26,647 bases of DNA from Myxococcales bacterium (lineage in GTDB: Bacteria; Myxococcota_A; UBA9042), in NCBI GenBank assembly GCA_037441385.1, contig JBBISH010000090.1:1-26647 (forward strand), written 5' to 3'. Under the pieces are notes generated by a model. It had not been told where the DNA came from. It did not search any database and saw only the letters and a list, made by a program, of their open reading frames with translations. A program made the translations under genes and the position numbers. Below are positions 1 through 26,647 of the stretch, piece by piece (positions within the stretch are counted from its first letter, which is position 1; every line of letters begins with the position of its first letter).

Positions 1-81
1 ATGACCCCGCTCACCAACGAGAATGCCTGGCACGCGCGCATCCCCCAGGCGGTGCCGCCGATGGCCAAGCCGCAGTCGTAG
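1..81 (+). CDS. 3' end of a gene entering from the left edge (partial), product unknown
   Basis: Frame 1 reads MTPLTNENAWHARIPQAVPPMAKPQS-TAG(79-81) with almost all codons ending in G/C; converges on rlmH. Confidence 0.5.
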   Translation: MTPLTNENAWHARIPQAVPPMAKPQS

Positions 82-120
82 CCACCCTGAACTGAGCCAA
101 ACTCCTGCTTGAATTCAGAG

Positions 121-591
121 CTAGCGGTGGTAGGGCAGACCCTTTTGGCGAGTGAGCGCACGGTACAACTGTTCGAGCAGCACAACTTCGGCCAGATCGT
201 GGGGCAGCGTCATCGCCGATAACGACAGGCGCAGGTTGGCACGCGCCCGCACGCGGTCGTCGACGCCGTCTGGGCCGCCCAGTACACAGCAGACCTCGCG
301 CACGCCCTGCTCCGCGCGCGCCGTCAGCCAATGCAGCAGTTGATCGCTGGTCTGGCCCTGCCCGACGACATCGAGCAGAACAACCTGACTTTGCGGTGGA
401 ATTAGCTCCAAGATCGCGTCGCACTCCTTGGTGCGAGCCGCGCTATCGACACCAGCGCGGGTGCGGCGGATGGCTTTGCCGGCGCGGCGCTCGAACGGGA
501 CGAGCCGGCTGATGCGCTCTTGGAAATCCGCGCACCACTGGATCGCGGCTGGGTGGGTCGGCCGACCTGGGGCAACGACGACAAGGCGCAT
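121..591 (-). CDS. rlmH: 23S rRNA (pseudouridine1915-N3)-methyltransferase RlmH
   Basis: 156 aa SPOUT protein with LD..G...S, VLGGPDG, LSLSAMTLPHDLAEVVLLEQLYRA and C-terminal GLPYHR; lies directly downstream of rsfS as is typical. Confidence 0.95.
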   Translation of the reverse strand: MRLVVVAPGRPTHPAAIQWCADFQERISRLVPFERRAGKAIRRTRAGVDSAARTKECDAILELIPPQSQVVLLDVVGQGQTSDQLLHWLTARAEQGVREVCCVLGGPDGVDDRVRARANLRLSLSAMTLPHDLAEVVLLEQLYRALTRQKGLPYHR

Positions 592-597
592 GGTGAA

Positions 598-1197
598 CTA
601 GGCGTGATCGTCGTCGAACGCGTCGTCGGCGCTGGCATCCGAAGCCTTGAACTCTTCGTCGGATTCCTCTTCGTCCATGCTGTCGACTGCGCCTTCGGGA
701 AGGGCGGCCGTGCTCCAGAGCTCGCCCGCGTAGTCAAACGACTCCTCGATGAGCTGGTCGGGGCTGACCTCGGCCACCCACTTGGGCTCTTCCAGGTGCA
801 GCCGCGGAGCGTCGGCGTACAGGCGCTCGAGCTGGTAGTACTCGCGGACCGGGCGCTGGAAGATGTGCACCACCAGGTTGCCGTAGTCGAGCAGCACCCA
901 GCGGCCCCAGGTGCGGCCCTCGACGCTGATCGGCTTTTCGCCCAGTGTCTTTTGCAGGTGTTCCTCGACGTTGTCGGCCAGCGCGATCGCGTGCCGGTCC
1001 GAGGTCGCCGAGGCGACCACCAAGTAGTCGGTGTACTGAGCGAGCTCTAGCACTCGCATCGCTACCACGTTGAAACCCTTGCGATCCCAGATGGCCATGG
1101 CCGCGGCGCGCGCCATCTCGGCCGAGCGATCCAGGCTGGGGACGTTGGACTTGGGCGACGAGTCACCCTGGTTCTGGGGGAGATTGTTTTGCGTCAC
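598..1197 (-). CDS. rsfS: Ribosome silencing factor RsfS (Iojap family) with acidic C-terminal extension
   Basis: Motifs DRKG, TDYLVVASATSDRH, EG...WVLLDYGNLVVHIF, REYYQLERLY. Probable GTG at 1197 overlaps the proA stop (GTGA); alternative ATG at 1116. The upstream part of the 598..2025 ORF is a frame-shifted overlap with proA. Confidence 0.93.
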   Translation of the reverse strand: MTQNNLPQNQGDSSPKSNVPSLDRSAEMARAAAMAIWDRKGFNVVAMRVLELAQYTDYLVVASATSDRHAIALADNVEEHLQKTLGEKPISVEGRTWGRWVLLDYGNLVVHIFQRPVREYYQLERLYADAPRLHLEEPKWVAEVSPDQLIEESFDYAGELWSTAALPEGAVDSMDEEESDEEFKASDASADDAFDDDHA

Positions 1198-2504
1198 GTG
1201 CGCACCTGGCCCTGGCCGTAGACGACAAAGCGCTCGGCGGTGAGTGCTTCCAGGCCCATCGGGCCGTAAGCATGTAATTTGGTAGTCGAGATGCCAATTT
1301 CGGCACCTAGTCCAAGGCAGCCGCCGTCGTTGAAACGGGTCGAGGCGTTGACGAGCACGCACGACGCGTCGACACCGCCGACAAATGCGCGCGCCGCGTC
1401 GAGATCGCGGGTGACGATCGCTTCGGTGTGGCGACTGCCGTAGCGGGCGATGTGATCGAGCGCGCCCTGCAGGCCGTCTACGACCTTGACGGCACAGATC
1501 AAGTCCAGAAATTCGAAGCCGAAGTCGCCGTCGGTTGCGGTAACCGCCAGGCCACCGCTGCGCGCGACGGTCTGCGGACAGCCGCGAACTTCCACGCCGC
1601 GGGCCGCAAGCGCCCCTACCAAACGAGGCACCGCGGCATCCGCGATCGCCGCGTCGATCAGCAGGCACTCCAGAGCATTGCACACGCCGGGCCGTTGGGT
1701 CTTGGCGTTGACGGCCAGATTCTCGGCCATCGCCAGATCGGCGGTCGACTCGACGAATAGGTGGCAAACCCCTTGATAGTGCTGGATGACGGGCACACGC
1801 GCACTGCGCATGACGGCATCGATCAGCGCGGTACCGCCGCGCGGAATCACCACGTCCAAGCCCGGAACGGTCGAGACCAGCACATCGACCAACTGGTGAT
1901 CCAGGTAGGCCGGCGCTTGCACCGCGTCGCCCGGCAGGCCCGCGTCCGCCAGCGCTTCGCGCAACAGATCGACCAGCGCGGCATTGGTGTGTTTGGCCTC
2001 GGAACCACCCCGAAGAACGACACAATTGCCAGCCTTCAGCGCCAGCACCGCCGCGTCCACGGTCACGTTGGGCCGCGCTTCGTAGATGATGCCGATGATG
2101 CCAAGGGGGACGCGCTGGCGGCGTACCTCCAGGCCGCTGGGGCGAATCTCGCCGTGGGTGATCGCACCGACGGGGTCGGCCAGGCTCAGCACTTCGGTGA
2201 CCGCTTGGGCCAGGGCCCGCAGGCGCGGCACATCCAGGCGCAGCCGGTCGATCATGGCGCGCGGACGGCCCGCTTGCTCGGCCTCGACCAGATCGCGCTG
2301 GTTGATCGCGGCCAAAGCGTCGCAGCGCAGCACAAGCAATTCGGCAGTCTTTTCTAGAAACCGGTGCTTTTGGGCGGTGGTCGCCTGGGCCATGCGCGGC
2401 ACGGCGGCGCGTGCGGCTAGCAGCAGGTCGCGCACATGGGCGGCAAGGACGGCGTCGTTCCCGCTGCGAGCGGCTGGAGTCGACGCCACGTCAGAATGTG
2501 TCAA
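1194..2504 (-). CDS. proA: Gamma-glutamyl phosphate reductase (glutamate-5-semialdehyde dehydrogenase)
   Basis: VPLGIIGIIYEARPNVT, LRGGSEA, VIPRGG, RPGVCNALE (catalytic Cys), VNASTRFNDGG, GAEIGISTTKLHAYGPMGL. Start chosen is TTG 2504, 7 nt after GGGAG; GTG 2540 is the alternative. Confidence 0.96.
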   Translation of the reverse strand: MTHSDVASTPAARSGNDAVLAAHVRDLLLAARAAVPRMAQATTAQKHRFLEKTAELLVLRCDALAAINQRDLVEAEQAGRPRAMIDRLRLDVPRLRALAQAVTEVLSLADPVGAITHGEIRPSGLEVRRQRVPLGIIGIIYEARPNVTVDAAVLALKAGNCVVLRGGSEAKHTNAALVDLLREALADAGLPGDAVQAPAYLDHQLVDVLVSTVPGLDVVIPRGGTALIDAVMRSARVPVIQHYQGVCHLFVESTADLAMAENLAVNAKTQRPGVCNALECLLIDAAIADAAVPRLVGALAARGVEVRGCPQTVARSGGLAVTATDGDFGFEFLDLICAVKVVDGLQGALDHIARYGSRHTEAIVTRDLDAARAFVGGVDASCVLVNASTRFNDGGCLGLGAEIGISTTKLHAYGPMGLEALTAERFVVYGQGQVRT

Positions 2505-2546
2505 GGACAAGCTCCCAGTCGACGCGGCAAGATGCCACACGATGCG

Positions 2547-2575
2547 ACGATAGTTTCGCCGGCGCGGCGCGTCAA
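2547..2575 (-). promoter_or_regulatory. Sigma70-type promoter of proA-rsfS-rlmH
   Basis: Minus strand TTGACG-17 nt-TATCGT immediately upstream of proA. Confidence 0.65.
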
Positions 2576-2658
2576 ATCAGCCGGCGATCGTGCGCGCCGG
2601 GCTAGTCCCGGTCCGCGCTAGACGTGACGAATATACCACATCGTTTTGCGCCAGACAC

Positions 2659-2688
2659 TTGCCACCAGTGGCGGCTGGACAGTAGCGT
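2659..2688 (+). promoter_or_regulatory. Possible sigma70-type promoter of map
   Basis: TTGCCA-18 nt-TAGCGT, about 57 nt upstream of the map GTG. Confidence 0.4.
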
Positions 2689-2745
2689 ACGCCAGCTTTG
2701 GGCGACTAGGCCCCAAAATCATGCAAAACGCGGCGAGGACAGCTG

Positions 2746-3510
2746 GTGGTCAATCGGAAATCGGAAGCGCAAATTCAGAAGATGCGGCTGGCGGGCGCAG
2801 TGGTGGGCGACACCCTGCGGATGCTGCGCGGCCTGGCCCAAGAAGGGGTGACGCTGCGCGAGCTGGACAAGGCGGCGGAAGCGTTCATCCGCGGGCGCGG
2901 CGGCAAGCCGACCTTCAAGGGCTATCACGGATTTCCGGCTTCGCTGTGCCTGTCGCTCAACCACGAAGTGGTGCACGGCATCCCCAACAACCGCAAGCTG
3001 AAGAAAGGCGATATCTTGGCCATCGACTGCGGCGTCACCCTGGACGAATGGGTGGGCGACGCGGCCATCACGATCATGATCGAGCCCGTGGCCGAAGAGG
3101 TCCGCCAATTGGTCACGACCACCTACGCCAGCCTGGATGCGGGCATCGAGGCCGCCAAGGTCGGCGCGCGGTTGGGCGACATCGGCGCCGCCATCGAGCG
3201 GGTGATCAACCGCCGCGGCTACGGCATCGTGCGCGAATACTGCGGCCACGGCGTGGGCAAGGCCCTGCACGAGGACCCGCAAGTGCCGAACTACGGCACC
3301 GCGGGCAGCGGCCCGCGCATCCAGCCCGGCTGGTGTCTGGCCTTGGAGCCGATGGTCAACCTGGGCGGCGACGCGGTCCACACGCTGAGCGACGGCTGGA
3401 CCGTGATCACCAACGATGGCAAGCCGTCGGCCCACGTCGAGCACTCGATCGCGATCACGGATGCTGGCGTGCAGATCCTGACTTTGTGCAGCGACGGCAC
3501 CCGGCCCTAG
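2746..3510 (+). CDS. map: Type I methionine aminopeptidase
   Basis: FKGYHGFP, SLNHEVVHGIP, IDCG...GDAA, YCGHGVG..LHEDP, ALEPMVN, SAHVEHSI (metal ligands D, D, H, E, E present); GAGGA RBS before GTG. Confidence 0.97.
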   Translation: MVNRKSEAQIQKMRLAGAVVGDTLRMLRGLAQEGVTLRELDKAAEAFIRGRGGKPTFKGYHGFPASLCLSLNHEVVHGIPNNRKLKKGDILAIDCGVTLDEWVGDAAITIMIEPVAEEVRQLVTTTYASLDAGIEAAKVGARLGDIGAAIERVINRRGYGIVREYCGHGVGKALHEDPQVPNYGTAGSGPRIQPGWCLALEPMVNLGGDAVHTLSDGWTVITNDGKPSAHVEHSIAITDAGVQILTLCSDGTRP

Positions 3511-3557
3511 TTCACTAGACCCCATAATAATTCGCGTGTTGCCGCCCTCGTTCGCCT

Positions 3558-3596
3558 GCAGCCCGCGCGCTGGCGACCGCGAAGCTGCTTTTTCTT
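3558..3596 (+). terminator. Possible intrinsic terminator after map
   Basis: GCAGC(3558-3562)/GCTGC(3584-3588) outer stem with inner CGCG pairing, followed by TTTTTCTT; competing stems exist (CGACCGC/GCGGTCG). Confidence 0.3.
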
Positions 3597-3668
3597 GCGG
3601 TCGGGCCGCGGCAAAACCGGGCTCCGCGTCGATCACTCTGCTGAGCACAGCCGTGCCCGGAGGATGCG

Positions 3669-4325
3669 ATGACGTGGCGCGAAGCCGTCGATTGGGCGAT
3701 TGGTGGAGTATTTCAGGGAAGTTGTTGGAGCTGCGGCCTGCCGGCCCGCGTCGGTGAACGCCTCGCGTGGTGCGCGGGCTGCGGCGTGGCAGTCGAGCCC
3801 GGTCCCCGCCCAACGGCGGGCGATTGGCCGGTCGCAGGCCTCTACGTCTATGCGGGCGCGGTGGCCGACGCGATCGCCAGCGCCAAGGCGCAAGGGCGGC
3901 CGTTGCCGCTGGACATCCTGGGCCGGAACTGGCGGCACCACGTGGCCACGATCGCCCAGCGTCTGGAGGTCGACGCGGTCTGCGCGGTGCCGCCAGAACG
4001 GCAGCGCTTGGCCGAGCGGGGTTGGCACCTGCCGGACCAGTTGGCCCGCCGATCGGGTCTGGCCGTGCAAGTCGCGCTGGCCCGGACGGATCACGCGGCG
4101 CCACGGCGCCTGGAGCGCGGGACGCCCCCGGTGTTCGCTGCGCGGGTGGGCCGGGGCAGGTTGTTGCTGATCGACGATGTAGTGACGAGCGGCGAAACCC
4201 TGCAGACGGCGGCGGCAGCGCTGAGTCGGGCCGGTTGGACCCCACTGGGCGCCGCCGTGCTGGCCGACGCGCGCCCGGCTTCGCTGGCGCAGGTACTGGG
4301 TCACGGTGCGTCTTGGGGTGGCTAG
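3669..4325 (+). CDS. comF: ComF family protein (Zn-ribbon plus phosphoribosyltransferase fold)
   Basis: N-terminal CWSC...CAGC, VP...R..ERGW, PRPP loop LLLIDDVVTSGETL; GGAGGA RBS before ATG. Confidence 0.85.
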   Translation: MTWREAVDWAIGGVFQGSCWSCGLPARVGERLAWCAGCGVAVEPGPRPTAGDWPVAGLYVYAGAVADAIASAKAQGRPLPLDILGRNWRHHVATIAQRLEVDAVCAVPPERQRLAERGWHLPDQLARRSGLAVQVALARTDHAAPRRLERGTPPVFAARVGRGRLLLIDDVVTSGETLQTAAAALSRAGWTPLGAAVLADARPASLAQVLGHGASWGG

Positions 4326-4335
4326 AGACTCGACC

Positions 4336-4361
4336 AATTACTGGATATTCGTTCAGTAATT
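4336..4361. promoter_or_regulatory. Palindromic operator, LexA (SOS)-box-like
   Basis: AATTACTG-GATATTCGTT-CAGTAATT: perfect 8-bp arms around 10 nt; CTG-N10-CAG core; contains the GTTCAG end of the Myxococcus xanthus LexA consensus. Confidence 0.5.
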
Positions 4362-4386
4362 CACTCTGCCTGTCGCGTCTCCAGCC

Positions 4387-4615
4387 CCAAGTGGGGCGCA
4401 AGCGAGCGATTGCGGCGACTCGCCGCGCCGATTTCGACGGCTCATACGCACCCCACCTGATTCGCGCCTGTACGGCTTCTCTGACCCGTTCTGCAACTGG
4501 CGAGAATCAGGCGGGGACCCCGGTTCGGGCCCGAAGAATTGCCCGAGTTTTCGATCCGATTCGGGCGGAATTGGTATCAAAAACGCGGAGAAAGTTTCGC
4601 TTGCGACCCGCTTGG
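4387..4615 (+). ncRNA. Structured non-coding element (candidate 6S-like RNA or retron msr-msd-like RNA)
   Basis: 19-nt terminal inverted repeats (17/19 match) enclose a 66-nt hairpin (4451-4516, 16 of 18 outer pairs) and several small stems; no credible ORF; G.U wobbles mostly favour the + strand. Confidence 0.55.
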
Positions 4616-4623
4616 TCACGTCG

Positions 4624-5730
4624 CTAGCCGAAGAGGCCGGCCAGCGACCAACCACCCGCAGCGCCACTGCACAGCCCTGCAGCCGCGAGCCACTGGACCA
4701 GCGCCGCCAACCCGGCCCAGCGCGGCGCATCCTGAGCGGCCACCAAGCGAGCGGAGCCCGCGAGCAGGATTGCGGTCAATGACCATACCGCGGGGTCGCG
4801 CGGCAAGCTCACCGCCGCGGCATCCCCCGTAGCCAACGCCAAGCCGGCGATGGCCAGGCCGGCCAAAGCCGGGACCGCGACGTCCCATCGCCGGGTGACC
4901 GCTCCCTGGGCGTCCGGCGTGCGGTAGAGGACCAAGGCCACGACCGCCAACCAGCGCCAGCCAGCCAAGGCGAACAACCCAAAATCGGCCTGCCACGCGC
5001 TGTCTTGAAGCGCCACGATGCCCGTGGGGAGGGCTGGGGCCGTATCGGACTGCCACGCCAGGGCCAGCGATGCGGCGCCAAGCAGGGCAACCCCGACCGC
5101 GCCACGTCGGCGCAACAGGCCGTCGCCCAAGACCGCCCACGTCGCCAGCCATGCGCCGCCGCCGGTCAGCAGCAGATTCGGCCAATGGGCCCACAGATCA
5201 CCGGGGTGCGGGGTCCAGGCGATCCCGGTCACTGCGGCTGCTGCGGTTGAGCCTGGCAGCGTCAGCAAGACCGGCGCCCGCCAAAGAGCCACCGGCACAT
5301 CGTCCGGACCCCACGGCAAGAACAGCAGCAGCAACACCAAGGCCAACCGCCCAAGGTTGGAACCGCCGGCCAGGCCAACGCCTTGCCAACCCAGCGCCAA
5401 AAGCACCAACCCGGCCACGCCCAGCGGGACAAAGCGCGAGGCCAGGACCACGGACGCCGGAGTGGCCACCGCCAGTGCCGCCGCTGCCGCCACGCCCGCC
5501 CACGCCAGCCAGCCGGCCGAGCGGTCGCTCCACAGCGCGAGCGCCGAGCCGACCGCAATGCCCGCCAGGACCAAACCCGCGCCCGGGGCGGCTACGTGCC
5601 CCAACCCGGCGGCCAGGGACGCGACGGCGGCCGCCAAAGCCAACCGCCGCTGGCCACCGCGAGCCGCGACCGCCAGCAACAGCGCCGCAAGCACTGCAAG
5701 TCCTCGCCAAATCATCACTTCGCCGCTCAT
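4624..5730 (-). CDS. Polytopic membrane protein, degenerate CcsA/ResC (cytochrome c assembly)-like
   Basis: ATG 5730 overlaps the upstream stop (ATGA). Many TM segments; ALQDSAW resembles ALQSxW, and GLALATG...RDPAVWSLTAILL resembles GIITG...WDPKETWSLITWL; WWD tryptophans and conserved His are absent. Confidence 0.6.
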   Translation of the reverse strand: MSGEVMIWRGLAVLAALLLAVAARGGQRRLALAAAVASLAAGLGHVAAPGAGLVLAGIAVGSALALWSDRSAGWLAWAGVAAAAALAVATPASVVLASRFVPLGVAGLVLLALGWQGVGLAGGSNLGRLALVLLLLFLPWGPDDVPVALWRAPVLLTLPGSTAAAAVTGIAWTPHPGDLWAHWPNLLLTGGGAWLATWAVLGDGLLRRRGAVGVALLGAASLALAWQSDTAPALPTGIVALQDSAWQADFGLFALAGWRWLAVVALVLYRTPDAQGAVTRRWDVAVPALAGLAIAGLALATGDAAAVSLPRDPAVWSLTAILLAGSARLVAAQDAPRWAGLAALVQWLAAAGLCSGAAGGWSLAGLFG

Positions 5731-6749
5731 GGCTGCCCCATTCGGCGCGGTCGCGCACCGGCCACCGCAGCCGCGGCCGCCAAGACCAACGCCAGCCACC
5801 ACGCGTGCACCGGCCAGCCGACCGGCGCCACCGCGATCCGTACGCGATCGCCAGGCCTAGCTGTGGCCGAGACCGTGGACGATCCCGACAAAATCGGGGA
5901 ACTCCACCAAGTCAGCGGACCGCCTTCGGCCACCGCCAGCACCGTAGGACCGCCCGCCGCCGACGCCTGCGGAATCCAACGCGCACGAACCGCCTGCGCA
6001 TCGGCCGCCTTGCCCGCCTGCAACTGCACTTGGACGGGCGCCCCGCCAGCTTGGACGGAGCCGATGAACTGGAAACGATCGGCGACGGGATTGGGAGAGC
6101 GCCCGATCCAGGTGAACTGCCAGCCCTGGCGCGTCTCGCTCTGGCCCGCGGCGAGGTGAACTTTTGCAGGCCCTTCTGGGACTTCCAAGCTGCAGTCCAG
6201 TTCGCGCCCGCTCGCGTCGGGTGCGCAAGAGCCGACGAAACGCCCTGGTGCGGGAGCCGCGTGGCCCAAGTCGTACGCCCAGGCCTGCGTGGCCGGCTGG
6301 GCCGTTTGGACATCGACGTCGAGCCAGGTCACCGCGGGTCGCCCGATGTTCCAAAGCACCCAGATGGCCCAGAACGTGGCGGCTACGAGCCACATGGCGC
6401 CCACCGCGCGCTGGCCGCTCCGGACTGCGGTCCCGTCGCCCAGCCAGCCGCTGCGCAGCGCCAACACGGCGACCGCGGCGATCCACCAGAGCATCACAGG
6501 GAGGGCAACTGTCAGATCGTCCAGGCCCAAGCTGCCCAACGCCATCAGGTCCGAGCGACCCAAGCCGTCGGCCAGCCAGCGCGGCGCATCGCGTTGCGGC
6601 AACTGCGAGCCCAGCCAAGCCAGCAGCGCGCCGGTCGTCAGCACGGCCGCGGGCGCCGCCGGTCCGCGCAGGATCTGCACGAGCGACCACCACAGCGGTG
6701 GCGCAGGGGGCAGGCTAGGGCTGGGGGACAAAGGGGAGGTTTCGGGCAC
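5727..6749 (-). CDS. Membrane protein with periplasmic domain, degenerate ResB/CcsB-like
   Basis: LLAWLGSQLPQ...LGLDDL resembles the ResB N-terminus (ASIIGTLIPQ...LGLFDV); 3 N-terminal TMs, a soluble beta-rich region and a C-terminal TM. GTG 6749 follows GGGAGA; GTG 6761 is the alternative. Confidence 0.6.
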   Translation of the reverse strand: MPETSPLSPSPSLPPAPPLWWSLVQILRGPAAPAAVLTTGALLAWLGSQLPQRDAPRWLADGLGRSDLMALGSLGLDDLTVALPVMLWWIAAVAVLALRSGWLGDGTAVRSGQRAVGAMWLVAATFWAIWVLWNIGRPAVTWLDVDVQTAQPATQAWAYDLGHAAPAPGRFVGSCAPDASGRELDCSLEVPEGPAKVHLAAGQSETRQGWQFTWIGRSPNPVADRFQFIGSVQAGGAPVQVQLQAGKAADAQAVRARWIPQASAAGGPTVLAVAEGGPLTWWSSPILSGSSTVSATARPGDRVRIAVAPVGWPVHAWWLALVLAAAAAVAGARPRRMGQP

Positions 6750-7094
6750 GAGGTCTCCCACTGGTCAAGGCTCAGGAGTCGGGGAGAATCGCTGTGGCCT
6801 TGCGAAGTTGCACGCACACCGTTGCACATGCAGTGCGCCGCAGCAACCGGCGCGGCCCGGTGGGGGGCTCAGCGCGGCCGCCTTGGTTGGTCTAGGAGTC
6901 TGTCGGAGAAATGCGATCAATCTATAGGCCTATTAGGTATAGCTAGTTGATCTTATTACGCTCCGCCAGTTTCCCAGCCATCTTCGTTTGTGCAACCGGC
7001 CGAGCATCACCCGAAGTGAATTCGTTCGATTTCTACCAGTTGCCGTCGCGCACGCCGCGGCGCTGGGAGCGAGTCGGATGATCCCGACACGTTC

Positions 7095-7331
7095 TCAGGC
7101 GTCGACGAACTGCACGTTGACGCGCTCGCCGCGAACCGTGGCCGCGGCGTGCACCAGGTTGCGCAGCGCCCGGGCCGTGCGGCCTTGCTTGCCGATGACC
7201 TTGCCCACGTCTTCGCGGCGCACGCTGAGGCGCAAGATCGTGCCCTCGGGCGTGGTTTCGCTTTGAACGCGCACGTCGTCGGGGAAGTCGACCAGCAGCA
7301 CTGCCAGATACTGGAGCAGTTCTTGCGTCAT
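7095..7331 (-). CDS. khpA: KH-domain RNA-binding protein KhpA
   Basis: 78 aa, LVD.PD.V, DVGKVIGKQGRTARALR (GxxG loop); downstream of rpsP as is typical. Confidence 0.93.
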   Translation of the reverse strand: MTQELLQYLAVLLVDFPDDVRVQSETTPEGTILRLSVRREDVGKVIGKQGRTARALRNLVHAAATVRGERVNVQFVDA

Positions 7332-7466
7332 GACGCCCTCACGGTTGGCGGCCTGCCGCGGTCACAGGGCAAACGCCGCGGCGATCCCACGGCTGCCGGA
7401 CCGCCGGCCGAAAATGGCATGACCACAAAGTTTGGACGAGACCACGAAATGGGGACGGATTTCCGA

Positions 7467-7715
7467 CTACGCGCCCGCGCGCTTGGCCTGACGAACCAGG
7501 GCGGCGACGGTGTCGCTGGGCTGAGCGCCGACCGACAGCCAGTAGTCGTAGCGAGCCTGCTCGAGCTTGAGCGCCGCGGGCTTCTGCAGCGGATCGTAGC
7601 TACCCAGCTGCTCCAGGAAGCGGCCGTCGCGGCGCGCCTCGCTGTTGGCCGCGATCACGCGGTAGTAGGGGGACTTCTTGCTGCCGTAACGAGCGAGACG
7701 AATGCGAACCGCCAT
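7467..7715 (-). CDS. rpsP: 30S ribosomal protein S16
   Basis: MAVRIRLARYGSKKSPYYRVIAANS...RDGRFLEQLGSYDP...WLSVGAQPSDTV; GGAG RBS before ATG 7715. Confidence 0.97.
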   Translation of the reverse strand: MAVRIRLARYGSKKSPYYRVIAANSEARRDGRFLEQLGSYDPLQKPAALKLEQARYDYWLSVGAQPSDTVAALVRQAKRAGA

Positions 7716-7852
7716 GGGACTCCAGATGATCTCCGCCGCAAGGGCGGTCTGCCGGCCGAGTCGCGTCGTAGCGACAAGGGTCCAGGAATTGCTAGGTTTC
7801 TTCAGGCCTGAGGCCGGTGCGCGACCCAATGTCGGGCACCTGAGGGCCAGGG

Positions 7853-7881
7853 ATTGTAAGGTCCGGGTGGACCAGCGTCAA
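7853..7881 (-). promoter_or_regulatory. Strong sigma70-type promoter of rpsP-khpA
   Basis: Minus strand TTGACG-17 nt-TACAAT, near consensus. Confidence 0.75.
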
Positions 7882-7914
7882 GGCAAGGATCGCGACAAGC
7901 CGCGGCCGCGCAGC

Positions 7915-8619
7915 CTAATTCGCCGCCAGCAACGAGGCAACCGCCGCGTGGGTGGCCTGACGCAGAGGATCGCGATCGGCGTACTGCAGCCCCGCGGTCG
8001 AAATCGGCGGATGGACGTGGACGTGCAACGTGCCCGGTCGAATGCGGTTGGAGTGCGCGGGCATCAGCTCGTGGCTGCCGCGGATCGCCACGGGCAGGAT
8101 GTCGACCCCCGCCGCGATGGCCAGCACAAAGGCGCCCTTCTTGAACGGCTGCAATTGACCATCGCGCGACCGTGTACCTTCGGCAAAAACCAGCACATTT
8201 TGGCCCTCGCGCACCCGTTTGGCCGCGTCTTGCATGGCCTGGTGCGAGCGATCGTGGTCGGTGCGCGGCACGAACACCGCCCCGGTACGCTTGACGATCG
8301 GGCCAAACACCGGCACCGACAACAGCTCGATCTTGGCGACATAGGTCATCCCGATCGGCAGCGCGGCAAAGAGAGTCGGCGGATCCAGCAGCGACGCGTG
8401 GTTCGAGACGACCACGTACGGCCGCTTGGGATCGATGTGTTCTTGGCCGTGGACCTGCAGGTCGATGCCCGCGGCCCGCAGAATGCCTTCGCCCCAACGG
8501 CGTTGCTGGTACTCGACTTCGCGCATATCGCCGCGCATGCCGGCCGGGACGGCGAACATGCCGCGTCCCAGTGTCTGACCTACGGCCATCGACCAAGCCA
8601 AGGTAGAATGCCACACCAT
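7915..8619 (-). CDS. plsC: 1-acyl-sn-glycerol-3-phosphate acyltransferase (PlsC family)
   Basis: NHASLLD (HX4D), AK.EL..VP.FG, FVPR, FAEGTRS, FKKGAF; ATG 8619 follows a GAGGAG RBS. Confidence 0.92.
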   Translation of the reverse strand: MVWHSTLAWSMAVGQTLGRGMFAVPAGMRGDMREVEYQQRRWGEGILRAAGIDLQVHGQEHIDPKRPYVVVSNHASLLDPPTLFAALPIGMTYVAKIELLSVPVFGPIVKRTGAVFVPRTDHDRSHQAMQDAAKRVREGQNVLVFAEGTRSRDGQLQPFKKGAFVLAIAAGVDILPVAIRGSHELMPAHSNRIRPGTLHVHVHPPISTAGLQYADRDPLRQATHAAVASLLAAN

Positions 8620-8745
8620 GCTCTCCTCGTTGCTTGTTGCGCAGCTTGCGCGGCTTGCGCGGCTCTGGCCCCTGGGCGCCCGCGCACGGGTGATCGGTGG
8701 CCGAAAATGGTGATCCGTCGACGGTTTTTTGCCATGCCGCGCGAT

Positions 8746-8775
8746 TTGACCGCGGCCGCCCAGGTCGGGTACGTT
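8746..8775 (+). promoter_or_regulatory. Sigma70-type promoter of the lipoprotein operon
   Basis: TTGACC-18 nt-TACGTT, about 55 nt upstream of ATG 8830. Confidence 0.55.
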
Positions 8776-8829
8776 GTATGAATTGGGCTGCTTGTCGCCC
8801 CGCATCCCCTGAGGCGCGTCTTGATCGCG

Positions 8830-11061
8830 ATGAATACTGGTACTTGTCTGAATAGCCTACAGATTTTGGGCCGGCGCGGCAGCCGTCGGCGTGGACTCGT
8901 CACGGGGAGCGCGGTGGCGCTGGCCACTCTGCTCAGCTTGGCCTGCAGTTCGACCACGGACAAGCCTGCCAGCGACGCCAGCAGTCACGCCGATGTCAGC
9001 GGCGACGGCGCCGTGCTGGGCGACGGCATGGTCTGCAAGCCGGGCACCACCGACGGCTGCCAGACCTCGTCGCACGTCAAGAAGTGCGCGGCCGACGGCT
9101 CGGGCTGGGTGGTCGAACTCTGTGTCGACGACTTTGGCAATGCCACCCAGTGCAAGAATCCGGGCGTCTGCTCGGTGTGCGAACAAGGCACGCAGCGCTG
9201 CAATCCAGACGACGCTCTGCACGTGCAAACGTGCAACGAGAAAGGCACTTGGGACGACAGCAAGACCTGCGACGCCGCCGCGGGCCAAATCTGCGTAGGC
9301 GGCGGCATCTGTCAGAAGGCGTGTGATTTCAACGCAAAAGCTAAGAGCTACGCTGGCTGCTCGTTCTGGGCCGCCGATTTGGACAACGCGTTTGTGCCCG
9401 GCGGCGGTCAGTCGTACTTTGACGCGGCCAACGCGCAGTACGCGATCGTGGTGGCCAACACCTCGGACAAGCTGCTGTCGACCATCGAAGTGCAGAACAA
9501 CCTTGGCAAACAGCTGTTGGACTCGCAAAACGTCGCCCTGGACTATACGCCGCTGCAACCCGGCGATCTGCGCGTCTTCAACCTGCCGCCGCAGAATGTG
9601 AACGGTACCGTACAATCGCCCCTGCCGTGGCGGGTCCTGTCCACGGCCCCCGTGGCGGCGTACCAGTTCAATCCGCTAGAAAACGTCAATGTTTACAGCA
9701 ACGACGCCTCGCTATTGCTGCCCGACGAAGTGCTGGGCAAGTACTACATGGTCATGTCGCGCGAGCAGTCGTTCTCGGTGCTGCGCGGGTTCGTCACGGT
9801 CATTGCGACGCGTTCGGGCAAAACCAAGGTGACGATTACGTTTTCGAACACGACCATCGCCACGCTGCCCGGCAAGATCACCAAGCTCGACACCTCGGTC
9901 GACCCGCCCAAGGTCGTGCAGCTGGACATCAAGAGCTACAAGTCGGGCGACGCCGCCACCTTTGAGCTGGAGCAGTGGGACCTGCTGAACATCGAGACCG
10001 ACGTGGTCGGCGCGGATATCACCGGTACGGTCGTGCAAGCGACGCAGGCTGTTGCGGTTTTCGCGGGCAGCGAGGCCGCCAACGCCCCCAATACCAACCA
10101 CTGCAACGTGGACGCTTGCACCGACGCGCAGCTGGCCAAGGGCGACACCTGCGGCGTTTGCGAATGGGACAGCAAAACCCCGTGCAACAACAACGATCAA
10201 TGCAGCCAGTTCATCACCTGCTGCGCCGACCACCTGGAGATGGAGATGTTCCCGGTCAAGAACTGGGGCGCGCACTACGTGGCCGTCAAACTGAAGAACC
10301 GCGGCCAAGAAAGCGACAACTGGCGCATCATCGCCGGCACCGACGGCACCAAGATCGCTCTGGTACCGCCGCAGAAAGACCCGCACACCGGCAAAAGCAT
10401 CAACATTCCGGTGCTGAATGCGGGCGAATGGTTCGACTTCGAGGCCGGCAAAGGCCCCGAGGGCGGCAGCTTTGAGATCCTGGCCCAGCATCAAGACGCC
10501 TCGCCGGCGCCGATCATGGTTGGCCACTTCATGCAGAGCCAGGACGCGCCGGGCCCAGGGGCGCAGCAGGGCGACGCCGGCACCGGTGACCCTGCGTTCT
10601 TGCTCGCGATTCCGATCGAGCAGTGGCGGTCTGACTATGTGTTCTTGACGCCGAACAAGTATGCCGAAAACTACGTGTCGATTGCGGCGGCCGTGCATCG
10701 ATCCTGCGCGCCGAATTCGCCCAAGAAGGGCGCCGACTGCGCCACCGACGAAGAGTGTGTCGACGCCGGCCTGCCGCCCATCACGGGCGCTTGCGGCGAC
10801 GATGTGGTGGTCACGTTCGACGGCGAGCCGATCGCCCCGGATCTGTGGCAGCCGATCAACAAGAACTTCAAGTTGACCAGGCTGTTCGTGCAACCTGGTG
10901 TGCACAAAGTGCTGGCCCAACCCGTCAAGGATCAAAGCGGCGTACCGCGGGCGCGCACCGTGGCGGTCGACGCGTACGGCTACGATCAGTACGTGTCGTA
11001 CGGCTATCCGGCGGGACTGGATCTCAAAGATTTGACGTTGTTCAAGGAGCCCGGCGAGTAG
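8830..11061 (+). CDS. Cys-rich lipoprotein with IgGFc-binding (FCGBP N-terminal-like) domain
   Basis: Lipobox LSLA-C (Cys 8944); Cys-rich repeats; SYAGCSFWAADLDN, YQFNPL...SNDASLLLP, DHLE...P...WG, GDPA....P.EQW...Y.F, YGYD.YVSYGYPAGLDL. TTG 8821 is an alternative start. Confidence 0.85.
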   Translation: MNTGTCLNSLQILGRRGSRRRGLVTGSAVALATLLSLACSSTTDKPASDASSHADVSGDGAVLGDGMVCKPGTTDGCQTSSHVKKCAADGSGWVVELCVDDFGNATQCKNPGVCSVCEQGTQRCNPDDALHVQTCNEKGTWDDSKTCDAAAGQICVGGGICQKACDFNAKAKSYAGCSFWAADLDNAFVPGGGQSYFDAANAQYAIVVANTSDKLLSTIEVQNNLGKQLLDSQNVALDYTPLQPGDLRVFNLPPQNVNGTVQSPLPWRVLSTAPVAAYQFNPLENVNVYSNDASLLLPDEVLGKYYMVMSREQSFSVLRGFVTVIATRSGKTKVTITFSNTTIATLPGKITKLDTSVDPPKVVQLDIKSYKSGDAATFELEQWDLLNIETDVVGADITGTVVQATQAVAVFAGSEAANAPNTNHCNVDACTDAQLAKGDTCGVCEWDSKTPCNNNDQCSQFITCCADHLEMEMFPVKNWGAHYVAVKLKNRGQESDNWRIIAGTDGTKIALVPPQKDPHTGKSINIPVLNAGEWFDFEAGKGPEGGSFEILAQHQDASPAPIMVGHFMQSQDAPGPGAQQGDAGTGDPAFLLAIPIEQWRSDYVFLTPNKYAENYVSIAAAVHRSCAPNSPKKGADCATDEECVDAGLPPITGACGDDVVVTFDGEPIAPDLWQPINKNFKLTRLFVQPGVHKVLAQPVKDQSGVPRARTVAVDAYGYDQYVSYGYPAGLDLKDLTLFKEPGE

Positions 11062-11082
11062 CCGGCAACCAGCGAGGGCGCC

Positions 11083-14000
11083 ATGCAAGGTCTGCGGGGC
11101 AAGGGAACGAATCGTCGGTGGTGGCTGGGCTTGGCCCTGGCGGCGACCGTTTGGGCAACGGGCTGCTCGGACGACGCGGCCAGCGGCAAGTCGCCCGCCA
11201 AGACCGCGACGGACGCGGCCCAGGGCGGCGACAGCAGCGACGGCAGCGCCCTGCCCGCAGACGGCACCGCGACGAGCAGCGCGACGCAGAAACTGACGAT
11301 CGGGGCGCTGGATCCGGCGCAGGGGCGCACCAGCGGCGGCGAGACCGTGACCATCACCGGCACTGGTTTTGCCAGCACGGTGTCGGTCCTGTTTGGCGGC
11401 ACACCGCTGCAGGCGGACGCGATTTTTGTCGTGGATTCGCAGACGTTGCAGATCACGACCCCGCCGCACGAGGCCGGGTTGGTGTCGCTGCAAGTCAGCC
11501 TGCCGGGGGCCAGCGCGGGCGATCCGCCGATCACCGCCAAGTTGGACAATGCCTTCCTGTACTTCAACGACCTGGTCCTGACCAAGGTAGAGCCGGGCGA
11601 AGGTCCGGTGGCCGGCGGCACCCCCATCGCCATCGCGGGCACCGGCTTGTCGGGCAAGACGCAAGTGCTGATCGGCGGCAAGCCGGCGATCGGCGTGCAG
11701 GTCGTGGGCGACGATCAGGTGCTGTGCACCACCCCGCCGGGGCTCTATGGGCCGCAACCGGTTCACGTCGTCAACCAGCGCGGCGCGGGCCTGCTCAAGA
11801 ACGGCTTCTTCTACACGGCGGCGCCGACGATCACCTCGCTGAGCCCGTCGGCGGGGCCGACCTTGGGCGGCAGCCCGGTCAGCGTCTACGGCACCGGCCT
11901 GGACAAGAACACGCAACTCCGCTTTGGCGAAGCGCTTGCCACCATCACCGAGGTGGGCAAGGGCTATCTGAAGGTGGTGACGCCGCCCGGCCAGGGCGCG
12001 GTGGACGTGACCGCCAAGTCCAAGTACGGCCAGGCGATTCTTGCGGGCGGCTACGTGTATCTGGACGACGCCGGCACCGCCGCCACCAAGATCCTGTCGA
12101 TTGCCCCGGCTTCGGGCCCGCTGGGCGGCGGGGGTCAGGTGGTGATCGTCGCAACGGGGCTGATCGCCGCTTCGGACACGACCGTGCTCATCGGCAGCAA
12201 GACCGCTGAAATTGTCAGCGTTTCGGCCGCCGATCACGCCGCGATCGTCCGCGCGCCCAAGGCCGCCACCGCTGGCGCGGTCGACGTGACCGTGATGACC
12301 GGCAAGGGCAGCGATACCAAGAAACAGGGCTATGCGTATACGGATTCCCTGGCGCTGGTCAGCATCGCGCCCGCGTCGGGTCCGCCCGAGGGCAATACCA
12401 AGGTCGTCCTCAAGGGCAGCGGCTTTGCCAAGGGCCCGGTGACGGTCAAGATCGGCGCACTGCCGGCCAGCGCAGTGGCCGTCGTCAGCGACAGCGAAAT
12501 CCAGGCCGTGACGCCCAAGGGCTCGCCGGGCTACGCCGACGTGGCCGTCGCCATCGGCGCCGAAAAGGCCGTCCTCAAGGGGGCCTACACCTATACAGCC
12601 AAGGATCTGCAGCTGTACGTGCCTTACCCGGCCACGGGTGCCCAGGCCGGCGGCACGTTGGTGCAGATCTACGGCAGCGGCTTTGTCCCGGGCATGGAGG
12701 TGCGGTTTGGCGGCAACCTGGCCACGCACTTCAGCTTCGTCGACTCGGGCCACGTGGCGGTCAAGACGCCGCCCGGCAAGGTCGGCGCCGCCGACGTCGA
12801 AGTCTCGGCCGGCGGCCTCAAGTCGATCTTGGCCAAGGGGTACACCTACTTCAACCCGATGAGCGCCTACGGCGGCACCTGGGGCTCGGGCGTGGATGGC
12901 GCCATCAACCTGACCGTACTCGACGCCAAATCGGGCGCGCCCGTGGCCGACGCCTTTGCGATGCTCTGGACCAGTCCGGCCACGCCCTACCAGGGCTACA
13001 CCAACGCCGACGGGCAAATCACCTTCTCGGGCGACGATATCTTTGGCAAGCAAATGGTTTCGGCCAGCAAGACCGGCTACGAGTCGGCGTCGATCGTGCT
13101 GTTCGACGCCAGCAACGTCACGCTGCTGATGACGCCGATCCCGCCGCCCAGCCCCGGCTCACCGCCGCCCGGCACGCCGCCGCCCACGGTGTCGGGCAAG
13201 GTGGTGGGCCTGGACAAATACGTCTTTGTGCCCGTGGGTTCGTGCAGCAATGCCCAGGCCAAGGGCCAGACCAGCGGCGGCGTGTGCAATTCGTGCACCA
13301 GCGACGCGAGCTGCGGCGGCAGCGACCTAAGTTGCATCGACATCGGCGGCGGCAACGGCAAGCGCTGCGTCAAGTCCTGCGCCGCGGGCTGCGGAACCGG
13401 GTTCAAGTGCTACGCTTTTGGCGATGTGGGCGCCTGCGCTCCCACGGCCGGCGACCTGACCGCGGTCTGCTACCACAGCAAAGACACGATCCTGTCGCAA
13501 GACAACTACCCGCCCGAGGGCGCCGGCTTTGAGGCCACACCGGCCAAAAACTACAAGTACAAGATCATCACCAGCATGGGCGAGCAGGCGATCGTGTGCT
13601 TTGGCGGCTACAAGCAGCCGGGCGCCGCACTGACGGCGGGCGATGCCACCTCGATGCAAGCGTTCACGGCGACGGTGATGGGCGTGCGCCGTCACCTGAT
13701 GGTGGTGCCGGGCGAGAAGTTCGAAAACATCGACGTGTTCTTGAACATCCCGCTGACCGCCAAAGCCAATGTTCGGTTGGATCGGCCGCCCGTATGGCCC
13801 GTGGGCCAGACCTCCTACGGTGTGACCGCGGCCTGGGCCTACTTGGTTTTTGGCGGCGACGGCGCCATCAAGATGCCCAATCAGGATCAGAAGTTCATCG
13901 CGCCGTTCCAAGACACCGATCCCGACAAGCTCGAGATCGCGCAACTGCCGTCGGCGCTGGCCGGGGATATCCACGACGCCAGCCTGTCGATGCTGGGCCT

Positions 14001-15321
14001 GGACGTTGAAATTCGCGACAACGGCACGCAAGTGCCTGTGAGCATTACCATCAAGAACGGCATCAAAGAACTGGGCAACGACGCGATGCTGCGGCGCCTG
14101 GCGGGCAGCGACTTCGAGGCCGTGCCGACCGGCGTGCCCAAGAACATCTACGGCCTGTGGGGGGCCGCCAAAGACGACCTGTACGCGGTGGGCGCGGCCG
14201 GCACGCTGGTGCACTGGAACGGCGGCGGTTGGACCGTGCAGGCGTCGCCGGTGGCCGGAACCGCGGATCTGCATGGCATTTTTGGCACCGACGCCAAACA
14301 TGCCTGGCTGGTCGGCTGGAACGGCGCCATGGCCGCCTTTGATGGTCTGGGCTGGCAGGTGCTGCCGATGCTGTCGGGCACCGCCAACTTGAATTCCGTG
14401 TTCGCCTCGCCCAAGGCCAGCGGCGGTCACGACGTGTGGGTGGCCGCAAGCTCGGGACTGTATCGCGTGGTGAACAATGGCGGGCAACCCGGCTTGCAGA
14501 AGTACAATCCGTCGCCGTACGGCAACTACCTGGGCATCCACGGCAGCGACGCCGACCACGTCTGGGCGGTGGGCATGTACGGCTCGGCGGCGATGTGGGA
14601 CGGCAATGTCTGGAAATCGCAAGCCTCTGGCACCAGCATCGCCCTCCGCAGCGTCTGGGCCGCCGGCCCCGCGGACGCCTTTGCCGTCGGCGAGAGTGGC
14701 CAGATCCTCCGCTACGACGGCCAAGCCTGGAAGTCGATGTCCAGCCCGACCACGCAAACCCTTTACAGCGTTTGGGGTTCCAACGCCTCGGACGTGTGGG
14801 CGGCGGGCGCGGCGGGCGTGCTGCTGCACTTTGACGGCAAAAAATGGACCAAGCAGAACGTGGGCAAGGTCGACAAGAACTTGCTGGCGGTGTGGTCTAC
14901 GGCGGCCGGCGATGTGGTGTCGATGGGCGAGCAAGAACTGCTGCTGGGGCCCATGCTGTATCCGCCGCTTGCGGTCAACCCAAAGGAAGACGGCAACTTG
15001 CAGGGCAACAGCTTGGAGTGGCAGGTGGACCCCAGTTGGCCCGAGCCGCACTTCAACTACGTGACCATCGGCATCCCCGGCATGGGCGGCGACACGCCGG
15101 TGTGGAACATCATGACCAAGGGCTCGGTCACCAAGGTCGACCTGCCCGACTTCCCGACCATTCAGGGCACGCCGGGCATCCCCAAGGGCACGCCGCTGCA
15201 CCTGACCGTGATCCGCGGCTACAAAGAAGGCTTCGACATCGACCACTACGACATGACGGACCTGGATACGCTCAGCTGGCGCTCGTGGGCGCTGCACAGC
15301 TATATGTTCGTCCGCCCGTAG
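11083..15321 (+). CDS. Large lipoprotein: 6x IPT/TIG, carboxypeptidase-regulatory-like Ig domain, Pro-rich linker, Cys-rich module, 7-bladed beta-propeller
   Basis: Lipobox ATG-C (Cys 11164); six repeats of I..l.P..G...GG..V.I.G.GF...TP...G.V.V...f.Y (11287-12858); PPPSPGSPPPGTPPP; seven L.gvWG....dvWavG blades. Confidence 0.9.
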   Translation: MQGLRGKGTNRRWWLGLALAATVWATGCSDDAASGKSPAKTATDAAQGGDSSDGSALPADGTATSSATQKLTIGALDPAQGRTSGGETVTITGTGFASTVSVLFGGTPLQADAIFVVDSQTLQITTPPHEAGLVSLQVSLPGASAGDPPITAKLDNAFLYFNDLVLTKVEPGEGPVAGGTPIAIAGTGLSGKTQVLIGGKPAIGVQVVGDDQVLCTTPPGLYGPQPVHVVNQRGAGLLKNGFFYTAAPTITSLSPSAGPTLGGSPVSVYGTGLDKNTQLRFGEALATITEVGKGYLKVVTPPGQGAVDVTAKSKYGQAILAGGYVYLDDAGTAATKILSIAPASGPLGGGGQVVIVATGLIAASDTTVLIGSKTAEIVSVSAADHAAIVRAPKAATAGAVDVTVMTGKGSDTKKQGYAYTDSLALVSIAPASGPPEGNTKVVLKGSGFAKGPVTVKIGALPASAVAVVSDSEIQAVTPKGSPGYADVAVAIGAEKAVLKGAYTYTAKDLQLYVPYPATGAQAGGTLVQIYGSGFVPGMEVRFGGNLATHFSFVDSGHVAVKTPPGKVGAADVEVSAGGLKSILAKGYTYFNPMSAYGGTWGSGVDGAINLTVLDAKSGAPVADAFAMLWTSPATPYQGYTNADGQITFSGDDIFGKQMVSASKTGYESASIVLFDASNVTLLMTPIPPPSPGSPPPGTPPPTVSGKVVGLDKYVFVPVGSCSNAQAKGQTSGGVCNSCTSDASCGGSDLSCIDIGGGNGKRCVKSCAAGCGTGFKCYAFGDVGACAPTAGDLTAVCYHSKDTILSQDNYPPEGAGFEATPAKNYKYKIITSMGEQAIVCFGGYKQPGAALTAGDATSMQAFTATVMGVRRHLMVVPGEKFENIDVFLNIPLTAKANVRLDRPPVWPVGQTSYGVTAAWAYLVFGGDGAIKMPNQDQKFIAPFQDTDPDKLEIAQLPSALAGDIHDASLSMLGLDVEIRDNGTQVPVSITIKNGIKELGNDAMLRRLAGSDFEAVPTGVPKNIYGLWGAAKDDLYAVGAAGTLVHWNGGGWTVQASPVAGTADLHGIFGTDAKHAWLVGWNGAMAAFDGLGWQVLPMLSGTANLNSVFASPKASGGHDVWVAASSGLYRVVNNGGQPGLQKYNPSPYGNYLGIHGSDADHVWAVGMYGSAAMWDGNVWKSQASGTSIALRSVWAAGPADAFAVGESGQILRYDGQAWKSMSSPTTQTLYSVWGSNASDVWAAGAAGVLLHFDGKKWTKQNVGKVDKNLLAVWSTAAGDVVSMGEQELLLGPMLYPPLAVNPKEDGNLQGNSLEWQVDPSWPEPHFNYVTIGIPGMGGDTPVWNIMTKGSVTKVDLPDFPTIQGTPGIPKGTPLHLTVIRGYKEGFDIDHYDMTDLDTLSWRSWALHSYMFVRP

Positions 15322-15343
15322 CCGCCGCAAATAAGGATTTGGA

Positions 15344-17272
15344 ATGGCACGTACTTTTGCCCGTCGCGCGCTGTGCTCCTGGACCCAGGCCGCCGGAGCG
15401 CTGATCTGGGTCGCCGGCACCCTGGCCGCCTGCAGCAGCCCCGAAGGCACCGCCAGCGACACCGGCGCCACCTCAGACAGCAAAGTGTCGGACACAACGA
15501 GCGAAGTCAGCGGAGGTGACGGCGGCAGCGACAGCAAGGTCGACACCGGCGACACGTCCAGCGGCAAATCGGTCTTGACGCCGCGGCCGCTGCGGTTTGA
15601 AGAAGACCTTTTTGGCATCTGGGGTTCCAGCCCAAGCGACATGTGGATCGTGGGCCAAGGCGGCCGGCTGCTGTATTGGAACGGCAAGGTCTTGCTGCCG
15701 CGCGACTCGGGGACGACCGCCGACCTGTACGGTGTGGGCGGAACGGGCAAGAATGACGTGTGGTTCGTGGGCGCCAAGGCCAAAGCGCTGCACTGGAACG
15801 GCGCCAAGGTGGCCGATCAATCGCCGCCGCTGGGCGACCTGACCCTGCGGGCCGTGGGCGGCGCCGCGGGAGGGGCGACGGTGCTGGTGGCCGGCGACGC
15901 GGGCACCGTCTACCGCTTCCAAGAGGGCGGCTGGAAGCCCGAAAACACCAAAAGCTCGTTCAACTTGCGCAGCATCGCCGTCTCCAGTTCGGGCAACGCC
16001 TGGGCGGTGGGCGACCAGGGCGTGGGCATCAAGCTGTCTGGCGGCAGCTGGAGCAGCCAGAACCTGCCCAAAGCCAACGTGACGCTCCGCGCTGTTTCCC
16101 TAAGCCCCGCCGGGCGTTGGTACGCGTGCGGCGACACCGGCTACTTGGCGGCCACCACGGCCGGCACCTGGGAAGCCACGTTGGCCAACGACACGCAAGC
16201 CCGCGACGCCTATGGCTTGTGGGGCGTGTCCGACAGCGAAGCCTGGGCCGTGGGCCAAAAGGGCGTACTGCTGCACCTGGTGGGCAAGAAGTGGCAGCTG
16301 GACGACATCGCGGGCACCTACATGAAAGACGCGACCTTGCGCGCCATGTGGGGCCACACCGGCGACGACTTGCCGCCGGCAGGCTTTGCGGTCGGCGACG
16401 CCGGCAGCGGCATCCGCTTTGACCCCGCCACCAGCACTTGGCAAGACTTCCGCGCCGAGACCACCTCGGACCTGCGCCAGGTCGTGGCCATGGCGGATGG
16501 CTCGCTGTACGCCTGCGGCAGTGGCGGTGCGGTGTTGCGGGCCACCGATCGCAATGCGCCGTTCTACGATCTGGCCGCGCCGATCACGGCGGCGGATCTG
16601 TGGGACTGCACGACCAGCGGCACGGCGCTGTGGGTGGGCGGCGAAGCCGGCCTGGCGGCGCGCTGGAGCCAGGCCGACGGCTGGAAAGTCGAGAGCACCG
16701 GCTTGCAGGGCGCGGTGACCGGCCTGGCCCCGCTGAGCGACGGCATGCTGGCGGTGGCCGACGACGGCAGCGCGGCCATGCGCAAGGCCGATGGCGCCTG
16801 GACCATCGAAAAGACGTTGAATCAGCTGCCTTTGCGCTCCGTAGCCGTAGCCGGCGGTCAGGCCTTTGCCGTAGGCGACGTGGGCACCGTGCTGCGCCGC
16901 GACGCGGCGGGCAAGTGGACGGCCGAAGCGATGAGTGAGACCGGCGACCTGCATCGCGTCATCGCCTGGGGCGACGGCGAAGCGATGGCCGTAGGCGACT
17001 TTGGCGCCATCTGGCTGCGCAGCAAGGGCGCGTGGACCAAGGCGTTCGAAGCGCCGGAGTTGCCGCTGTACGGCGCCACCCGCAAGGACGACGGCACGCT
17101 GATCGCCGTGGGCTGGCAGGCCACGCTGGTGGTACAAAAGCCAGGCGGTGCCTTTACTTTGGTGCCTTCGCAGACCGCGGGCGTGCTGCGCGGCGTAGTT
17201 TCGACCAAGCAAGGCACGCTGGCGGTAGGCATGAAGGGTGCCGTGTTCGGTGTGGCGGAGGCGCTGCCATGA
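15344..17272 (+). CDS. Lipoprotein, double beta-propeller (14 blades; WD40/YVTN/BNR-like repeats)
   Basis: Lipobox LAA-C (Cys 15431); D/S/T-rich linker; 14 repeats of about 40 aa (dL..v......awavG..G.ll.w.g..W). Confidence 0.88.
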   Translation: MARTFARRALCSWTQAAGALIWVAGTLAACSSPEGTASDTGATSDSKVSDTTSEVSGGDGGSDSKVDTGDTSSGKSVLTPRPLRFEEDLFGIWGSSPSDMWIVGQGGRLLYWNGKVLLPRDSGTTADLYGVGGTGKNDVWFVGAKAKALHWNGAKVADQSPPLGDLTLRAVGGAAGGATVLVAGDAGTVYRFQEGGWKPENTKSSFNLRSIAVSSSGNAWAVGDQGVGIKLSGGSWSSQNLPKANVTLRAVSLSPAGRWYACGDTGYLAATTAGTWEATLANDTQARDAYGLWGVSDSEAWAVGQKGVLLHLVGKKWQLDDIAGTYMKDATLRAMWGHTGDDLPPAGFAVGDAGSGIRFDPATSTWQDFRAETTSDLRQVVAMADGSLYACGSGGAVLRATDRNAPFYDLAAPITAADLWDCTTSGTALWVGGEAGLAARWSQADGWKVESTGLQGAVTGLAPLSDGMLAVADDGSAAMRKADGAWTIEKTLNQLPLRSVAVAGGQAFAVGDVGTVLRRDAAGKWTAEAMSETGDLHRVIAWGDGEAMAVGDFGAIWLRSKGAWTKAFEAPELPLYGATRKDDGTLIAVGWQATLVVQKPGGAFTLVPSQTAGVLRGVVSTKQGTLAVGMKGAVFGVAEALP

Positions 17273-19926
17273 GCCGCGGGCATGCAAACCTTGCCAAGGC
17301 GGCGCTGGCCCTGGCGATCGCGGCACTGGTGCCCGTGGTCGGCTGTGGCAGCTCAGCCAGCGGCTCTGGCCAAAAGACGGCCGACACAGCGGGCGATGCT
17401 GCGGCCGCCGACCTGCAGGGCGACGTCACCGGCACGGCCGACGCGGTGACCCCCACAGCGCTGCCGGGCATTTGGACGCAGATCAAAGTGCCGGGGGATC
17501 CGGCGGTAAGCCTGCATGGGGTCTGGACCGACGGCCCCACCCGCAGCGTCGCCGTGGGCAGCGACGGAACCATTTTGCAGAACAACGGCTTGGGCTGGAA
17601 GGTCGCCAGCGCTGGCGTGTTCCCGACGCTCCACGCCGTCAGCGGCGCCCCCGGCGGCAACCGGGTCTTTGCCGTGGGCCTGGGCGGCACCATCGTCCAA
17701 AACATCGGCGCCGGCGGACAGTTCGGCAGCACCTGGGGCCCGCCCGGCGGCTGCACCAAGGCGGGCGACTGCAACGACGGCGACCCCTGCACCGCCGACA
17801 GCTGCGAATCCGGGCTATGCAGCCATCTGCCCGCAGGCGGGGCAACTTGTTGCGGCGGCTCTGCTTTTGCGGACTCCTTTGACAAAGGCCTGGGCAACTG
17901 GACGGTGAGCGACACCAGCAGCGGTGGCATCGTCTGGTCCGCCGCCAGCATGAAAAGCGTTGACGGCACGTCACGTTACACCAGCGCCCCCAACGCCGCC
18001 TACTTTGGCCGGACCGACGCGGTCTGCCCCAGCGGCGAGGGCTTTTGCCCCACCTTTGACAACGGCAAGACCGTGGCGTCGACCATGATCTCGCCCGCGG
18101 TGCAGCTGCCATCGGCCAAGAAAATCACCCTATCGTTCATGGTGCTGCTGGACGTTGGCTCGGGCATCTTTGACCAACTGCAGATCCAGGTCGCCCAGCC
18201 GAGCGGCGCCAAAGAAGTGGTGTGGGACAAGCAAAAGCAGCTGACCACGGGCTCGACCGGCGGGCAGTTCGTGGCGCAGACCGCCGATCTCACCAAGTTT
18301 GCCGGTCAGAAGATCCATCTGGAGATCAGCTTCAACTCCTTGGACAAGAACAACAACGCCGGTGAGGGCGTCTACTTGGACGATCTGGCGATCACCTCGC
18401 AGTGCAACCCACCCGCGGCGACCAGCGGCAGCCTGACCTCCAGCACGCTGTTCAGCGTGTGGGCGGCCGGCGACGACGACGCCTGGGCCGTGGGCGAGGG
18501 CGGTTTCACCGCGCACTGGGACGGCACCGCTTGGACGGCCGGCTCGGGCAGCAAGACCGCGGACTACGACACCCTCGGCGGCAGCAGCCACTTCGCGCTG
18601 CTCGGCGGCACCGGCGGGTTCTTGGCACAGGTCTCGGCCGGTGGAGTCAAGGGCCAAGCCAGTGGCACCCAACTAGAAATCACCGCGACCGCCGTGCGCG
18701 AGAACGCCGAGGGCACCGCCATCGCCCAGGCCATGGCCGTGGGCACCAAGGGCCTAGTCCTGTACTTTGACGGCAGCGTCTGGAAGAAGGACGCCGCGTC
18801 ACCGCTTGCGGGCCAGGACTTGCGCGGGGTGGCAGCTTTTGGCGACGGCACCTGGGCGGCCGTGTCCAGCAGCGGCAACGTGTGGCAGCGCAATGTGGCG
18901 GGCACCTGGGAAAAGGCGACCTCGACCGGCCTGCCGCTGTACGCGGTGGTGGCGACCGGCAAGGACACCGGCTACGCCATGGGCCTGTCGGGAGCGCTGG
19001 CCGAAAGAAACGGCGACACCTGGCAAGTGAGCCAGCTGGCGGGCGGCGGCTCGGCGCGGGCGGCCTGGGCCGACGACAAGGGCAATGGCTGGGCGGTCGG
19101 CGACGGCGGCAGCGCCTGGAAGCTCGAACAGGGGAACTGGAACACCGCGCAAACCGGCATGTTTGTCACCCTACAGGCCGTGTGGGCGGCCGCACCCGAC
19201 GACGTGTTCGCCGCCGGCCAAGGCGCCACGATTATCCACTACGACGGCACGGCCTGGACCCCGATGGCAGGACCCGTGGCGGGCGATTGGCGCGGACTTT
19301 GGGGCAATTCTTCCACGGATGTCTACGCGGTGGGCACGGGCGGCGCGGTCGCACACTGGAACGGCCAGGACTGGTCGCTGCTGTCCGAGCCCGTCACCGC
19401 CACCTTGCGCGCAGTGTGGGGCCTGTCCGGCAGCGACATCTGGGCCGTCGGCGAAGGCGGAAACATATACCATTACAGCGGCTTGGGATGGAAGCTGACG
19501 CCCATCGAGCCCTACCAACCGGATCCGAATCAGAAGGCCTACAAGGTGAAGTCGACGCTGCTGGCGGTGTGGGGACCGACGAGCGGCGACGTGTGGGCCA
19601 GCGGCGAACCCGATGGCGACGGCCGCGGCGTGCTGGTGCACTGGGACGGCCAGACCTGGACGTACGCGCCGCTGCTCCAAGAGTGGGGCCACCCGGTGCG
19701 CGCGATCTGGGGCTGGGGCCCGGCCGACATCCTGCTGGCCGGCACTGGCGGCGGCGTGCTCCACCTGGACAGCACGACCAGCGAGTGGAAGGCCCTGCAA
19801 ACGGGCACGATCGCCACCTTGTTTGGGATCGCACCGTTTGCCAAGGATGCGCTTTTGGTGGGCGACATCGGCGTGGTGTTGCGCTATACCCCACCCGTCC
19901 ACCCCAGCGGCGGAGGCGAAAAATGA
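17269..19926 (+). CDS. Lipoprotein, 14-blade beta-propeller with inserted Cys-rich module and jelly-roll domain
   Basis: ATG 17269 overlaps the upstream stop (ATGA); lipobox VVG-C (Cys 17344); CNDGDPCTADSC repeat; insert ending N..GEGVYLDDL; 2+12 blades. Confidence 0.88.
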   Translation: MSRGHANLAKAALALAIAALVPVVGCGSSASGSGQKTADTAGDAAAADLQGDVTGTADAVTPTALPGIWTQIKVPGDPAVSLHGVWTDGPTRSVAVGSDGTILQNNGLGWKVASAGVFPTLHAVSGAPGGNRVFAVGLGGTIVQNIGAGGQFGSTWGPPGGCTKAGDCNDGDPCTADSCESGLCSHLPAGGATCCGGSAFADSFDKGLGNWTVSDTSSGGIVWSAASMKSVDGTSRYTSAPNAAYFGRTDAVCPSGEGFCPTFDNGKTVASTMISPAVQLPSAKKITLSFMVLLDVGSGIFDQLQIQVAQPSGAKEVVWDKQKQLTTGSTGGQFVAQTADLTKFAGQKIHLEISFNSLDKNNNAGEGVYLDDLAITSQCNPPAATSGSLTSSTLFSVWAAGDDDAWAVGEGGFTAHWDGTAWTAGSGSKTADYDTLGGSSHFALLGGTGGFLAQVSAGGVKGQASGTQLEITATAVRENAEGTAIAQAMAVGTKGLVLYFDGSVWKKDAASPLAGQDLRGVAAFGDGTWAAVSSSGNVWQRNVAGTWEKATSTGLPLYAVVATGKDTGYAMGLSGALAERNGDTWQVSQLAGGGSARAAWADDKGNGWAVGDGGSAWKLEQGNWNTAQTGMFVTLQAVWAAAPDDVFAAGQGATIIHYDGTAWTPMAGPVAGDWRGLWGNSSTDVYAVGTGGAVAHWNGQDWSLLSEPVTATLRAVWGLSGSDIWAVGEGGNIYHYSGLGWKLTPIEPYQPDPNQKAYKVKSTLLAVWGPTSGDVWASGEPDGDGRGVLVHWDGQTWTYAPLLQEWGHPVRAIWGWGPADILLAGTGGGVLHLDSTTSEWKALQTGTIATLFGIAPFAKDALLVGDIGVVLRYTPPVHPSGGGEK

Positions 19927-21974
19927 TACTGAAATTCAATACCAAGTGGCTCGCCTACCTCGCAGTGCTGGGGCTCGCCGCCGCCTGCAGCACCAACACG
20001 GTGCAGGGCTCGGTCTACCAGGCCGACGCGGGCGGCAGCCCCGACGGATTCCTGTTCGGTGACGGCAGCTACGACTCGAAGACCGCGGCCGACAATGGCG
20101 GCGGCGAAGTCGCAGCGAGCGACGCCCCAGGGAGCGAGACCGCCATCGGCAACACGTTCCAATACGCCGTAGGCAAAGACGATTTTGGCGGGACGTGCGA
20201 TACGCTGTGCGCGCTGATGGTCAACCAGAACGCGACGCGCAAGGTCAAGGTGCGCTATCAGATCGCCGGCCAACCGGCGCCAGCCGGCCTGCCGATCACC
20301 TTCGAGATGGCCGACGCGCAGAGCACCTTGGGCGTGGTTCTGACGCCGGGCGTGATGACCGACGACTTGGGCGAAGCCGAGGCGGAGATCAAGGCCAACG
20401 GCACCGTGGGCAAATTCGCCGTGGTCGCCAAGGTACCCGATGACGCCACGGTAGCGCCTCTCACCTTCGATTTCACCGTAGTGAGCAAGGCCAAAGGGCC
20501 GCTGACCATCACCGCCCACTACAAGGGCACGTCGATGCCCGCCGAACTGGGCAACGTGCAAGTCAGGCTCACCAAGCAGGTTTCCGGCGCGCCGGCCTGC
20601 AAGTCGCTGGACCTGGGCGACACGCTGCCGGTGGCCGCCTGGACCAGCCCCAACCTGGCCTGGGACAAGCCGTGGGGCCTCAGCTTCCCCAGCTTGGCCG
20701 GATGGGTGCAAAAGGAAGCGGGCCCCGATGGCGTGGTCACCTTTACCGCCATCGGCGTCGCGTTCCCGTCCAAGGGCGGCAGCAAGCCCGTGGCCGGCGG
20801 CTGCGTCGACACCGGCGTCACCATGAAGGTCAACGGCCAAGGCGTGGTCGAAGGCGATGATGTCATCGTCGATTTCTACGACCTGCCGCCGCGCCTCAAG
20901 GGCACCTACGACCTGATCAGCCACTTCGATCTGCTCAGCATCCTGCCCGATCCGGTGGAGTTGGTGCTGAAGACCGTGCTCGACATCGTGACCGATCCCG
21001 TGGCGGGCATCCTGGGCCTGACCTGCAAGCTGGGCGGCAACACCTTGGAGTCCATGTGCAAGTACGTGTTCATGGACCCGGCAAACCCGCAGATCAAGGA
21101 CCTGACGGCGGTGGGCAACATCGTGGTCAAGTTCCTGGACGCGCTCCTGCTGTCGTACCTGCCGCAGAACATCAAGACGGGGCTGAACACCGGCGCGGAC
21201 TTGAACGAGATTCTGACCAACCTGGAGGTGGGCGGCACCATCGAGATCAAGGCCGAGCCCGACAGCACCGGCTTCTTGCCCGCTGCCCAGACCAAGGAAG
21301 TGTGGTCGACCGTCACCTACAAGTGGACGCTGGGCCAGACCTGCGACCCCAAGGACCCCAATTGCGGCAAGAAGACGTTCAATGTCGAAGCCTTCCAGGC
21401 TGACGCTATCATCGGCCAGTTCGACCTGTGGCGCGATGCGCTGAAGTCGCAAGTCAAGATCGGCAAGCACGCCCTGAAGGTGAAGTGGGGGGCGCTGCTC
21501 AACTACATCGTGCAAAAGCAGCTGCTGCCGGCCATGACGGGCACGGCGGGTGGCAGCGGGCCGGTGGTCGACAGCTACGCCAAGCTGTTGAAATCGCTGC
21601 TAGCGCCCACCGGCAAGCAATGCTTGGTCAAAGACAGCTGCTGCGACGATTTTGCCGCCAAGCTGGCCACCCAGCAGAGCGTCATTTCGGCGGGGTTCCT
21701 GTCGTCGACATGCGAAGCGCTGATCACGCTGGGCACCGGCTACCTAGAGGCCACGCTCAACAATCTGGACGGCACCAGCGGCGATCCCAGCAAGGGCTCG
21801 GGGCTGCTCTTGTCGGCCAATGCGTGCAACATCTTCGAAACCAATCAGGATCAGCTGATCGATCTGTGGGGCGGTCCGATGCCTGCCGACCAGTGCGTGT
21901 GGGACATGACCATCACCGTGGGCGGCAGCCCGCAGACCCTCAAGGGCACGTTCTACGCCAAGCGCCAGCAGTAG
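19923..21974 (+). CDS. Lipoprotein of unknown function with N-terminal invasin-like Ig (Big_1-like) domain
   Basis: ATG 19923 overlaps the upstream stop (ATGA); lipobox LAAA-C (Cys 19986); P.AGLPITF...TDDLGEAEAEIKA...G.F.V.A; codon usage matches the neighbouring genes. Confidence 0.85.
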   Translation: MILKFNTKWLAYLAVLGLAAACSTNTVQGSVYQADAGGSPDGFLFGDGSYDSKTAADNGGGEVAASDAPGSETAIGNTFQYAVGKDDFGGTCDTLCALMVNQNATRKVKVRYQIAGQPAPAGLPITFEMADAQSTLGVVLTPGVMTDDLGEAEAEIKANGTVGKFAVVAKVPDDATVAPLTFDFTVVSKAKGPLTITAHYKGTSMPAELGNVQVRLTKQVSGAPACKSLDLGDTLPVAAWTSPNLAWDKPWGLSFPSLAGWVQKEAGPDGVVTFTAIGVAFPSKGGSKPVAGGCVDTGVTMKVNGQGVVEGDDVIVDFYDLPPRLKGTYDLISHFDLLSILPDPVELVLKTVLDIVTDPVAGILGLTCKLGGNTLESMCKYVFMDPANPQIKDLTAVGNIVVKFLDALLLSYLPQNIKTGLNTGADLNEILTNLEVGGTIEIKAEPDSTGFLPAAQTKEVWSTVTYKWTLGQTCDPKDPNCGKKTFNVEAFQADAIIGQFDLWRDALKSQVKIGKHALKVKWGALLNYIVQKQLLPAMTGTAGGSGPVVDSYAKLLKSLLAPTGKQCLVKDSCCDDFAAKLATQQSVISAGFLSSTCEALITLGTGYLEATLNNLDGTSGDPSKGSGLLLSANACNIFETNQDQLIDLWGGPMPADQCVWDMTITVGGSPQTLKGTFYAKRQQ

Positions 21975-21995
21975 CGGCCAAAGCAGCAGCAAGAC

Positions 21996-23753
21996 ATGAC
22001 CATAGAACCCAAGGATCTCCGGACACTTTTGATCCGGCTGGCGCTGGTGACGATTGCCCTGCGCGCCGCGCCGATGTTCACGGCCGATCTGGCGCCCAGC
22101 GAGGCCGCGGCTGCCCTGGGCCTGGCGGCAGACGGTCCCTCGGGCGAGCCGTGGTTGGTGCTGGGGCGCGCCTGGAATGTGGCGACGGCTGGGCAGGCCG
22201 GGATGCTGCGACTGGCGGCGCTGGCAGCCGAACTGGCTTTGCCTCTGCTGGCCGTGGGTTACGCGCGCATCGCCGGTTGGGGCACGCTGCCTGGGTTGAT
22301 TGCCGGCCTGGCGCTGGCGCTGGCGCCGTGGACGATGCAGGCGGGCCACCGCTTTGGCGCGGGTAGTGCCGTGGCGGCCGCGGCCCTGCTGGCGCTCGTG
22401 CTGCTGCGCGGGGGACTGAAAGACGGGCAAGTGGCGCGGGTCGCGGCCTCGGGCGCGGTGGTTGCAGGGCTGGGCGCGCTGGCGTCGCCAGCTTTGGCCA
22501 TTGTGCCCGCGGGCTTGTATATCGTGATGCGGTCGGTGGTCGAGCCGCGCGCCAAGGTGCAGGCGATCGCGGCCTGGACGATCGGGGCGCTGCTGGGCCT
22601 GGGTGGCCGCCTGGCCGCCTTGGGCTACCTGCTTCCGCAAAGCGACGGGGCGACGGCTTGGTGGGCCACGGCCCAGGCCGGCGAATCAGCAGGCTGGGCG
22701 GCTACTTCGCCGGTCGTCGCGGCCGGACAAGTGCTGGCCACGGCGGGGCCGCTGGGGCCGCTTGGTGCAGTGGGGCGCCTGCTGGACTTGATCGAGGCGC
22801 CGGTGGTGTGGCAAGTGGGCGCGGCCGCGGTGCTGCTGCTGGCGGCGGTGGGCACGTGGCGTGGCCTGGTGCAGGCGGATCCGCCGGTCGAGCGGGCGGC
22901 ACTGCGCTCGCCCCTGGCCCGCGACGACCGCGAGCAAACCGGCGCAGCTGCGGCCGATGGCTGGCGGACTCTGGGCGTGGCCCTCCCCAACTTGCCGCGC
23001 AGCCTGGGGGATCGCGATTGGGCCCCGCCGCTGCTCGCCGCTGCGACGGCGGCTGCGGTGGCCGGCGGGCTGGCGCACCGGGGCACGGCAGATGGCGTGG
23101 GCGAGGCGGTGGCGGTCGCGCGCGTTGGCCTCGCCCTGCCGCTGGGGGCCGGTCTGGCTGCCCTGGCACTTCCGGCCAAAAGTCTAAGCAGCGGTGCCGA
23201 GTTGCTGGTCAAGCGCCGCGCCTACTGGACCCTTGGCGCCGTGGCCCTGGCCCTATTTGCCGTGGGTGCTTGGCACCTGTTGGCCCAGACCGAGCGTATC
23301 GACCGCATCTCGGCGCGCAAGGTGGCTCGCTTTGCCCGCGACTCGGCCACCGAAATAGCGAACGATTCTGCCGCCATGCTGGCGGTGGGGCCGCGCGGAC
23401 TGGCCGTGGCGGCGCAGCTGGACCCCATGGGCACCTGGCCGCGGCTGCGGCGGGCCCAGGCCGAAACCGGGGACGCGGCGGCGCATTTGATCGCGCTGTT
23501 GCAGCAGAAGCCCGGCGCCGTGCTGCTCATGGGCGATCGCGCGGCGCTGGGTGCGGCCGAAGACGCCAACCCCGAGCAGCTCGCGGTCCTGCGCACGCTC
23601 GATAAGACCCTGAAACTATCCGGGTTTAGTGAAGTGGACGACTCACACAGGCAGATCGGCGCCACTGCGGTGATCGCCTACCAACCGGCCGGGGCCTCCA
23701 GCGGAGATCCGCGCAGCGTGCGCCCGCAACTGGCCCCCGGCGTCGCACCGTGA
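21996..23753 (+). CDS. Polytopic membrane protein, GT-C fold (PMT/ArnT-like) glycosyltransferase-like, divergent
   Basis: TM1 then LR......L..SEA (DE-loop position); LRL.AL......L......R.......GLIAGL.LAL.PW pattern of PMT_2-like proteins; many TMs and a C-terminal soluble domain. Confidence 0.55.
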   Translation: MTIEPKDLRTLLIRLALVTIALRAAPMFTADLAPSEAAAALGLAADGPSGEPWLVLGRAWNVATAGQAGMLRLAALAAELALPLLAVGYARIAGWGTLPGLIAGLALALAPWTMQAGHRFGAGSAVAAAALLALVLLRGGLKDGQVARVAASGAVVAGLGALASPALAIVPAGLYIVMRSVVEPRAKVQAIAAWTIGALLGLGGRLAALGYLLPQSDGATAWWATAQAGESAGWAATSPVVAAGQVLATAGPLGPLGAVGRLLDLIEAPVVWQVGAAAVLLLAAVGTWRGLVQADPPVERAALRSPLARDDREQTGAAAADGWRTLGVALPNLPRSLGDRDWAPPLLAAATAAAVAGGLAHRGTADGVGEAVAVARVGLALPLGAGLAALALPAKSLSSGAELLVKRRAYWTLGAVALALFAVGAWHLLAQTERIDRISARKVARFARDSATEIANDSAAMLAVGPRGLAVAAQLDPMGTWPRLRRAQAETGDAAAHLIALLQQKPGAVLLMGDRAALGAAEDANPEQLAVLRTLDKTLKLSGFSEVDDSHRQIGATAVIAYQPAGASSGDPRSVRPQLAPGVAP

Positions 23754-23853
23754 CAGCAGCCCTGGCGAGTTCGCGTCAACGGCCGGCGACCAGCCCGGCT
23801 GCGGGAGGATCGCGCGCGCTTGGCCGCATGGGCGGACTGTGGGTGGGGCGACC

Positions 23854-25782
23854 GTGAGCGCGCTGGCGGCCCTGAGTCATCTTCAAGACATCTTGCCCGG
23901 TTACGAGGTTCGACCTGGACAGGCCAGCATGGCCGCCGCCGTCGAGACTTCGATCGCCGCGCGGCGCGACCTGCTGGTCGAGGCGGGCACTGGGACGGGC
24001 AAGACGCTGGCGTACCTGATCCCGGCCCTGCTGGCGCCACAGCGGGTGCTGGTGTCTACCGCGACCCGCACCCTGCAAACCCAGATTCTGCAGAATGATC
24101 TGCCGGCAGCACAGCTGGCCTGCGGCGTTCAACGCAGCGTGGCGGTCCTCAAAGGCCGCGCCAACTACCTGTGTCCACAGCGGATCGACGTGGCCATGCA
24201 GCGTCGCCGGTTCTTAGGCGCCGTGCTTTCGCCCGAGCTGGCGGCCATCGAAGCGGTGGCCCGGACCAGCGACAGCGGCGACCGCGCCGAGGTGTTTGGC
24301 ATCGACGACGGCCACGCGCTGTGGGCCGAAGTAACCTCCACGGTCGACAACTGCTTGGGGAGCCAGTGCCCGCGCCTGGACAGCTGCTTTGTCGCCCGCG
24401 CCCGCCGCCGCGCCGCTGCCGCCGACGTGGTGATCGTCAACCACCACCTGCTACTGGCCGATTTCGCCGTCCGCGAGCGATGGGCCGGCGGCGGCCTGTT
24501 GCCGGGCGGCGGGACGATCATCTTGGACGAGGCCCACGCCCTGGCCGACACCGTGACCAGCTTCTTTGGCGCGACGGTCAGCGAGCGGCGGCTGACCAAT
24601 CTGCTCAAAGACTTGCGCCCTGCCCAGCGCACCTTGGGCGATCCGCTGCTGGCGGCCGGTTTGGCCGAAGCCCTGGACCTGCTGGAGCAAACGTCCGAAC
24701 ACTTGTGGCAGGCCCTGCGGCAAAACCGCCACGGCGAGTCCTTGCGCGGCGAGCGGTTGCACGAGCTGCAGCCCCTGGCCGGCGAGGTCGACAGCGCCCT
24801 GGCCTGGACGCACGACCTGTGCGGCACCGAGGAAGCCAGCCGCGACCCCGTGCTCGCCAAGGCCAGCGAGTCGCTGTGGGCGCTCCGCAGCGACCTGGAC
24901 ACCTGCGTGCCGGCCGGGGCCGCGCGCCCCGAATACGTCCGCTGGGTCGAGCAGCGCCCGCGCGATGTGGGGCTGGTGGCGCGACCGATCGACGTGGCGG
25001 CCATCTTGCAGCGGACCCTGCTCGCGCTGCCGGCCACCCGGGTCTTTACCTCGGCAACGCTGGCCGTGCAGGGCCGGTTCGAGCTGGTGCGCGAGCAACT
25101 GGGCTTGGCGGCGGACACGCCGGCCGTCACCGTGCCCAGCCCGTTCGATTTTGCCCAGCAGGCGCTCCTGTACATTCCAGAAGACATGCCGGATCCGCGG
25201 GACGCGCGCCGCGATGTCCAGGTCGCCAAGGTCGTGGCCAACCTGGCGCTGGCCGCGGGTGGTGCGACCATGGCGCTGTTCGCCAGCCACCAAGCACTGC
25301 AAAGGGCCGCCGAGCGGATACCGCCGCAGCTGCCGTTCGCGGTGCTGTGGCAAGGTCAAGAGCCGCGCGAACGCTTGTTGGAGCGGTTCGTGGCCGAGCA
25401 ACCGGCGTTGCTGTTGGCGACCATGGGGTTTTGGCAGGGCGTGGACCTACCGGCCGAGGCGCTGCGGGTGGTGGTGCTGGACAAGATCCCGTTTCCACCA
25501 CCCGATGAGCCGCTCATGGTGGCGCGCAGCGAGCGGCTGCAAGAGGCGGGTCGCTCCCCATTTGCCGAGTTGTGGCTGCCGGCGGCCAGCCAGGCCCTGC
25601 GCCAAGGTTTTGGTCGATTGGTCCGCAGCCGCCGCCATGCGGGTGTGGTCGCCGTGCTGGATCCGCGCCTGTGGAGCATGCGCTACGGAGCCCAGCTGCG
25701 GGCCAACCTGCCGCCGGCCATGGTGGCGCGCAACTGGGGTCAAGTGTTGAACTTTCTATCAGAATTGAGCACCATCGACTAG
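23854..25782 (+). CDS. ATP-dependent DNA helicase, DinG/YoaA family (Fe-S)
   Basis: Q motif RPGQ..MA, Walker A EAGTGTGKT, KGRANYLC, NCLGSQC..LDSCF (four Fe-S Cys), NHHLL, DEAH, TSATL, SPFDF, FWQGVD, QGFGRLVRS. Start is GTG 23854 or 23839. Confidence 0.94.
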   Translation: MSALAALSHLQDILPGYEVRPGQASMAAAVETSIAARRDLLVEAGTGTGKTLAYLIPALLAPQRVLVSTATRTLQTQILQNDLPAAQLACGVQRSVAVLKGRANYLCPQRIDVAMQRRRFLGAVLSPELAAIEAVARTSDSGDRAEVFGIDDGHALWAEVTSTVDNCLGSQCPRLDSCFVARARRRAAAADVVIVNHHLLLADFAVRERWAGGGLLPGGGTIILDEAHALADTVTSFFGATVSERRLTNLLKDLRPAQRTLGDPLLAAGLAEALDLLEQTSEHLWQALRQNRHGESLRGERLHELQPLAGEVDSALAWTHDLCGTEEASRDPVLAKASESLWALRSDLDTCVPAGAARPEYVRWVEQRPRDVGLVARPIDVAAILQRTLLALPATRVFTSATLAVQGRFELVREQLGLAADTPAVTVPSPFDFAQQALLYIPEDMPDPRDARRDVQVAKVVANLALAAGGATMALFASHQALQRAAERIPPQLPFAVLWQGQEPRERLLERFVAEQPALLLATMGFWQGVDLPAEALRVVVLDKIPFPPPDEPLMVARSERLQEAGRSPFAELWLPAASQALRQGFGRLVRSRRHAGVVAVLDPRLWSMRYGAQLRANLPPAMVARNWGQVLNFLSELSTID

Positions 25783-25789
25783 TCGGCGC

Positions 25790-26566
25790 TCAGGGCGGCG
25801 GGCCCGGGGCGGCGGGTCCGGGCGCACCTGACTTCGGCTCGGCGCGGGCGGCGGGCGGCGACGCTTGGGCTGGTGGCAACGGGGCGGTGGCGGGCGGCGG
25901 CGTGGCGGGGTCAACCTCGGCACAACCGGTCCACTTGGCGACCACCGCCCGCGGCATATGTGCGGCCACTTTTTGGGTACCCAGCTGCAGGACGGGCAAG
26001 GCTGTCTGGCCCAAGGCAGCGCACTCGGCTGGGCGGTTGCCGCAGTCGATCAGCAGCTGGCGCCCCCCGGGACCCAGCTCGGCCAACTGACGCTGGGTGG
26101 CCGGCTGGCCAGGATCGCCAAACAAGTGCAGGCCCTTGCGCGCCAAACAGGCACCAAAGCCGTCTTCGCCCAGAGCCGGAACCGCCAGAGCGGCCCCCAG
26201 CCGCTGCGCCGACGGGAACAGCAGCGACAAGTCCCGGGTGACGAACACTTCCATCGGCTGCACGCCAACCGCGGTCGGCTGGACCACTACGCGGAACACG
26301 CCCGAAACCCACTCGATCGACGGAATGTTGACCGGGCCGACGCGCGGCGCGAGCTGCCGCTGCACGAGCTGACCGGCAGCGATGCGCTCGGCGTCGGCGA
26401 CGGGCGCGAACTCAGCCGCAGCGGCGCGTGCGGGCGCGGCGGCCTGGGCCGTGGGCGCTACGGCAGTTGCGACGGCCGTGGTCGGCTTGAGCGCGGCGGT
26501 CCGCGGCGGCGACGGCGCATTGCAGGCCACTGCAAGAACAGCCAAAACGAGAGGGAGTAGACGCAC
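25790..26566 (-). CDS. Lipoprotein with DsbC-N-like domain and thioredoxin/glutaredoxin-like domain lacking CXXC
   Basis: GTG 26566 after GAGGA; lipobox AVA-C; Ala/Pro linkers; SGVFRV...VFVTRD..LLFP; FGACL..KG..LFG..GQPAT.RQ...G...IDC...C...G....P...G......WTGC. Confidence 0.75.
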   Translation of the reverse strand: MRLLPLVLAVLAVACNAPSPPRTAALKPTTAVATAVAPTAQAAAPARAAAAEFAPVADAERIAAGQLVQRQLAPRVGPVNIPSIEWVSGVFRVVVQPTAVGVQPMEVFVTRDLSLLFPSAQRLGAALAVPALGEDGFGACLARKGLHLFGDPGQPATQRQLAELGPGGRQLLIDCGNRPAECAALGQTALPVLQLGTQKVAAHMPRAVVAKWTGCAEVDPATPPPATAPLPPAQASPPAARAEPKSGAPGPAAPGPPP

Positions 26567-26647
26567 GAATTCCTCGGCGGTAGGGCTCGGCTGGCCAGCC
26601 AAGGGGCAATGGCACCGTGGTCGACCTGGCCCAAGGCGAGCCTACGC

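Follow-up and report, generated by a model that had tools for sequence, protein, structure and literature searches.

Two nested mobile repeats fill the spacer between convergent genes

The interval at 4322-4627 of the window (the whole 26,647-nt stretch of DNA that we analyzed) is very probably non-coding mobile-repeat DNA, one repeat lying within another between two convergent TAG stop codons, and not a single structured RNA gene. Its inner 229 nt (4387-4615) had been read in a first-pass annotation as a 6S-like RNA or an orphan retron msr-msd RNA, with a MITE ranked last. The last reading was right in kind; however, what was taken as one element of 229 nt is the inner portion of a repeat that we call element A, interrupted by a second repeat, element B. 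A and B are new, unnamed families of a well-known kind, ordinary litter of a bacterial genome. The layout of the block and its flanking genes is as follows.

3669..4325, plus strand: upstream ComF/phosphoribosyltransferase-like ORF; its TAG stop (4323-4325) lies within the left terminal CTAG of the block
4322..4384, plus strand: module A1 of repeat A, a 63-nt hairpin starting with CTAG and here ending with CCAG (CTAG in most copies)
4341..4356, no strand: SOS-box-like site CTGGAT-ATTC-GTTCAG in A1, one mismatch from CTGRAC-N4-GTTCAG
4385..4441, plus strand: head of module A2, holding the 5' arm 4387-4405 and the stems 4412-4426 and 4427-4441; about 75-92 copies by BLAST depth
4442..4444, no strand: left TCA of the element B target-site duplication, from sequence and copy comparison
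4445..4576, plus strand: element B, a MITE-like repeat of 132 nt holding the 66-nt hairpin, the 12-nt palindrome and the 3' hairpin
4577..4579, no strand: right TCA of the element B target-site duplication, from sequence and copy comparison
4580..4596, plus strand: A2 resumed beyond B, containing the A-family word GCGGAGAAAGT and aligned with other A copies
4597..4627, minus strand: atypical A tail; 4597-4615 is an inverted A2 head, followed by a 12-nt end that closes with CTAG at 4624-4627
4624..5802, minus strand: downstream ORF of 392 aa, without a family match; its stop (CTA on the plus strand, 4624-4626) lies within the right terminal CTAG

The sequence features within 4387-4615 are real and non-random. 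In our repeat scan, the inverted repeat described earlier (4387-4405 and 4597-4615) is complementary at 17 of 19 positions, and no 19-nt inverted repeat with two or fewer mismatches arose in any of 200 mononucleotide shuffles of 4300-4700. The interior structures are likewise present: the small stems 4412-4426 and 4427-4441, both found in the minimum free energy (MFE) structure; a long hairpin at 4451-4516, with 21-nt arms (4451-4471 and 4496-4516) that are 86% complementary; the palindrome TTCGGGCCCGAA at 4524-4535; and a hairpin around 4537-4572. An AGC containing G4406 directly follows the 5' arm. The alternative pairing of 4427-4436 with 4566-4575 fared less well; read from the sequence, 7 of its 10 positions pair, but the pairing is weak. 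The plus strand of the stretch has a predicted MFE of -111.5 kcal/mol, against -86.0 +/- 4.3 kcal/mol for 200 dinucleotide shuffles (z -5.88). The minus strand folds equally well (z -5.71), which points to palindromes in DNA, not to a strand-specific RNA.

The treatment of 4387-4615 as a single unit was not borne out, as the stretch crosses the borders of two different repeat families. A BLAST search of 4330-4625 against its own genome (6.6 Mb, 221 contigs) returned dozens of matches of 93-99% identity to the middle of the query, and a sensitive search returned 471 HSPs. Depth along the query was ~300-368 over 4446-4566, ~55-92 over 4334-4438 and 1 (the self match only) over 4590-4625; this unevenness indicates that two families meet inside the stretch. 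Matches to B cover 43.2 kb of the genome and matches to A cover 11.7 kb.

Element B is a 132-nt repeat flanked by a duplicated TNA

A 140-nt query for element B yielded 374 HSPs in its own genome, of which 245 span 85% or more of the query at a mean identity of 89.3%. The window copy and the family consensus agree at 129 of 132 positions, and the best other copies are 97-99% identical to the window copy. When copies are aligned, conservation ends at the 132-nt core, with T-N-A on either side. A clean TNA is found at both ends of 73 of the 231 near-full copies with flanks, and in these 73 scorable copies the middle bases of the two triplets are identical in 65 (25.2 expected by chance), complementary in 2 and in another relation in 6. 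The identical middle base at both ends indicates a 3-bp target-site duplication rather than an inverted repeat. Because the duplicated triplet is TGA, TCA, TAA or TTA across copies, the target is TNA and not only TCA. In the window copy the triplet is TCA, at 4442-4444 and 4577-4579, and the first-pass annotation was therefore wrong, for this inner element, in finding no evident target-site duplication.

The terminal inverted repeats of the B consensus are weak (11 of 24 positions). B shows no coding signal; that four of its six frames are open is expected at 68% GC. Elements A and B are both short, non-coding and present in many dispersed copies, as MITEs are, and B additionally carries a target-site duplication. 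The earlier reading held that many dispersed copies would make the stretch a MITE or REP element, and near-full copies in the genome number 44 for A and 245 for B. Outside its own genome, B occurs in 2 of 10 other genomes of the same genus (multi-copy in G007, at 81-87% identity, and marginal in G001), and it was absent from the remaining 8 as well as from the 30 more distant genomes searched. Comparison of a 24-nt B core with named genomes gave one "MAG: Deltaproteobacteria bacterium" among the matches listed.

Element A is modular and bounded by CTAG

Uninterrupted copies of element A run from CTAG to CTAG over ~155 nt and consist of two modules, A1 (a hairpin of ~62-63 nt) and then A2. With a 162-nt uninterrupted copy as the query, 101 HSPs were detected in the own genome, of which 44 are near full length; the left 114 nt of A gave 78 HSPs, 50 of them near full length. 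The modules also occur apart. There are 51 BLAST matches to A1 in the genome, 44 followed by A2, and 107 matches to A2, 63 without a detected A1. Module A1 of the window copy is predicted to fold at -20.3 kcal/mol (z -3.8), and the 18-nt ends of the window block (4320-4337 and 4612-4629) are 83% complementary in the repeat scan. Among 43 near-full copies, 30 have CTAG at the 5' end. Since CTAG sits at both ends, a target duplication is not separable from the terminal CTAG. By crude gene calls, 25 of 86 A ends lie no more than 5 nt from a called stop codon. In the same-genus comparison, A is multi-copy only in its own genome and in G007.

The tail of the window copy departs from this plan. The sole genome matches to 4597-4627 are reverse-complemented A2 heads in other A copies (on contigs C1 and C67), which identifies the 3' arm of the 19-nt inverted repeat as an inverted copy of the 5' arm motif. 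The head and inverted head occur without an insertion in one other copy (C120:13480-13560, 81 nt). The A2 head motif, with three substitutions allowed, occurs 342 times on the two strands of the genome.

Two further repeated sequences were observed in the window. A dispersed repeat of ~205 nt at 6885-7094 has 28 BLAST matches at 72-82% identity, a CTAG start and inverted ends of the GAG..TGTCGG type; members of this family frequently adjoin the 3' CTAG of an A copy. A 60-nt stretch at 17748-17807, within a very large ORF, has up to 25 other matches in the genome and is probably a repeated protein-domain segment.

A proposed order of events at the locus

When B and one TCA are taken out, the spacing of A becomes that of uninterrupted copies, as read from the aligned copies. 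No A match continues into B, and the A-B junction is therefore unique to the window locus. Without B, 4387-4615 collapses to a predicted 94-nt hairpin (-49.0 kcal/mol, z -4.7) in which the TCA lies in an unpaired stretch. We propose that a copy of A came first at 4322-4627 and that B arrived afterwards. In this copy the A2 tail would be an inverted duplicate of the A2 head, giving the 94-nt hairpin whose stem is the 19-nt inverted repeat. The 132-nt B would then have inserted at the TCA in the unpaired middle of the A hairpin, duplicating the TCA, and the internal palindromes of B would account for the remaining hairpins in 4387-4615.

Insertion into hairpin loops does not appear to be a rule for B. 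Comparing reconstructed empty sites with mismatched-flank controls, we found flank-to-flank stems of at least 9 bp in 7 of 64 empty sites versus 198 of 2000 controls. Copies of B next to A-family sequence number 8 of 258, above the 0.18% share that A has of the genome. For annotation, the gain is two repeat families: B, which is 132 nt long and duplicates TNA, and A, which is CTAG-bounded, modular and often found on TAG stops.

The flanking genes are conserved, the spacer is not

The upstream ORF (3669..4325) matches the Pfam Pribosyltran model below its cut-off (E 1.7e-5) and the NCBIfam comF model far below its cut-off (25.5 bits), and it has orthologs in 7 of 10 other same-genus genomes. 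Searches of Pfam and NCBIfam returned no family for the downstream ORF (4624..5802), which has syntenic orthologs at 77% identity in G007 and 62% in G005. In G007, the nearest syntenic relative, both flanking proteins are 77% identical and syntenic. In the orthologous ~250-nt spacer of that genome, nothing resembles A or B significantly (best E 0.13), and the G005 spacer is also different by eye. Because these orthologous spacers carry other sequence, only the flanking genes are conserved at the locus. Both elements are missing from the orthologous G007 locus, a presence/absence difference between related genomes, and different elements have landed repeatedly in the spacer between this convergent gene pair. 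Among the relatives, whose spacers simply differ, no clean empty site was found for the locus. The G007 spacer (G007:C439; 2150-2400 of the extracted locus) contains a third repeat family of ~160 nt, with at least 35 matches in the genome to which the window belongs.

The position of the block at two gene ends raises the alternative that it is a mobile repeat by origin that has been co-opted here, its hairpins acting on the convergent 3' ends as a terminator, roadblock or stabilizer. REP and Correia elements have been reported to act on transcript 3' ends. The block sits exactly between two convergent stops, its predicted fold is very stable on both strands, and A1 contains a match to an SOS box; if LexA bound the site at 4341-4356, it could act as a further, damage-dependent roadblock. 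Moreover, A and B appear over-represented between convergent genes relative to gap length: 60 of 184 classified B copies and 13 of 23 classified A1 copies lie there, versus a 19% share of gap length, counts that are no more than indicative, since the home-made gene caller behind them is crude and put the upstream flanking gene of the window on the wrong strand. However, purifying selection and a CTAG/TAG target preference would also give such enrichment at gene ends. No terminator-like or promoter-like site was detected in 4250-4700, the orthologous spacers of G007 and G005 differ so that the locus is unconserved, and covariation is absent among B copies. We consider co-option unlikely and favor nested mobile-repeat DNA as the description of the block.

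Readings of the stretch as an RNA gene

We considered it very unlikely that B or A2 represents a multi-copy family of small structured RNA genes with an expressed member in the window. Such a family would fit the conserved length, the strong predicted hairpins and the hundreds of similar copies. The pattern of substitution in B argues otherwise. RNAalifold, applied to 230 distinct B copies, did not return a consensus structure. With the consensus fold as the reference, we also scored the 230 distinct copies, 9 of them from the relative; at all 44 pairs in that fold, copies with a broken pair (4-118) exceed those with a compensatory double change (0-6). The B copies decay neutrally, and selection on structure is unsupported. 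Further points against RNA genes are that the copies bear target-site duplications, that the window copy matched no Rfam family and that no promoter-like site was found in 4250-4700, and that the distribution of the copies among lineages is patchy.

Both of the specific RNA classes proposed for the stretch, 6S RNA (RF00013) and retron msr-msd RNA, resemble it in size and in an overall fold that is rod-like or flanked by an inverted repeat. The stretch differs from both in lacking a covariance-model match and an adjoining reverse transcriptase (RT), in having multi-copy parts and in occupying an unconserved locus. In the whole window, an Rfam scan gave 0 families at the gathering score. At E <= 10, only two chance-level matches fell in 4200-4800, one to a snoRNA model and the other to gntR-DTE, the latter outside the element.

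An orphan msr-msd RNA of a retron, with a distant RT using it in trans, would be consistent with the flanking inverted repeat, with the G in an AGC context just inside it and with the presence of one retron-type RT in the genome. The earlier observation that no RT lies nearby holds: the sole RVT_1 match in the genome is on another contig, C119 (C119:16638-18293, 551 aa). This retron-type RT scores 507.5 bits against the PADLOC RT_other model and 470.6 bits against the retron RT_outgroup model, and is sub-threshold for the NCBIfam retron models. An Rfam search around it returned nothing, and its own non-coding RNA was not identified. However, the only match between 4330-4625 and C119 in the genome BLAST is an ordinary B copy ~1 kb upstream of the RT ORF, and no Rfam family was found in the window. 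The parts of the proposed retron are multi-copy: repeat A supplies the presumed a1/a2 repeats, as its head and its inverted head, and the presumed msd is a transposon of 132 nt that has its own TCA duplication and is present in hundreds of copies. As both are explained as transposon parts, the retron reading is not needed, and we judge it highly improbable.

A 6S-like RNA (ssrS) at 4387-4615 has a negligible likelihood, since its rod-like fold with internal loops is offset by the lack of any RF00013 match in the window at the gathering score or at E <= 10, by parts that are repeats and by a locus unconserved in relatives. RF00013 also matched nowhere else in the genome, a blank that says little about the location of the true ssrS given that the genome is 90.9% complete and that the model gives a match in only 5 of 14 control genomes.

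Recognition of the nested repeats removes a false lead, in that what looked like an RNA, a stretch with a strong predicted fold in the high-GC MAG of a myxobacterium-like organism, proves to be nested transposon debris. At several hundred further sites of the genome, the A and B families will mislead in the same way.

Candidate movers of A and B

We propose that a TNA-duplicating DDE transposase, presumably of the IS5 family and similar to the IS1031 group, moves B in trans. Elements of the IS1031 group of the IS5 family generate a 3-bp TNA duplication. Element A may be moved by a CTAG-targeting enzyme, which would explain why it so often lands on TAG stop codons. In the 221-contig, 90.9%-complete draft assembly we found no autonomous element with the ends of A or B, so the transposases of both families are putative.

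Several candidate parents of B were rejected. Distant paired B ends proved to be separate B copies around seemingly ordinary ORFs, and solo B ends were truncated or deleted copies. Two matches to PF01609 were unrelated, and PF13359 had no match in the genome. An IS5-family IS (PF13586; four matches of 23-25 bits, below the cut-off) has termini unlike those of B. This multi-copy IS breaks the assembly, its ends lying at contig ends (C156:1-200, C174:1-200 and the last 200 nt of C28 and C158). After its four identical ends come TTA, TGA, TAA and TCA; the element thus duplicates or targets TNA, which indicates that a TNA-duplicating IS is active in the genome.

Among known mobile elements, B resembles IS5-derived MITEs in being 132 nt long and non-coding, in its hundreds of dispersed copies, in its TNA duplication, in its restriction to few lineages and in the 97-99% identity of its youngest copies. 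It differs from them in its weak terminal inverted repeats (11/24), its strong internal pairing and the lack of a matching autonomous IS.

REP, BIME and REPIN elements offer a second comparison, being short, palindromic, mostly extragenic and prone to clustering and nesting, like A and B. As in these elements, the A2 head places a small hairpin next to a conserved tetranucleotide, and the two inverted A2 heads of the window copy recall a REPIN doublet. Unlike in REPINs, the doublet form of the A2 head occurs at only 2 loci. The target duplication of B is also unlike Y1 (RAYT) transposition, as Y1 transposition is not known to make a target duplication. Of the six Y1_Tnp genes found in the genome, none was seen to be flanked by A or B; three have short repeats of a different kind around them, which by eye do not resemble either family. 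These three IS200/RAYT-like genes (C132:9613-10152, C37:45371-46368 and C120:17112-18117) have their repeats, present in 10-20 copies, on both sides and appear REP/RAYT-like.

Module A1 carries an SOS-box-like site

The one point that could rise above the ordinary is module A1, the hairpin bearing an SOS box. The palindrome at 4339-4358, proposed earlier as an SOS box, belongs to A1, and its predicted site at 4341-4356 is one mismatch from the operator type of the host. In this genome, the sequence upstream of lexA contains CTGAAC-N4-GTTCTG, one mismatch from CTGRAC-N4-GTTCAG, and that upstream of recA contains CTGAAC-N4-GTCCAG. A UvrA ORF has an exact CTGRAC-N4-GTTCAG motif 48 nt upstream, and another immediately precedes an IMS-family (Y-family) polymerase ORF. 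The box type of A1 and of the host agrees with the M. xanthus box given in excerpts of a published report as CTRHAMRYBYGTTCAGS (PMC9705874).

Genome-wide, the strict motif CTGRAC-N4-GTTCAG gives 24 strand-hits, 10 of them in A copies. Across the 51 A1 copies, the box has no mismatch in 8, one in 16, two in 22 and three or four in 5; two or fewer mismatches are thus found in 46 of 51 copies, versus 23 of 5000 random 62-mers. Conservation within A1 is among the highest in the columns of the CTG and the GTTCAG half. Because A1 copies share ancestry, the box counts as one event and not as 51.

We speculate that A1 is a mobile LexA operator. If LexA occupied its copies, these might shape the SOS response by acting as a sink or a roadblock, or the mobility of the element itself might be tied to DNA damage; judged from sequence motifs, the idea is a tentative one that we hold to be possible but doubtful. 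The ~50 A1 hairpins outnumber the roughly nine chromosomal boxes several-fold. A promoter role for neighboring genes is unlikely because most A1 copies are at gene ends, and we rejected A1 as such a promoter: the window copy has no promoter-like site, and crude calls place only 1 of 23 classified copies between divergent genes.

Searches of the open-access literature found no LexA-box-carrying MITE family, which does not establish absence from print, and nothing relevant on MITEs in myxobacteria. A partial parallel comes from M. tuberculosis, where elements belonging to the 13E12 family of repeats are bound by LexA, according to excerpts of the report (PMC3381160). As described in these excerpts, 13E12 resembles A in being a dispersed repeat family with an SOS box in its copies. 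The excerpts present 13E12 as gene-bearing insertion elements with LexA binding seen by ChIP-seq (PMC3381160), whereas A1 is a 63-nt non-coding hairpin known from sequence alone. As a separate observation, tandem short repeats (with units like CACCCCTAGCACAGA and GAGCCC) lie just downstream of the lexA and recA operators, at C5:39470-39560 and C5:58820-58910, in leader or N-terminal regions.
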